The notes: generated by a model not told the origin, from the sequence alone. A stretch of 62,341 nt of DNA from a virus (IMGVR_UViG_3300042382_000594); one strand, 5' to 3'. Numbered from the stretch's first letter, positions 1-62,341 are shown. Numbers and translations are program-made.

Positions 1-94
1 ATAACCCATTTGGTAATATTGTAGAAGGATAATATTCTCGACTTACTAATTGAGGGACTAAATCCACTCCTTCTGCAAAATAATTACTTGGCAT
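1..94 (-). CDS. 5' part of a gene running off the window (MPSNYFAEGVDLVPQLVSREYYPSTILPNGL...)
   Basis: ATG at 94-92 overlaps the end of the upstream ORF; open frame to the window edge; its position resembles the short N-termini of the neighbouring RCC1 genes. Confidence 0.5.
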   Translation of the reverse strand, partial: MPSNYFAEGVDLVPQLVSREYYPSTILPNGL

Positions 95-491
95 TGTTTG
101 CTCCTGTAAACTCTATATATTGTAATAATTCTGATTCAAAACTGTGATAAATCATTGGCTCCAAAATTATTGCTTGTCCATTTTTAATTTCTATTTTATT
201 GTATTGTTCATCACCACGATAAGTTGTCATAATAACATCAGACAAACATATGTACAAAGAAAAATGTTGATTTATAATCATTCCAGTATTAGGTTTAAAG
301 AATATAGAATTACTAATCACAGGTTTAAATTGTAAAATAGATTCTAAAAAGTCTTCAATTCCAGGTGGATTATATTCGAACTCAGGAATAATGTTTCCAT
401 GAGGGAAATCTTCAAATTCTAAGTCTTTGATTAAATCCGCTAACGAATCGTCTTGGTAAATTTTGTTTAATAATATCATATGAGTTACCAA
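84..491 (-). CDS. hypothetical protein, possible cupin/2OG-Fe(II)-like fold
   Basis: 135 aa ORF in the tail operon; C-terminal GQAIILEPMIYHSF resembles a cupin strand; no clear HxD. Confidence 0.45.
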   Translation of the reverse strand: MVTHMILLNKIYQDDSLADLIKDLEFEDFPHGNIIPEFEYNPPGIEDFLESILQFKPVISNSIFFKPNTGMIINQHFSLYICLSDVIMTTYRGDEQYNKIEIKNGQAIILEPMIYHSFESELLQYIEFTGANNAK

Positions 492-1696
492 GTTGCAGCA
501 GTCATAGTCGCTGAAATTCTACCTAGACCAGTTCCTAAACTATTCCAGTTTTTTAAAGATCCAACTTGAACTGGGCTATATTTAGCGTAATCAGTAATAC
601 CTAATCCTAATTCTCCGGAGCTACCATTATTTCCCCAACCCCATAAAGACCCATCTGTTTTTATAGCTATATTATTAAAACTTGAACATCTAGCATCTTT
701 CCATGTCAGTAAACTCCCAACTTGTACTGGGCTTGATCTAGACACGTTGATGTCGCCTAAACCTAACTGCCCGAAGTCGTTACCTCCCCAAGCCCATAAA
801 GATCCGTCTGTTTTTGTAGCTATAGTATGGTAAGCACCACATGACACGTTTTTCCAGTCCAATAAAGATCCAACTTGTACTGGGCTTGATCTATGAGTAG
901 TATCACCTAATCCTAACTGGCCATAAAAATTAGGGGCATAACCTTGATTATTTCCCCAAGCCCATAAAGATCCGTCTGTTTTTATGGCCATAGTGTGTCT
1001 TTCTCCGCACGACACGTCCTTCCAAGTTAGTAAACTGCCAACTTGTACTGGGCTCAATGTACCAGATACATTACCTAATCCTAATTGCCCTCTGTCATTA
1101 CTCCCCCAAGCCCATAAAGATCCGTCTGTTTTTATGGCCATAGTGTAATTTGATCCGCCGCACGCTACCTTATTCCATGTGTATAAACTTCCAACTTGAA
1201 CTGGGCTTGATCTATCGATTCTATCTCCTAATCCTAATTGCCCTGAATCTAAATTCCCTGTATTGTTACTTCCCCAAGCCCATAAAGACCCGTCGGTTTT
1301 TGTGGCCATAGTGTGAAAACCTCCTCCTGCCACATTCTTCCATGTCAATAACGATCCAACTTGTACTGGACTTGATCTATTGGTAGTATCGCCTAATCCT
1401 AACGATCCAGAAAAGTTACCTCCCCAAGCCCATAAAGACCCGTCGGTTTTTGTAGCTACAGTGTACTGATATCCACATGACACATTCTTCCAGTCCAATA
1501 AAGATCCAACTTGTACTGGGCTTAATCTATCGGTACGGTCACCTAATCCTAATTGCCCATAACCATTATACCCCCAAGACATTAACTGGACGCCTAAAAG
1601 ATTAGATGGAATCAAAAATGAATAATTTGCAAGCATTTTGTCTTTAGTAATTAATTCACCATACCCACCATCTCTAAAACCAGAATTTATTGCCAC
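485..1696 (-). CDS. RCC1/BLIP-II repeat protein (7-blade beta-propeller)
   Basis: 7 repeats of WAWGxNxxGQLGLGD...SSPVQVGSLLTWKxVxCGxxHTxAxKTDGSL. Confidence 0.9.
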   Translation of the reverse strand: MAINSGFRDGGYGELITKDKMLANYSFLIPSNLLGVQLMSWGYNGYGQLGLGDRTDRLSPVQVGSLLDWKNVSCGYQYTVATKTDGSLWAWGGNFSGSLGLGDTTNRSSPVQVGSLLTWKNVAGGGFHTMATKTDGSLWAWGSNNTGNLDSGQLGLGDRIDRSSPVQVGSLYTWNKVACGGSNYTMAIKTDGSLWAWGSNDRGQLGLGNVSGTLSPVQVGSLLTWKDVSCGERHTMAIKTDGSLWAWGNNQGYAPNFYGQLGLGDTTHRSSPVQVGSLLDWKNVSCGAYHTIATKTDGSLWAWGGNDFGQLGLGDINVSRSSPVQVGSLLTWKDARCSSFNNIAIKTDGSLWGWGNNGSSGELGLGITDYAKYSPVQVGSLKNWNSLGTGLGRISATMTAATW

Positions 1697-1711
1697 GTTT
1701 CTCTCCTATAC

Positions 1712-2371
1712 CTATTCATGTAAACCTAAATTGCCAATTTTAGTTGGTTCCCATTCAGGGTTAATTAATTCTAATTGTTTCAATTTAATTATAGTATCGC
1801 AAGCATTAATCTCTAAATTTTTCGCAGATTCCCAATCAAAACACGATTGAACTTTAGCTAATATAGCTGCAACGATTTCCGCTAAATCTGTATTGGTTAT
1901 TGTAAGCCAGATTTTGTCAAATTTCCAATTTACATTATCAATTCCTAATTGCATTGATTGTAAGAAAACGTCTCTATCTCCTTTAGCAGTTGGAACCCAA
2001 ACTAAATTACCTTGAACTAAAATGTTAATACCAGCAGTTTCATATCTCCAGCGATTTCCTGCAATTATAGATTGCATATCCGATTTAATATGATCCAGGT
2101 TGCGATCTTGTTTAGTGTAAGTGTATTGAACTTTATTGTCTACTATAATAAAGGTGGGACCAGCTAATTCTTCAAAAAATGCATCATGCTGTGGCGCGAT
2201 AATCGGTAAAGTTGGATAAATACCTGTAGTTTCGTCAATAACGATATAGTCATCTATTGAATATGGCAATGTATATGTGATTCCTAACTCTTCTAAAGCA
2301 TCTTCAAATCTAGTTTTTGAATATGCAATTGGTCCCCAAATAATTGTGTTATTGCTAATTAAATTATACAT
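1712..2371 (-). CDS. DUF4376-like tail-fibre-associated protein
   Basis: RWRYETAGI...WKF...W...LAEIVAAILAKVQSCFDWE pattern; lies between tail adhesin genes. Confidence 0.65.
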   Translation of the reverse strand: MYNLISNNTIIWGPIAYSKTRFEDALEELGITYTLPYSIDDYIVIDETTGIYPTLPIIAPQHDAFFEELAGPTFIIVDNKVQYTYTKQDRNLDHIKSDMQSIIAGNRWRYETAGINILVQGNLVWVPTAKGDRDVFLQSMQLGIDNVNWKFDKIWLTITNTDLAEIVAAILAKVQSCFDWESAKNLEINACDTIIKLKQLELINPEWEPTKIGNLGLHE

Positions 2372-2380
2372 GTTTATATC

Positions 2381-3538
2381 CTAATAATTTTTTGATATTT
2401 GCGTAACTTCAGTGTGATTATAACCGCACGCTGCTGTATTCCATGTCAATAAAGATCCAACTTGTACTGGACTTGATCTATTGGTAGTATCGCCTAATCC
2501 TAACCGACCTTTTTCATTATACCCACAAGCCCATAAAGATCCATCGGTTTTTGTAGCTATCGTGTACAACTCGCCGCATGCAATATTTTTCCAAGTTAAT
2601 AAACTTCCAATTTGTATTGGACTTGATGTAAGAAGAAAAGAAGAATCACCTAACTGACCTTTAAAATTATTTCCGCAAGCCCATAAAGACCCATCTGTTT
2701 TTATAGCCATAAAGTGATTTTCTCCACATGCCACTTTATTCCATGTTAATAAAGATCCAACTTGTACTGGACTAGATCTAGAGGCAAGAATATTAATTCC
2801 TAACTCACCGTAGCCATTATACCCCCAAGACCACAAAGACCCATCTATTTTTGTAGCTATCGTGTACCTTGCTCCACATGTCACATTCTTCCAGTCCAAT
2901 AAAGATCCAACTTGTACTGGACTTGATCTATAATTGATATCGCCTAATCCTAACTGACCGTTTTCATTATACCCACAAGCCCATAAAGATCCATCGGTTT
3001 TTGTGGCCATAGTGTGTTGACTCCCGCATGACACATTCTTCCAGGTCAATAAACTACCAACTTGTACTGGACTTGATCTATGAGTACGATCGCCTAATCC
3101 TAACTGGCCATTCGGGTTACTTCCCCAAGCCCATAAAGATCCGTCTGTTTTTGTAGCCATAGTGTGGAACCTTCCACAAGACACATTCTTCCATGTCAAT
3201 AACGATCCAACTTGTACTGGACTTGATCTATAATTGATATCGCCTAATCCTAATGTTCCATAATTGTTTGACCTCCAAGCCCATAAAGATCCATCAGTTT
3301 TTGTTGCTACAGTATGATAACTTCCGCAAGCAATATTTTTCCATGTCAGTAAACTCCCAACTTGTATTGGACTCGATGTAGGAGTAGTACTGAACTGACT
3401 TGCCGGCTCTCCATAAGTAAATCCGCTGTTACCTCCCCATGCCCACAAAGAAGATCCTAAATCGCTAAGTAAATTATCTATATCGGTTTGTGTAATATAA
3501 GAATCGCGTAAATCGCCTTCGCTATAATAAAATGCCAT
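2381..3538 (-). CDS. RCC1/BLIP-II repeat protein (7-blade beta-propeller)
   Basis: 7 RCC1 repeats with the same scaffold as 485-1696. Confidence 0.9.
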   Translation of the reverse strand: MAFYYSEGDLRDSYITQTDIDNLLSDLGSSLWAWGGNSGFTYGEPASQFSTTPTSSPIQVGSLLTWKNIACGSYHTVATKTDGSLWAWRSNNYGTLGLGDINYRSSPVQVGSLLTWKNVSCGRFHTMATKTDGSLWAWGSNPNGQLGLGDRTHRSSPVQVGSLLTWKNVSCGSQHTMATKTDGSLWACGYNENGQLGLGDINYRSSPVQVGSLLDWKNVTCGARYTIATKIDGSLWSWGYNGYGELGINILASRSSPVQVGSLLTWNKVACGENHFMAIKTDGSLWACGNNFKGQLGDSSFLLTSSPIQIGSLLTWKNIACGELYTIATKTDGSLWACGYNEKGRLGLGDTTNRSSPVQVGSLLTWNTAACGYNHTEVTQISKNY

Positions 3539-3540
3539 AA

Positions 3541-6500
3541 TTATTTACCTACAGTATATTTTAGTTCTTTAATGGCTTCAATTAGATAACCAAATAGGCC
3601 TGAATAGTTTACGGATTTAATGCCGGATTCATCTGTAGTTACTAAGAAAGGTAATACTGTTTCTAATTGTTGAGCTATAACGCCAGAAGAGTGTTGATTG
3701 GAGTCTATAAAGTCAAATTCAACTCCATCAATTTTACTAATAATATCTAGAGCATTTTCAATTTTGTTAATATTATTTTTCTTTGTGCTATCTGATAATG
3801 AATTAAAATTTGTCGAGTTTAATGTACCAGTAGAAGGATTAAAATATAATTTGGCGCTAGAAGTAGTTGCAGTTGTTATCGTTCCAGAAGAAGTGGTTGC
3901 TGATAATATATTGAGATTTATATTACTAGAAGAGTCATCTGAAAGCGCCACTCCACCTGTATTTGCTTTAGTAAAAGCTGCTTGAGCAACTGTTACGCCA
4001 GTATTAGCTTGACCAAAGGCAGATTGAGCAACTGTTACGCCAGTATTAGCTTGACCAAAGGCAGATTGAGCAACTGTTACGCCAGTATTAGCTTGACCAA
4101 AAGCTGCATTGGCTTGACCAAAGGCAGATTGAGCAACTATCCCAGTATTAGCAGCAGCAAAAGCTGCTTGAGCAACTGTTACGCCAGTATTAGCTTTACT
4201 AAAAGCTGCCTGAGCAACTGTTACGCCAGTATTAGCTTGACCAAAAGCTGCATTGGCTTGACCAAAGGCAGATTGAGCAACTATCCCAGTATTAGCAGCA
4301 GCAAAAGCTGCATTGGCTTGACCAAAAGCTGCTTGAGCAACTGTTACGCCAGTATTAGCTTGACCAAAAGCTGCATTAGCTTGACCAAAGGCAGATTGAG
4401 CAACTGTTACGCCAGTATTCGCCTGAGTAAAGGCAAAACTACTTAAATCGGTATAATACGTTCCCTGTTGTCCGTCAAGCAAATCTGCATTAAGATTTGA
4501 TATATTAGTATTAGAACCAACAGAGAATGGTGCAACCCCATTTGCAGAAGAAAAACTAGGAGTGGTTAATATTGCATTAGTAGACAAAACTAGAGTGTTT
4601 CCGGTTCCAGTTCTTCCCGAAATCATTGAAGAAGTAACTGTATTACTATCTCCAGTAGAAATTAGCGTTCCTGTATTCCCGGACAAAGTTAGCGTTGCAT
4701 TGTTTGCATTTAAATTTGTTTGTATATTAACAAATCCACTAGATGAACCATTTAATGTTATAATTTTACCGCTGATTAATGCTAAATTTTCTGAACTCGT
4801 CCAAGCATTAGCTCCATTTATCCAATTAAAAGTTTTATCGGTAGATCCTTTGATAGTAATACCACCACCATTGGCAGTATTATCTGAGGCTGCATTAATG
4901 CTTGCGTCAAACGCTCCAATATTTCCATTATTTGCGCTTAATGTCAATTGGTTATTAGCTGCATCAATAGCTTGAATTGTTACAATTCCTCCTGGAGAAC
5001 CAATGCCAGAATTAATTTTCGCAATAATCATACCTGGAATTAATCCAATAGTATTGTTTGACCCAGATACTAATACTGTTGCATTTGATGTAGAAGTAGC
5101 ATATAATTGTATATTAGCAACAGCTACTACATCACCCAATGTTATATTTTTATCGTCAATTGATAATGTATTTGTATTTAAAGTTGTCGTTGGTCCATTT
5201 ACAGTTAAACTTCCGGAAATAATAACATCGCTACTGAATGTAACATTATTTCCTGCAATTTTATTATTGATATAATTATACAAGAATGTATTTGCATTAT
5301 CTAATTCATTTTTAGTTGTTATTTTATTGAATATATTTGGATTATCAACATCTCTTAATTGCCATTCTTTTCCTGCATTATACCATCTAAGTATTGCATT
5401 AGCACCGCTTGGTAATGTAGATCTATTAACTATAATTTCAGTATTACCACTAGTTGTTGATCCAGTATTAGCTTGAAATAAATATTGGCTTGAATCTGTT
5501 ACTGATGATCCAAAATTTACAAATGTTCCAGTAACATATAAATTTGAAGTTAATAGTGAATCTATAGAAGCATTTGTGGCTAAAATTGTACTATTTACTT
5601 TTAATATATCGGCAAATACGTTTTTACTTGCAATAATTGTATTTGAAATAATTGAACCATTTGTAAAAATTGAATTTGCATTGGCCGATTTTATTGTATC
5701 ATAAAATAATATATTTCCCGATAAAGTTGTATTTCCAGATAAAGTTGTATTTCCGGTTAAACTAGTATTGCCAGTTACATAAGTATTTCCAGTTAAACTT
5801 GTATTTCCAGATAAAGTTGTATTTCCGGTTAAACTAGTATTGCCAGTTACATAAGTATTTCCAGTTAAACTTGTATTTCCAGTTAAACTTGTATTTCCAG
5901 TTAAACTTGTATTTCCAGATAACGCTGTATTTCCAGTTAAACTAGTATTGCCCGTTAAAACGGCAGAAATAGTTCCAGTTAGGCTTGTATTGCCAAATAA
6001 AGTTGTATTATCAGATAAAGTTGTATTTCCAGATAAATTTATTTTTCCTAATAAATTTGTATTACCGGATAAATTTGTATTACCTGAAATGGAAACTAGT
6101 CCAGATACATAGGTATTTCCAGCTAAACTTGTGTTACCAGACGCAGAGATTAATCCAGTTAAATATGTGTTACCAGATACATAGGTATTTCCTGATAGAG
6201 CAGTATTACCTGAAATGGAAACTAGTCCAGATACATAGGTATTTCCAGCTAAACTTGTGTTACCAGACGCAGAGATTAATCCAGTTAAATATGTGTTACC
6301 AGATACATAGGTATTTCCAGCTAAACTTGTGTTACCAGACGCAGAGATTAATCCAGTTAAATATGTGTTACCAGATAGAGCAGTATTACCGGATACAGAG
6401 ATTAATCCAGTTAAATATGCGTTACCGGATACATAGGTATTTCCAGCTAAACTTGTGTTACCAGACGCAGAGATTAATCCAGTTAAATATGTGTTACCAG

Positions 6501-6939
6501 AAGAATAGGTATTTCCATACAAGTTTGTATTACCAGAAATTAAAATTAATCCGGATAAATTAATAGAATTAGCAGCAACAAAAGAAGTATTTACTGTGGC
6601 TGTTCGCGAAATTAGATTATTAGAAGAAATAACTGTATTACTAGTAATACTTCCTGACGCGGATATACTTATATTTTTAAAAATACTAAGCGTATCATAC
6701 ATTATTGTTGGGCTTTGTATATCGACAAGGTTTCCTGAAGTTCCTGAGATTGAAACATTACCTCCGAAAATAGAAGAATTGGCTACATATAAACCAGTAT
6801 TAGGAGAATTTAAATATAATGTTCCGAGATTTTTAAAGAAATCTCCGGTAAGAAGGTTGTTCATATTTGTCACTAGTTGATTTGTTGTTATCATCCAGTG
6901 AGAAAATGTATTAGAATATGTAATCGGTGATATAGCCAC
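3541..6939 (-). CDS. long tail fibre with C-terminal peptidase S74 intramolecular chaperone
   Basis: N-terminal TFSHWMITTN; SGNTxLxG repeats; AQAAFGQANTGVTV repeats; C-terminal SDSTKKNNI...GVIAQQLE...VNYSGL..LIEAIKEL. Confidence 0.85.
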   Translation of the reverse strand: MAISPITYSNTFSHWMITTNQLVTNMNNLLTGDFFKNLGTLYLNSPNTGLYVANSSIFGGNVSISGTSGNLVDIQSPTIMYDTLSIFKNISISASGSITSNTVISSNNLISRTATVNTSFVAANSINLSGLILISGNTNLYGNTYSSGNTYLTGLISASGNTSLAGNTYVSGNAYLTGLISVSGNTALSGNTYLTGLISASGNTSLAGNTYVSGNTYLTGLISASGNTSLAGNTYVSGLVSISGNTALSGNTYVSGNTYLTGLISASGNTSLAGNTYVSGLVSISGNTNLSGNTNLLGKINLSGNTTLSDNTTLFGNTSLTGTISAVLTGNTSLTGNTALSGNTSLTGNTSLTGNTSLTGNTYVTGNTSLTGNTTLSGNTSLTGNTYVTGNTSLTGNTTLSGNTTLSGNILFYDTIKSANANSIFTNGSIISNTIIASKNVFADILKVNSTILATNASIDSLLTSNLYVTGTFVNFGSSVTDSSQYLFQANTGSTTSGNTEIIVNRSTLPSGANAILRWYNAGKEWQLRDVDNPNIFNKITTKNELDNANTFLYNYINNKIAGNNVTFSSDVIISGSLTVNGPTTTLNTNTLSIDDKNITLGDVVAVANIQLYATSTSNATVLVSGSNNTIGLIPGMIIAKINSGIGSPGGIVTIQAIDAANNQLTLSANNGNIGAFDASINAASDNTANGGGITIKGSTDKTFNWINGANAWTSSENLALISGKIITLNGSSSGFVNIQTNLNANNATLTLSGNTGTLISTGDSNTVTSSMISGRTGTGNTLVLSTNAILTTPSFSSANGVAPFSVGSNTNISNLNADLLDGQQGTYYTDLSSFAFTQANTGVTVAQSAFGQANAAFGQANTGVTVAQAAFGQANAAFAAANTGIVAQSAFGQANAAFGQANTGVTVAQAAFSKANTGVTVAQAAFAAANTGIVAQSAFGQANAAFGQANTGVTVAQSAFGQANTGVTVAQSAFGQANTGVTVAQAAFTKANTGGVALSDDSSSNINLNILSATTSSGTITTATTSSAKLYFNPSTGTLNSTNFNSLSDSTKKNNINKIENALDIISKIDGVEFDFIDSNQHSSGVIAQQLETVLPFLVTTDESGIKSVNYSGLFGYLIEAIKELKYTVGK
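3965..4435 (-). repeat. 42-bp (14-aa, AQxAFGQANTGVTV) imperfect tandem repeat, coiled-coil
   Basis: repeated gcagattgagcaactgttacgccagtattagcttgaccaaag units. Confidence 0.9.
5715..6540 (-). repeat. 18-bp (6-aa, S/TGNTxL) tandem repeats with higher-order exact duplications
   Basis: repeated gtatttccagttaaactt and ccagacgcagagattaatccagttaaatatg blocks. Confidence 0.9.
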
Positions 6940-6972
6940 TTGTTATTCCCTTAAAATAAATTTTTACAACAA

Positions 6973-6980
6973 TATTTATA
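6973..6980 (-). promoter_or_regulatory. T4-type late promoter TATAAATA (tail fibre operon)
   Basis: exact consensus 34 nt upstream of the tail fibre ATG. Confidence 0.75.
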
Positions 6981-7233
6981 ATCCAGTTTTAGAATTTATA
7001 AACTGTAGTAAAATATCTTTAATATCTTTAATGTCTGATTTTAATTCTTCAATTTCAGTTTTTACGCCATTAAGATCGTTTTCCATACTATTTATCAATA
7101 TATTTTTTTTTCTATTTGCTTTATGCGCTTCTAAGGCAGATATATCGCTATTTAACACAGCCTTTGAGGTTGGATCTTTGACCCAACCTGGAACATCTTT
7201 AACTTTTAGTTTTTCCATATTATACAGTAGCAA
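6976..7233 (-). CDS. conserved T4-like small coiled-coil protein (likely start at 7218, MEKLKVKD)
   Basis: KVKDVPGWVKDPTSKAVLNSD motif followed by a coiled coil, typical after DUF4815 genes. Confidence 0.6.
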   Translation of the reverse strand: MLLYNMEKLKVKDVPGWVKDPTSKAVLNSDISALEAHKANRKKNILINSMENDLNGVKTEIEELKSDIKDIKDILLQFINSKTGL

Positions 7234-8707
7234 TAACTCTTAAATTTTTAATAGATGGAACTTTTGCTGAATCCTCTGAATACATTACAATTTTAACTTG
7301 CAATCTATTAAATGATGTATATTGAACTCCATTTATTCCCGCATAAGATATATTTAAATTTTCATAAAGTTCTTCAATATAATCTGATGCTAATAATGTT
7401 GGGGTTGCGCTTGATTTTTTGGGTAATCTATACCATATTGTTTCGTTTATTTCTAAATCAGTATCATATCTATTTAATACTCTACAAAATACTTCAATAT
7501 CTGTTCCAACCGGTTTGTTAACGTCGACGTATAAAGTTATACCATCAGCATCAAAATCTTCATTTAATGTTACGGATTTTGATACATATTTAGCATAAGC
7601 AGCCCCAGTTAATGCAGCCAATTCTGAATCAGATACTTCTGTGCTATATGCGTTAATAAAATTTTTAATTAATTTAACGCCAGTTCCATTTATATCTATA
7701 ATAGGAGTTAAATTTTTATCTGTGTTTGTTAACGTTAATGTAAATGGCAAACCTTTGGTTTCGTGTAACTTAGAATGCGATGGCATATTTATATTACTAT
7801 TTAATAACATAGGAATTTGCGTTAAAATGTCAGTATAATAATCAAAAGAACCGACTTCGCATTTGCTTATATATGATATTTCACTAAATTCTTTTATTGA
7901 TGTTGCTAATGTTACAGTATCAAAATCATATGTTGGTCGATCGCCGAGGTTTAAATATACAACTGCCTCGCCAACGTCAAAAACAGCTTGATGTAACATA
8001 AAACATAAATCTTTAGTTGGATCAATAACCCATGATACCCCTTGATTGGAATAAATAAAATCTCCTAAATATGGATTAACTACAATTTTACCTGAATTTA
8101 AACCTGCTTTACCATTTTCAGAAATAAAAACTGAAAAATTAAACGAATTAGTTTTTAATGTAAAGCAGTAATATCCGGCAGAAAGATATAGCGGAAATTC
8201 AAATTCAAAATCCATTGTAGAATACTGAACGTTTGCATCAACTGCTGGATCCCACTCATATGTTTGTGGATCCCCTGATTGCGTAACTACTACTTTTGAC
8301 AATGGAATTACATCTCCAGGAACCCCATTTACTAATGGTCTAACATCAAGAGTTATTGATTCGTCTGTAGAATCTTGTCGAACAAATATTGTAATTTTAG
8401 ATAAAAACATCCCTTTTGGATATGTTTTTGCATCAATTAAAAATGTTTGTCCAATATAATCATTATAAGTCGGTGCATAAGTTAACGAACGATCGTGATC
8501 AATTGAATACGTCGCTTCAAATTCAGAATCGAATACGCTTAATTCCCATTTAGAATTTACTATTTGATTAACCCAATAACTAATTTCCTCTGGAAAATAT
8601 TTTATATCTGCATTTTTATCAGGGTATTTTCTTTCTTTTATGTAAGGCGATGTTACGAATTTATTCGTAACATACGCGTGTATTAAACCTTTATCTAATG
8701 TTGCCAT
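7220..8707 (-). CDS. virion structural protein resembling the C-terminal part of DUF4815-type proteins
   Basis: GQTFLID...GMFLSKITIFV...ITLDVRPLVNGVPG and terminal KVPSIKNLRVIAT motifs. Confidence 0.65.
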   Translation of the reverse strand: MATLDKGLIHAYVTNKFVTSPYIKERKYPDKNADIKYFPEEISYWVNQIVNSKWELSVFDSEFEATYSIDHDRSLTYAPTYNDYIGQTFLIDAKTYPKGMFLSKITIFVRQDSTDESITLDVRPLVNGVPGDVIPLSKVVVTQSGDPQTYEWDPAVDANVQYSTMDFEFEFPLYLSAGYYCFTLKTNSFNFSVFISENGKAGLNSGKIVVNPYLGDFIYSNQGVSWVIDPTKDLCFMLHQAVFDVGEAVVYLNLGDRPTYDFDTVTLATSIKEFSEISYISKCEVGSFDYYTDILTQIPMLLNSNINMPSHSKLHETKGLPFTLTLTNTDKNLTPIIDINGTGVKLIKNFINAYSTEVSDSELAALTGAAYAKYVSKSVTLNEDFDADGITLYVDVNKPVGTDIEVFCRVLNRYDTDLEINETIWYRLPKKSSATPTLLASDYIEELYENLNISYAGINGVQYTSFNRLQVKIVMYSEDSAKVPSIKNLRVIATV

Positions 8708-8728
8708 AAAACCTTCTATTTATGTAAA

Positions 8729-11700
8729 TCAATTTGACCAGTTTGACCAGTTTTCGTACGCTTCTTCTTCGCTGGCATAACCAAAAGTAGTAAACCAACC
8801 AACTGCAGCAGCAGGCGCTGGTGGTGATACTGTATTTATAACTGGACCTATTTCTTTAAAATCTGGAGATATAACTCCCCATCCTGGGCTTTGATCAGCG
8901 GATAATTGCCCTACCGCTGTAAGAGTTGTGGTTCTTTCTACAATTGTTACGGGAGAAACAGTAGTCGCTGCATATACAGTGTTCATTGCTGCTTTTGCAG
9001 CAGCTGCTTCTTTATTAGCATTTTCTACAGCTAAAAGAGCTGCCGCATCTGCTGCTTGTTTCTCTACTAATGCAGCAGCTACTTTGGCAGCTTCACCGTT
9101 TGCATTTGCAGGAACTATGTCATATTTTGTATCGACATATTTTTCTTCTGAAGCAATAACTTTCCCGTTTTCAACAGTTTCTGTAATTGTCGATGTAGTA
9201 GTAACTTGAGTTACATTAATCGCATCAGCTTTTAATTTAACTCCGGATATTAATAACGTTACTTCCCCATTAACATAATTAGAAACGCCTGGAAGTTCAA
9301 GATCCTCGTCATTAGTTTTAGTTTTTATTGCTGCGGTCGTATTAATGTTGAATACTCCAGGAATTGTCTCCATTCCGTCGTAATCCTCAGTATCAACGTA
9401 TTTCTGTGCATTAGAAACCGAAGCAGTAATGTCTCCTTTTACCGATGCGGCGGGTCTTGGAGCAACATACATAGGACTATCTTTTGGTAATAAAGCTGTA
9501 GAAACAACGCTTACGGAAACATCAGAAATATCTGTATATACGTCTGGAGTTAAAGCTAATTTCGCAGTGCCTGTAGCATCCCTCCATTTTCCTCCATCCT
9601 GATATTCGCCGCCCTTCCATTTACCCGCATTGCTTGAAGCCATTGTTACTAAGATATCACCGTTATCAAGATACGTAATATTATTAATATTCGTACTTCC
9701 TATTTCAAGGTCTAACCCAACTTTTGGAATTGTTCTATCCGCAACATATTCAACAGTAGTTACTGTATTGGTTCTAGTAGTAACTGGTTCTTTTGCAAAA
9801 AGCGGCGTCGGCGTCGGCGTAGGCGTAGGAGTAGGCGTTGGCGTCGGCGTAGGCGTAGGAGTAGGCGTTGGCCATGGCGTAGCTGCAGGTGGCAAAGATG
9901 GCGTTGGTGTTGGTGTTGGCCATGGTGTTGGTGTTGGCCATGGTGTTGGTGTTGGCCATGGTGTTGCTGGAGGATAATATGGTACCGGTTCTGGTGGATA
10001 ATAAATTAACCCATTTGTTAATTCAAACGAACACGAATTAGCACTTCTTGGTCCAATACCTCCAGTATAATCAAAAATTGCATAATATTTAGATGTAGTA
10101 TATCCAGGAAGACTTGCTCCTGTCATTTTAAGAATATTGTTACCCCAATTCCAATTTTGATCTGTTAAAGTTATGCTAGTGTGATCGGTAGGATATATCG
10201 TTCCACCTTTTGTTGTATCTGATGAAGACATCGTAACCGTGACGTTTCCATCAACTGGGGGAGTTTTTAATTGAATTAAAAACGGAACATCAGCTCTATG
10301 ATCGTTATATTGAGTTCTATCCCCATAACAAGTAATAGCAACAGCTGGCCAAATTACGTTTATAGTATTTCCTGAATCTTTATTTTTCATTGGAACTACA
10401 GTTGTCAAATTATTCCAATCAGTATTCGCGCTAGATGAAGTTAATGTAACATTATAATCTACTATAGTTTCGTGATGTAAATTTGCATTAGTTACACCTT
10501 TTACAATAACAGTTTTCATTACATTCCAAGTATCTTTGGTAAATGTAATTGTGTTTGATGAAACTGCCGTTAACCCATCTTCGGAAACTTGGTAAATTAT
10601 TCCTCCACCAACTATATCATTTGAAGCTGCAGTTATAATAACATTAGATTCTGGTCGTTTACTTATTGATACATCAATAACTTGTGTAGTTCCAAGAGAA
10701 GTTGTAATTCTTGGAGCATTTAAAATAAGCCCATCCGTTGATGATAATTGCGCATTTTGATGAACACGAATTTCTGGATCAGGAGCTAATAATTCTGCGC
10801 CAACAGTAATAGGCACTGTTTCTGTAATTGCATCCCAATTTGAATTAGGAGATTGGGTTGTAACCGTAACAGTAGTGCTTCCTACATTTAAACCAACAAG
10901 CCAATATGTAAATTTCAATATTTGATGATCTGGTTTTAACACAGTTAACACGTTACCAGAAACTACATTAGAAAATTCATAATCGGTATATTCTGAATTT
11001 GTTATTTGCGCAACTGAAGTATTTGCAACAGTTGCAGTAAATTTTAATGGATATGTAGTTATTGAATCAGTCCACCATCCAATATCATTTCCTCCTCCAT
11101 ATGTTACTGTAAAAAATGATTGTCCAGCAACATTTGATACTGATACAGGCGAGACTGATATATATGATGATTTTTCAGCGGCAGGACCTACATTTGGATC
11201 AAATTTTTTGTATGGAACTAAATGGGTTGATGTAACTCCTTTTATAGGAAACGGTCTTAACCAAGATCTTAATGGAACTGCTGATCCACCATAATCGTAT
11301 TGCGGATCAGCAGATGTAGAATAAAATTCAATATAAGATGGTAAATTATTATCGATAAATGTATCGATTTCATCTCCGCCAACTTGACGTCTATTTCCTA
11401 AATTATATGTTAATATTACATTTTGAGGAGTGGACCAAGTATTTTCTGTAAATGTTAATGTAGAATGATTTGTAGTAATTGAACAATTTGACGACATGTC
11501 TTCTGACGCGTTTACAAGAACAGCAACGGTAACAGTTGTATTTGGTTGTTTGTTTAAAAATACAGGAACTGTAATGTTGCCAGATTTTATTGAATCATAA
11601 TCTACGCTATAATCAAATACCTTATAATCGGCGCTTAAAGGTGCAATTATTCCTGCAGTTTGATTAGGAAGACTTGGGGTTACATTTCCAATTTTAGAAA

Positions 11701-14700
11701 TATATGGTTTTCTAATTGAATCTATAACAGTTTGATAATAATTTGTTTTTGCATAGAAAGTTCCATTTGATACAGACATGGCTTTTGATAAATTGTAATG
11801 CGGCGTATCTACAATCGAAATTAATAATTCTCCTGCATCAAAACTTATTATATCATTAGTTAATTGTATTAACCCAGAACATGTTCCAAATCTATTTGAA
11901 TACAACGTCATCCCTTTAACTGGGGCTGTCGACACCTGAACAATTGCAGTATTAGTATTTGCTCCAGTAATTGTAAGCAGATTATTTGCGCTTCGTGGAT
12001 ATCCTTTCCCTGGGTTACTTGTAGTAACAGATTCGATAGCTCCACCGACAACTAAAACGTTAAATTGCGCTGTAGTATTTGCTGTTGCCGAAATAGTTGC
12101 CGTTACTCCGGAATTACTATATCCGCTTCCAGGATTAATAACATTTATTGAACTTATTACTCCTAATGGATTTTCATCCGGAATAACAGAAGAATTCATT
12201 AGATGTCCATTAATATACAAGAACATACGCGAATATGGAGCTAAACCAGTTGCATTAAATTTAATATTAATAGATTTAGTTTTTGGAATTATATTCTGCG
12301 ATAATAGATCTATTTTTGTTGTTTTTGTTACATCAAGAACAGTTTTAATATCATAATTTACATTATTGTAATTTACAGCAACGCTTGATGCCGTAGGATC
12401 CGCAATATATGGGTGAGCTGAAAAATATGTATTCCAATCATTATACATTAATCCAGGAATTCCAGAAGCATTCATAAGATCAGCTGTATCATTAGTGATG
12501 TTATATGTCACTCCAGCTTCTTCAACAAATATATTTCTTTGTGGATCTAAAAATAAATCGCCATTATATGCAACAACATCAAATTGATTAACTCTTGTCC
12601 ATGAAGTTGCTTGATTTTGAACAACAATCTCTGATTCCGTATAATTAAAACCAATTAAATTGGATTTTTTAATTAATTTGGTTTCTCCTGTACCAAAAAA
12701 TGGATATAAATTAAATTCGCCTCTACCAAAAGATGGACGAGCTAAATTATTTTCCAAATCTATAGAAATGTTTCTTCTGCCATATGTTAAATCAACAATA
12801 TTAAAATTGGTAAATGAATCAACTATAAATCCATTTTTTAATCTCGTCCCATATTGATCGTTAATATTTGTTGCCAATGTAGCTTTTTCTGCAATATTTA
12901 ATGCAGTATAATATTCAACATTTTGTATTCTGGTTTCCAAATTACCAATATCGTCCATCGTATATCTACGATGTTTTGCATATTTAATTTTTATAGAAGT
13001 CATATCTGGGGAATATGGATCAAATTCTATTGTTGCAATAGTCATTGCATTAGATAAGTCTTTTGGCGGAATCCAATTTTTATATGAAGAAGCGCCTTTT
13101 AACCAAGATAATTCTCCTTCTTTAGTTAATACTATTTTATCAGTTCTACCAAGATAATAAGACATATTATATGTTAAATTAGAATCAGTAACTGATGATG
13201 GAATCCTATAATCATCGAATTCAATATTATCGAAATTAGTTGAATTTTTTCTACGAGGTCTAAAATCAATATAATCTTTTAGAGAATATTGTGTATTATT
13301 AATATTCACTGTTGGGATTTGATTGTATGTAACTGGGTAAGAATCAAAGGCAATAAATTCTCCATCTGTTGAATGTGTATAGTAATCAAATAACACAAAA
13401 ACAGTTCCAGCATCTGCACTAGATTTCGCTGTAATCGAACCAAAGTCGTACAAATATTCTGTTTGTCCGTTGTTAACTTTAAATTTAGAAGAAACTTTTT
13501 GTAAAACGTTCCAATATTCTGAGTTAATGGAAGGAGAGTTTGAAACGTTTGAATTTTTCGCGGAAATAAATAAATTTTGTCCTTGTCTAACAACGTCATT
13601 TATTCCATAAATGACTCCACTAGTCCAATTACCCGCATATGTAGTTTCATTAAGATTATTAGTTTTAAAAACTCCTTTAAATCTAGCAATATCAGAATAC
13701 CCAATACTTGTTGGATATACTGATGCGCTTACTTTAACTACTTGGTTTTGATTTAAAGTTTTAGTTTTCTTTTGTGTAGAAAGATAATTTAATGGATATT
13801 TTACGTCAATTTGCCCTGAATATCCAGAGTTAAATGTTAATATAGCTTGATATCCACCACCAACGGATTTAACTTCAATATTAACTTCAGATAAATCTAC
13901 AAATTCGCCTGCTGTATATGATCCATTAGTAGATTTAGTTACAACAATGAAATTTTGATTTTTATCTTCAGTTGATAGTGATGGCGAAACCCCTACTGGA
14001 AATTGTTTGTATACAGAATTAGTTGAAATCGTTGCAACATTTGACGTAACTGATAATGTTGTAAATAAATCTAAAGTTATGTCGGCAACGTTTACAGAAG
14101 CAGGGTTAGTATATTCTAATTTAAACAATAATTTATCGAATGATGGGTCTTTTATTACTGTTTGTGAAGAAGTATTTAATATTGTATTAGCAGAAAATCC
14201 TGTAGAACCCATTGCTAATACTGATTTTATATTTGCTACATTTTGTTTAGGAACTGTCATATTATACAAATACAATCCATATTCGTTTGTGGTTGTATAA
14301 TCAATATTTCTAATATATGCGTACCCTAATAGAGAATCTGCAGTTGTTATGCCTTTTGCTGTAGAATATAAAGCTACTTTTGCGCCAAGAGTTGGCGCAG
14401 GCATTAATCCGCTTAAATCTTTAATTCTTATACTATTTCCATAATAAGAATTTGATATTTTCGTTCCTGAATTTGCGGTTTCTCTAGCTTTATCTACTTG
14501 AATATTTGTTGGAAATTTGGCATCAATTGGATATCCATATACATAAGCTTTTCCTGAAGAAATACTACAATTTAATTTTTGTTCTTCGTTTGCAAAATTA
14601 GAATTATTAAATGATAATGTAAAAGGAGAAACAATAAAATTTCCCGCATGATCATATAATTGTTTTGCTAAAACGTGTTCAAGGTCTCCTAAAGTTGGAT

Positions 14701-15760
14701 CCGTATTATCTGAAATAACAATACCATCTTTTATTCTTAACAATTCAATAAATTTGGTTGTTGTTAAATATGTCACATCAATTGTGCCGCCGAGTAATGG
14801 TTTTGACACTAAATTTAAATAAATTTTATATCTATCGGCTCCTGGAGCTGTATAGTTATATGAACCTTGTGCTGGATCAAGTAATGACGTATCATCTATA
14901 AAATCTACCATGGATTCTAGAATTTCAAATCCAATAACGCATGATGGAAATTGCGTCTTATTATTCGGAACAATAGATTGCGGCAAAGATTTCACAAACG
15001 TATTATTTGTAAAATATACTCCAGTATCAACATTTACTTCTAATACAACTCTTGATGCAAATTTAGTTATTTTTAATGGAACGTTAGTATAATCTCTGGT
15101 TAATTGTTTGTTAACGGAAATTATTGAATTTGTATTAACATTGGTTACAATATAATTAACGGAATAATTATCTACTTCTGCAGTAATTACATCTCCAACA
15201 TCGACGATCGACGAATTAATCGTAAATTGTGTAGAATTTATAGAACCAAAGCAATTATTAATTGTTGTAGATGCATCTGATGTTAATGTAGCTGTATAAT
15301 CTGATAATATTGAATTATCTTGCATATATTGATACGCAACATCTTTTCTAGAAAATATTTTTAATATTTCGCCAGAAGCATAATTACTTTGTCCACTTTG
15401 GACAGATTTTACAGTAATATAATAGTTTAATACGTCAATAGAAGTAATTAAACTAATACATTTAGAAGTTTCGCCAATAACATACATTCCAGAAAAATAT
15501 TGAATATCAGTAGCAATATTTCCTATGTTTGCTAAATTTAGAGATTTGACATTTGTATCTATAGAATAATTTCCACCGCTAACAATAGAACCATCTGACA
15601 ACACAAATTTGCCAAATTTGCCAATTTGATCCTGTAATATTGATTGAACTTGCGTCAATTCTCTTGCTTGAACTGCAACTCCAGGTTTAAATAAAATTTT
15701 ATGAAAATTTTTATCTTCATTGAAATCATCATAATATGGTTTTGTATTGAAATTTAACAT
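8729..15760 (-). CDS. DUF4815 (VrlC-like) large virion structural protein with C-terminal Ig-like domains and a PT linker
   Basis: N-terminal FNTKPYYDDFNEDKNFHKILFKPGVAVQARELTQVQSILQDQI; RRYTMDDIGNLETRIQNVEYYTAL; NGFIVDSF. Confidence 0.85.
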   Translation of the reverse strand: MLNFNTKPYYDDFNEDKNFHKILFKPGVAVQARELTQVQSILQDQIGKFGKFVLSDGSIVSGGNYSIDTNVKSLNLANIGNIATDIQYFSGMYVIGETSKCISLITSIDVLNYYITVKSVQSGQSNYASGEILKIFSRKDVAYQYMQDNSILSDYTATLTSDASTTINNCFGSINSTQFTINSSIVDVGDVITAEVDNYSVNYIVTNVNTNSIISVNKQLTRDYTNVPLKITKFASRVVLEVNVDTGVYFTNNTFVKSLPQSIVPNNKTQFPSCVIGFEILESMVDFIDDTSLLDPAQGSYNYTAPGADRYKIYLNLVSKPLLGGTIDVTYLTTTKFIELLRIKDGIVISDNTDPTLGDLEHVLAKQLYDHAGNFIVSPFTLSFNNSNFANEEQKLNCSISSGKAYVYGYPIDAKFPTNIQVDKARETANSGTKISNSYYGNSIRIKDLSGLMPAPTLGAKVALYSTAKGITTADSLLGYAYIRNIDYTTTNEYGLYLYNMTVPKQNVANIKSVLAMGSTGFSANTILNTSSQTVIKDPSFDKLLFKLEYTNPASVNVADITLDLFTTLSVTSNVATISTNSVYKQFPVGVSPSLSTEDKNQNFIVVTKSTNGSYTAGEFVDLSEVNIEVKSVGGGYQAILTFNSGYSGQIDVKYPLNYLSTQKKTKTLNQNQVVKVSASVYPTSIGYSDIARFKGVFKTNNLNETTYAGNWTSGVIYGINDVVRQGQNLFISAKNSNVSNSPSINSEYWNVLQKVSSKFKVNNGQTEYLYDFGSITAKSSADAGTVFVLFDYYTHSTDGEFIAFDSYPVTYNQIPTVNINNTQYSLKDYIDFRPRRKNSTNFDNIEFDDYRIPSSVTDSNLTYNMSYYLGRTDKIVLTKEGELSWLKGASSYKNWIPPKDLSNAMTIATIEFDPYSPDMTSIKIKYAKHRRYTMDDIGNLETRIQNVEYYTALNIAEKATLATNINDQYGTRLKNGFIVDSFTNFNIVDLTYGRRNISIDLENNLARPSFGRGEFNLYPFFGTGETKLIKKSNLIGFNYTESEIVVQNQATSWTRVNQFDVVAYNGDLFLDPQRNIFVEEAGVTYNITNDTADLMNASGIPGLMYNDWNTYFSAHPYIADPTASSVAVNYNNVNYDIKTVLDVTKTTKIDLLSQNIIPKTKSINIKFNATGLAPYSRMFLYINGHLMNSSVIPDENPLGVISSINVINPGSGYSNSGVTATISATANTTAQFNVLVVGGAIESVTTSNPGKGYPRSANNLLTITGANTNTAIVQVSTAPVKGMTLYSNRFGTCSGLIQLTNDIISFDAGELLISIVDTPHYNLSKAMSVSNGTFYAKTNYYQTVIDSIRKPYISKIGNVTPSLPNQTAGIIAPLSADYKVFDYSVDYDSIKSGNITVPVFLNKQPNTTVTVAVLVNASEDMSSNCSITTNHSTLTFTENTWSTPQNVILTYNLGNRRQVGGDEIDTFIDNNLPSYIEFYSTSADPQYDYGGSAVPLRSWLRPFPIKGVTSTHLVPYKKFDPNVGPAAEKSSYISVSPVSVSNVAGQSFFTVTYGGGNDIGWWTDSITTYPLKFTATVANTSVAQITNSEYTDYEFSNVVSGNVLTVLKPDHQILKFTYWLVGLNVGSTTVTVTTQSPNSNWDAITETVPITVGAELLAPDPEIRVHQNAQLSSTDGLILNAPRITTSLGTTQVIDVSISKRPESNVIITAASNDIVGGGIIYQVSEDGLTAVSSNTITFTKDTWNVMKTVIVKGVTNANLHHETIVDYNVTLTSSSANTDWNNLTTVVPMKNKDSGNTINVIWPAVAITCYGDRTQYNDHRADVPFLIQLKTPPVDGNVTVTMSSSDTTKGGTIYPTDHTSITLTDQNWNWGNNILKMTGASLPGYTTSKYYAIFDYTGGIGPRSANSCSFELTNGLIYYPPEPVPYYPPATPWPTPTPWPTPTPWPTPTPTPSLPPAATPWPTPTPTPTPTPTPTPTPTPTPTPLFAKEPVTTRTNTVTTVEYVADRTIPKVGLDLEIGSTNINNITYLDNGDILVTMASSNAGKWKGGEYQDGGKWRDATGTAKLALTPDVYTDISDVSVSVVSTALLPKDSPMYVAPRPAASVKGDITASVSNAQKYVDTEDYDGMETIPGVFNINTTAAIKTKTNDEDLELPGVSNYVNGEVTLLISGVKLKADAINVTQVTTTSTITETVENGKVIASEEKYVDTKYDIVPANANGEAAKVAAALVEKQAADAAALLAVENANKEAAAAKAAMNTVYAATTVSPVTIVERTTTLTAVGQLSADQSPGWGVISPDFKEIGPVINTVSPPAPAAAVGWFTTFGYASEEEAYENWSNWSN
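9800..9970 (-). repeat. Pro-Thr (PT/TPW) low-complexity repeat; GC-rich 6-bp and 18-bp units
   Basis: ggcgtcggcgtaggcgtaggagtaggcgtt and ccatggtgttggtgttgg repeats. Confidence 0.9.
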
Positions 15761-15772
15761 GCCGTTTAAACC

Positions 15773-17143
15773 TTAATAATTAAGCGTTAATCTAAATTGT
15801 TCTAATCCAGAAGAAGTTCTTTGTATTTTTTTTCTATTTTCAATGTATAAAATATTTCCGGAATATGGTATTAATTGTTCAATTGTTTCTTGTAAAACTA
15901 AACGAATAAGTTTTGACGTAGTACCATTTAACGGTTGATTTATAGATATCGTTCCATGAGTATTTATAAGGTATAATAAATTATTTATCGAGTCAAAATT
16001 TAAAACTCTTCCTGAGTATGTTGGATTTAAAAGTTGCCCTTGATATACAATTTCGTCTTGGATATACGCCCCAGAACCTTGTGCCAATAAAACATCGTGC
16101 GTTGCACGATATATGCTAGAATTTGCAAATTGAGCTGTTACGCCAACAGTTATTTCCGGATTAGAAATTAATCCAATCTGTCTATAATCTATATCAGTTG
16201 GTAAAGTGGAACCTTCGGTTTGGTTAAATTCTGTTGTGATAATTATTGTTTTACAACCCAATTCAGAGATTAAATCGTAACCATGCCCTCCAATAGGAGA
16301 AACTTCGGCAATCAATTGCGCTCCATTACCACTATATCCAAAATTTGCAGTTATATTGGCAGTAGCATATGTGTAATTTTTACCAGAATTGGTTACTAAT
16401 ATCTGGGATAATACATTACCAGATATAACTGCCGCAGCTGTTGCGCCTGTTCCATCTCCATCTATGCGTATAGTTGTTGTAGTTCCATTTCCAGAATCAT
16501 CAATATAATTATTTCCGCTATTATAGATATTGATAACCGATATATCTCCGGAACCTAGTATGCTTGTTGATAAGGATTTTCTATGTTCAGCAACAGGTAA
16601 TGGTATCCAATCTTGATCAAAAAATTTTAATTTTGCTCCTGGATCTATTGTATACAGATATTTCCATTTATATCCATCTCCAGTAAAAATAATATTACTT
16701 GTAAAATTGACAGTATAATCTATTATTGGTTCAATAGTGGAAGCAATTCCATTTACATGAATTATGGATTCGCCATTATATAAACATTTAAATACTTGAT
16801 CATATGAATTTCTAACATAATAATTAATTTCGCCTATTCTATTAGAAGAATACTGCCCATAAGTTGTCCCGGATTTCCAATCAATTCTTTTTATTACTGG
16901 ACAAATATCGTTAGAGTTTATCTTTTTAACTGCTACTAAATTTTTATGTATATTTTTTATATAAAAATCTGAATTTTCTGGTAATGGCGGACTTTCTTCA
17001 TTAACCCAGGGATCAACTTTTGCGATAAAACAATATAAATTTAAAAATTCATTACCTGTATTTTTTAATATTAACTCAGGAGAATAATAATATTTTAAAA
17101 TTTCTTTAGAAAATGCGGAATAAGGGATTAAACCTTGACTCAT
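15773..17143 (-). CDS. gp8: baseplate wedge subunit
   Basis: RIDWKSGTTYGQY...YVRNSYDQVFKCLYN...DGYKWKYLYTI; GNILYIENR. Confidence 0.85.
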   Translation of the reverse strand: MSQGLIPYSAFSKEILKYYYSPELILKNTGNEFLNLYCFIAKVDPWVNEESPPLPENSDFYIKNIHKNLVAVKKINSNDICPVIKRIDWKSGTTYGQYSSNRIGEINYYVRNSYDQVFKCLYNGESIIHVNGIASTIEPIIDYTVNFTSNIIFTGDGYKWKYLYTIDPGAKLKFFDQDWIPLPVAEHRKSLSTSILGSGDISVINIYNSGNNYIDDSGNGTTTTIRIDGDGTGATAAAVISGNVLSQILVTNSGKNYTYATANITANFGYSGNGAQLIAEVSPIGGHGYDLISELGCKTIIITTEFNQTEGSTLPTDIDYRQIGLISNPEITVGVTAQFANSSIYRATHDVLLAQGSGAYIQDEIVYQGQLLNPTYSGRVLNFDSINNLLYLINTHGTISINQPLNGTTSKLIRLVLQETIEQLIPYSGNILYIENRKKIQRTSSGLEQFRLTLNY

Positions 17144-17145
17144 AT

Positions 17146-19845
17146 TTACACCGTTGTATAAGTTGTAATAGTATTTGATAACAATTCTTTAATTACTGTA
17201 ATATTTGTTGGATTTAAAGTATTACCATTTAAATTTAATTGATTCGTAAAATAGATTATATTATTTGAAATATTAATAATTTCTTGCGGACTATTATTTG
17301 GAGTAGAAATTGCGTCTCCTACGCGAATAAATGTATTTACAGAATATTTATCAATGTTATAATTATTACCATTTGTTAGTATTATAGTATTTCCTTGAGT
17401 AAAACCGCTATAAACATTAGGAAATTTATATTGAACGAAATCAGTAAGAGTTAATAAATTGCTATCAATATTAATATTGGCAATTGTTGAATAAACATTA
17501 AGGTTAGTAGGACCAGAAATATAAATATGTGTATTAACTGTAAAAATTGTATCGATATCTAAATCGGTAATAATTTGTACTGTATTGGTATAATACGAAT
17601 CTACGTTTTGTATTAATAGTGAGTTTACATTAGCTAATAAATATCCCATTTGGGCTGCAGAATTTTGCGCTAATCTATATGATGTATTTGATTTTAGTAA
17701 ATTCTTAGTAACTAATCTACTACCTATTGGATGTATTAAATTTTCTAACACAGTTTTGTATGAATCGTAACTTTTTTCGGTTGCAATTACATACGTAGAT
17801 AAATTGTATATATCGCTTTGAACTATAGAATATGAAGAAAGTTGGCCATCATTATTTAAATATCTTCCAGAATCTTCTATTAATCCATTTAAAAATTTAG
17901 CTGAAGCTTTAGCAGAACCATCACCATATATTTTTATCCCATTAGTAAATTTGGTATCAGAATAATTTTGTTGTATTATCAACTCAATAAATTCGTTTGT
18001 TTCTGTATTACGCACGAATAATGCAGAATTATTCGCAGATATAGTTCCAATATAATCGTAAACTTGAATAGAAAATAATTTTTCGGAAGTTAATGGATTA
18101 TAATATATTGAATTAATAGAATTTATATTTCCAGTAAATGTAGGTAGCTCATAATTACCCTGATATACTATTGATGTAGTTAAATTTACATCAGAAGCGA
18201 ACTCTAAACCAGAAACAACTATATCTTGTATACGCAAAGATACATTTGGAGCATTTATATAATCTTCTCCGTTTTCTGTTAAAGTTATTTTAGTGATAGC
18301 TCCAATTTTATCAGTTTCTACAGTATATTCAACTCCAGTTCCTAATATTGCTGGTATAGTTAACACAGCATTAGCTCCTGTTGGCGAATTAACGGTCACA
18401 ATAGGCAAATTATCATTCGTATAACCCATGCCTCCTAACCCATAAGGAGTATTTGCGTTATAATAATATCCAACACTAGTTATCGATCCTGAAGATACAT
18501 TAACAGAATTAATTTTTGCAAACGCAAAATTACCATCTCCTCCAGAAATTGTTATGGTATCATTTATGGTATATCCAGTTCCTGGATTAACAATTTTAAT
18601 TTTAGCTAAAATTCCTAAATCTTTTAAATTTTGATTATATGTTTGAATATTTGTATTTGCTGTAAACGTTGATTGAACATTTAAAATTGGCTCTGAAGTA
18701 AACCCGCCGCCACCATTTAACACGGTTATTGCTATTATCGGATATACTGGATATCCGATTAAATTAAAGAAATTACTTAATTGCGTGTTTGCATTTGCGG
18801 TAGAGGAAAAATTATAATTAGCAGCACCAATATTAACAAATAATTGATTTTCAATACAATCATTAGAAATATATGCAACATTAGAACCTAACGACCCATC
18901 AACAATAGAAACTTGACAATCAGCTGTTCCTGATACATCATTAGTAACAATTACGGATGAATTTGGCGCAACTCTATAACCATATCCCCCTTTTGTAACT
19001 ACAATATTTTGAATTTGTCCCGTTGTAATCTCAGAGATTATTGCTTTAGCTCCAATTGGATTGGCTATTTGCGTATTAAGCCCTCCAGTAATTACAACTG
19101 GATCTCCAACTGTATAATATTTACCTCTTCTAGCCGGAACGATATCAATATTAGAAAGAGATCCGATAATTTTTGATGTTAATTTTACTGACCCTACAGG
19201 ATACTTATCTGTGTAAGGGAAATACTCTCCATTAAAAAAATACACAGGGTTATTATCATAATCTAATATTGTAATAGTCTCTCCAGACATAAACAATCTT
19301 TGAATATTTGATATATAAATTTGTATAAATTTTCCATTAACTTTACTTTGTTCTATAGTTGCTATAGATTTTGAAGTTTCTCCAAAGATTTTAAAGTTAT
19401 TAATATGTAAAAAATTTGAATCCGTCGATTTAATTTTTATTGATTTTGGAACTAACCATCTTCCATAACTCGGTCTTAATATAAATTGACTTGTAGGATA
19501 TACTTCCGCGTGAACGTTAAATAATGCTCTAAATAAAAATTTAAACGAATCAGGAATACCTTTTGCTTTATATAATTCTTTAGCTATTTTTATTAATTTT
19601 ACTTTATCTGTTGCTATCGTATCGATATCAGGAAAATACGGCAAAAAATCCTGAGCAAAATAAGGGTAAAATTGTTCAAACCCCGAATCAATATCTAATT
19701 TTTCGCCAAGACCATAAATATCGTATGTATCATCAAACCAATTATAATATGCTTCAAAAAATTGGATAAATCTTGAATATGCTGGGTCATCTGCAATAAA
19801 TGCAGGCAGTTTAGAAGCAAAAATTGTAGAATATTTAGTTGACAT
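17146..19845 (-). CDS. gp7: baseplate wedge initiator (gp7-like)
   Basis: LPAFIADD...FIQFFEAYYNW; YKAKGIPDSFKFLFRALF; position between gp6 and gp8. Confidence 0.65.
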   Translation of the reverse strand: MSTKYSTIFASKLPAFIADDPAYSRFIQFFEAYYNWFDDTYDIYGLGEKLDIDSGFEQFYPYFAQDFLPYFPDIDTIATDKVKLIKIAKELYKAKGIPDSFKFLFRALFNVHAEVYPTSQFILRPSYGRWLVPKSIKIKSTDSNFLHINNFKIFGETSKSIATIEQSKVNGKFIQIYISNIQRLFMSGETITILDYDNNPVYFFNGEYFPYTDKYPVGSVKLTSKIIGSLSNIDIVPARRGKYYTVGDPVVITGGLNTQIANPIGAKAIISEITTGQIQNIVVTKGGYGYRVAPNSSVIVTNDVSGTADCQVSIVDGSLGSNVAYISNDCIENQLFVNIGAANYNFSSTANANTQLSNFFNLIGYPVYPIIAITVLNGGGGFTSEPILNVQSTFTANTNIQTYNQNLKDLGILAKIKIVNPGTGYTINDTITISGGDGNFAFAKINSVNVSSGSITSVGYYYNANTPYGLGGMGYTNDNLPIVTVNSPTGANAVLTIPAILGTGVEYTVETDKIGAITKITLTENGEDYINAPNVSLRIQDIVVSGLEFASDVNLTTSIVYQGNYELPTFTGNINSINSIYYNPLTSEKLFSIQVYDYIGTISANNSALFVRNTETNEFIELIIQQNYSDTKFTNGIKIYGDGSAKASAKFLNGLIEDSGRYLNNDGQLSSYSIVQSDIYNLSTYVIATEKSYDSYKTVLENLIHPIGSRLVTKNLLKSNTSYRLAQNSAAQMGYLLANVNSLLIQNVDSYYTNTVQIITDLDIDTIFTVNTHIYISGPTNLNVYSTIANINIDSNLLTLTDFVQYKFPNVYSGFTQGNTIILTNGNNYNIDKYSVNTFIRVGDAISTPNNSPQEIINISNNIIYFTNQLNLNGNTLNPTNITVIKELLSNTITTYTTV

Positions 19846-21887
19846 TAAATTTTTGATTGTATATTAGTAATTATTGACGTATCATCCATAATATCTAGAG
19901 TTATTATTTTATCTTTTGTAGACGAAAATATCGTAGATTCCGGTGTTACCATAATAGGGAAATATCCTAATAGATTATTTATATTATATGCATTAAAATT
20001 ATTTAATGTAACTGTTCCTTTAGAATAGTTTATTTGGCCAATATTATCCTGAATAACTGTTTTTATATTATTAACATAATAGTAACTTCTTAATTTAACT
20101 GTATTTCCAGTTAAATTTGGAACTATTACTGCTCCAGTTCCTCCGCCTCCAGAAACAACTGCAACAGCTTGGGTATAGTTTAATCCTGCTGATGTAATAT
20201 TAACCGAAGTTATTGTACTGTTAGTAACGTCCGCTGTAGCTGTAGCGCCAGTTCCATCTCCATAAATTGTAATAGTTGGAATAGAAGAAAATCCGCTACC
20301 TCCATTTATTATCTGTATTGATTCTAATGTGTTAAATACAGATGGAGATTCTTCAATTTTAGCATTTTGGTATAAAGAACCATTTGATGCAATACAATCA
20401 AAATATCCACTATCTAAAGTTCCTTTTTTCAACGGGACTTCAAAATTAAATGTATGTGAATTGTCTGTTCCAAATATAGGAATAAATCTTTTTTCTAAAG
20501 AAATAGTTGATTCTGATGTAATAATTGCTGCATCGGTATTTTTAATTTTTGTTATCAAATCTGCTAATATGAATACAGAATCAAATGTATTAAGAGAAGT
20601 ATTACAAAAATCCATTATAGATAATTTTATTAAACTTAATATTTGGTAAGGATCATAAATAGATTTTTGTTTATCAAAAAATACATTAGTGTTTATTCTT
20701 ATAAATGTGTAATCTACATCAACAATTTCAGGTATAGCTGTGATTATGCTGAACGGTTTTATGTATTCATTAATCAATCTATATTTTTGCAATTCAGATA
20801 AATTATATCCACCCGTTGGTTTAATGCATATAAAAATTTTACCATATTCAGGTGGATCTATATCTTCTCCTCCCCAAACATTAACAGCTTGAATTGGAAT
20901 TATCGGATTATCTCTTTTTAATAATTCAAGGTAATCAGATTTACTTACAGCTCTATTTTGAGAAGAATATGCTTTTGGTGCAGAATATTTAATTGATTCA
21001 ATCGATTCTTTTGCGCTACCGCCAGTTGCTGTATCCCCGCTACTAGTAATAATAACTCCAGAATAATTACCGATTTTATCCATTAACGTAAATTTATATG
21101 CGCCATTTGGAGCTTCACCTTTAGTTGTTAAATATTCTATAACAATAACATTACCAGTTTTTAATGAAGAACCTAAAATACCATCACCAAAATATATTTC
21201 AAATAAACCAGATAACCCTTCTTGAAGGAAATATACTTTAGAAGTATCATCTAAAGTTAAATGGTTAGAAGCCAACTCAAATTTAGTAAAAACTGTCGAC
21301 TGTGATGATTCATAAACCAAAACTTGTAGAGATGTCGTATCAACTTCGCTATCTGGAATAGTAAAGGTTGATGATTCATTCTGGAAATTATTAACCGAAT
21401 ATGTGTATCTTACTGGGTTCCCTTGATATATTGGAACATAATAAAATTGCGCAGTATTATTATTTGCAGTTACTGTAACCGATTCCAATGTAACAAATGG
21501 ATAATTCACGCCATCAATTGCTTGCGAAGAAAATTTAGTATATTTTGGAATAGTAAAATTAGCCGATGTAGTTCCATTAAATTTTAAATCAATATGCGCG
21601 ATTGATGCTTTTGCTGAAGATGGAACGTAATTAAGTAATTTAGCATGAGATACAACTGATCCACGTTTTACTGCAGTATCTAAAAATGCTTCATTAGCGA
21701 CCATATTAAGATAATATGCATTATAATGAGTATTATATGCTAGTAAATCTAATACAGTAGAAATAACTGAACTTTCAAAATCATAATCATTAAATTTATC
21801 TTGACCGCGCAAATAGTTTTTAAAATTATTTTTAATTGCGTCAAAATCTAATTCTGCAATATTAACTGATGAATTGGCACTGGCCAT
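19845..21887 (-). CDS. gp6: baseplate wedge subunit
   Basis: ELDFDAIKNNFKNYLRGQDKFNDYDFESS...LAYNTHYNAYYLNMVANEAFLDTA; FGDGILG; QNRAVSKSDY. Confidence 0.95.
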   Translation of the reverse strand: MASANSSVNIAELDFDAIKNNFKNYLRGQDKFNDYDFESSVISTVLDLLAYNTHYNAYYLNMVANEAFLDTAVKRGSVVSHAKLLNYVPSSAKASIAHIDLKFNGTTSANFTIPKYTKFSSQAIDGVNYPFVTLESVTVTANNNTAQFYYVPIYQGNPVRYTYSVNNFQNESSTFTIPDSEVDTTSLQVLVYESSQSTVFTKFELASNHLTLDDTSKVYFLQEGLSGLFEIYFGDGILGSSLKTGNVIVIEYLTTKGEAPNGAYKFTLMDKIGNYSGVIITSSGDTATGGSAKESIESIKYSAPKAYSSQNRAVSKSDYLELLKRDNPIIPIQAVNVWGGEDIDPPEYGKIFICIKPTGGYNLSELQKYRLINEYIKPFSIITAIPEIVDVDYTFIRINTNVFFDKQKSIYDPYQILSLIKLSIMDFCNTSLNTFDSVFILADLITKIKNTDAAIITSESTISLEKRFIPIFGTDNSHTFNFEVPLKKGTLDSGYFDCIASNGSLYQNAKIEESPSVFNTLESIQIINGGSGFSSIPTITIYGDGTGATATADVTNSTITSVNITSAGLNYTQAVAVVSGGGGTGAVIVPNLTGNTVKLRSYYYVNNIKTVIQDNIGQINYSKGTVTLNNFNAYNINNLLGYFPIMVTPESTIFSSTKDKIITLDIMDDTSIITNIQSKI

Positions 21888-21916
21888 TATTTTCCCCTAA
21901 ATCCTTTTATTAGTAT

Positions 21917-22321
21917 TTATCTAAGTCTTGATAAAATAAAATCTGCTGTAAATGGTTGAACCAAGTTATTAATATAAAATGATATAGTTACTTGGTATGA
22001 GTTATAATCATATAACGCTTCAACGTTAACAGAAGTTAATGTAACTCTGTAATCAAAATTCTTTATTACATAAGTTATTTCTTTTGTTAATGCAGAAGAT
22101 GTAATTGGGCTCATTGGTTCAAATAACAATTTACGAAGATTTGACCCATAATTTGGCTGAAATGGCTTTTCGTAATAATTTGTCAATAATAAATTTTTCA
22201 ACGCCCTAGTAACAGCTAATTCCCCAGTGGAAAGCATTAAATCTTTTTTAGCTGGATGTGGTTGAAATGTCATATCCAAATCAGAATATCCGCTAAAATT
22301 TTTTATTTCTGTAGATTTCAT
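21917..22321 (-). CDS. gp25: baseplate wedge protein
   Basis: YSDLDMTF..HP; LKNLLLTNYYEKPFQPNYGSNLRKLLFE. Confidence 0.9.
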   Translation of the reverse strand: MKSTEIKNFSGYSDLDMTFQPHPAKKDLMLSTGELAVTRALKNLLLTNYYEKPFQPNYGSNLRKLLFEPMSPITSSALTKEITYVIKNFDYRVTLTSVNVEALYDYNSYQVTISFYINNLVQPFTADFILSRLR

Positions 22322-22322
22322 A

Positions 22323-23309
22323 TTAGTTTAAGTTTATTGGTGAACCTTTAATATTAGTTGCTCCACTACTTGTTTGGTTTATAGTTCCAGCAACAGTTGT
22401 TGTCATATTTCCATTAATCGTCATAGTATAATTCCCATCAATAGTTGTATCACAATTACCAATAATATAAACTTTATTACTTCCTTCAATTGTAACTGAG
22501 CAATCTCCAGAAATAGATACTTTATCATTATTTAATACAACAGTATATCTATCTTTAACAATTTTCTCGACCTGTGAACCATCTGGATGCGTCTCAGAGA
22601 ACGTTCCGCTTCTATGATACAAATGTATCCGTTCATGCCCAGGAGAGTCGTCAAGCTCGAAATAATGTCCTGATTCAGTGCTTACAACTTGATTGTATGG
22701 ATACTTTGTATTATAAGGAGAATTAGGTTCAGTCCAAGCAGTTGCACCTTTTGGTCCTTTAGCTTTTTTAACAGAATCATTTTTTGCTTTAACAATAGTT
22801 GTATCTATACTTTCATTCCTTGATAGTCTACTTGTAGTAGGTTGGTCAAGTCTATTTGGATAAGTATTTGCTGCTGGGTACTCAGTAATTTTTGCGCCAC
22901 CTTTAGTTGAATAATCAATTGTCTGCGGTTTTCTCGGAGCAGCTTTTAATTGTTCGTCAGTTCTTGGGTCATTAAAACCTTTTTCTCTGTCAGGGCTATC
23001 TTCTGGTATTCCATGAAACATACCCATAATTATTGGATATTGGCTTGATGCGCCATCCATAAAAAAACCCATTACAAAATCCCCTTCTTGTAGCGTAGAA
23101 GGAGTAGACGTTGACCCATTAATAGAAAATAATGGTTGCGCCCAAGGTAATGTATTTGTTGGAACTTGCGCTTTTGTTCCTTCGTGTAATCCTTGTATTC
23201 TTACTCTACACCGACCAAGATTTAATGGATCCATTCTATCTTCGATAACGCCGATCCACCAAACGAATCCATTATGGCCTATGAAATTTCCTCTTCTATT
23301 ATTACTCAT
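22323..23309 (-). CDS. gp5: baseplate hub / spike protein lacking a lysozyme domain
   Basis: WWIGVIEDRMDPLNLGRCRVRI OB-fold; YPYNQVVSTESGHYFELDDSPGHERI; short beta-helix C-terminus. Confidence 0.9.
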   Translation of the reverse strand: MSNNRRGNFIGHNGFVWWIGVIEDRMDPLNLGRCRVRIQGLHEGTKAQVPTNTLPWAQPLFSINGSTSTPSTLQEGDFVMGFFMDGASSQYPIIMGMFHGIPEDSPDREKGFNDPRTDEQLKAAPRKPQTIDYSTKGGAKITEYPAANTYPNRLDQPTTSRLSRNESIDTTIVKAKNDSVKKAKGPKGATAWTEPNSPYNTKYPYNQVVSTESGHYFELDDSPGHERIHLYHRSGTFSETHPDGSQVEKIVKDRYTVVLNNDKVSISGDCSVTIEGSNKVYIIGNCDTTIDGNYTMTINGNMTTTVAGTINQTSSGATNIKGSPINLN

Positions 23310-23310
23310 A

Positions 23311-24666
23311 TTATCTTACTTCTTTCCAACCTGGATTAGTATTATCATATTTAAATGTTTTATTAGGATAAGAATCTTTACATAGTTCTAGTATCGTAGT
23401 AAACCTATTTTCTTGTGTTATTATATGTCTTAATGCAGTAATAAGATATTTTCCTGAATAAATTGGATCAGAAGTTTTTTCTTTGCTTTGTGGATTATTA
23501 TAGCTTATTTCTGGTTTATCAAAATCAACAATCATACCAACAGTTAAACCAATATCTCCAGGAATAATAATTTTTATTCTATTAGACCACATAAGAGATA
23601 ACTGCGAAGATCTAACTGAAGTAGTTTTTTCTGGAGAAAACTCATTAACTGGAACTTCTTTATCTTTAATATATTTATTTTCGCTTTGACCGGAAGTTGA
23701 TATTACAAATTTAACAGCTCCTACAGTTTTATTCATTGTATCTCCCATTCTATTTTCTGCTGAATTAGGAAGAGAAGCATAGTCTAATGATTGGACGTTT
23801 TTTGTATATTCATTATAATCATGAGCATTTTCTCCAAATTTCAACCTTAATGGATCGATTGTTATTGTCTTACTTGCCATCGTTCCTTGTTTAACTGCAG
23901 AAATAGAATCAAATGCGCTTATATGTTCAAACGCAATAACATTTACGAATTCTTTATTGACGTCAGAAATTAAATCATTTTGTGTTGATTTCAAATTCTT
24001 TTCTTCGTATTTGTATTTTCTTGCAGTTTTTTGTTTATACAAATTTAAAACTGATCTAAAAGAAAATCCATATTTATCTTCGTAGAATAGAAAAAATGCT
24101 CCTGCATTTTTATCTTGATCAGCTTGTGCAAATGTTGTTAACCAGTTTATTGCTTGAAATGGTTTTAAATTTGGAACTAAAATATCATGAACTCCAGAAG
24201 TTTTATCAAAATTTATTAAAAGGTCCGGATTAATTTTTAAATCATTTTCTAAAATACCATGAACAATATCCGCAATTATCATATTTTTATATGACTTAGA
24301 TATTTTGTATTGTTCATTTAAATACGCTTCCTCTGAACAAAAATGTATGATATAATTTTCATTTGAAGTTTTTGTTTGAGATCTTCCGCTATGTTTGTAA
24401 ATCCTAAGTGTCTTTTTTAATGGATCATCTAGTCCAGGTTTATCTATTTCAAGAATTAATACTTCTTGTCCTTGAAATTGAAACATTTGAATAAGGCCAA
24501 CAGAATCATTTATAACCAATGCTCCACTAACAAAATTAGAAAAAATATCCTCAAAATAATTTATCTCAACAACCATAGCTGAAACATCAGTTGGGTGTCC
24601 AGAAACGCCAACAATTTTGCAAGATACAATTGATACATCTTGTATATGTAATAATCCATCAGCCAT
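23311..24666 (-). CDS. conserved T4-like baseplate hub protein (gp27-like position)
   Basis: INYFEDIFSNFVSG; FLFYEDKYGFSFRS; SGKYLITALRH; synteny gp53-X-gp5. Confidence 0.55.
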   Translation of the reverse strand: MADGLLHIQDVSIVSCKIVGVSGHPTDVSAMVVEINYFEDIFSNFVSGALVINDSVGLIQMFQFQGQEVLILEIDKPGLDDPLKKTLRIYKHSGRSQTKTSNENYIIHFCSEEAYLNEQYKISKSYKNMIIADIVHGILENDLKINPDLLINFDKTSGVHDILVPNLKPFQAINWLTTFAQADQDKNAGAFFLFYEDKYGFSFRSVLNLYKQKTARKYKYEEKNLKSTQNDLISDVNKEFVNVIAFEHISAFDSISAVKQGTMASKTITIDPLRLKFGENAHDYNEYTKNVQSLDYASLPNSAENRMGDTMNKTVGAVKFVISTSGQSENKYIKDKEVPVNEFSPEKTTSVRSSQLSLMWSNRIKIIIPGDIGLTVGMIVDFDKPEISYNNPQSKEKTSDPIYSGKYLITALRHIITQENRFTTILELCKDSYPNKTFKYDNTNPGWKEVR

Positions 24667-25798
24667 AATATGTTCTCATTAAAACTTTTAATTCTTGTTC
24701 AATTTGTGGAACATACTCTTTTCTAATTAAATTAATTGTACGTTTATTTTCATTTTGTTCTAATTCGTATTCATAAATAGATAATCTTTGTTTTTCAGTA
24801 GAAATTACAATATTCTCAGATTCTTTTGTTTGTGTTGCATAATTTAATATGGGGAAATCGTATCCATTTCCTCCTCCATTATATGCTTTTTCGTCAATGT
24901 AAATAGTTTCTGATGTTTCTTTTCCTGTAATATTATCAGTTGTAGTAATAGTTGCTCTATATCCAAATGGATCTTTATTTCTTGTAACTAACGTATATTC
25001 CAAGCCATTAGTGTAAGTTTTCCAATAATCTGCATTAGAAATAGTTATTCCATTAACAGAATTTGATGTATTATTTTGTTTACAAATATAAATTATCCCA
25101 TTATACGTTGTAACATCATCTGTATTGTATTGTATATTATTTTGCCAATCCCCTTTCCAATAAGCCCCATCATAAATTCTATTCCAATATTTTTTAGCTA
25201 ACGCATCTTTAAACGTTCCAATTCGCGCAGGTTTGTGTGTATTTGTGCAAATAAATGCTGTATTACTTGTAACGATAATATCATTTACATTGTATTCAGC
25301 AACAATATCTATATCATTTGGCCCATCTTCAAGGACTACGCTTGTAATTGTAATTCCAGTATTGGGATTATATATGTATTCGTATGTTCCGCCTTCATTG
25401 TATGTAATTGATCCTGCAGGATATAAAACGCCATCAATCGTATAATATTCAGTTGCATCCCATTCACCTCTCCAATTACCTTCTTTCCATTGTTTCGTAC
25501 TATTTCCTTCATTTTTATACTTATCCATAAGATATTTTGAAAATACCGGATAATCTAAAGAATAATCAAAAAACGGATTAATTGTATCATTGGCTAACAT
25601 TACAATCCAATGACGCTCAGGATCTCCATAATATTTTGCTGCAATAATTTCTGGAGTATCCCCTTCTTGCATATCATATGGATAATACATCGACAATTTA
25701 TTTGAATATTTTTGTCTAATTGCTATTCTTGTAACAATATCAGTTACAATTTTACTATTAATATTAAGTAATGGATATTTTGAAAAAAATGAAGACAT
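24659..25798 (-). CDS. gp53: baseplate wedge subunit with an internal insertion
   Basis: FFSKYP; EGDTPEIIAAKYYGDPERHWIVMLAN; YEYELEQNENKRTINLIRKEY. Confidence 0.85.
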   Translation of the reverse strand: MSSFFSKYPLLNINSKIVTDIVTRIAIRQKYSNKLSMYYPYDMQEGDTPEIIAAKYYGDPERHWIVMLANDTINPFFDYSLDYPVFSKYLMDKYKNEGNSTKQWKEGNWRGEWDATEYYTIDGVLYPAGSITYNEGGTYEYIYNPNTGITITSVVLEDGPNDIDIVAEYNVNDIIVTSNTAFICTNTHKPARIGTFKDALAKKYWNRIYDGAYWKGDWQNNIQYNTDDVTTYNGIIYICKQNNTSNSVNGITISNADYWKTYTNGLEYTLVTRNKDPFGYRATITTTDNITGKETSETIYIDEKAYNGGGNGYDFPILNYATQTKESENIVISTEKQRLSIYEYELEQNENKRTINLIRKEYVPQIEQELKVLMRTYYG

Positions 25799-25801
25799 AT
25801 A

Positions 25802-27184
25802 TCAATATCCTTGATCTATTTTATCTCTTGTTAAAATTTCAGTTTCTTTAAACATCAACGTCAATCGAGTTTTAACTGGCATACCATCATTATATGTAAC
25901 CCAACCAACTTCTGGTGCATAATCAACAACAATACTTGTTAATACACAAGGAGCAAATTTATGTAAATTTTCATTTCTTTTTTCTAGGTGCATATATTCA
26001 ATTTGAAATACTGAAGGAACGTCAAAATATCTACCTTCATATCCACCATACAAATTAGGAGCAGCGTGTTTTCTAAACAATTTTATGATTTCTCTAACTG
26101 TTTCAGCTTCATTTGGGCTTTTTGGTGTAAACGTAAAGTCAAATTGAAATGTTCTCATATCCATTGCCGAAAAAACAACTTCAAATTGAGGGTTGATTGC
26201 ATATCCAGCTTTACTTAAAAGATATTTTCCAACAGCAGCTCCGTCGTTTACAATACCAAGCGCACCTGCTGCTTGCCCAGCTCCTTCTAACATAAGAGGC
26301 TTATAATCATTTTCTTTTATTGTTTTTATTGTATCTGATGACATTAAACCGTTTTTTTGGTTTTTAAATGAATCATATAATGAAGCAGCACTATTCTTTA
26401 TTCCTTCGGCTTCCTTCATTCCTTCTGCAACCCCTCCAGTCATACCTAATGCATCAGTCATTTTTAAATCATTATATGCGGCATGCTGACTCATAGAAAC
26501 GGTATCCGGCATGTATAAATTTATATACCCACTAGGTTTAACAGATGATGGTTTAAAAACTGGACCATTAGTTTGATCTTTTCCTTGTTGGGTTGAACTT
26601 GCTGAACTAAATGCTTTTGCAGGGTCATTTAAAAAATCTTTTATAGAATTAAAAGCAGAAGTTGCAGACCCCATTGGATCTTTTAAGAAACTAGAAACTC
26701 CAGGAATTGAACTTGCTGTTGATGCAATTGAAGATAATCCATTTATCCCACCAACAACTCCAGATAACGCGGTTAATGGGGAACCAGCAGAAAAACCTCC
26801 AGTAATAATACTTTTTGCTCCAGATACAACGCCAACTACAGAAGCAGCTGTTCCTGCAAGTTGATTTGCTGTACTAAGAGCTTTATTAGCAACGCTAGCA
26901 ACTGCTCCTATTGTATCAGTAACAGATGATACGGCTGAAGATGCTTGATTTGCGACTTTTTGTATATTAGCTAGAGCATCAAAATGCCCAGAAGATATAT
27001 AATCTGCTCCTTTAGAAGAAACAATCCCAGTTTCTTGGTATGTTGATTTTGTTGGTATCAACACAGAAAATGTAATGAAATGCCCTTGCCTTGAACTACC
27101 CAATGAATTTGGATATGATAATACAGGCATATCATTTTTACTAGCATATAGAGCTTTTAACGGCGAATTAGGATCTGCTGACAT
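25802..27184 (-). CDS. gp48: baseplate tail tube cap
   Basis: INLYMPD; AINPQFEVVFSAMDMRTFQFDFTFTPKSPNEA; PCVLTSIVVDYAP; FKETEILTR. Confidence 0.85.
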   Translation of the reverse strand: MSADPNSPLKALYASKNDMPVLSYPNSLGSSRQGHFITFSVLIPTKSTYQETGIVSSKGADYISSGHFDALANIQKVANQASSAVSSVTDTIGAVASVANKALSTANQLAGTAASVVGVVSGAKSIITGGFSAGSPLTALSGVVGGINGLSSIASTASSIPGVSSFLKDPMGSATSAFNSIKDFLNDPAKAFSSASSTQQGKDQTNGPVFKPSSVKPSGYINLYMPDTVSMSQHAAYNDLKMTDALGMTGGVAEGMKEAEGIKNSAASLYDSFKNQKNGLMSSDTIKTIKENDYKPLMLEGAGQAAGALGIVNDGAAVGKYLLSKAGYAINPQFEVVFSAMDMRTFQFDFTFTPKSPNEAETVREIIKLFRKHAAPNLYGGYEGRYFDVPSVFQIEYMHLEKRNENLHKFAPCVLTSIVVDYAPEVGWVTYNDGMPVKTRLTLMFKETEILTRDKIDQGY

Positions 27185-27219
27185 ATTTTTATTTCTTTTT
27201 TGTTGGATTAACTAAATAC

Positions 27220-27227
27220 TATTTATA
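27220..27227 (-). promoter_or_regulatory. late promoter TATAAATA for the baseplate operon, back-to-back with ACTAAATA (+, 27211-27218) before gp4
   Basis: exact consensus in the divergent intergenic region. Confidence 0.75.
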
Positions 27228-27257
27228 TGTTATTTTATAAACTTTTTTGATTATTTT

Positions 27258-27701
27258 ATGAGTAGATATCCTAAACCAAGGAAATGGGTTCCAAAGAACA
27301 AAGCAAAATATAAAGGGGATTGGGATAATATAATATCTAGATCTTCATGGGAATTGCGAGTATTTAAATGGATGGACGATAACCCATCAGTGTTGGAATG
27401 GGCATCAGAAGAATGCGTTATTCCATATAAATCTCCAGTAGATAATAAGCTACATAGATATTTTCCAGATGTTTGGGCAAAAGTAAAAGGAGCTGATGGT
27501 AGAATTAAAACATATTTATTAGAGATTAAACCGGAATATCAAGCAAATGCTCCAGAAGTTAAAAAACGAATAACTAAACAGTATATAACAGAAGTTTGCA
27601 CCTATGCAATAAATCAAGCTAAATGGAAAGCAGCAAGAGAATATTGTATGGATAGAAAATGGGAATTCAAAGTATTAACAGAAAAGGATTTAGGGTTATA
27701 A
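27258..27701 (+). CDS. gp4: head completion nuclease (TnsA-like)
   Basis: KYKGDWDNIISRSSWE; HRYFPD; LLEIKP; NQAKWKAA. Confidence 0.95.
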   Translation: MSRYPKPRKWVPKNKAKYKGDWDNIISRSSWELRVFKWMDDNPSVLEWASEECVIPYKSPVDNKLHRYFPDVWAKVKGADGRIKTYLLEIKPEYQANAPEVKKRITKQYITEVCTYAINQAKWKAAREYCMDRKWEFKVLTEKDLGL

Positions 27702-28334
27702 ATGAATAATATGCAACCTGGACCAGCTGAACCTTTAGATTCAAAATTTCATTTTAAATTTACGTTAAGAAATGTTACTGAAGCAATAACGTGGTTTAAA
27801 AATGAAATAAAATCTTTACAAAGTATAGGATCAAAAGAAAAATCAGAACATATTCCAAAACAAAAAGATTTATTGGCTCCTGGCGCTAATAAAACTAATA
27901 TGTTCGAAGTTGGTAAAATGTATTTGTTTCATTATGATCCAAAAGGAAGAAAAAGTTTACCATATTACGATACATTTCCATTAATTTTTTTAACAGGAAT
28001 ACATCAAGGCGGATTTACTGGATTAAATTTACATTATTTACCACCAGAACCAAGATTAATTTTGTTGAGCAATTTAATGCAAAAATCAGTTACTAAAGAT
28101 GGACAATTAGATAGATTAAACATTAAATACGAAAATCTAAAAGGAGTTCAAGAATTTGCATTTTTTGAACCTTGCTTTAAACAATATTTAAAATCTAATA
28201 TTAGATCAGAAATAAAATTAATTCCCCCTGAAGATTGGGGGTTCGCAGCTTCTCTTCCAATTGAATCATTTATGAAAAAATCAAAACAATATGTATGGAA
28301 AGAATCTATGGCTACACAAGATATGACACTTTAG
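27702..28334 (+). CDS. gp2: DNA end protector
   Basis: GKMYLFHYDPK...LPYYDTFPLIF...GLNLHYLPP. Confidence 0.9.
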   Translation: MNNMQPGPAEPLDSKFHFKFTLRNVTEAITWFKNEIKSLQSIGSKEKSEHIPKQKDLLAPGANKTNMFEVGKMYLFHYDPKGRKSLPYYDTFPLIFLTGIHQGGFTGLNLHYLPPEPRLILLSNLMQKSVTKDGQLDRLNIKYENLKGVQEFAFFEPCFKQYLKSNIRSEIKLIPPEDWGFAASLPIESFMKKSKQYVWKESMATQDMTL

Positions 28335-28346
28335 AGGAAAACAATA

Positions 28347-29216
28347 ATGTCATTTTTCGATACACTATCAGATACAGCCGGAAGTATTAAAAGCGGTTTT
28401 AATACTTTAATGAATGGGTCGGGTCCAGCAACAAAAAATAATATGGCAGAAGGAATAGCTGAATTAAGAAAATATGATGTTGGTAGAACTGCATATTTTA
28501 AAGTTGAAATATTTTCACAAATACCCCCCGATCAATCTTCTGGAAATTTTACTATATCGGGAGGCAGTTCATCAGAAAAAAGTTTATCATTTTTATGTCA
28601 TTCTGCAGAATTACCTGGAGAATCTACTGCAACAGTAACACAGAAAATATATGGAGTTACTGAAAAATTTTCAGTTATGACTGGATATAACGATATTACA
28701 TTAGCATTCTATACAAGAGGATCTGGAGTAGAAATTACTAGAAAATTTTTTCAAAAATGGATTTCTTTTATAACAGGAAGAGCAGAAACTATAAATTATA
28801 GAGGTAAAAAAGTACAAGAAACAACATATAATGTACAATACAAAGCAGATTATGTTGGGACAGTAAAAATTACACATTTTGCTATTACTGGAGATCCATT
28901 GGTAGAAGTAACATTATATGATGCATTTCCCGTATCAATAAATCAAGTACCATTATCTTGGTCAGCTCAAAATGAAGCCCAATCATTAAATGTTACATTT
29001 GCATACACAGAATATTCATACAATTTCTTATCAGTAGAAGGAACTGGGAACTATTCACGAGGTCCATTAGGAGAATTATTAGGAACAGCAATTCAAACTG
29101 CTGCAACAATAAATAGCATAAAAGGAGCTTTCAAAAGCGGAAATCCTGTAGCTGCGACATCGACATTGCCTAATCTTGGGTTGTCGAACTTTACAATATC
29201 ATCTGGATTAAGATAA
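28347..29216 (+). CDS. gp54: baseplate tail-tube initiator (gp54/gp19 family)
   Basis: AELPGES; YNDITLAFY; LYDAFPVSINQVPLSWS; NVTFAY. Confidence 0.7.
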   Translation: MSFFDTLSDTAGSIKSGFNTLMNGSGPATKNNMAEGIAELRKYDVGRTAYFKVEIFSQIPPDQSSGNFTISGGSSSEKSLSFLCHSAELPGESTATVTQKIYGVTEKFSVMTGYNDITLAFYTRGSGVEITRKFFQKWISFITGRAETINYRGKKVQETTYNVQYKADYVGTVKITHFAITGDPLVEVTLYDAFPVSINQVPLSWSAQNEAQSLNVTFAYTEYSYNFLSVEGTGNYSRGPLGELLGTAIQTAATINSIKGAFKSGNPVAATSTLPNLGLSNFTISSGLR

Positions 29217-29233
29217 AATAGGATTAATAAAAT

Positions 29234-29959
29234 ATGAGTTTGTTACCAAAAATTGATATGCCAACATATACAGTTAAATTACCAATATCAGAATTAACTG
29301 TAAAATATAGACCTTACAACGTAAAAGAACAAAAGATTCTAGCCATGGCTAAAGAATCAGGAGATAATAATTCATTAGTTGATGCGATAATTCAAATAGC
29401 ACAAAATTGTTGTGTTGATTCAACAGAAGTTGCTGATTTACCATTAAATGATGTTGAATTTTTATTTTATCAATTACGAGCAAGATCTGAATCTGAAATC
29501 CTTGAATTAAAATATAGATGCGAAAATATAACAGAAGAAGATAAAAAATGTAATAATATTATGGAACACGAATTAAATCTTTTGACTGAATTGGAAATAA
29601 TTAAACCAGATATTTCTCCTATTATTGAAGTAACAGATAAAGTTGGATTAAAATTACGTTATCAAAGATTTGAAAAAGATGCTATTGGTGATGCATTACC
29701 TACTCCGCAGCAAATTCTTGAAATAATTGCTAAAAACGTTGAATTTATTTATGACGATAATTCAGCTTATAGCGCAAAAGATGTTCCATTACAAAATATT
29801 GTTGATTGGATTGGAGAATTACCTCCAGAAAAATATGTAAAAATAGAAGAATTTTTTGCAAATGAACCAAAAATCGTTAAAAAATTAGGTATTAAATGTA
29901 ATAAATGCGGATTTGATCATTCTATAGAAGTACGAGATATTTTTGATTTTTTTATTTAA
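29234..29959 (+). CDS. gp26: baseplate hub assembly protein
   Basis: LPKIDMPTY; YRPYNVKEQKIL; DVEFLFYQLRARS; CxxC pairs; ends DFFI. Confidence 0.9.
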   Translation: MSLLPKIDMPTYTVKLPISELTVKYRPYNVKEQKILAMAKESGDNNSLVDAIIQIAQNCCVDSTEVADLPLNDVEFLFYQLRARSESEILELKYRCENITEEDKKCNNIMEHELNLLTELEIIKPDISPIIEVTDKVGLKLRYQRFEKDAIGDALPTPQQILEIIAKNVEFIYDDNSAYSAKDVPLQNIVDWIGELPPEKYVKIEEFFANEPKIVKKLGIKCNKCGFDHSIEVRDIFDFFI

Positions 29960-30006
29960 TTCTTGGTAATGTTGATCTTACAACTTTTTATAAAACAAAT
30001 TTTAAC

Positions 30007-30153
30007 ATGATGCAGCATCATGGATACAGATTACATGAGTTGGAAGAGATGATCCCTTGGGAAAGGGAAGTTTATGTTGGTTTATTGGTGCAGTATCTAA
30101 AAGACAAAGAAGAAAGACGAAAACAACAAGAAGCTAAAAGGAATATGCAATAG
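30007..30153 (+). CDS. gp51: baseplate hub assembly catalyst (not in the ORF track); homology extends upstream of the ATG to ~29953
   Basis: FYKTNFNMMQHHGYRLHELEEMIPWEREVYVGLL read from the sequence. Confidence 0.85.
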   Translation: MMQHHGYRLHELEEMIPWEREVYVGLLVQYLKDKEERRKQQEAKRNMQ

Positions 30154-33100
30154 ATGGCAACTAATAATTCAGATACATCATTTTTAGATAATGCAAAAGA
30201 ATATGCAAGTAATGCATATAATCAAACAAAAGATGAATTTTCTCGCGTAAGTCAAAATAGCAAAGATAGAAATTGGATTGTTGAAAGAGAAAGTAAATTA
30301 AATAATTTAACTTTAAGTCAAAAAGAACAATTAAAATACATATCCAGCGCTGATGATGCAATGAAATTTGTTGAAGCAGCAACTGCTGGTGATAGACAAG
30401 GTGCAGAAAAATTATATAGCCAAGCATTAAAAGGTCAAGGAGGAGCAATAGCATCTTTTGCAGGAGATGTTGCTACTACTGCACTTGGAGGAGCAGCAGG
30501 TAAAGCTGCATTTAAAGCTGCTCCAAAATTGTTTAAGGGTGCTGCTGAAGTAATTGGCGAAAATATTCCTTCATTAAAAAAAGTAAGTAATGTATTTAAA
30601 AGTGCTGCAGATAAAGCAGACGAAGCATTATCTACAGAGCGGGCAGCAAGAGCAGCTGCCCGAGAACAACGCGCACAGGAATCTATTCAAAGAGCGCAAG
30701 CAGAACAGCAGCAAGCAAGAACTGCAACAAATTCCACTGCTACAGAAACTCCATTTAGAAGTAACACAACAAGAGCGACGGAAACTGTTCAAGAAACAAT
30801 AACTCCGCCGCCAGAACAAAGTATTTTTGGTAAAGTTGCAGATTGGACTAAAAATAAAATTGTTCAGGGCGCAGATTGGGCTGGCGGAAAGGTTGTCGAG
30901 GGAGCAAAATCTGTTGGTAGTGGAATTGCAAGTTTAGGTAAAACTACATTAAAAGGAGCAGGATTAGGTGCTGCTATTGGAATACCAGCAGGCGAATATT
31001 ATGAAAATTTATCTGACGAAGAAAAAACCAAATGGCAAGAAAAAGCTCAAAAGGGAGTAGATTGGGTTGATAATGCAATTGATCATCCAGGAGAAGCATG
31101 GGAAGATATAAAAAAAGGAGCAGGTAATTTATTAGGAGATGTAGCAGGTGGAGCATTAGGAGCAGCTGTTGGAAAGGGGTCAAATCCATTCAGGGGGATT
31201 AGTGCAGGGATGGGATCATTATTTACTGGCGGAGGTTCAGTTGGGTCAACATTTAATTCAATGCCCTCTGGCGGGGATTCTGGTAGAATCGGTGAAAGTC
31301 ATTTCGGTGGCGGAGACGTTCAAGGAAAATCTGCAATTGAAGTATTAAATAAAATTTATAATGTATTAGCAAAAACAAATGATACTATTAATTCAATATC
31401 TAGAGATGTTTCTTCGTTAACGCGATCACAATCACAACAAAATGCTACAAATGATTTAAATTCTGCAAATATGCAAGCTCGTCAGAATGAAATGGGATCT
31501 GCAACCCCCATTTATGGCGGAGGCGGGGGAGGTTTAGGCGGAGAAGAAGGAGGAATGGGTGAAGCAGATAAAGGTTTCTGGTCAAAACTATTGGGTAAAA
31601 TTAACCCTAAAGCTGCAGGCGCAGCTGCTGTTTCTGCGCTAAATCCAGCAAAAAAAGTTGGCTTACTCTCAAAAATAGGAAGAGGAATTTTAGGTGGCGC
31701 TAAAGCTGCGGGCAGCGCAGCTAAAGCTGTTGCTCCAACAGCAGCAAGAGTTGGCGGAGCAGTTGTTGGAGCTGAGTTATTAAATGGAGGAGATGATAAA
31801 GCAGCATATGCAAAAAACTTCTTTATGAATAAGGGGTATACAGAAGAACAAGCTGCAGGAATTGTTGGAAACTTACAAGGAGAATCAGGAAATTTTAACA
31901 AAGATGTAATATCAGGAGAAAGACGCGGAGATGGAGGCAAAGCAGTAGGGATAGCTCAATGGCACCCAGATCGCCAAGCTAAATTTAAAGAAATAATGCA
32001 TAAAGATTTAGTTGGAGCTTCTCTTGAAGATCAGTTGGAATTTGTAGATTGGGAATTAAATAATTCACATAAAAGCGCAGGAAACGACCTTCGAAAACAA
32101 ACTACTGCTGAAGGAGCTGCTAAATCTGTTGAAAGAAAATACGAAATAACTGCAGCAAGTATGCATGGAGGGCATTCTTCAGAAAGAGTAAGAAATGCCG
32201 AAAAACTTATGGGTAAAAGTTTACCTGATAAAAAAGAAACTTCTTCAGCAAAACCTGTAATAAAAGGAGTAGAACTTACTGGAGATAGAACAAGAAATCC
32301 ATATTTTATAGCTCCAGGAGAAGAGGAAAAATCTAGCCCGTATGATGTTCCTGCAGAAGACGAAGTAACGACAAAAACTGCTTCTTCATCAACTGTTACA
32401 GAACATGCAACAAGATATGCGCCAAAAAAAGATATGTCAAATGCTTCTCCAGATGAAATTAGAGAAGAGGAACTTGCACAACAAGCAGAAGAACTTGCTA
32501 AAAATCCAGGAAACCTAACAGTTGACGAAATAAATGCGAAAAATAGTGAAATAAGTAGAGAACGAAATAATATTGAATTTAATAGAATAAACAAAGAAAA
32601 CCCTTCCCCATACGTTGAAACTGTGGAAAATGTTACTACAGCAAACGAACACCATGTTTCTCCAAAAGAAACAATAGAAACGTCGCAATATACTACTACG
32701 ACTAATAAACATAGAGAAGTAACAACTGGAGGAGGAGTTACAACAAGAACTGCGGAAGAATATCAACCAACTGAGTTAGATAAAGCAGCAGAAGCACACG
32801 AAAAAGATCCAGTAAACAACCCAGATCCTTTGGCTAAATATCATACAACTCCAATTCCAGGAAAACCTGGATATTATATGAGGCATGGCAAAGAAGTAGG
32901 TCCAGGTGACATATTAGAAGGTCGAAAAGATACTGCATCTCCTGTAAAAAATACTGACACAGAAGAACAGGTTGCGGAAATTGACAGACAAAAAGCTACT
33001 CTAGAAAACGAAAGAAATGAAATTGGTCAATCTGGAGTTAATGTTGATAAAGAAACAATGGATAAACAACTAGATCGTTTATCTGATATTCACACAGAAA

Positions 33101-33324
33101 TGAGTTCATTAAACGAACAACGTAATAATTTAACAGGAAATCAAAATGGACAAACTTCACCTAAACCTGCAGCACCTCCACAACAGCAAGCTCAACAAAC
33201 TCCTCCTCCACCTGCTCCAGCAGGAACAGGAAAATCTGTTCCTGGGGTAAGAAACGATGATCCAACTATAAAAATGATGGAAGAAGGAAGTATGTGGAGT
33301 ACGCAAGGTGGATTAATGGCATAA
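30154..33324 (+). CDS. tape-measure-like baseplate hub protein with a phage tail lysozyme (Phage_lysozyme2-like) domain
   Basis: follows gp26/gp51; Ala/Gly-rich helical sequence; GYTEEQAAGIVGNLQGES...GIAQW...R...LEDQLEFVDWEL. Confidence 0.75.
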   Translation: MATNNSDTSFLDNAKEYASNAYNQTKDEFSRVSQNSKDRNWIVERESKLNNLTLSQKEQLKYISSADDAMKFVEAATAGDRQGAEKLYSQALKGQGGAIASFAGDVATTALGGAAGKAAFKAAPKLFKGAAEVIGENIPSLKKVSNVFKSAADKADEALSTERAARAAAREQRAQESIQRAQAEQQQARTATNSTATETPFRSNTTRATETVQETITPPPEQSIFGKVADWTKNKIVQGADWAGGKVVEGAKSVGSGIASLGKTTLKGAGLGAAIGIPAGEYYENLSDEEKTKWQEKAQKGVDWVDNAIDHPGEAWEDIKKGAGNLLGDVAGGALGAAVGKGSNPFRGISAGMGSLFTGGGSVGSTFNSMPSGGDSGRIGESHFGGGDVQGKSAIEVLNKIYNVLAKTNDTINSISRDVSSLTRSQSQQNATNDLNSANMQARQNEMGSATPIYGGGGGGLGGEEGGMGEADKGFWSKLLGKINPKAAGAAAVSALNPAKKVGLLSKIGRGILGGAKAAGSAAKAVAPTAARVGGAVVGAELLNGGDDKAAYAKNFFMNKGYTEEQAAGIVGNLQGESGNFNKDVISGERRGDGGKAVGIAQWHPDRQAKFKEIMHKDLVGASLEDQLEFVDWELNNSHKSAGNDLRKQTTAEGAAKSVERKYEITAASMHGGHSSERVRNAEKLMGKSLPDKKETSSAKPVIKGVELTGDRTRNPYFIAPGEEEKSSPYDVPAEDEVTTKTASSSTVTEHATRYAPKKDMSNASPDEIREEELAQQAEELAKNPGNLTVDEINAKNSEISRERNNIEFNRINKENPSPYVETVENVTTANEHHVSPKETIETSQYTTTTNKHREVTTGGGVTTRTAEEYQPTELDKAAEAHEKDPVNNPDPLAKYHTTPIPGKPGYYMRHGKEVGPGDILEGRKDTASPVKNTDTEEQVAEIDRQKATLENERNEIGQSGVNVDKETMDKQLDRLSDIHTEMSSLNEQRNNLTGNQNGQTSPKPAAPPQQQAQQTPPPPAPAGTGKSVPGVRNDDPTIKMMEEGSMWSTQGGLMA

Positions 33325-33326
33325 AA

Positions 33327-33348
33327 AAAGGGAGCCGAAGCTCCCTTT
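33327..33348. terminator. bidirectional intrinsic terminator
   Basis: aaagggagc-cgaa-gctcccttt between convergent genes. Confidence 0.85.
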
Positions 33349-33353
33349 CTTAT

Positions 33354-34283
33354 TTAATCATCACCTACAAGTTTAGAGAAATATGACATATCGTCATCTT
33401 CCTCGTCATCAATTACGGCTGCAGCAAATGAAGCAGTAGTTTTCTTTTCAACTACATTTTGTACAAATACTTCATCTTCAACCTCATCAAGAGATTTTGC
33501 TGTATAATCTTCAGCAGTTTTGTATTTTGATTGATTAGTTTGACCTAAAACTCTTTTTAACCTAGCATCTAAATCCGCATAAGATTTAAAGTTTTTAGGT
33601 TCCAATAATTCTTGTAAAGAATATTGTGATTTCCAAAGTTTTTCTAATTTATCATCATCTTCAAACAACGGACCTGCGCTATCAAATTCAGCTAAATCGT
33701 AATTTTGATAACCGTCAACTTTACGAATTTTTAATTTAAAGTTTGCGCCAGCCCAGAAATCAAATGGATCGATTGGTTTATCATCTTCAAACTGAGGATT
33801 CATAGCTTGAGTAATTTTTTCAAAAATTTTCTTACCATAAACATATTTAAATACTTTTCCTTCATGTTCAGGATGTTTTGTATCTTTAACAATATAAATG
33901 TTAGAGACATAATGCAATCGACGTTTTTGCTTACGTGCTTGCTCCTTGTTAGCCTCAATTCCTGATTCCCATAGTTCGCTATTATATTTTCCTAACGGAT
34001 CGTCAAGACCGATTGACGTTAAAGATTTCTCGATATACCAACCACCTGGACCTTGAAAGCCATGATCATAATATTTTGCCCATGGAAGACCATCTGATTC
34101 CGCATCTTTTGGAGATGTTGGAAGAAAGCGAATAACTGCATAACCATTACCAGATTTGTCTAACTCACATTTCCAGTATTCATCTGCATCGCTATTTTGA
34201 TTTCCGCCAGCCATTTGCTCAACAGCTTTAGCCATTTTTTCTAAGTTTGAGCCTGATGATTTTTTTAATTTAGAAAAGTCCAT
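33354..34283 (-). CDS. gp32: single-stranded DNA-binding protein
   Basis: MDFSKLKK; DKSGNGYAVIRFLP; HGFQGPGGWYIE; PFDFWAGANFKLKIRKVDGYQNYD; acidic tail. Confidence 0.97.
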   Translation of the reverse strand: MDFSKLKKSSGSNLEKMAKAVEQMAGGNQNSDADEYWKCELDKSGNGYAVIRFLPTSPKDAESDGLPWAKYYDHGFQGPGGWYIEKSLTSIGLDDPLGKYNSELWESGIEANKEQARKQKRRLHYVSNIYIVKDTKHPEHEGKVFKYVYGKKIFEKITQAMNPQFEDDKPIDPFDFWAGANFKLKIRKVDGYQNYDLAEFDSAGPLFEDDDKLEKLWKSQYSLQELLEPKNFKSYADLDARLKRVLGQTNQSKYKTAEDYTAKSLDEVEDEVFVQNVVEKKTTASFAAAVIDDEEDDDMSYFSKLVGDD

Positions 34284-34344
34284 ATATAAACACCTTATTA
34301 ACAATTAATTTAAACAATGTATTAACAACTTAACACAACTTATT

Positions 34345-34941
34345 TCACTCGGTAAATTCTTTAACTGTATTAATAAACGTCTTTTTGAATTTACTTTTAT
34401 CATACTCTAAAAACGACCTATATTTAAACAATTTAAGTTTAACTTTTGGCCAAACGAATTCATCTTTAATATTTACTTCCCATTTAGGTAGAAAATGTAA
34501 AAACTCATTCATAATTAATATAGTTTCCGGAGAAACTTCATTTCGTAATAACTTCGTTAACAATAACGGAAGGTCATCACTATTTGATTTGAATAACAAT
34601 TTATGATTTTCTTCACCAAAAATTGATATTAACTCGCCTTCAAATACATAAGATAATGATTGACATTTCGTATTAAACTTTACGAAATTTTCATATGCTT
34701 CCTGCGATAACAAGTCTTGAACCCATACGTTTTCGTTTTGCAAAAAATTAGCGATAAAGAATTTTTTAAGATCCTCATCGCTAAATTTCTTTGCAAGTTT
34801 TTCATACACATATTTATGTGAATTTTTATCAAACTGCGCAGGAGTATATTTTACTTTTCCTTTATACTTATTGAAATCATAATCTGTTGTAAAATGTAGT
34901 TTTAAGGCTCGATATAAGCAACAAGCTGTATATCCTGACAT
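34345..34941 (-). CDS. gp59: helicase loader
   Basis: YRALKLHFTTDYDFNKYKGK; VSPETILI; W..VKLKLFKYRSFL. Confidence 0.9.
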   Translation of the reverse strand: MSGYTACCLYRALKLHFTTDYDFNKYKGKVKYTPAQFDKNSHKYVYEKLAKKFSDEDLKKFFIANFLQNENVWVQDLLSQEAYENFVKFNTKCQSLSYVFEGELISIFGEENHKLLFKSNSDDLPLLLTKLLRNEVSPETILIMNEFLHFLPKWEVNIKDEFVWPKVKLKLFKYRSFLEYDKSKFKKTFINTVKEFTE

Positions 34942-34961
34942 TTTGTTTCACCTACTCAATA

Positions 34962-34990
34962 ATTATACTATACTACTTTTAAAAAGTCAA
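34962..34990 (-). promoter_or_regulatory. sigma70-type early promoter TTGACT-N17-TATAAT
   Basis: consensus boxes, 17-nt spacer, upstream of gp59. Confidence 0.8.
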
Positions 34991-35203
34991 GCGCGGAGAT
35001 GAATTTTTTATCAACCTCAGCCCAATAGCTTCTTCTTCCATTTTAGATTTAAGAGCTGGAGATATCAGCGATATAATCGAATCAACTTCCAATTCTTTTT
35101 CTGAGCAGTACGATACAATTGCATCCAGATACTCTAGTTTACTCGATTTTACTTTATCAAAAATAATATTCGAGAATTTATGCATTTCTTCAAAGTTTTC
35201 CAT
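34979..35203 (-). CDS. gp33: late transcription coactivator
   Basis: EYLDAIVSYCSEKELEVDSIISLISPALKSKMEEEA. Confidence 0.9.
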   Translation of the reverse strand: MENFEEMHKFSNIIFDKVKSSKLEYLDAIVSYCSEKELEVDSIISLISPALKSKMEEEAIGLRLIKNSSPRLTF

Positions 35204-35697
35204 TAAGCAATCTTCTTTGTATAAAAGTTAGTTTTACCTAGTTTTGACACTAGCTTGTAATTACCCTTTCCAAACCCTCGTCTGCAGTTAATACTTCTGA
35301 AGAACAATACATTTAAACCAAAGTCTGGAAGAGAAACCTTGTTGCTTAGAATATCATTAGATAATTCTAAACTATTTTTCCACTCAGCACTACCCCATTT
35401 AATTTTGGGTCGGGTACATACCCATGAAAATTGACAGACTTTTCTCCCTTTACGAGTAGTAATTTCATTAACTACTGAACATATTGTTTTGGGAAAATGT
35501 TTATCGGATTTTCGATTTAAGACAACTTTAGCTACACCTTTTTTACCAGATAGCGGTTCTCCTCTGGTTTCATGATAAATTACTTTAGCCAAGCACGTTT
35601 TTTCTGATTCGTCATATAACGATTCTGCGAAACTCGCTTTTGATATTATTATTAGAGTAATAGCAAGAATTATCGCCTTTTTCGCAATTGAATACAT
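35203..35697 (-). CDS. cell wall hydrolase, SleB/Hydrolase_2 family
   Basis: CLAKVIYHETRGEP; VVLNR; FPKTICSVV; CQFSW; N-terminal signal-anchor-like segment. Confidence 0.85.
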   Translation of the reverse strand: MYSIAKKAIILAITLIIISKASFAESLYDESEKTCLAKVIYHETRGEPLSGKKGVAKVVLNRKSDKHFPKTICSVVNEITTRKGRKVCQFSWVCTRPKIKWGSAEWKNSLELSNDILSNKVSLPDFGLNVLFFRSINCRRGFGKGNYKLVSKLGKTNFYTKKIA

Positions 35698-35827
35698 CTT
35701 TGTTTTTCTCCTTAAAAAGCATCCAATACAATCCCAGCAAATACTTTTAATTATGAAATTAGGACTTATCTTTTCCTGAAAAGCTACTAATTTTGTTAAA
35801 AAATTTCAAAACTTAATGATATAGGAG

Positions 35828-35835
35828 TATTTATA
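35828..35835 (-). promoter_or_regulatory. late promoter TATAAATA upstream of the SleB hydrolase
   Basis: exact consensus. Confidence 0.65.
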
Positions 35836-36187
35836 CCCTCCGATTATTAGGTTTATCGCATAAAATAGAAACTCCCAAATACCAAATCTCACTAAAGAAT
35901 TTATGTAATTTGGAATCTTTAACTGAATTTTTAAAGTTAGCATAATTTATTTGTTGAACTTCATTTAACAAAAATTCATTTAATTCTTCTACAGTCAAAT
36001 ATACCCTGTATCCATAATCTGAGTTAGGGTATTGAAAAACTTTTTTATTTGGAAACCCGTGCTGTAAATGTTTTATATCTCTAGCTCTAATAGCAAAAAC
36101 TTCATTTACAGCATTATCACCATCATTTATATATAATGGATTTACTTTAACAACACTAAAAAACCCATAATTTGTACATATCCACAT
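35831..36187 (-). CDS. conserved phage hypothetical protein
   Basis: MWICTNYGFFSVV...VRAR-like...DYGYR...YANFKNSV; has its own early promoter. Confidence 0.65.
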   Translation of the reverse strand: MWICTNYGFFSVVKVNPLYINDGDNAVNEVFAIRARDIKHLQHGFPNKKVFQYPNSDYGYRVYLTVEELNEFLLNEVQQINYANFKNSVKDSKLHKFFSEIWYLGVSILCDKPNNRRV

Positions 36188-36220
36188 AATTTAATTCCCA
36201 CTCAAAGTTAACATAAATTT

Positions 36221-36249
36221 ATTATACTACGAAGATTCTAGATTGTCAA
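36221..36249 (-). promoter_or_regulatory. sigma70-type early promoter TTGACA-N17-TATAAT
   Basis: perfect consensus. Confidence 0.85.
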
Positions 36250-36952
36250 GCAGTTTTTTATGTCTACGTTTAAAATTATTATGTAATTCTTCCCAGTTAC
36301 TTAATCCAGAGGATTTAAACGCCTTATGAACTTTATCTGGGTGCATACTTTTTAATGAGTTAACAACATGTTCTCGAACTCCAGGATGTTCCATTGCTTT
36401 ATTAAAGAACTTAGCTCCCTCTGACATACTAGGGTTTTTCAAAGAATCTTTTTCTGCTATATCATGTCCATAATCTTTATGTCCGCCCTGTGCTCTAAAA
36501 TTAAAAGATCCGCCTTGGTCTGTTGAAACAAGATGACCTTTGTTTTTATCTAAGGAAACGTTTCCTTGCCCGTGTTCTATACCAGTTCCCATCGCATCCC
36601 AATTTTTAGTAAGAACACCAGCAGCATAGATTTTACCTAATTGTTTATGATGTTCATCAGTTAAATGCGGAATATGTTTAGAAGTAACTGGTTCAAGATT
36701 ATGATTAAATTCTGTTGATACTGAAGTTTTATTACGTTCAACACTAACTAATTTAGGTTTAAGTGTGTGAATTCCCATTAATTCATGAAGTTTAGAAGAT
36801 AGAACTTCTGTTTTTGCTTGATCTGGATTATCTGGATGTTTAATATAATGTTCAGTATTTTTTTCGGTATCTTTATAGGTGCCACCTGGATTTGACCCTT
36901 TTTGTCCAGATACTTTAATCAACTCTTCTTTTAATTGTTTAAACGTTTTCAT
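36227..36952 (-). CDS. His-rich protein-kinase-like (PI3/PI4K/HipA-like) protein with a capsid-targeting-like N-terminus
   Basis: GQKGSNPGG loop, YIK Lys, TEVL Glu, NWD...GN, DQGG; starts MKTFKQLKEE. Confidence 0.6.
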   Translation of the reverse strand: MKTFKQLKEELIKVSGQKGSNPGGTYKDTEKNTEHYIKHPDNPDQAKTEVLSSKLHELMGIHTLKPKLVSVERNKTSVSTEFNHNLEPVTSKHIPHLTDEHHKQLGKIYAAGVLTKNWDAMGTGIEHGQGNVSLDKNKGHLVSTDQGGSFNFRAQGGHKDYGHDIAEKDSLKNPSMSEGAKFFNKAMEHPGVREHVVNSLKSMHPDKVHKAFKSSGLSNWEELHNNFKRRHKKLLDNLESS

Positions 36953-36953
36953 A

Positions 36954-37823
36954 TTAGCCTTTTACTATTTCCGATTCAGGAACTCTTTTAACGTGATGAA
37001 CATGAATTATGTTATCATAATTATCGCTATATTTGTCAGTTCCCATATGTTCAATATGATGTCTTGAAGCAGTAGTTTCTGTTCTGGGAATTAATACTTC
37101 GTGTTCATGAGAATATTCGCTATGCTTACCAACAACGCCAACTGGATCGTGTTCATTGTGATGCCAATGCAATATATGAACATCTTTGGATCTATTTCGA
37201 TTAGCAGCAGTTTGAGAAAAAGAAACAGCGACATTTTTATCGATAGAAGAAGATAGATAAGTCGGTTGATGATAAACTGAATTACCTTGTTTACTTTTTC
37301 CAGCTGGCTCTGCGTTTTTAATATTAAAACCAACACCAGAATAGGTATCGAATTTATGTTTAGCTGGTACGAACCCATGTCTATCTAAATTATGAACAAA
37401 ATGTTCGTGTTCTAATGGAACGCCTTCTGTATGATGTCGAATCAAATCGCTAGTTATTCCGCTAGAACCTTCGGTAAACCTTTTTAACTGTGTTTTACCT
37501 TCGGTTGAGTGCGGATGAGTTTCGTGTAAATTATCCATATGATCATCCATACCTTTATTAAATTTGATGCGATCATCAGCAGATTTAATTTTAGGTAAAA
37601 AATGCTCTTCAAAACTAGGATGCTCAGTATTTTCTTTTAGTTTTGTTGGTTTACTTGCATGAGATCCATGACTATTAGAAATTATTTCATATTCTTTTGG
37701 TTTGTCATGATATGGCGTTTTAGTATGTTTATCTATAGAAGCATGAGTTCCATGACTATTGGAAATTATTTCGTATTCTTTTGGTTTTTCTGATTCAAAA
37801 ATAAATTGTTTAAAAGTTTTCAT
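36954..37823 (-). CDS. His-rich ADP-ribosyltransferase-fold protein (Alt/ModA/VIP2-like) with a capsid-targeting-like N-terminus
   Basis: TYSG (for YRG), YLSSS, HEHEVLIPR (ExE); starts MKTFKQFIFE. Confidence 0.7.
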   Translation of the reverse strand: MKTFKQFIFESEKPKEYEIISNSHGTHASIDKHTKTPYHDKPKEYEIISNSHGSHASKPTKLKENTEHPSFEEHFLPKIKSADDRIKFNKGMDDHMDNLHETHPHSTEGKTQLKRFTEGSSGITSDLIRHHTEGVPLEHEHFVHNLDRHGFVPAKHKFDTYSGVGFNIKNAEPAGKSKQGNSVYHQPTYLSSSIDKNVAVSFSQTAANRNRSKDVHILHWHHNEHDPVGVVGKHSEYSHEHEVLIPRTETTASRHHIEHMGTDKYSDNYDNIIHVHHVKRVPESEIVKG

Positions 37824-37846
37824 ATTAATCCTTAATAAATGTGTAT

Positions 37847-38497
37847 CTAATATTTATTTAAATATAACTTTTTTCGCTCAACTAATGGCTTAATATAAGG
37901 TCTAATTTCCTTGACAAAAACTTGGGGTTTTCGATCTTCAACCGCAATTATTGTTACGATCTGTTTAATTTTATTGCCAGTCATTTCCTGATAAGCTAAA
38001 GCGTAAAAACACTCCTGTAAAAAGTAGTCAAAAATCCACTCTTCTTTTTTCTCCCTACGGGAATTCTTAAAATCAATTACAGATAATAATCCATCAAACT
38101 CAGCAATACAATCAACAGTTCCAGCAATTTTTAATTTATCGCTGTACAGAGTTGCTTCTTGGCAATGAATGTTATTAATTCTATGTAGAACTGGTTTAAG
38201 CGAATAAAACATTTCCAATGCATCAGGCATTTTACAAGAAAGAGGTCTATTGTTAAGATAATCTTCGCACATTAGGTGAAGATTAGTACCTCTTTTGGAT
38301 GAATTGGCGGAAATACGATCAGCTTCGTTATCTCCAACGCGTTTCCGCCATTCATTAAGATGAGTTTTATCAGCAGTGGAACCTAAGACATTGGTAATAG
38401 ATGGATAACATTTATGACCTATTTGATAGTGTCGACTACCATTTATATCAACTCTTGGGTATTCCGTTAATTCAATATTAACATGACAAAAATTCAT
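37847..38497 (-). CDS. PD-(D/E)XK exonuclease (Cas4-like phage family)
   Basis: YPSITNVLG; RGTNLHLMCEDYL; AGTVDCIAE..SVIDFKNS; YFLQ. Confidence 0.9.
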   Translation of the reverse strand: MNFCHVNIELTEYPRVDINGSRHYQIGHKCYPSITNVLGSTADKTHLNEWRKRVGDNEADRISANSSKRGTNLHLMCEDYLNNRPLSCKMPDALEMFYSLKPVLHRINNIHCQEATLYSDKLKIAGTVDCIAEFDGLLSVIDFKNSRREKKEEWIFDYFLQECFYALAYQEMTGNKIKQIVTIIAVEDRKPQVFVKEIRPYIKPLVERKKLYLNKY

Positions 38498-38504
38498 TTT
38501 ATTC

Positions 38505-39209
38505 CTATAATTTTAATCGTTCTTTAACCATTAAGTAATGCTTAACCAGACCGGATCTCACACAATCATCCATCGTGAATTCAACTAAACCAAACTCTTC
38601 TAATTCCTCCATGATTCGTAAAAAGTCTTTCATACCGCTAGATTCTTTTCTTTCATTTAGGTCACATTGTCTAATGTCACCCGCGAAGATAATTTTCGTA
38701 CCCTCACCTATACGAGTAAAGATAGTGTTAAGTTCAGAGAAAGTCATATTCTCCATTTCATCTACGAAAATTAAACAATTAGCATATGTTAAACCTCTCA
38801 AAAAAGATGTTGATTCAAATTCGATAATATCTTTTTGTTTCATAATATCATAAGCATCAGCTCGACCAAATAATTCGTTAATTATTGACCGATATGGAGC
38901 TTCATAAACAGATATTTTTTCTCGTTCAGTTCCAGGAAGAAATCCTAAATCCCTAGTTGCAACAGCAGATCGCAGGATTACGATTTTACTAAATGCCGCT
39001 TCATCAAGCATTTCTTTTAGACCTAGATATAAACTTAAAAAACTTTTTCCAGAACCAGCACTACCATACACGACTAGGTTCTTTCCTTCATCATACAAAT
39101 CAAACACTTTCTTTTGGTTTTCTGTCATTGGATAGATTTTTTTTAATTCAAAATGCAATGCAGAAACTCTATTTGCTGATTTTTTAGATCTGTTTTTAGG
39201 TTTTAACAT
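38505..39209 (-). CDS. phoH: PhoH family ATPase
   Basis: GSAGSGKS Walker A; LGFLPG; FLRGLT; VDEMEN; GDIRQCD; RSGLV. Confidence 0.95.
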   Translation of the reverse strand: MLKPKNRSKKSANRVSALHFELKKIYPMTENQKKVFDLYDEGKNLVVYGSAGSGKSFLSLYLGLKEMLDEAAFSKIVILRSAVATRDLGFLPGTEREKISVYEAPYRSIINELFGRADAYDIMKQKDIIEFESTSFLRGLTYANCLIFVDEMENMTFSELNTIFTRIGEGTKIIFAGDIRQCDLNERKESSGMKDFLRIMEELEEFGLVEFTMDDCVRSGLVKHYLMVKERLKL

Positions 39210-39357
39210 AAATTCCTTTTATGGTTGATTTAAAGTGAAAAACCCGCTTACCGATTATTAGTCGATTCGCGGGTCTTTTTTACTACTATAAGAACATCTC
39301 AATATTCTGGTGTAATATAATTATCATATTTTTAATATTAAATTTATTAATTAAATC

Positions 39358-39369
39358 TATTTATAAATA
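39358..39369. promoter_or_regulatory. palindromic TATTTATAAATA: overlapping divergent late promoters (phoH - / HNH gene +)
   Basis: TATAAATA on both strands. Confidence 0.7.
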
Positions 39370-39438
39370 AGTGTAGATCGCGGAACCCTCATTCCCATCT
39401 ACCCTAAACATTCCTTACAATATTCATGGAGAACATTA

Positions 39439-40344
39439 ATGTCCAGCACAAATACTTATATTAATCTAATTAAACAATTATCGTATAATAACAAATATAC
39501 AAAATGGTATTGTTCAATAATAGAAAATTCGTTACTACGAGCAACATCAAGAAAAACTGCAAATATAATATTGGGTTATTCTGAAGAACACCATATAATA
39601 CCTAAATGTTTTTTCTCTAAACAAGATGCATTATTCAATACAAACCCAAATATAAAAGAAAATAAAACATTTTTATCGACAAAAGAACATTTTCTTTGTC
39701 ATTGGCTATTAACTAAAATGTTAATAAATCAAAAACAATGCAATAAAATGAAATACGCATTTGCCGCGTTTCAATTAAATTCAAAAGGAAATAGAATTTT
39801 AACTTCTGCTCAATATAATCGAGTAAGGCGCGAAAACGCGTTAATAGTTAAAAATAAAGTAGAACAAGGTTTACATTATTTTCAATCAGAAGAATCTAAA
39901 ACCGCAACTAAAGTTTGGATAAAAGAAAAACTTGAAGCTAAAGAACACCATATGCAGCAACAGGAATATAAAGATTTGCATAGAGATAGAAATTTAAAAT
40001 TATCTGAACAAGGGTTACACCCTTTTCAAGATGATTCTTTTATAAAATGTAACGCAGAAAGAACTTCAAAAAGAAATAAAAAATTAGTTGAAGACAATAA
40101 CCACATTTTTCAAAATAAAGAAATAAAGAAAAAAGCATTAACTAATACACTAAAAACTAATAAAAAATTAGTCGAAAATGGATTACATTATTTCCAATCA
40201 GAAGAAAGCAAAAGATTAAGATTAGAAAGAAACAAAAACGATAATCCATCGCATAAAATGTTTCTTTCTATTATATCTTCTAGAAAAACATACTCTAAAG
40301 GGCATCTTTCTACATGGTTTCCTGAATTTAAAAAATATTATTAA
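39439..40344 (+). mobile_element. free-standing HNH-type homing endonuclease gene
   Basis: EEHHIIPK...N...LSTKEHFLCHWLL; repeated GLH(Y/P)FQ units; antisense between the FmdB-like gene and phoH. Confidence 0.75.
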
Positions 40345-40347
40345 TAT

Positions 40348-40620
40348 TTAAAATTCTCGGGGGATTTGAAATTTTCGATCGTGTAATGTATTTTGCGGAA
40401 TTGATTCTTTCATTCTTCCGATTACACCTTTCATAAAATCAGCAGGCGGTTTTTTAATTCCTAGTCTAACTGGGTCGCCGAAACTAGTTTTTGAACATTC
40501 AGAATCATAATATCTTTGAATATGAGGATTATCTTTAACATATTCTTCATATTCGGCAATCTTCATAATTTTCTCAAAGATTTCGCCAGTTTCAGTATTT
40601 TTTAATGGATAGATTGGCAC
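40348..40620 (-). CDS. FmdB-like zinc-ribbon-family regulatory protein (T4-like conserved)
   Basis: MPIYPLKNTETGEIFEKIM..EYEEY..DNPH; usual neighbour of phoH. Confidence 0.7.
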   Translation of the reverse strand: MPIYPLKNTETGEIFEKIMKIAEYEEYVKDNPHIQRYYDSECSKTSFGDPVRLGIKKPPADFMKGVIGRMKESIPQNTLHDRKFQIPREF

Positions 40621-40655
40621 AATTTAATTCCAATAGGGATAATATGATTATTTAT

Positions 40656-40997
40656 TTATGCAGCTTCTTTCGATGCAATCCATTCTTTATATTGATTAGT
40701 ACGTTTATCGACATTTCCTGTTGGTAGACGAGGTAAGTGTTCTGGATATGCATTAGCAGCATTAACCAATTCTTCAGTAAAAACGACATCCTTCTCAACA
40801 GAAAGTTTAACTGTAGGTTTAGCATACCTTTTTTTAAAATCAACAAATGACTCTAATACACTGATATGAGTATCATTATCAAAAAAGATAACTGTTTCTT
40901 TACCTCCAGAAGAAGGAACTGCATAAGCAATTTTCTCTGGATTTACTAAGATTTCCTCACCAAACTGATTTTTCGATTTAACTATAAACATAAACAA
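40656..40997 (-). CDS. hypothetical early protein with FlbD-like N-terminus
   Basis: EILVNPEKI....ETVIFF..THISVLES pattern; early promoter upstream. Confidence 0.5.
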   Translation of the reverse strand: MFMFIVKSKNQFGEEILVNPEKIAYAVPSSGGKETVIFFDNDTHISVLESFVDFKKRYAKPTVKLSVEKDVVFTEELVNAANAYPEHLPRLPTGNVDKRTNQYKEWIASKEAA

Positions 40998-41015
40998 ACT
41001 CCATTAAAAAATAAT

Positions 41016-41044
41016 ATTATACTATATACTAACAAATAAGTCAA
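41016..41044 (-). promoter_or_regulatory. early promoter TTGACT-N17-TATAAT
   Basis: consensus; divergent from 41061-41089. Confidence 0.85.
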
Positions 41045-41060
41045 GCAAAAGAAAAAATGC

Positions 41061-41089
41061 TTGACTAAATAAACTTTATAGAATACACT
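41061..41089 (+). promoter_or_regulatory. early promoter TTGACT-N17-TACACT
   Basis: same gcTTGAC context as the other promoters; points into a non-coding region. Confidence 0.7.
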
Positions 41090-41095
41090 ATGTAA

Positions 41096-41655
41096 AGTTG
41101 GCTCCGAACCCAACGTCACAGTTATACCCTACAATTTATTAGCAAAAAGTGAGATAGCAACTCACCTTACCGGAGAAACCCTTATCTCCAGTAGGTCTGA
41201 AAAGATAAAATCTATATGTGACTAGATTATTATCGTTCCTGAGATGAGGCAGACAAACCCTAATAAGGTTAAAAGTATATATTCGAATACTTTTCGGCAA
41301 CTGGATAATCGGTGTCGTTATCATTAGTCTAGGGTTGGTCCCTTTGTCTGTTGTTTATGCGTCCTATGTTGATTTTAGCCACAACACTTCTTCAGCCAAT
41401 CAGAGCATAAATAATCGGCGGACTATCTTTAACAGGATAGTTTCTAGTTGTAATAGTTTTTGTAGCTGACACCCGCACCAGTTGCAGTTTTTCTTTAAAA
41501 CCTAAGTGTATATATTCATATACATGAACGGGGGGGTCAAAGAAAATTCAATCTAAGAAAAACTGGATCTTGATTCCGAAGGAATCGATCGAGCGAAGCG
41601 AAGATTATATTAGTATCAAATTAAATGTTCGCTTCGCTCACATTGCTTCGCTTTA
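41096..41655 (+). ncRNA. candidate large structured non-coding RNA, unclassified
   Basis: no credible ORF; promoter directly upstream; more than 10 helices visible by eye. Confidence 0.5.
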
Positions 41656-41676
41656 TTAATGTTGTTAAATAAATGC

Positions 41677-41705
41677 TTGACGAAAACAAAAATTCAAGTT
41701 ACAAT
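41677..41705 (+). promoter_or_regulatory. early promoter TTGACG-N17-TACAAT
   Basis: consensus upstream of 41801. Confidence 0.8.
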
Positions 41706-41800
41706 AAATAAAAATGTAGAAACAAATCTCCCCCTTCGGGAAATTAACCATATGGAATCAGTAATTGATTCTAACAGTAACTTTAAATGAAAATTAATTT

Positions 41801-42229
41801 ATGATTAAGAACGTACATGAAATTCTAGATGAATTTAATCTAGCAGTAAACAAACAACAAAGAGTAGAAATTCTTCAACAGAATAATCTTTATCATTTTA
41901 AAGAAGTATTAAAATATACATTTAATCCAAACTATCAATTCTATGTTGAAGATAATTTTCCAACAGATTATATCGAACCAGATACTCTATTAGGAATTAG
42001 ATATGCTGGAATTGAATCAGAAATCCGTCGAGCCTATTTGTTCGTCAAAGGAGATCCAACTGCTGATTCATTAACAGATGATAAACGTAATCTTCTTTTG
42101 TTACAATTACTAGAATCTTTTGAGCCTAAAGAGGCTAAGATTTTCTTTAACATGTTACACAAAGACTTGAAGGTTAAAGGCTTAACAACAGATTTAGTTC
42201 GTGAAGTATATCCAGAACTTTTAAATTAA
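41801..42229 (+). CDS. conserved T4-like hypothetical protein (DUF6433-like)
   Basis: VHEIL...LKYTFNP...KRNLLLLQLLESFEPKEA...KDLKVKGLT..LVREVYPELL. Confidence 0.7.
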   Translation: MIKNVHEILDEFNLAVNKQQRVEILQQNNLYHFKEVLKYTFNPNYQFYVEDNFPTDYIEPDTLLGIRYAGIESEIRRAYLFVKGDPTADSLTDDKRNLLLLQLLESFEPKEAKIFFNMLHKDLKVKGLTTDLVREVYPELLN

Positions 42230-42250
42230 ACTTAGTAAATAGTACAACAG

Positions 42251-42418
42251 ATGAAAAAGCACAGCAATATTCTTATGGAAGATTATACCGATTTCCAGCC
42301 TAGAAAAACCAAACAGATTAAGAAATTCAAAACGAATCAAGTTTCGTTTTCTGAGTTAGAGTATGACGATTTTCAACCAACAAAGAAGAAAAAGAATGTC
42401 AATTTTAAACAGTATTAA
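42251..42418 (+). CDS. small basic hypothetical protein
   Basis: 55-aa ORF read manually (MKKHSNIL...); closely packed. Confidence 0.4.
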   Translation: MKKHSNILMEDYTDFQPRKTKQIKKFKTNQVSFSELEYDDFQPTKKKKNVNFKQY

Positions 42419-42563
42419 AGACGTATATAACAGTATCCCTAAACAAGAACCTGTTAAACAAATTGTAACCCCGATGGATCCAGAATTATTGGGCAAAACT
42501 TTGGACCATCTTAACCAACAGCCTCAAATTGCCCCAAATATTACTAGGAAACCAGAAAAATGA
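42396..42563 (+). CDS. small hypothetical protein (MSILNSIKD...)
   Basis: ORF track 42363-42563; the internal ATG fits gene packing better. Confidence 0.45.
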   Translation: MSILNSIKDVYNSIPKQEPVKQIVTPMDPELLGKTLDHLNQQPQIAPNITRKPEK

Positions 42564-42736
42564 ACTTAAAAAATCTGATATTCCGTCAACACTATCTGAT
42601 GGAATTGAGTTACTCATCAAGTAACAAAGCTAAACAAGCTTCAAAAGAGCAAGTAGTAACTTCTAAAACTTTATACCCCGAAGATTTCGCTGAAGCGATG
42701 TTCGGTATTTTCACTGAAAAAGATCTCAAAATTTAA
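42560..42736 (+). CDS. small hypothetical protein (MNLKNLIFRQHY...)
   Basis: 58-aa ORF with an ATGA-type overlap. Confidence 0.45.
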   Translation: MNLKNLIFRQHYLMELSYSSSNKAKQASKEQVVTSKTLYPEDFAEAMFGIFTEKDLKI

Positions 42737-42752
42737 TCTAGGAATTTATATC

Positions 42753-43010
42753 ATGACACAAATCGATAAAGATACATTAAAAGCTAACTTACAAAATGGA
42801 ACTGGAACTATTGTCTTTACAAAAGCTGATGGTTCAGAAAGAACAATGAAATGCACTTTAAAATCAGATTTATTGCCTGTTGTAGAGATTAAAGAAGGGG
42901 CGAAAGTTAAAGTAGAAAATCCCGAAGTATTATCCGTGTGGGACTTAGAAAATTTAGGATGGCGTTCATTTAGACTTGATTCAATTATTTCTGCTAATGT
43001 AACTTTATAA
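42753..43010 (+). CDS. SH3-fold WYL_2/DUF2693-like protein
   Basis: IVFTKADGSERTMKCTL...VWDLENLGWRSFRLDSI. Confidence 0.85.
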   Translation: MTQIDKDTLKANLQNGTGTIVFTKADGSERTMKCTLKSDLLPVVEIKEGAKVKVENPEVLSVWDLENLGWRSFRLDSIISANVTL

Positions 43011-43019
43011 AGAATTGAT

Positions 43020-43038
43020 GGGGGAGTTTTGCTCCCCC
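43020..43038. terminator. intrinsic terminator between convergent genes
   Basis: gggggag-ttttg-ctccccc. Confidence 0.7.
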
Positions 43039-43044
43039 AAATTT

Positions 43045-44763
43045 TTAAGGTCTTCTAGTAAGCTCTCGTTTAGCAGCCATGCTAACATCTTTATGTTTAT
43101 CGTTTGCTAATATATTAAGATGTTCTTTGGTTGCATTTGGATTGTTTGCGGCAGCTTGTCTAACATATGGAGACTTGTCTTTAATTAATTTATCTAAATG
43201 TTCTTTGTGTGGAGTGTTATCTGCTGCAGCAATTTTAACCATTGCCTCTTTATCGTTAATTAATTTATCAAAATGATCTTTATCTGTAGCTTTATTTTTT
43301 GCAACAGCTAGCCTAACATTACTACTTTTGTCTCCAGCTAAATGGTCTAAATGATCTTTCTGTGTAGTATTTCTTGCAACATTTAATCTTACAAAATCAT
43401 CTGGATCATTAATAAATTTACCTAATTTTTCGTTATGGTTTTTATTGGTATGAACTATATTGGCTCTAATATTAGGGCTTTCATCAGAATTTAATTTATC
43501 TATATGTTCTTTATGCGGCGAATTTACTAAAACTGCTTTTCTAACGTGTTCAGATTTATCGTTAACAAGTTTATCAAAATGTTCTTTAGTTGTATTCGGA
43601 TTATTTGCTACAGCTGCTCTAACTTTGTGGTCTTTATCGTTAACAAGTTTATCTAGATATTTTTTATGCGATGTATTTTCTGCTACAGCTGTTCTAACGT
43701 CTTCATTTTCGTCATTACTAAGTTTATCAAGATGCTCTTTAGTTGCATTTGGATTAGTTGCAACGCTTGCTCTAATTTTTGGATCTTTATGCGTAATTGC
43801 ATATTTATCTATATGTTCTTTATGTGGGGAATTTTTAAAAACTGTGTTTCTAACATGCTCGCTTTCGTCTTCGATAAGTTTATCAAGATGCTCTTTAGTT
43901 GCAGATTTATTGGCTGCAACACCTGCTCTAATATCTTCATCTTTATCATTAATTAATTTATCTAAATGTTCTTTACTATTTGTAGGGTCTGAAGCTTTTT
44001 GTACTTTATAGTGTCTAGAATTTTTGATAGCAGGAATTTTTTCTAATTCAGGGTTTCTGTGTATTAAATTATGGAAATCTTCGCCTTTAATTGTTTTATT
44101 ATTTTCATCTTGAAATTGTCCTTCTACTCCAACGCCACCAATTCTTCTATGGGGAAATTGTTCTTTATGCATATGTAAAATATGAAAATTACCTCTAGAT
44201 TTTTCGTTATAATGTTGAAACATATTTTTACTTCGATCTGTGATGGAAGTACACCAGCCTAATTTTTCTCCATTATCTTTTTTGCCTAATTCCTGAGCTG
44301 CTTCTGTTGTATGAACGTGATATGCAGTAAGATTAGGGCTATTGTGCACAACAGTAGAACCATTTACAACTTTAGAATTATTAATAGCTTTTACTTCCTC
44401 ATCTTTTTCTTTATGTGGATGCATAGCCGTTTTTAATTCTGAAACTGATTTATATTGTTCTATTCTTTTCTTAGGTAATTTTGATTTGTATTTCTCAAAA
44501 TTCTTTACTGTATCGTGCATATCATGAGCATCTTCTTGCTTTATCTCGCCTTTTTTATATTGGTCCATCATCCAACGAGTATGTTGGACATTACCGCCTG
44601 GAGTATGTTTATGAAAATGGTCAATAATATCAGCTGCAGATTTATGTTGTGCATCTGGATCGTGTTTAGTTGAGATATTTGTTTCTTGTGCTTTATAATC
44701 ATCGATTTTAGATTCGTTCATTAAAAAACGTTCGATCATTAAAAAATGTTTAAATCTTAACAT
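43045..44763 (-). CDS. His-rich protein: conserved N-terminal domain (GWCT...NMF..Y, PcfJ-like) plus ~12 HEAT/LRV-like repeats
   Basis: KEHLDKLxNDKxxxVRxAVAxN units; starts MLRFKHFLMIE. Confidence 0.75.
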   Translation of the reverse strand: MLRFKHFLMIERFLMNESKIDDYKAQETNISTKHDPDAQHKSAADIIDHFHKHTPGGNVQHTRWMMDQYKKGEIKQEDAHDMHDTVKNFEKYKSKLPKKRIEQYKSVSELKTAMHPHKEKDEEVKAINNSKVVNGSTVVHNSPNLTAYHVHTTEAAQELGKKDNGEKLGWCTSITDRSKNMFQHYNEKSRGNFHILHMHKEQFPHRRIGGVGVEGQFQDENNKTIKGEDFHNLIHRNPELEKIPAIKNSRHYKVQKASDPTNSKEHLDKLINDKDEDIRAGVAANKSATKEHLDKLIEDESEHVRNTVFKNSPHKEHIDKYAITHKDPKIRASVATNPNATKEHLDKLSNDENEDVRTAVAENTSHKKYLDKLVNDKDHKVRAAVANNPNTTKEHFDKLVNDKSEHVRKAVLVNSPHKEHIDKLNSDESPNIRANIVHTNKNHNEKLGKFINDPDDFVRLNVARNTTQKDHLDHLAGDKSSNVRLAVAKNKATDKDHFDKLINDKEAMVKIAAADNTPHKEHLDKLIKDKSPYVRQAAANNPNATKEHLNILANDKHKDVSMAAKRELTRRP

Positions 44764-44787
44764 ATAAGGGAATCCTATAAATAATGC

Positions 44788-44816
44788 TTGACTAATTTAA
44801 AAAAATATTATATAAT
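44788..44816 (+). promoter_or_regulatory. early promoter TTGACT-N17-TATAAT for topoisomerase
   Basis: consensus. Confidence 0.85.
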
Positions 44817-44823
44817 ATTTATA
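44816..44823 (-). promoter_or_regulatory. late promoter TATAAATA for 43045-44763
   Basis: exact consensus overlapping the early -10 box. Confidence 0.7.
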
Positions 44824-44846
44824 CCATAAACTTTTAACAGTATTTT

Positions 44847-46715
44847 ATGACAAAACACATTCAACAAACTTATCAAGTTCTTGACGAGATTGAACACATT
44901 AGAAAACGAACTGGCATGTATTGCGGTTCTACTTCTGTTCAAACAAGTCAAGAATGGGTGCTAAACAACACCACAAAGAAAATGGAAAAGCGAGATATTT
45001 CTTATATCCCAGCTTTTATTAAAATCTTTTCTGAAATTCTCGATAATTCAATTGATGAAGGAAAAAGAGCACCGGATACATTAACTCAAATTAAAGTCGA
45101 TATAACTTTTGATGAAATTTCCGTTCAAGATGATGGTAGAGGTATCCCAGTAGTTCTTCATGAACAAACAGGAACTTATATCGCTGAAACTGTATTTTCT
45201 AACCTACGAGCTGGTTCTAATTTTAACGATAATGAAGACCAATCGCTAATTGGAACTAATGGTGTTGGTTCGACGTTGACAAATGTTTTATCAACAAATT
45301 TTAAGATTGAATCTTGTGATGGTAAGAAAAAACTAACGCAAGATTTCTGGAATGGTATGCGCGAGCGTTCCGAGCCTATAATTAAAGATTTTACTAAAAA
45401 TGGAACTAAAATTACGTTTACTCCAGATTATGAATTTTTTAAACTAAGTGGGTTAGATGCAGACCATATTCTACGAATTCAGAAAAAAGTAATAGATGCA
45501 GCTGCGAATAACTTAAACATTAAATTTTATTTTAATGGGGAATTAATTAGATTTAGATCTTTTGACGATTATGTTGCATTATATTCAGATAATTACTTTA
45601 CCGATAATAGTAAAGATTGGAATGTTGGCATTACCGATTCTGATGGATTTGAGCAAATTTCTTTTATTAACTCAGTAGAAACCTATCAGGGTGGAACTCA
45701 TGTTAATTATGTTGTTGATCAAGTAACAAATAAGTTACGCGAACATTTTAAAAAGAAACATAAAGTTGATGTAAAACCATCTGATATTAAAAATCATTTT
45801 AGAATTTTTATTGCAGGAACTGTTAACCGCCCTAGATTTTCCAGTCAAACTAAAGAAAATATGATTAGTCCTGCATCTGAATGGAAAACTTCATGGACTG
45901 TTAGCGATAAATTTATTAAAGGTTTATTAAAATCTGATATTATTCAGTCTATTTTAGACTGGGTTCAAGCTAAAGAAAAAGCATCTGAATTAGCTGAATT
46001 GCGTAAAGCTAATAAGAACTTAGATAAAGCCGATCCAAGAAGAGTTGATAAATTCCATGATGCTTCTACTAAACAACGTAGTGATGCTATGTTATTCTTA
46101 GCAGAAGGAGATTCAGCTTTATCTGGTTTATTATCAGGTAGAGATCCAAAGACAATGGCTGCATTTCCGCTACGTGGCAAACCCATAAATGTAATGCCAA
46201 TGGAATTAAAAGATATTCTTGAAAATAGAGAGTTTAAAAATATTATGACAATTACTGGGCTTCAGTTTGGGGTTAAGGTAAATTCTATTGAAGATATTCG
46301 ATTTGGTAAAATTGTATTATCAACAGACCAAGATTTAGATGGATTTGGTATTCGTGGACTATTGTTAAATGCTTTTTATAAATTTTGGCCAGAATTATTT
46401 TCCTTGGGTATTATCCATATTTTAAATACACCAATTGTCAAGGTTAAGTATAAAAAAGATACATTATCTTTTCATGATTTGACATTATTTGAGAAATGGA
46501 AAGAAAAACATGTTAACGAAAAATATGAGTCAAAATATTACAAAGGATTAGGAACTAGTTCTAGTAAAGAGTGGAAAGAGTATCTAACGGATTTATCTGG
46601 TAATTTGGAAAAAGTTGTTAGTGAAATTGGTGATGTAGATATTTTTACATTACAATTTTCTAAAGATACTGGTAGCGCTGATAAAAGAAAACAATGGTTG
46701 AATATTGAAGGATAA
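44847..46715 (+). CDS. gp39: type II DNA topoisomerase large subunit (gp39 and gp60 in one ORF)
   Basis: EHIRKRTGMY; EILDNSIDE; GTNGVG; EGDSA; PLRGK; DQDLDG; YYKGLG. Confidence 0.97.
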   Translation: MTKHIQQTYQVLDEIEHIRKRTGMYCGSTSVQTSQEWVLNNTTKKMEKRDISYIPAFIKIFSEILDNSIDEGKRAPDTLTQIKVDITFDEISVQDDGRGIPVVLHEQTGTYIAETVFSNLRAGSNFNDNEDQSLIGTNGVGSTLTNVLSTNFKIESCDGKKKLTQDFWNGMRERSEPIIKDFTKNGTKITFTPDYEFFKLSGLDADHILRIQKKVIDAAANNLNIKFYFNGELIRFRSFDDYVALYSDNYFTDNSKDWNVGITDSDGFEQISFINSVETYQGGTHVNYVVDQVTNKLREHFKKKHKVDVKPSDIKNHFRIFIAGTVNRPRFSSQTKENMISPASEWKTSWTVSDKFIKGLLKSDIIQSILDWVQAKEKASELAELRKANKNLDKADPRRVDKFHDASTKQRSDAMLFLAEGDSALSGLLSGRDPKTMAAFPLRGKPINVMPMELKDILENREFKNIMTITGLQFGVKVNSIEDIRFGKIVLSTDQDLDGFGIRGLLLNAFYKFWPELFSLGIIHILNTPIVKVKYKKDTLSFHDLTLFEKWKEKHVNEKYESKYYKGLGTSSSKEWKEYLTDLSGNLEKVVSEIGDVDIFTLQFSKDTGSADKRKQWLNIEG

Positions 46716-46717
46716 TT

Positions 46718-48022
46718 ATGAAAGAAATTACAATTGAAAGATTATTTCAGGAACAATACAAACCATATGCCAATTATGATAACGAACGGTCAATCGTTAA
46801 TTTAATTGATGGATTAAAGATTACTCAAAGAAAAGTTCTTTATACATGTTTATTAAAGAATGTTAATTCTGAAATGAAAGTTGCGCAATTAGCATCTTCT
46901 GTTGCTTATGAAACACAATATCATCATGGAGAACAAGGAATAGCTGGGGTTATTTGTAATCTAGCTCAAGACTTTACTGGATCCAATAACTTAAACTGGT
47001 TAGATCCCATTGGTCAGTTTGGTTCAAGATTATCACCTGTTCCTGCAGCTGCTCGATATATTTTTACTAAATTATCGAAAAATTTTAGATTATATTTTCG
47101 TAAAGAAGATGATATTATCTTAGAACATTTATTCGAGGATGACTTTAAAATAGAGCCTAATTTTTTCGTTCCAATCCTCCCTGGAGTGCTTTTAAACAAC
47201 TCGCTAGGAATAGGTACGGGTTTTGCTTCTACGATCCTCTCAAGAGATCCAAAGGAACTTGCAAAGTATATTAAAGCTAAACTCTCTGGAAGTTCAAAGA
47301 AATTTCAATTATTACCACATTTTCGCGGATTTAAAGGTAGCGTAACTCGACTTGATAATAAGTATCAAATCAAGGGTTCTATCTCTAGAATTAATGCTAC
47401 ACAGGTAAAGATTACTGAATTACCAGTAGGAATGTATCTTGATGATATTAAGAAACAGCTTAATAAATTAGTAGAGAATAATTCTATTAAAGATTATGAA
47501 GATAATTCAACGGAAGAAGGGTTTGATATTGATATATTTTATCAACGCGGAATTCTTAATTCAATGGAGGATGATACTATTCTTGAGAAATTAAAATTAG
47601 TTACAACAGTAACAGAGAATTTAACCTGTTGGTTGCCTACTGGTAAATTAAGAAAGTTTGGATCGGTTAATGAAATTATTGATTATTTTATCGATTGGCG
47701 TTTAGGTAAATATACAGATAGAATCAATAAATTAATTGAAATCCTTGATAATGATATTATTGATTTAAATGAACGAGTAAGATTTATCTATTTTTATCTA
47801 GGTAATGTTAATAAATTTAAAAATGCTTCTAAGATTGAATTATTTAGTATTTTAGAAGAAAACAATTTTGACAGTAAATTATTAGATATGAAAATTTGGA
47901 ATTTAACTGGCGATAGAATTATCGAGTTAGAGCAAAAGGTTAAATCTTTGGTTGAGCAAAAGGTTGAGTTGCAAGAAACAACAAATATTGTATTATACGC
48001 AAAAGAATTGGAGCAAATATGA
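46718..48022 (+). CDS. gp52: type II DNA topoisomerase medium subunit
   Basis: IDGLKITQRK; YHHGE; GQFGSR...AARYI; GIGTGF. Confidence 0.97.
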   Translation: MKEITIERLFQEQYKPYANYDNERSIVNLIDGLKITQRKVLYTCLLKNVNSEMKVAQLASSVAYETQYHHGEQGIAGVICNLAQDFTGSNNLNWLDPIGQFGSRLSPVPAAARYIFTKLSKNFRLYFRKEDDIILEHLFEDDFKIEPNFFVPILPGVLLNNSLGIGTGFASTILSRDPKELAKYIKAKLSGSSKKFQLLPHFRGFKGSVTRLDNKYQIKGSISRINATQVKITELPVGMYLDDIKKQLNKLVENNSIKDYEDNSTEEGFDIDIFYQRGILNSMEDDTILEKLKLVTTVTENLTCWLPTGKLRKFGSVNEIIDYFIDWRLGKYTDRINKLIEILDNDIIDLNERVRFIYFYLGNVNKFKNASKIELFSILEENNFDSKLLDMKIWNLTGDRIIELEQKVKSLVEQKVELQETTNIVLYAKELEQI

Positions 48023-48204
48023 GTGTAAATTTAACGCCAAAAGAGATGTCAGAATTACAGGGTAGATTTTCTACCGTGATGATTAATGAAACTATTAGTA
48101 ATGATACTATTGTTTGTACTTTATCTACGGGTAAGGTGGTAAACGGAGTAGTTACTGAGAACGGAGTTCAAATTAAATCTGTTTCTGAATTATTATTCGG
48201 GTAA
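48019..48204 (+). CDS. small hypothetical protein
   Basis: ATGA overlap with gp52, followed by a terminator. Confidence 0.55.
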   Translation: MSVNLTPKEMSELQGRFSTVMINETISNDTIVCTLSTGKVVNGVVTENGVQIKSVSELLFG

Positions 48205-48209
48205 ATAAA

Positions 48210-48233
48210 AAATGGGAGCTTTCGCTCCCATTT
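48210..48233. terminator. bidirectional terminator
   Basis: aaatgggagc-tttc-gctcccattt. Confidence 0.85.
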
Positions 48234-48236
48234 CCT

Positions 48237-49424
48237 TTATTGCATTTTGGCTAATCTTTCTTTGGCAATCGAACTTACAGTTTGCGCGTCATCATTTGCT
48301 AAATGTTGTAAATGTTGTTTGGTAGCTAAAGGGTGAGCAGCAACAACTTTTCTTACTAATGAGTGCGGGTCTTTTATAGCTTTATCTAGATGTTTTGTGG
48401 TTACAGTTTTAGGTCGAGTTAATGCAAGTTCCCGTGTAGTTACGCTTCTATTGTCAGTATTATTTAATACTTTATCAATATGATCAGAATTTATTTTTGG
48501 ATGCGTTATTGCATTATTTTTTATATTCCCTATTTTATCATCTAATGCTGTATGTAAATGGTCTTCATCAACATTAGGATGTTTTATTGCTTTATTTCTT
48601 ACTTCCCAATTTTCGGAATGTAATCCATCATGAATATCTTTTTTAGATGCTGTTGGTGAGTCTAATTTTTTATTTGAGATATGATCATCGTATGCTCTTT
48701 TAACTGGGGCAATTTTCTTTACGTCTGGATTTCTATGAACAAAGTCTTCTAATCTATCGCCTTCAATTGTTTTATTATTTTCATCTTGAAATTGTCCTTC
48801 TACTCCAACGCCACCAATTCTTCTATATGGAAATTGTTCTTTATGCATATGTAGGATATGGAAATTACCTTCAGACTCGTCATTATAATGATTAAACATA
48901 TTTTGATTTGCATCTGGATGAGAAGTACACCAACCCAATTTCTCGCCTTTTGGTGATTTACCTAATTCCTGAGCTGCTTCTGTTTTATGCACGTGATAAG
49001 CCGTAGCATTTGGACTATTATGAATAACAGTTGAACCTTTATTAATTTTATCTTGATTTACAGCTTTTACTTGTTCATCTTGTTCTTTATGCGGATGAAT
49101 AGCTGTTTTTAATTCCGAAACAGATTTATATTGTTCAACTTTTTTCTTCGGAAGATTATGTTTGTATTTTTCAAAATTAGTCAACGTATCTTTCATATCA
49201 GGAGCATCTTCTTGTTTCATTTCGCCTTTTTTATATCGATCAATCATCCAACGAGTATGTTGGACATTGCCATTAGGAGTATGTTTATGGAAGTGATCGA
49301 TAATATCCGCAGCAGATTTATGTTTTCCTTCTAAATCATGTTGAGTAGAAATATCTTTTTCTTGAGCTTTATAGTCGTCTATCTTAGCTTCAAGTAAAGA
49401 AATGAAATGTTTAAATCTTATCAT
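48237..49424 (-). CDS. paralogue of 43045-44763 with ~5 HEAT/LRV-like repeats
   Basis: near-identical N-terminal ~250 aa; starts MIRFKHFISLLEA. Confidence 0.75.
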   Translation of the reverse strand: MIRFKHFISLLEAKIDDYKAQEKDISTQHDLEGKHKSAADIIDHFHKHTPNGNVQHTRWMIDRYKKGEMKQEDAPDMKDTLTNFEKYKHNLPKKKVEQYKSVSELKTAIHPHKEQDEQVKAVNQDKINKGSTVIHNSPNATAYHVHKTEAAQELGKSPKGEKLGWCTSHPDANQNMFNHYNDESEGNFHILHMHKEQFPYRRIGGVGVEGQFQDENNKTIEGDRLEDFVHRNPDVKKIAPVKRAYDDHISNKKLDSPTASKKDIHDGLHSENWEVRNKAIKHPNVDEDHLHTALDDKIGNIKNNAITHPKINSDHIDKVLNNTDNRSVTTRELALTRPKTVTTKHLDKAIKDPHSLVRKVVAAHPLATKQHLQHLANDDAQTVSSIAKERLAKMQ

Positions 49425-49446
49425 ATGGAGATCCTAGAAATAATGC

Positions 49447-49475
49447 TTGACTTTTTAATATATGTATGGTATAAT
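49447..49475 (+). promoter_or_regulatory. early promoter TTGACT-N17-TATAAT, pointing antisense into the GIY-YIG gene
   Basis: consensus. Confidence 0.75.
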
Positions 49476-49476
49476 A

Positions 49477-49484
49477 TATTTATA
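49477..49484 (-). promoter_or_regulatory. late promoter TATAAATA for 48237-49424
   Basis: exact consensus. Confidence 0.7.
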
Positions 49485-49487
49485 AAT

Positions 49488-50231
49488 TTAGAATAAATGC
49501 TTTAAGTCTGGGAAAACTCTACTTGCTACACATATATCATATTCTTTTTTATTTTTAATATTGCACAAAAATAAATCTTTCTTTTTATGTTTTTTATTTG
49601 TTGTTCCAAGGTTAAACCCATCTGGTATTTGATCATCTTTGCCTATTTGAATATTAATTATATTATTTGTGATCCAAGTATATTGATAATTTTTTAAATT
49701 TAATTTACCATAAATCCATCCAGTAGGTATTTGTTCATTTTTGTGTATTTTATTATTAATTATTCCGTTATTTATCCAGACTTTATTTTTATTATGACTT
49801 TTATCTCCAGATATTTTTAATGAGAATTCTAATTTTCTTTTATCTGACCACCTATTATTCCAATTAGGATTATTTTCTCCAATACAATTTTGTAATTTAT
49901 ATTCATCAGTAAATACTTTACCTGAACCTCCTTCGCCGCCGTCAGTTAGATTTAAAAGAATTCCAGTTCCTAGATCTTTTCTGCCATGCCAACGAATTAA
50001 TCTTCGTTCAATAGCAAAAGCGCCAGTTTCGGTGAGATTTGATTCTATAACAATAATTAACGATTTATCTTTTGGTAATTTTATTCTTCCATGTTTTGCA
50101 TATGCCCGTTTTCCTTGACCTTTTCCAATATAATATGGAGTTCCTGCTTTTGCAGTTATTGAATCTTTTGATCTGAGATAGGCGTAAACGTAAAAAGATT
50201 TTTGTTTTGTATAAGTATTTGTGCTGGGCAT
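49488..50231 (-). mobile_element. free-standing GIY-YIG-type homing endonuclease gene
   Basis: FYVYAYLR...PYYIGKG..KRAY...ERRLI...[10 protein letters not shown]; WINNG/WITNN repeats. Confidence 0.75.
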
Positions 50232-50303
50232 TACAGTCTCCTGATTGTTGTAGAAATGTTTAGAGCTTATGGGTGGTGAGACACCGCGATAAGCATTTTT
50301 TCC

Positions 50304-50332
50304 TTGACTTTATACTACTTTTATAGTATAAT
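50304..50332 (+). promoter_or_regulatory. early promoter TTGACT-N17-TATAAT for rnh
   Basis: consensus. Confidence 0.8.
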
Positions 50333-50375
50333 TTTATTTATAGTAATTAATATTTTTAATATAGGATTTTTTGTC

Positions 50376-51224
50376 ATGGCTATACTTATTGATTTCCACC
50401 AAGTAGTGATTAGTGGATTGCAATCTCAAGTTGCATCAAATAGAATTAATGTTTTAAGTAAAGATTTATGTCGGCACCTAGTTTTAAACTCGATTAGATC
50501 GCATATACATAAATTTAAAAAAGAATATGGTGAAGTAATTATCTGCTGCGACTCTAGAAAATACTGGAGAAAAGAAGTATTTCCATTCTATAAAGCAGGA
50601 AGAAAAAAAGCACGAGAAGCATCTAAATTAGACTGGACTGTTATTTTTGAAGTGCTTGATGAAGTTCGCGAAGATTTAAAAATTATTTTTCCGTATAAAG
50701 TGGTGCATGTTGAGCGAGCTGAAGCTGATGATGTAATTGGTACATTAGTTCCTAGAATTAGTGCTCATGAAACTGTAATTATAATTAGTTCTGATGGCGA
50801 TTTTAAACAATTACATCAATATTCTAATGTTAAACAGTATAATCCAATGTTAGGGATTTATGTTAAATCAGAAAACCCTCAACTTGAGTTAAAAGAAAAG
50901 ATATTAACTGGTGATGCTGGAGATGGTATTCCATCGGTATTATCTAATGATGATGTATTTGTTGCGGGTATTCGTCAGAAACCTTTAACAGCTAAGAAAA
51001 AAGCTGTTATGTTAACTGAAGATTTTAATAACCCAGATATTGAAAATTATCGTAATATTCAGAGAAATAAATTATTAATTGATTTGACTATGACTCCCCA
51101 GGATATCAAAGATGCCATCGTTGAACAGTATGAAGCTCCAAAAATAGGTTCAAAACAGATGTTGATGAAGTATTTTATCGAAAAAAAGCTCGTCAAGTTA
51201 TTAGAATGTATTGATGAATTTTGA
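50376..51224 (+). CDS. rnh: T4-type RNase H (5'-3' exonuclease)
   Basis: MAILIDFHQ; CCDSRKYWRKEVFPFYKAGR; EADDVIG; SSDGDFKQL; GDAGDGIP. Confidence 0.95.
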   Translation: MAILIDFHQVVISGLQSQVASNRINVLSKDLCRHLVLNSIRSHIHKFKKEYGEVIICCDSRKYWRKEVFPFYKAGRKKAREASKLDWTVIFEVLDEVREDLKIIFPYKVVHVERAEADDVIGTLVPRISAHETVIIISSDGDFKQLHQYSNVKQYNPMLGIYVKSENPQLELKEKILTGDAGDGIPSVLSNDDVFVAGIRQKPLTAKKKAVMLTEDFNNPDIENYRNIQRNKLLIDLTMTPQDIKDAIVEQYEAPKIGSKQMLMKYFIEKKLVKLLECIDEF

Positions 51225-51258
51225 TGTACCATAGAAACCAACTATAAAGGTTGGTTTT

Positions 51259-51266
51259 TATAAATA
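51259..51266 (+). promoter_or_regulatory. late promoter TATAAATA upstream of pmoC
   Basis: exact consensus 70 nt before the ATG; AGGAGA RBS at ~51325. Confidence 0.7.
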
Positions 51267-51335
51267 AACTTAACTTGGATTGATGTTTAATTCAAGCTAA
51301 ACTTTTTTTAATTTTCCCTTGGTTAGGAGAATAAT

Positions 51336-52094
51336 ATGTCAGCTACAGTTGAAACAGTAAAAGCAGAAGTTGCAGAAGCACCGCTTTTAAACAAAAGAAA
51401 TATGTTGTTAGGCGCAGCTTTGTATATTGTATTTTATGGTTGGGTTCGTTGGTATGAGGGTGTATATGGATGGTCAGCTGGTTTAGATTCATTTGCTCCA
51501 GAGTTTGAAACATATTGGATGAATTTCCTTTATATTGAGATGGTACTTGAGGTATTAACTGCATCAGTGTTGTGGGGTTATATCTGGAAGACTCGCGATC
51601 GTAAAGTAATGTCAATTACCCCTAGAGAAGAATTGAGACGTCATTTTACTCATTGGGTATGGTTAGTAATGTATGGTATTGCAATTTATTATGGTGCTTC
51701 ATATTTTACTGAACAAGATGGTACATGGCATCAAACAATCGTTCGTGACACTGATTTTACTCCAAGTCACGTTATTGAGTTTTATCTAAGTTATCCAATT
51801 TATATTATTACTGGTGTAGCTTCATTCTTATACGCTAAAACTCGTTTACCAACCTATCAAAAAGGATTACCATTACAATATTTGGTATCTGTAATTGGTC
51901 CTTTTATGATTCTTCCAAACGTAGGTTTGAATGAATGGGGTCATACCTTCTGGTTTATGGAAGAATTGTTTGTTGCTCCTTTACATTACGGTTTCGTATT
52001 CTTTGGATGGGCAGCTTTAGGTGTATTAGGTGTTGTAAATATTGAAGTTCAAGCTATTTCTAAATTATTGAAAAAAGATTTAGCTGCAGTATAA
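51336..52094 (+). CDS. pmoC: particulate methane monooxygenase subunit C (auxiliary metabolic gene), gammaproteobacterial type
   Basis: WYEGVYGWSAGLDSFAPEFETYWMN; EQDGTWHQT..RDTDFTPSH; GLNEWGHTFWFMEELFVAPLH. Confidence 0.98.
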   Translation: MSATVETVKAEVAEAPLLNKRNMLLGAALYIVFYGWVRWYEGVYGWSAGLDSFAPEFETYWMNFLYIEMVLEVLTASVLWGYIWKTRDRKVMSITPREELRRHFTHWVWLVMYGIAIYYGASYFTEQDGTWHQTIVRDTDFTPSHVIEFYLSYPIYIITGVASFLYAKTRLPTYQKGLPLQYLVSVIGPFMILPNVGLNEWGHTFWFMEELFVAPLHYGFVFFGWAALGVLGVVNIEVQAISKLLKKDLAAV

Positions 52095-52117
52095 GTTTAT
52101 TGTTATGTGATTGATGG

Positions 52118-52138
52118 ATAGGGGTTTAATACCCCTAT
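52118..52138 (+). terminator. hairpin after pmoC
   Basis: ataggggt-ttaat-acccctat; weak U tract. Confidence 0.55.
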
Positions 52139-52167
52139 TCGTCATTTAGTTCTTAGAAAACTAATTC

Positions 52168-52175
52168 TATAAATA
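52168..52175 (+). promoter_or_regulatory. late promoter TATAAATA
   Basis: exact consensus 27 nt upstream of 52203. Confidence 0.7.
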
Positions 52176-52202
52176 TTATTAAGTAACCACGAGGAAATAT
52201 TT

Positions 52203-52712
52203 ATGGAATTAGACGAAAGAAAAAGTCCGCTTACTCTTAAATGCTGGAAAAATTACCACAAACAAGGCACTAAGATGAAAGGCGGCAAGCGAGTTAATAA
52301 TTGCGTTCCCAATGAAAGCGTTGAATTAACGCCTGAAGAAATGTTTGATATGATTGAAAGTACCGTTGAAGAATATGCAACTGACAATGGGTTTGCTAGC
52401 GAATACCTTTGGGAGTTATATGATGTTATTAGCGATAATGAGTTATTGGAATATGCAATTGATGCAAAAGGTCACAAAAGTTCTGCTGGTGGGTTAACTC
52501 AAAAAGGTGTTGATGCGTATAGAAGAGAAAATCCAGGAAGTAAACTTAAAACTGCTGTAACTACTCCACCAAGTAAATTAAATCCAGATAGCAAAGCTGC
52601 AAAAAGACGTAAAAGTTTTTGTGCTAGGATGGGTGGTATGCCTGGAGCAATGAAAGATGACAATGGAAAGCCTACTCGAAAAGCATTAGCTTTAAGAAAA
52701 TGGAATTGTTAA
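52203..52712 (+). CDS. conserved T4-like late protein (DUF6321-like)
   Basis: CWKNY..QGTKMKGGKRVNNCVP; GGLTQKGVDAYRRENPGSKLKTAVT...RRKSFCARM...LRKWNC. Confidence 0.75.
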   Translation: MELDERKSPLTLKCWKNYHKQGTKMKGGKRVNNCVPNESVELTPEEMFDMIESTVEEYATDNGFASEYLWELYDVISDNELLEYAIDAKGHKSSAGGLTQKGVDAYRRENPGSKLKTAVTTPPSKLNPDSKAAKRRKSFCARMGGMPGAMKDDNGKPTRKALALRKWNC

Positions 52713-52715
52713 ACT

Positions 52716-52740
52716 AAAAGGAGCTTTTTGCTCCTTTTTT
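52716..52740 (+). terminator. intrinsic terminator
   Basis: aaaaggagc-ttttt-gctcc plus T tract. Confidence 0.8.
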
Positions 52741-52754
52741 ATTCTGGAGGTATT

Positions 52755-52862
52755 ATGGAAAATGTAACTGTAGCAGACGAATTCGGTGTAGTAATGATAG
52801 CAATTATATCGACAATTGCTATATTAATGTATGTCTTAGATTGCGATTGCGATGACTGTTAA
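52755..52862 (+). CDS. 35-aa single-TM peptide with a DCDCDDC tail
   Basis: GGAGG RBS; MENVTVADEFGVVMIAIISTIAILMYVLDCDCDDC. Confidence 0.5.
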   Translation: MENVTVADEFGVVMIAIISTIAILMYVLDCDCDDC

Positions 52863-53242
52863 TTTTTATAATAGTTACAAAATTTAGTTATTTCTTCTTC
52901 GGATAAATTATTTTTAGCTCGATTAGCTTTTACTGATATAATTAGTAGATTATCTATTTCGTATCCTTTCGAACTATCAATTCTATCGAAACTATAACTA
53001 TCATCTTGAGGTTTGTTTCTGTGCCATTTTAACGGTATATTCAACACAGGGCAAGAAATTGGAAAACTTATATTATTTAACTCAGATAAAGTTAATGTAA
53101 AATTTATATTTCTTTTTTTAGCTGATGATTTTAAGTTATTATAGATCTGTTTAATTTCCGGTGGTTTTATTTTATATTCCATAGTTTTGCATTTAAAATA
53201 AATATATCTATAACAACATAAAATAGGATTCTTATGAAACAC
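52859..53242 (-). CDS. His-Me finger (HNH-like) endonuclease-family protein
   Basis: CPVLNIPL...SFDRIDSSKGYEIDNLLIISVKANRAKN. Confidence 0.75.
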   Translation of the reverse strand: MFHKNPILCCYRYIYFKCKTMEYKIKPPEIKQIYNNLKSSAKKRNINFTLTLSELNNISFPISCPVLNIPLKWHRNKPQDDSYSFDRIDSSKGYEIDNLLIISVKANRAKNNLSEEEITKFCNYYKN

Positions 53243-53605
53243 TACTTAAAAGAAATTTATGATGAAGAAATACATGATGGTTTTATGTTTATCTTAGATG
53301 AGAATGAACAATTAGATATTTCAGCATTTACATATAAAGATAATGCTCAACCAATTGAAAAACATGAATTAGGATTTAAGTATCATATTATAACATATAA
53401 AGAAACAATTGACGGGGATGTAGTAGAACCTGATATGTTTGAAGCAATTTTAGGTAATCCGCATCATTATATTGCAAATTTACTTAAAAGCGGATTCTTT
53501 GGAACGATTTGTAAGAAAACAAAAACATCAAGTGAACTTGCCAATACAATGTATGAAGATTTAATAAACATGGTAACAGAAGACGATGAATACGCAAGTG
53601 CATAA
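53234..53605 (+). CDS. hypothetical protein
   Basis: 123-aa ORF with an RBS-like aggat. Confidence 0.55.
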   Translation: MKHYLKEIYDEEIHDGFMFILDENEQLDISAFTYKDNAQPIEKHELGFKYHIITYKETIDGDVVEPDMFEAILGNPHHYIANLLKSGFFGTICKKTKTSSELANTMYEDLINMVTEDDEYASA

Positions 53606-53828
53606 ATTAATTGAGGAATATTTTCCTAATGACAAAGAAAAAGCTGAGGCATTTGTTCGAGCTATTTCTCATGGAATTACTTCTGAGATACAAAAATTTT
53701 CAACTGAAGAATATAAAAAATTTACATCTAGTACAAATAATGAGATTAAAGGAAGTTCATATGTATTAGGAGTTAGCGATGGAGCTGATATTTGTATTGG
53801 ATTAATACAAGATATGCTTGACGAATAG
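53586..53828 (+). CDS. hypothetical protein
   Basis: 80-aa ORF overlapping the previous gene. Confidence 0.5.
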   Translation: MNTQVHKLIEEYFPNDKEKAEAFVRAISHGITSEIQKFSTEEYKKFTSSTNNEIKGSSYVLGVSDGADICIGLIQDMLDE

Positions 53829-53846
53829 ATAGTTTTATAGTATAAT
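53818..53846 (+). promoter_or_regulatory. early promoter TTGACG-N17-TATAAT
   Basis: consensus. Confidence 0.8.
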
Positions 53847-53879
53847 TAATTTGTTGTTTAACTAAAGTGAGGTATTAAA

Positions 53880-54032
53880 ATGGCGTCAACTGTTGAAATT
53901 AAACGTTGTAACTGTACTGGCGGAAAAGCTGCTGAATATCAAGATGCAACTTATGGTAAAAATATGCGAGTTATGAACGAAGACCAAAAGAAAGGATATA
54001 CTTGTACTGTCTGCGGCGCGAAACATAAGTAA
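53880..54032 (+). CDS. 50-aa zinc-finger-like protein (CxC...CxxC)
   Basis: GAGG RBS; MASTVEIKRCNC...YGKNMRV...CTVCGAKHK; own promoter and terminator. Confidence 0.7.
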   Translation: MASTVEIKRCNCTGGKAAEYQDATYGKNMRVMNEDQKKGYTCTVCGAKHK

Positions 54033-54065
54033 TCATTCTACAATAATAATATAAGTTATATATAT

Positions 54066-54097
54066 AAGCCAGAAGCGCAATACTTCTGGCTTTTTTT
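54066..54097 (+). terminator. intrinsic terminator
   Basis: aagccagaag-cgcaata-cttctggctt plus T tract. Confidence 0.8.
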
Positions 54098-54103
54098 ATA
54101 TTA

Positions 54104-54406
54104 TTACTTTTTACTTTTTTTGGCTGCTTTTGCTACTGTTGAAACTTTACCTGCTACATCTGCAATTTTAGCTTCACCTTCAGATGCCGCCACAGTAGAT
54201 ATTTGTTCTGATACTGCGCCAACTAAATCTCCTGAAGTATTTACTTCCTCGCCAACTTTTGCAGCTGCATCGCCTGCTTTTTGAGTTAAAGCCACTAAAT
54301 CTGCATGACCAGTTGCTACTTCCACTGTTGTTGCTATTGCTGTTAATGTTGGAGCTGCTTTACCTAATCCAACAAATGCCTCTTTTATTTTACTAAAAAA
54401 ACTCAT
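54104..54406 (-). CDS. Ala-rich amphipathic hypothetical protein
   Basis: 100-aa ORF with a GGAGA RBS, in a late unit with the holin-like gene. Confidence 0.55.
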   Translation of the reverse strand: MSFFSKIKEAFVGLGKAAPTLTAIATTVEVATGHADLVALTQKAGDAAAKVGEEVNTSGDLVGAVSEQISTVAASEGEAKIADVAGKVSTVAKAAKKSKK

Positions 54407-54407
54407 G

Positions 54408-54647
54408 TTATTTCTCCTTTGTATCTTCTTTTAGGAATATCCCTGCTATAGCAAATACTGCAGATAACCCATTCATTACATTATTCCACATTTGATCCGA
54501 AATATTAGTTCCAAATACTGCAAATATTGCAGCTAATGCGGCATGACTACTTGGTTCTCTTAGTCGACTATAAACATAAAATAGTTTATTATATTCGCCT
54601 TGTAGAGTTCTTGGTTCTTTTATATATGCTAGTATTTTATTCATCAC
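54408..54647 (-). CDS. putative holin
   Basis: RLREPSSHAALAAIFAVFG...GLSAVFAIAGIFLKE: two short TM segments and a charged tail; late promoter at 54668-54675. Confidence 0.55.
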   Translation of the reverse strand: MMNKILAYIKEPRTLQGEYNKLFYVYSRLREPSSHAALAAIFAVFGTNISDQMWNNVMNGLSAVFAIAGIFLKEDTKEK

Positions 54648-54716
54648 TTTCTCCAGTTTTTTACTTCTATTTATATAAACTAAATAAATTGGGATTAATT
54701 ATTAAAATAGGATTTT

Positions 54717-54932
54717 ATGTTAAATTGGCTTGGTACTGTAAACTTTCTTATCGCTGGATCTTTAATTGCAACAAATATTGAACCGTATACAAAATATGCA
54801 TTTATTTTCTTTTTGATAGGGCATGGATTATGTTTAATAAATGCATATTGTAAAAATATTGCATCATTAAAATTGCGATATTCTTTTTTCTGTGTAATAG
54901 ATTCTTATGGGATCTACAATTGGTTTACATAA
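54717..54932 (+). CDS. small 3-TM membrane protein
   Basis: WLGT...GSLIA...FIFFLIGH...DSYGIYNW. Confidence 0.6.
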   Translation: MLNWLGTVNFLIAGSLIATNIEPYTKYAFIFFLIGHGLCLINAYCKNIASLKLRYSFFCVIDSYGIYNWFT

Positions 54933-54941
54933 GGAGATATT

Positions 54942-55022
54942 ATGATTTCGCTTTGGATTGCTGCGTTTTCTGTTATACTCACATATTTTTTAATTGAAAC
55001 TTTGTATAAAGATAATGAATAA
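54942..55022 (+). CDS. 26-aa single-TM peptide
   Basis: AAGGAGA RBS; MISLWIAAFSVILTYFLIETLYKDNE. Confidence 0.4.
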   Translation: MISLWIAAFSVILTYFLIETLYKDNE

Positions 55023-55023
55023 A

Positions 55024-55046
55024 AAAAGGAGCTTTACGCTCCTTTT
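55024..55046. terminator. bidirectional terminator
   Basis: aaaaggagc-tttac-gctcctttt. Confidence 0.75.
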
Positions 55047-55273
55047 GCTTTTGGTATAGTAGGCGTCTTACAATAAGAATCAACCATTTTTCTAGCTGCA
55101 TCTGGTGTCATTTTATGATCTTTTACTACAGCATCAACTGCTTTTTTAATATGTTTTTGTTCGACAGGCGCAGCACCAGAAGCAAAAATTGGACCAATAT
55201 GGTATTTAATTGTTTGCTGAACGTCTTTTACTGAACCTTCATATAATTGTCGAAATTCTCTAAAACTTTTCAT
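55034..55273 (-). CDS. small protein with a capsid-targeting-like N-terminus
   Basis: starts MKSFREFRQLYE. Confidence 0.6.
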   Translation of the reverse strand: MKSFREFRQLYEGSVKDVQQTIKYHIGPIFASGAAPVEQKHIKKAVDAVVKDHKMTPDAARKMVDSYCKTPTIPKAKGA

Positions 55274-55312
55274 TTATTTTTCCTAAAAAGGGGGATTTCT
55301 CCCCCATATCAA

Positions 55313-56368
55313 TTAAGATCTTGGATCTTTATAGATTGATGTATTTTGTTTTGGTGCGGGGAACTTTTTAACTACATCATGAACCGCGTCAAAATGTTTA
55401 GGTGATTTTTGCATGTGAGCCATAACTTCTTGTCTTTTTTGTGGTTTTAATCCAGCCATAAAGCTATTAATTCTTTTTGCATCGCCATGTTGTAAAGTAA
55501 CAGATCCTTGTCTTAAATCAATATCTCTATGAGCATTTGGTTTTGACATTTCACCTTTAGCTGCACGAGCTGCTAATCCAGCTTGAACTCTTTTGTCATC
55601 AGGATTTTCTTTTTCATCATCAGATAATGGATTATCATCAATATCTTCAGCTGTTTTTAATTTTCCATGAAGAGATTTACTAAATGAATCATCATCTACT
55701 TCAGCATGTTTTTCATCTTTATAATCATCATCTTCTTTTGGTTTTTTCATTTTACTAATTGTTTTGCTGTAATCATCATGATCATTGTCATCATCATCGT
55801 CGTGCGATTCTTGAATACCAAATACTCGTTGAGCAACACCAATTTTAGATTCTTCTAATCTAGCTGCAATTTTAGACGAGATAATATCAGTAAATGATTG
55901 TGTAGATTCAACTAAATTACCTGATAATATAGTTTCAATCATACCTTGAATAGATTCTCTTGTTACTTGCATATCATCATGTTCTTGACCAGAACGACGA
56001 GTTGCAGGTTTGTTTCTGGCAAGATAACGAGCATCATGTTTTTCTGGTGGTTCGCCGGCATCTTTGCGTTCCTGCGCTCTTAAACGCAATAAATCACCTA
56101 ATTCATCTTTTTTCTGTTTTTTAGGGCGACCATAGCTACCTGTATATGCTTCTTCGACTCCACCTTTATATTCTTTAGCTTTTTGTGCATTAATGAAGTC
56201 TTTTAATGAAGAATCAGGATTCTTTTTCATAAACTTATCATAGTTTGCTTTGAATTTAGGGTGTTTTGGATTATGTAGTTCGTATGGACCAGAACCTTCT
56301 TCTAATTCTTCCTCGAAATCATCTTCATCTAGGTCAAAATCATCTGGGTCGTTGTATAAATTACTCAT
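55313..56368 (-). CDS. acidic/basic internal head-like protein with a prohead-core-like segment
   Basis: ESIQGMIETILSGNLVESTQSFTDIISSKIAARLEESK; late promoter at 56401-56408. Confidence 0.55.
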   Translation of the reverse strand: MSNLYNDPDDFDLDEDDFEEELEEGSGPYELHNPKHPKFKANYDKFMKKNPDSSLKDFINAQKAKEYKGGVEEAYTGSYGRPKKQKKDELGDLLRLRAQERKDAGEPPEKHDARYLARNKPATRRSGQEHDDMQVTRESIQGMIETILSGNLVESTQSFTDIISSKIAARLEESKIGVAQRVFGIQESHDDDDDNDHDDYSKTISKMKKPKEDDDYKDEKHAEVDDDSFSKSLHGKLKTAEDIDDNPLSDDEKENPDDKRVQAGLAARAAKGEMSKPNAHRDIDLRQGSVTLQHGDAKRINSFMAGLKPQKRQEVMAHMQKSPKHFDAVHDVVKKFPAPKQNTSIYKDPRS

Positions 56369-56415
56369 TTTTGTATTTCCTTGTACGGTTAATTAATTAT
56401 TATTTATATATTTAT

Positions 56416-58116
56416 TTAGTTTTTGTCGTTATAAAATGCTGCAATAGCTCTTTGACGGCGTTTTTCTTTAGAGTCGCCTTCGAATCTAGAGTCATCTGAT
56501 TTTATGAAATCATCTATATATGCTTTGACGCCCATAGAAGGATTTAAAACTTCATTTAATGCATCTTCAATCGCTTCTTCGTTACATGTAGTATCGCATT
56601 TATTGGTATATTTTTTAGCTCTTAGTTTTTTGAAATCATCTGAGTCTAATTTACCATTTTTGTTTTTATCTAAATCTTTGTCATATCTTTCAGAATAAAC
56701 TGCTTTTTTAGCTTCAAGTAATCTAGATGCGATTTTACTTGATAAAACAGCTTTAAATGAATCAGTTGATTCGACTAAATTATTATCTATGACTTTATCT
56801 AACATTTGTATTACAGATTCTGTTGTATTTTGTTTTTTATTCACGGTTTTGCCTTTTTTAGGTGAAGGTTTTTCTGTTGCATGTAAAATTTTAGTTACAT
56901 CATCGCTTTTTCTGCTGTTACCTTTTGTCCACATTTTATGCGAAAATAATGGATTTCCGCTTTTATCCATGGCATGGATTCTTAATGTTGCGCCACTTCT
57001 TTCTACTTTAAAATGATTAGCATTATTTAAATGGTCATTCAATGATGTTGAATGGTCTTCAAAATGATGGCCATTATGATTATTATTCTTATCAACAGTC
57101 ATATGCGCCCTAGCAGCAACAAAATCTGGATTAGGAATTTGTAATTTATTTCTTACAAAATTTTTAATATGTTCGTGTCCATTCGGTCCATCTTTTATTT
57201 TATTTAAAGTATTTTCTAAATGACTTGTAACATTATGATTCTTATTTTCATAAGAATCATTTACTGCTTTTATATTATTTTTTAATCTTTCGTCATCTGG
57301 GCTTCCGCGAAGAGAATCTACATCGTGGTCATATTTATGTTTTCTAACGCTTTGTCCGCCGGAATAGATTCCTTGTGTAAGTTTTTTATGATTATCTACT
57401 TCTATTTTAGCTTTAGCTTTAAACTCATTAACGGTATCTTCGTGATCATTTCCAAAATCTTTAGCGTCTAATATTGTATTATGCGTATTATTCTTAGCAG
57501 TTGGAGTTTGATTTTTTTGGCTGCCCCATTTTAAACTTAATCCAATTGGTTTTTGATTTCCTTTTTTATCTTTAATAGTAGCCATAACATCGGCATCATC
57601 AGTTCCCTTATTCATCTTTCTATCAGGATTACTGCCATGTTTTTTCATATAACTGTTAACATTTCCATCAACAGAAGTCCATGCAACATTACTTAACGAT
57701 TTAGGGTCGTATCCTCTTTCTTCTAAATGATTATGTAATTCTTTTGCGTGGTGTACTGCATTTCTATAATGACTATAATGTTCTTCTGGTTCTAACGAAT
57801 CATGAGTATATCTATCGTGAACTGATTTTGGAATTTGATTATCTTGATCGCGATAATGTTCTGGCATATAATGTTCTGAAAAATGTCCATTTTTAACATG
57901 ATTATCAAAATGCTCTTTTAACTCTTTATCATCCATTTCAAATAAATTTGGATGATTTCCTCCATGATATGGATTATTTGAACTGTTATGATGTTTAGAC
58001 ATATGATTTAAAACGCCTGCAGTCAGCAATTCATGTCTGACTCCATTAGTATTTGCGGCTGCGCCAGCTTTACTGTTTTCTTTTGCTTCAGTTAGGAAAG
58101 ATTTAAATCTTAACAT
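56416..58116 (-). CDS. His-rich protein: PD-(D/E)XK-like nuclease region plus prohead-core-like segment plus EF-hand-like motif
   Basis: ADVMATIKD...IGLSLK; ESVIQMLDKVIDNNLVESTDSFKAVLSSKIASRLLEAK; DLDKNKNGKLDSDD; starts MLRFKSFLTEA. Confidence 0.55.
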   Translation of the reverse strand: MLRFKSFLTEAKENSKAGAAANTNGVRHELLTAGVLNHMSKHHNSSNNPYHGGNHPNLFEMDDKELKEHFDNHVKNGHFSEHYMPEHYRDQDNQIPKSVHDRYTHDSLEPEEHYSHYRNAVHHAKELHNHLEERGYDPKSLSNVAWTSVDGNVNSYMKKHGSNPDRKMNKGTDDADVMATIKDKKGNQKPIGLSLKWGSQKNQTPTAKNNTHNTILDAKDFGNDHEDTVNEFKAKAKIEVDNHKKLTQGIYSGGQSVRKHKYDHDVDSLRGSPDDERLKNNIKAVNDSYENKNHNVTSHLENTLNKIKDGPNGHEHIKNFVRNKLQIPNPDFVAARAHMTVDKNNNHNGHHFEDHSTSLNDHLNNANHFKVERSGATLRIHAMDKSGNPLFSHKMWTKGNSRKSDDVTKILHATEKPSPKKGKTVNKKQNTTESVIQMLDKVIDNNLVESTDSFKAVLSSKIASRLLEAKKAVYSERYDKDLDKNKNGKLDSDDFKKLRAKKYTNKCDTTCNEEAIEDALNEVLNPSMGVKAYIDDFIKSDDSRFEGDSKEKRRQRAIAAFYNDKN

Positions 58117-58167
58117 ATTGATTTCCTTTGTTGAATGTTATATCTATATATTTATTTAAACAAATGC

Positions 58168-58196
58168 TTGACTTATTAATCCTTATACGTTATAAT
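58168..58196 (+). promoter_or_regulatory. early promoter TTGACT-N17-TATAAT
   Basis: consensus. Confidence 0.85.
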
Positions 58197-58229
58197 TATA
58201 ATGTATAAACGATTAAAAAAGGAAAAATA

Positions 58230-59057
58230 ATGAGAGGGAATTCAAAAATTATTATAAATTGTTCTTATTGTAATATAGAATATTTAAAATATAAAAAACA
58301 AATTAAACCTAATAATTATTGTTGTAGGCGATGTAAAGATTTACATCAAAAAGTATTATTTTCTGGAGAAAATAATCCAAATTTTAATAATAAATGGAAC
58401 GAAGAACAGCGAAGAATTGGGTCAGAAATATCTAAGAAAAGATTTGAATCTGAAGAAATGAGGTATAAAGCTGGCTCAGCGAATAGAGGCAAAAAATTTT
58501 CTAAAGAAAAAGTATCTAAGATGCACGATCATAGAACTTCAGAAAGTTATTCTAGAAAACATACTTCCGACAGTAAAATTATAATAGGAATAAGATCTAA
58601 AGAAAAGTTTACCGAAGAATATAAACAAAATCATAGACAAACAATGGAAAAACTTGGTTATTGGATTCCATTAATCGACAAAGATCCATATAAAATATAT
58701 TACGAAGATGCAAATTGGATTTGTTCAATGATAGAATATTTTTCTGAATATGAACAAGAACAATTAACTTTATTTGGTATATTTAATAGAAATAATACAA
58801 ATGGTTGGGTTAGGGATCATATTTTACCTAGAAATATTGGGTATGAATTTAAAATACCATATCAGTTATTACGGCATCCCGCTAATTTACAATTTATTCC
58901 GCATAATATGAATATATCTAAAGGTTTTTCTGACAGGAAATTATTATTTGAAGATAAAATAGATTTAATAGATGTATTGTATAAAAAAATACTATCTTTT
59001 GATAAAACTTGGGTAGAACACAAATTTTGTTTACATTTTATAAATGAAGGAGGTTAA
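58230..59057 (+). mobile_element. HNH endonuclease with Zn-ribbon and NUMOD3-like segments
   Basis: CSYC...CCRRC; GENNPNF; RDHILPR...HPANLQFIPHNMNISKG. Confidence 0.7.
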
Positions 59058-59061
59058 TCTG

Positions 59062-59592
59062 ATGGCTGAAATTTTTTTCGCGTCAGATCAGTGACAACAT
59101 TTTGGTCACAAAAATATTATTAAATTTACGGATGAAAATGGCAATAGATATCGTCCATTCGATACACTAGAAGAAATGTATGAAACTATCATTTATAAAC
59201 ATAACTCAGTTGTTGGTAAAAATGATATCGTTTACTTCTTAGGAGATGTTACATTTAACAAAAAATATCTTGAATTATTAGATGAAATGAATGGTGAGAA
59301 ATATCTTGTAAAAGGTAATCACGATTCTTGCTATCCATCAGTATATCTAAAATACTTTAAAGATTTATATGGTGTAATTAAGAAACACGATTTTGTATTA
59401 ACACATGTTCCTGTTCATCCATCGCAATTAGACAGATGGAAATTAAATATTCATGGACACTTACATGCTGATATGATTATGTTAGATGGAGTCCCTGATA
59501 CCAGATATTATAATGTTTCTATGGAGGCAATTAATTTTACTCCTGTAAATTTAGATATAATTAAACAATTTGTTGAGACTAGAGATGCTTAA
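59062..59592 (+). CDS. calcineurin-like metallophosphoesterase with an in-frame TGA at codon 11 (recoded gene or pseudogene)
   Basis: AAGGAGG RBS then MAEIFFASDQ*QHFGHKNII; intact LGD, GNHD, THVP and HGHLH motifs. Confidence 0.8.
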
Positions 59593-60427
59593 ATTAAAAG
59601 ATAATGTTAAAGTTTTACAAGTACCGAAAAATTCAATTGATTTTTCTTTTGAAAAATTATCATTAGCAGGTAAACAAGTTAATGTTGTTGGTATGTGTTG
59701 GGATGCAGTGTTTAATGAATTTTTATACGCTGTTTATGATAATAGATTAAAAGTTAATCAGTGGTTTCGTGAGAAATATTTAAACTTAGTTGAGGAAGAA
59801 AATATGCGTGAATTTAAAGTTGGTGATCGAGTTCGGGTTGTTCGGAAAGTTGAACGAGAAAATGGCTGGGAAAATGGCTGGTTGCCTGAGATGAATATGG
59901 CAATTAATACTAGTTATGTTTTTACTATTGCCGACATTTCTAAAGAAGGCATTTATTTTAAACAAAATTGGAGCGATAATATTGAAATTCGTGGATATAA
60001 ATTAGGATATCCGCCAAGTTCGTTAGAATTAGTTGAAACTGTTGAATCAAAAATTGCAACAAGTACAAACTTTCAGTATTTAAATGGTGCTAAATTAGGT
60101 TCAGGTGGTCCTTTAAGCGATTTATGTTTAACTATCCTTACAACTATAACTAAATACCCTGACGGGACTGCTAAGGTCGACTGGTCGGTTGCATTTAAGC
60201 ATCCAAAAGATAAGTTTAACAAAGAATTGGCTCGTCAGGCTGTGTTAACTAAAGAAACAAAAGAATTAATATTAAGTAAAGGATTTAATCGTAATGAGAT
60301 TATATTAAAAATTCTTGCTGATTTATTGTACCATGATGCATATTTGTCTAGTCAATATAGAGTATATGTGTTATTTTTAGTTGCACAATATTCTACTAAC
60401 ATTTTAAGAAAGGCGTTATTCAAATGA
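59585..60427 (+). CDS. hypothetical protein
   Basis: ORF overlapping the phosphoesterase stop; FKVGDRVRV; AFKHPKDKFNK. Confidence 0.6.
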   Translation: MLKLKDNVKVLQVPKNSIDFSFEKLSLAGKQVNVVGMCWDAVFNEFLYAVYDNRLKVNQWFREKYLNLVEEENMREFKVGDRVRVVRKVERENGWENGWLPEMNMAINTSYVFTIADISKEGIYFKQNWSDNIEIRGYKLGYPPSSLELVETVESKIATSTNFQYLNGAKLGSGGPLSDLCLTILTTITKYPDGTAKVDWSVAFKHPKDKFNKELARQAVLTKETKELILSKGFNRNEIILKILADLLYHDAYLSSQYRVYVLFLVAQYSTNILRKALFK

Positions 60428-60633
60428 GTGAAAGTACAGTATCTTTATATCGCAGCGAATTAGAAGATATCGCTAAAGTGTTAAAAAAATTTCCAGAAGC
60501 TGAAAGCCTTGACATTACCGTTGATAACAGCAGCGGGATTGGTAAAATAACTGATATTGTTATTCCTAATGTAGAAATTAATGGAGCTACAGGTGATCTA
60601 AAGATTTCAATTACTGGCGTTGATCATTGGTAA
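60424..60633 (+). CDS. conserved phage hypothetical protein
   Basis: DNSSGIG...ISITGVDHW. Confidence 0.6.
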   Translation: MSESTVSLYRSELEDIAKVLKKFPEAESLDITVDNSSGIGKITDIVIPNVEINGATGDLKISITGVDHW

Positions 60634-60640
60634 ATAACTT

Positions 60641-60664
60641 GGGGAGCCAAAGCTCCCCTTTTTT
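60641..60664 (+). terminator. intrinsic terminator
   Basis: ggggagc-caaa-gctcccc plus T6. Confidence 0.85.
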
Positions 60665-60703
60665 ATTACCTAAATATTCTAAATATACATTTAGGTACTA
60701 TAG

Positions 60704-62212
60704 ATGAACGAACTAAACGATTTTTTAAACCTGATTTCTGAAGCAAAACGAGAATCTATCACGCCCAAAAAAGAAATCTTAGGTTTATCTGAAAAAATAA
60801 AACATAATTCTTTTTTTAACTTGTTGGAAAATACAACTCCGGAACTGTATCCGGAATTACAACCAATTGTAGAACCAACTCCTCCTGAAATAATCCAAGA
60901 AGAATTTATAGAAGAAAAAGTTGCTAAGAATGATTTAACTGATGCTTCGCATTATGATCGATTATTTAAAACTAATGTAGATTTGTTTAATCAACCCAAA
61001 CTTCCTGCAGTTGCTCCAGAAATGAAGGCTTTGACTGATAAAATTCAGTACATGGAAAATTGGTTAAGTAAAATCTCCATGGCTGGTCCAGGTGGCGGTG
61101 AAGTTAATCTTCGTTGGTTAGATGATATTGATAGATCTAGTATTGCTAATGGTAGATATTTAAAATATAATCAATTATCTAATAAATTTGTTTTTGATAA
61201 TCCAAATGCAAATGAAGTTGGGGTTTTAGATTATTTGCAATTAAATACTGATGGTCCGGGAGTAGTTCCGTTTCCGGGAACCTTATCTTGGAACCCAACT
61301 GAAGACTGTTTGAATGTTACCCAAAATGATGGATCAACTCTTCAAGTTGGTCTGGAAAATTATATACAAGTTCATAATGATACAGGAGCAACTCTTCATA
61401 ATGGAGATGTTGTAAAATTTAGTGGAGTCGATTCTTCTATTGCAGATTTACCGCTATGTGAATTAATGGTTTCTGATTTAGATGCGGAACCGTTATATAT
61501 TATTGGAGTGTTGACTAATGATATCCCTATTGGACAAAGTGGCAGAGCTACAATTCTTGGTAGAGTACATGATGTTAATACTACTGGTTCGGATGTAAAT
61601 GAAACATGGAATGTTGGTGATATTCTATGGGTACACCCTACTCTTCCAGGTAAAATGACAAAAGTTAAACCAACTCTACCTAATGTTGCATTATCAGTTG
61701 CAGCTATTGTTAGTTCTGGGTTAACCGATGGAACTCTATTAGTTCGCCCTACTATATGGCCAAGACTGCGTTATGGTGTATTCTCTAATACGGTTGACCA
61801 TATAATAGATGCTATTAATACTGCTTATCCAATTGACTTAGATGTGACAAATATCGCAAGTGGGTTTTCTTTATCTGCAAATTCTCGTGTTGTTGTATCT
61901 CAATCTGGATTATATAATTTTTCTTTATCTGCCCAATTATCTTCTACTAATTCAAGTACGAAAAATGTATATTTCTGGGTAAAGAAAAATAATACTGATG
62001 TAAATTATAGTACAAGATCTCAAACTGTAAATGGTAATAATACTCGTATGACGTTTGCTTGTAATTGGACAATATCGTTAAATGCAAATGAATATGTTCA
62101 ACTAATGTGGGCTGCTGATGATTTAACAATAAGGTTGGATTCTGCAGCTAATACTGCGTTCTGTCCTGCAACTCCGTCAATATTATTAACAGTAACTCAA
62201 ACAGCTCTTTAA
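60704..62212 (+). CDS. putative virion structural protein with a C-terminal C1q/BclA-like jelly-roll domain
   Basis: GPGGGEVNLRWLDD; SRVVVSQSGLYNFSLSAQL...YFWVKKN...YVQLMW. Confidence 0.6.
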   Translation: MNELNDFLNLISEAKRESITPKKEILGLSEKIKHNSFFNLLENTTPELYPELQPIVEPTPPEIIQEEFIEEKVAKNDLTDASHYDRLFKTNVDLFNQPKLPAVAPEMKALTDKIQYMENWLSKISMAGPGGGEVNLRWLDDIDRSSIANGRYLKYNQLSNKFVFDNPNANEVGVLDYLQLNTDGPGVVPFPGTLSWNPTEDCLNVTQNDGSTLQVGLENYIQVHNDTGATLHNGDVVKFSGVDSSIADLPLCELMVSDLDAEPLYIIGVLTNDIPIGQSGRATILGRVHDVNTTGSDVNETWNVGDILWVHPTLPGKMTKVKPTLPNVALSVAAIVSSGLTDGTLLVRPTIWPRLRYGVFSNTVDHIIDAINTAYPIDLDVTNIASGFSLSANSRVVVSQSGLYNFSLSAQLSSTNSSTKNVYFWVKKNNTDVNYSTRSQTVNGNNTRMTFACNWTISLNANEYVQLMWAADDLTIRLDSAANTAFCPATPSILLTVTQTAL

Positions 62213-62341
62213 AGTCCAGATCTCAACTTTCTTACTTGGAAGCCTATTATCAGTTCATCAACAACGTACTAATAGATTCCAGTTATTACAATAATTGGAT
62301 ATCAGTGAGAGTAACACGTCGTCACCTAACGAAATATAAAA

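Follow-up and report, generated by a model that had tools for sequence, protein, structure and literature searches.

A portable cassette at the start of homing endonuclease genes of a T4-like phage and its predicted antisense RNA

Why do two unrelated nuclease genes of one phage open with the same small piece of DNA, and on which strand is this piece conserved? The window, by which we mean the whole analysed stretch of 62,341 nt, stems from an uncultured lake T4-like phage. The protein P0001 matched phrog_655 of PHROG (3.5e-21) and has a visible HNH motif, and P0002 matched phrog_15526 (1.9e-17), has a visible GIY-YIG-type motif and showed a weak match to the DNA-binding region of I-TevI (1i3j, E 0.17). 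A Pfam search called neither protein, and the nuclease classes are assigned by the PHROG matches and the visible motifs. A sequence-only reading had listed hairpins, a box, Shine-Dalgarno (SD) sequences, shared codons, TATAAATA and similar C-terminal tails at both genes, and all of these were found in place. The basic layout is as follows, with P1 denoting the hairpin.

39362..39369, plus strand: TATAAATA, promoter box of the T4-late type serving the HNH mRNA, with the hairpin 3 nt downstream
39373..39402, fold on the minus strand: P1 of the HNH locus, candidate terminator of an antisense RNA
39439..40344, plus strand: Mob-like HNH homing endonuclease gene (P0001, 301 aa; phrog_655, motif EEHHIIPK)
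39453..39460, minus strand: late-promoter-like antisense box TATAAGTA of the HNH gene, reverse complement of codons 5-7
about 40258-40341, plus strand: C-terminal motif of the HNH gene (motif alignment A7)
49488..50231, minus strand: GIY-YIG-type homing endonuclease gene (P0002, 247 aa; phrog_15526, motif YVYAYL...YYIGKG)
about 49491-49574, minus strand: C-terminal motif of the GIY-YIG gene, a similar tail
50210..50217, plus strand: late-promoter-like antisense box TATAAGTA of the GIY element
50265-50294, gene on the minus strand, fold on the plus strand: P1 of the GIY locus
50304..50332, plus strand: sigma-70-like promoter TTGACT-17-TATAAT directly past P1, towards rnh, duplicate of 49447-49475
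50335..50342, minus strand: TATAAATA box serving the GIY mRNA, with the hairpin 40 nt downstream

Each hairpin is followed by CTAAACATT, the SD sequence GGAGA and ATG(T/C)CC; at the HNH locus P1 ends at 39402 and the SD is located at 39428-39432. The identical 18-mer CCAGCACAAATACTTATA spans codons 2-7 of both genes (39443-39460 on the plus strand, 50210-50227 on the minus strand), and its two exact copies compare to 0.12 matches expected in shuffles with up to 3 mismatches allowed. P1 consists of an outer stem of 6 bp, one G:C pair between two bulged G (C on the sense strand), an inner stem of 4 bp and a loop of 6 nt. Stems and loop were as described before; what had been taken for a CGC bulge and a C bulge is a C-bulge, one G:C pair and another C-bulge.

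The conserved fold is that of the antisense strand, opposite to the nuclease gene. For P1 alone, 97.7% of the cells were paired in 28 distinct copies, with compensatory changes at 11 of 11 pairs, and none of 500 shuffles reached this value, so that the similarity greatly exceeds chance. Even the single pair between the bulges covaries (G:C in 40, A:U in 15 and A.C in 5 cases). All 10 non-Watson-Crick cells of the P1 stem were A.C on the sense strand, corresponding to G.U on the antisense strand, and the reverse was never seen. A second helix of 8 bp, P2, is formed by the start-codon region and the box. It was complete on the antisense strand in 53 of 56 distinct sequences (99.8% paired), while the sense strand formed a mean of 6.2 of the 8 pairs with two A.C mismatches. 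For P2 and P1 together, a MAFFT alignment of the 56 distinct sequences gave 98.7% pairing on the antisense strand and 13 covarying pairs (0 of 500 shuffles equal). In diverged copies the ATG is shifted by three codons, and P2 is retained via compensatory changes; a diverged copy from the same genome scored 61.5 bits with the antisense covariance model (CM) and 37 bits with the sense CM. Since the wobble pairs and the second helix fit the opposite strand only, we concluded that serving as the 5' leader of the nuclease mRNA, as had been proposed, is not the primary role of the cassette. P1 may have a role on the sense strand as well, e.g., as a kissing partner, with about 98% of its cells paired there too.

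Read on the opposite strand, the conserved codons give a TATAA(A/G)TA box of the T4-late type, which is located 5 nt before a conserved GCUGG. This outward late-promoter-like box, already pointed out in the sequence-only reading, proved to be the key feature of the cassette. Part of the cassette sample was gathered with patterns that fix some conserved bases, and a hairpin-only scan, giving an unbiased sample of 33 cassettes chosen by hairpin and box alone, was used as control. In this sample the antisense 8-mer was TATAAGTA in 13, TATAAATA in 12 and nATAAATA in 6 cassettes; nATAA(A/G)TA occupied a fixed site in 31 of 33, antisense to the first codons of the gene and directed towards the gene's own promoter, and its spacing to GCU(G/A)G was fixed at 5 nt. 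Codon 2 was YYY and codon 7 was TAT in all 33, the Ser codon was AGC or AGT but never TCN, and the third base of codon 5 was T throughout (33/33), with 9 different amino acids encoded. Judged from these codons, the promoter-like box is constrained at the level of the nucleotides and not of the peptide, as third codon positions are fixed while amino acids vary.

On the sense strand, 43 of 66 cassettes had an exact TATAAATA no more than 42 nt upstream of P1. It was only 2-6 nt away in 26 of them, so that the mRNA would start within the 5' arm of P1. In cassette L009 the position of the sense promoter is occupied by TATAAGTA, and the fourth copy of this genome has the weak box AATATATA. Across the window TATAAATA was not enriched (18 found, 19 expected), and its function as promoter therefore rests on its position and on knowledge from T4.

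We regard it as moderately probable that this is a portable antisense-RNA cassette whose RNA restrains translation of the nuclease. According to this model, each nuclease gene would open with a portable cassette of about 100 bp with two facing T4-late-type promoters. The left promoter TATAAATA would drive the endonuclease mRNA; the right promoter TATAA(A/G)TA, on the opposite strand in codons 5-7, would drive a small RNA of about 75-90 nt starting at the G of GCUGG and complementary to codons 1-3, the start codon, the SD and the remaining 5' UTR. The 5' end of this RNA would pair with the "box" to form P2 and close a loop bearing the anti-SD, and the bulged hairpin P1 with a U-rich tail would be the terminator. 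Late in infection, base pairing of this RNA with the translation-initiation region would keep down the translation, or the stability, of the selfish nuclease, with the same mode of action as IS10 RNA-OUT on RNA-IN. Production of the RNA, its start, its end and the repression are what we infer from the sequence; in assembled Logan contigs of RNA libraries, which preserve neither strand nor ends, no such transcript was seen. The predicted RNAs comprise the following parts.

39358..39447, minus strand: predicted antisense RNA of the HNH gene, about 90 nt (+1 G at 39447, P2, anti-SD loop, P1, U-rich tail)
39439..39446, minus strand: 5' strand of P2, CUGGACAU on the antisense RNA, reverse complement of ATGTCCAG
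39404..39411, minus strand: 3' strand of P2, AUGUUUAG, reverse complement of the CTAAACAT box
50223..50301, plus strand: predicted antisense RNA of the GIY gene (P2 5' strand 50224-50231, P2 3' strand 50256-50263, P1 50265-50294)
50295-50301, plus strand: tail of the predicted GIY antisense RNA, AUUUUUU

The minimum free energy fold consisted of P2 and P1 for the predicted RNAs of the HNH gene (-23.2 kcal/mol, z -2.4; 97.3 bits with the antisense CM R2) and of the GIY gene (-26.3 kcal/mol, z -2.6; 92 bits with R2), and predicted antisense RNAs of the cassettes folded into P2 and P1 with z values of -2.4 to -3.3. The first 8 nt of the antisense tail past P1 contained a mean of 5.2 T. Tails with runs of at least five U are a large minority, and the others are only UAUUUAUA-like; in about half of the copies the tail, being the reverse complement of the sense promoter, is no more than moderately rich in U. 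A simple terminator scan flagged no P1, since its stem rule excludes bulges.

Comparison to relatives with empty sites defined the two inserts:

39308..40363, plus strand: HNH element with sense promoter, cassette and ORF, from the empty-site allele
49489..50302, minus strand: GIY element, from the empty-site relatives L193 and L190 (flank blastn and three-way alignment)

In a contig of the freshwater run X1, 39307 is joined to 40364 with 7 other bases between, and the left flank shows 0 differences in 158 nt. Because near-identical relatives lack the whole insert, with promoter, cassette and ORF absent together, these alignments indicate that the three are one mobile unit and travel as one insert. 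Two further copies of the cassette are present in the same genome outside the window. CM searches of IMG/VR contigs revealed over 80 distinct copies, with single contigs carrying as many as 8, and the genes behind them belong to many homing endonuclease families (HNH, several GIY-YIG types) and include one TnpB. The postulated modular mobile family was thereby supported, with the same cassette in front of dozens of unrelated nuclease genes. A coupling of the hairpin to the C-terminal motif was not: about 10 of 58 cassette genes have the motif, and the remainder bear at least four other C-terminal modules. Recognition of the hairpin by the C-terminal domain, as had been suggested, can therefore not explain the conservation. 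The cassette matched no described motif of Rfam 15 (window, 0 matches at gathering score; four loci of this genome on both strands, 0 at E up to 1), and no match to it was found in cultured phages. Portable antisense-RNA control, if our model is correct, looks like a form of regulation that is not described for homing endonucleases.

The cassette might instead act for the flanking phage genes, as an insulator and promoter module in which P1 stops antisense read-through of the insert and an outward late or a following early promoter restarts the next gene, so that the insertion would not be polar. We consider this unlikely, even though the neighbourhood speaks for it in several respects. Cassette genes and their neighbours are mostly antiparallel (upstream divergent 43/51, downstream convergent 24/29), the neighbour start codon often lies only 28-35 nt past P1, and a sigma-70-like promoter follows within 120 nt past P1 in the direction of the host gene in 14 of 60 cassettes, compared to 3 for the control orientation. 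On either side of the GIY insert there is an imperfect direct repeat, the duplicated TTGACT-17-TATAAT with 11 of 12 consensus positions in each copy, and invading endonucleases can supply promoters to their neighbours according to a review on T4 (PMC2988022). However, the cassette was intact in 8 cases with the upstream gene on the nuclease strand and is retained whatever the orientation of the neighbour, and the distance to the neighbour start codon varies from 28 to 450 nt. The outward promoter is located upstream of P1, and a terminator there would defeat promoter donation; that rnh has its own sigma-70-like promoter past P1 was likewise counted for the antisense RNA. P2 engages the predicted transcript at its extreme 5' end, with the start region of the nuclease itself as conserved partner, which fits a discrete RNA aimed at the nuclease.

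It appears highly improbable to us that the hairpin acts in the mRNA, as an operator or stabiliser in a sense-strand 5' leader that is bound by a protein, be it a common phage factor or the C-terminal domain found in both nucleases, and with a functional N-terminal peptide. Bulged hairpins are typical of protein operators, 97.7% of the cells of P1 are paired on the sense strand, and all three MSSTNTY copies of this genome have the C-terminal motif, as has one gene found by the motif alone. All wobble and mismatch asymmetries nevertheless point to the other strand, including the two A.C mismatches in the sense P2, the late mRNA would begin within the hairpin in the 26 cassettes mentioned, SD and AUG are outside the hairpin, the codon pattern reflects a nucleotide-level constraint, and the genes joined to the cassette show at least five different C-terminal modules and include TnpB. 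We give the least credit to a recombination cassette at the DNA level, similar to PeSL, in which the conserved segments are short homologies for swapping ORFs, hairpins and spacers between loci or phages and any RNA is incidental. One spacer is indeed combined with different hairpins and ORFs, and vice versa, and for T4-like phages an exchange of modules at PeSL promoter/terminator motifs has been documented (PMC4122927), but homology points need neither covariation nor G.U strand asymmetry, a fixed spacing of promoter and start or a U-rich tail. More likely, shuffling follows from the conserved segments and is not the reason for them.

The predicted antisense RNA resembles RNA-OUT, which acts on RNA-IN in IS10/Tn10 (PMC5006887), and art200 of IS200 (PMC4513863): an opposite-strand promoter within the 5' end of the nuclease gene of a mobile element faces the gene promoter, and the antisense RNA, which is short and structured, has its complement in the translation-initiation region and acts in trans, which makes a copy-number-dependent restraint possible. 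In contrast to IS10, the host here is a lytic T4-like phage and both promoters belong to the T4-late type, homing endonucleases and one TnpB would be targeted, the RNA is predicted and its repression inferred, the RNA would have the closing helix P2 and the doubly bulged terminator hairpin P1, and the overlap would cover the whole 5' UTR (about 65-85 nt, 35 nt in IS10).

In T-even phages, I-TevI, I-TevII, I-TevIII, segB and mobE of Aeh1 have an RBS-sequestering hairpin with an internal late promoter, and the same review names no antisense RNA among the regulators of T4 endonucleases (PMC2988022). A late promoter and an RNA hairpin at the 5' end of an endonuclease gene, presumed to limit its expression, are common to both systems. 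Here, 25-45 nt separate the end of the hairpin from the SD downstream, the promoter is outside and the fold under selection belongs to the opposite strand, contrary to the suggested I-TevI type. We rejected an RBS-sequestering hairpin, since P1 is upstream of the variable, SD-bearing spacer in all aligned copies, and also a nested late promoter, since TATAAATA is 2-42 nt upstream of P1 and not inside. As P1 covers no RBS, its truncation would not expose one.

The antisense RNA CfrI of cyanophage S-PM2, another T4-like phage, was reportedly described by Millard et al. 2010. It is about 225 nt long, antisense to a homing endonuclease gene and co-expressed with it, and it links psbA to that gene (PMC2984593); in its antisense position it parallels the RNA predicted here. 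A search of the S-PM2 genome (NC_006820) with R2 gave 0 matches at E up to 10, from which we concluded that CfrI and the cassette are not homologous. PeSL of T4-like phages are conserved units of early promoter and stem-loop beside variable genes and serve as exchange points (PMC2839356, PMC4122927). They are likewise small regulatory cassettes, and a sigma-70-like promoter past P1 is present at the GIY copy and in 14 of 60 cassettes, the remainder having none; by their descriptions, PeSL differ in lacking a tie to nucleases, a promoter in the coding sequence, the P2 helix and a segment complementary to any start region.

All cassettes have almost the same P2 strands and start region, and one antisense RNA could therefore pair with all cassette-nuclease mRNAs in the cell. 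That these RNAs constitute a shared trans-acting network, with multicopy inhibition or cross-immunity among homing endonucleases and the cassette as a universal domestication kit, is quite doubtful. If it were true, the mRNAs of a co-infecting phage would also be targeted, and any nuclease gene, whether HNH, GIY-YIG or even TnpB, would gain the kit by recombination at the conserved 8-18-nt segments.

The IMG/VR virus record is 126 kb long, and the window covers its first 62 kb, read on the reverse strand. T4-like core genes were present (topoisomerase II subunits, phoH and an rnh-like exonuclease and, elsewhere, gp62 and regA). The closest topoisomerase from a cultured phage was at most 51% identical, and there was no near cultured relative. 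Two nuclease genes were studied:

39439-40344, + strand: Mob-like HNH homing endonuclease ORF (P0001), with a match to phrog_655 (3.5e-21) and an EEHHIIPK motif
49488-50231, - strand: GIY-YIG-type endonuclease ORF (P0002), classed by PHROG matches and motif

Neither protein had a significant match in Pfam. The PDB sequence search gave no match for P0001 and a single weak match for P0002, to the I-TevI DNA-binding domain (E 0.17). In blastn against GenBank phages, the HNH gene and the leader had no match and the interior of the GIY ORF gave weak cyanophage matches and nothing else. The leader described by the sequence-only reading was confirmed before both genes: a bulged hairpin, CTAAACATT, GGAGA within a variable spacer, and ATG(T/C)CC. 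An 18-mer was identical in both genes, and these two exact copies compare with 0.12 matches (up to three mismatches) expected in shuffled sequences.

Comparison of empty and filled sites revealed alleles lacking each element. A contig from the freshwater RNA-library run X1 joined position 39307 to 40364, without the 1056-bp HNH element, and two related contigs (L193 and L190) lacked 49489-50302, the GIY element. At both sites, promoter, cassette and ORF form a single insert. The HNH insert contains the last codons and the stop (40348-40363) of a 90-aa phrog_385 'transcriptional regulator' gene on the - strand, so the empty-site allele encodes a different C-terminus. The flanks of the empty HNH site differed at 15 of 87 nt on the right vs. 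0 of 158 on the left, as expected for a co-conversion tract. Across the cassettes, nuclease genes were antiparallel to their neighbors: the upstream gene was divergent in 43/51 cases and the downstream gene convergent in 24/29.

Two further cassette copies lay in the same genome outside the window. One precedes a nuclease whose sequence starts with MSSTNTY and which shares the C-terminal motif of the window pair. The other is diverged:

G000:C1:96629-96720 (equal to L182:1501-1592): fourth own-genome cassette, between gp62 and regA

In this cassette the ATG is shifted downstream by three codons and the antisense box (AATATATA) is weak; the copy may be decaying or under different regulation. 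The exact 18-mer was found in 31 IMG/VR contigs, with the full leader in about 24. A covariance model and a looser pattern raised the total to 62 distinct cassettes; R2, the antisense-strand covariance model, matched additional loci. Searching with the hairpin and box alone gave 33 distinct cassettes, of which 19 were also in the set of 62. One 74-kb contig carried eight copies. The genes behind the cassette spanned many PHROG homing-endonuclease families (phrog_314 in 20, phrog_655 in 16, and several HNH and GIY-YIG families). One cassette gene, at L100:699-1939 on the - strand, encodes a TnpB-like protein (397 aa) with OrfB_IS605, HTH_OrfB_IS605 and Cas12f1-like TNB domains; its cassette includes MSSNNIY codons, and the reach of the cassette thus goes beyond classical homing endonucleases.

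The C-terminal motif, F(L/I)(S/C)xIxxKKxYxK...FPEFKQYY in a highly variable alignment, is real and recurred on HNH and several GIY-YIG backbones. Its proposed coupling to the leader did not hold, since it is found in only some 10 of the 58 cassette genes; HHKGWKC-type, zinc-ribbon, LPKFLHMKSDEFL or GWxF modules form the C-termini of the remaining genes. The two window copies are conserved at the protein but not the DNA level. A back-translated pattern for FPEFKQYY and the stop matched a single contig, and the matched gene also has the cassette. A sliding-clamp tail like that of this phage's DNA polymerase was ruled out, as the gp43 homolog ends in the dissimilar ...CIDDFFA. The motif is most plausibly one member of a set of exchangeable DNA-binding modules in homing endonucleases, and not the partner of the hairpin.

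The hairpin (P1; 39373-39402 and 50265-50294) was 97.7% paired in 28 distinct copies, with compensatory changes in all 11 pairs. The bulges described earlier were present, but their form was two bulged C around one covarying pair (G:C or A:U) instead of CGC opposite C. All 10 of the 10 non-Watson-Crick cells in the stem were A.C on the nuclease strand, which is G.U on the opposite strand, and the reverse did not occur. A second helix of 8 bp (P2) joins the box CUAAACAU to the start region AUGUCCAG. We had initially considered a sense-strand helix of box and start codon that sequesters the AUG; this idea was dropped for the antisense reading, as the mismatches were all A.C. On the nuclease strand, P2 has two central A.C mismatches and a mean of 6.2 of 8 pairs; on the opposite strand it was complete in 53 of 56 distinct sequences and covaried at two positions via G.U, G:C, A:U and U:A. 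In a structure-blind MAFFT alignment of the opposite strand, P2 and P1 together were 98.7% paired, a value reached by 0 of 500 shuffles. In the diverged subfamily with the ATG moved three codons downstream, P2 is made of different bases, e.g., CUAACUGUU with AACAAUCAG, and its G.U pairs occur solely on the opposite strand. The diverged own-genome copy scored 61.5 bits with the antisense model vs. 37 bits with the sense model. Three independent lines of sequence comparison have shown the structure and its strand, opposite to the nuclease gene.

Codon usage was analyzed only in the 33 cassettes found by hairpin and box alone, to guard against circularity. In all 33, codon 2 was YYY, the P2 partner of UUU. 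The Ser codon was AGC or AGT and never TCN, codon 5 was NNT in 33/33 while encoding nine different amino acids, codon 6 was A(C/T)T, and codon 7 was TAT in 33/33. Read on the opposite strand, these codons gave TATAAGTA (13), TATAAATA (12) or nATAAATA (6), invariably 5 nt ahead of GCU(G/A)G. This matches the geometry of a T4 late promoter relative to its start site. The N-terminal codons common to these genes are a predicted promoter on the opposite strand. The G variant is plausibly active, because one cassette has TATAAGTA in the sense-promoter position. TATAAATA was not enriched across the window as a whole.

We consider a cis-encoded antisense RNA, transcribed late from the embedded promoter, the best reading and a probable one. 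The transcript would begin with G, form P2 from its second base with the anti-Shine-Dalgarno sequence in the loop, and continue through P1 into a tail. It would pair with the translation-initiation region of the nuclease, as RNA-OUT of IS10 pairs with RNA-IN (PMC5006887), and can also be likened to art200 of IS200 (PMC4513863). The predicted RNAs folded in this arrangement with z of -2.4 to -3.3, and the tail after P1 had a mean of 5.2 T in 8 nt. A simple terminator scan, whose stem rule excludes bulges, did not flag P1. Antisense RNAs typically have bulged stems, which guard against RNase III and speed pairing. Transcription, the RNA ends and repression are what we infer from these features.

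That the cassette is instead an insulator or promoter module for neighboring genes appears unlikely, though two features of the GIY site bear on it:

49447-49475, + strand: near-consensus sigma-70-like promoter (TTGACT-17-TATAAT), flanking the GIY insert
50304-50332, + strand: second copy, flanking the insert directly after P1 and facing rnh

The copies form an imperfect direct repeat of about 43 bp, and the first now reads antisense into the GIY nuclease gene. The second is predicted to drive rnh; P1 therefore looks like a stop signal toward rnh, and rnh can do without the outward promoter of the cassette. A sigma-70-like promoter followed P1 in 14/60 cassettes vs. 3 in the control orientation, an order that resembles PeSL motifs (PMC4122927). 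The rnh ORF was called from TTG at 50304, whereas its relatives align only from residue 23-27 onward; its true start is probably the ATG near 50374, which has an AGGA site. Between the HNH cassette and the phoH start, a GC-rich hairpin (39240-39283, ACCCGC...GCGGGT), preceded by an A-run and followed by a T-run, looks like a bidirectional terminator.

An operator acting on the sense strand is improbable. Exact sense TATAAATA did occur no more than 42 nt upstream of P1 in 43/66 cassettes; in 26 it was only 2-6 nt away, so that the nuclease mRNA would begin within the P1 5' arm, which is evidence against P1 acting on the mRNA. Slightly less probable still is a pure recombination cassette. The module of spacer and 18-mer (39404-39460) was joined to other upstream hairpins and other downstream ORFs in lake runs X1, X2, X3 and X7, direct evidence for recombination inside the cassette. 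The base-pair covariation in P1 and at two positions of P2 counts against this reading, as homology points would have no need of it.

A review of T4 mobile DNA lists hairpin masks, autorepression and RNase E processing, and no antisense regulator (PMC2988022). Among T4-like phages, just one antisense RNA, CfrI of S-PM2, has been reported to lie opposite a homing endonuclease gene (PMC2984593); R2 had no match in the S-PM2 genome, and CfrI is unrelated to the cassette. The cassette was not found in cultured phages by blastn, and Rfam gave no match at the gathering score or at E up to 1.

To our knowledge, the restraint of free-standing homing endonucleases toward their own phage is poorly understood beyond a few T4 hairpins. 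The cassette would offer a simple sequence marker by which mobile nuclease genes and their insertion polymorphisms can be recognized in metagenomic phage contigs. An antisense RNA of this kind, if real, would represent a widespread RNA family, undescribed so far, and would add a new level of regulation, in which homing endonucleases are restrained by antisense RNA in parallel to the control of IS10 and IS200 transposases. It would also be a clear example of a promoter embedded in coding sequence, which would force an identical N-terminal peptide on unrelated proteins, and would explain the antiparallel placement of the nuclease genes relative to their neighbors.
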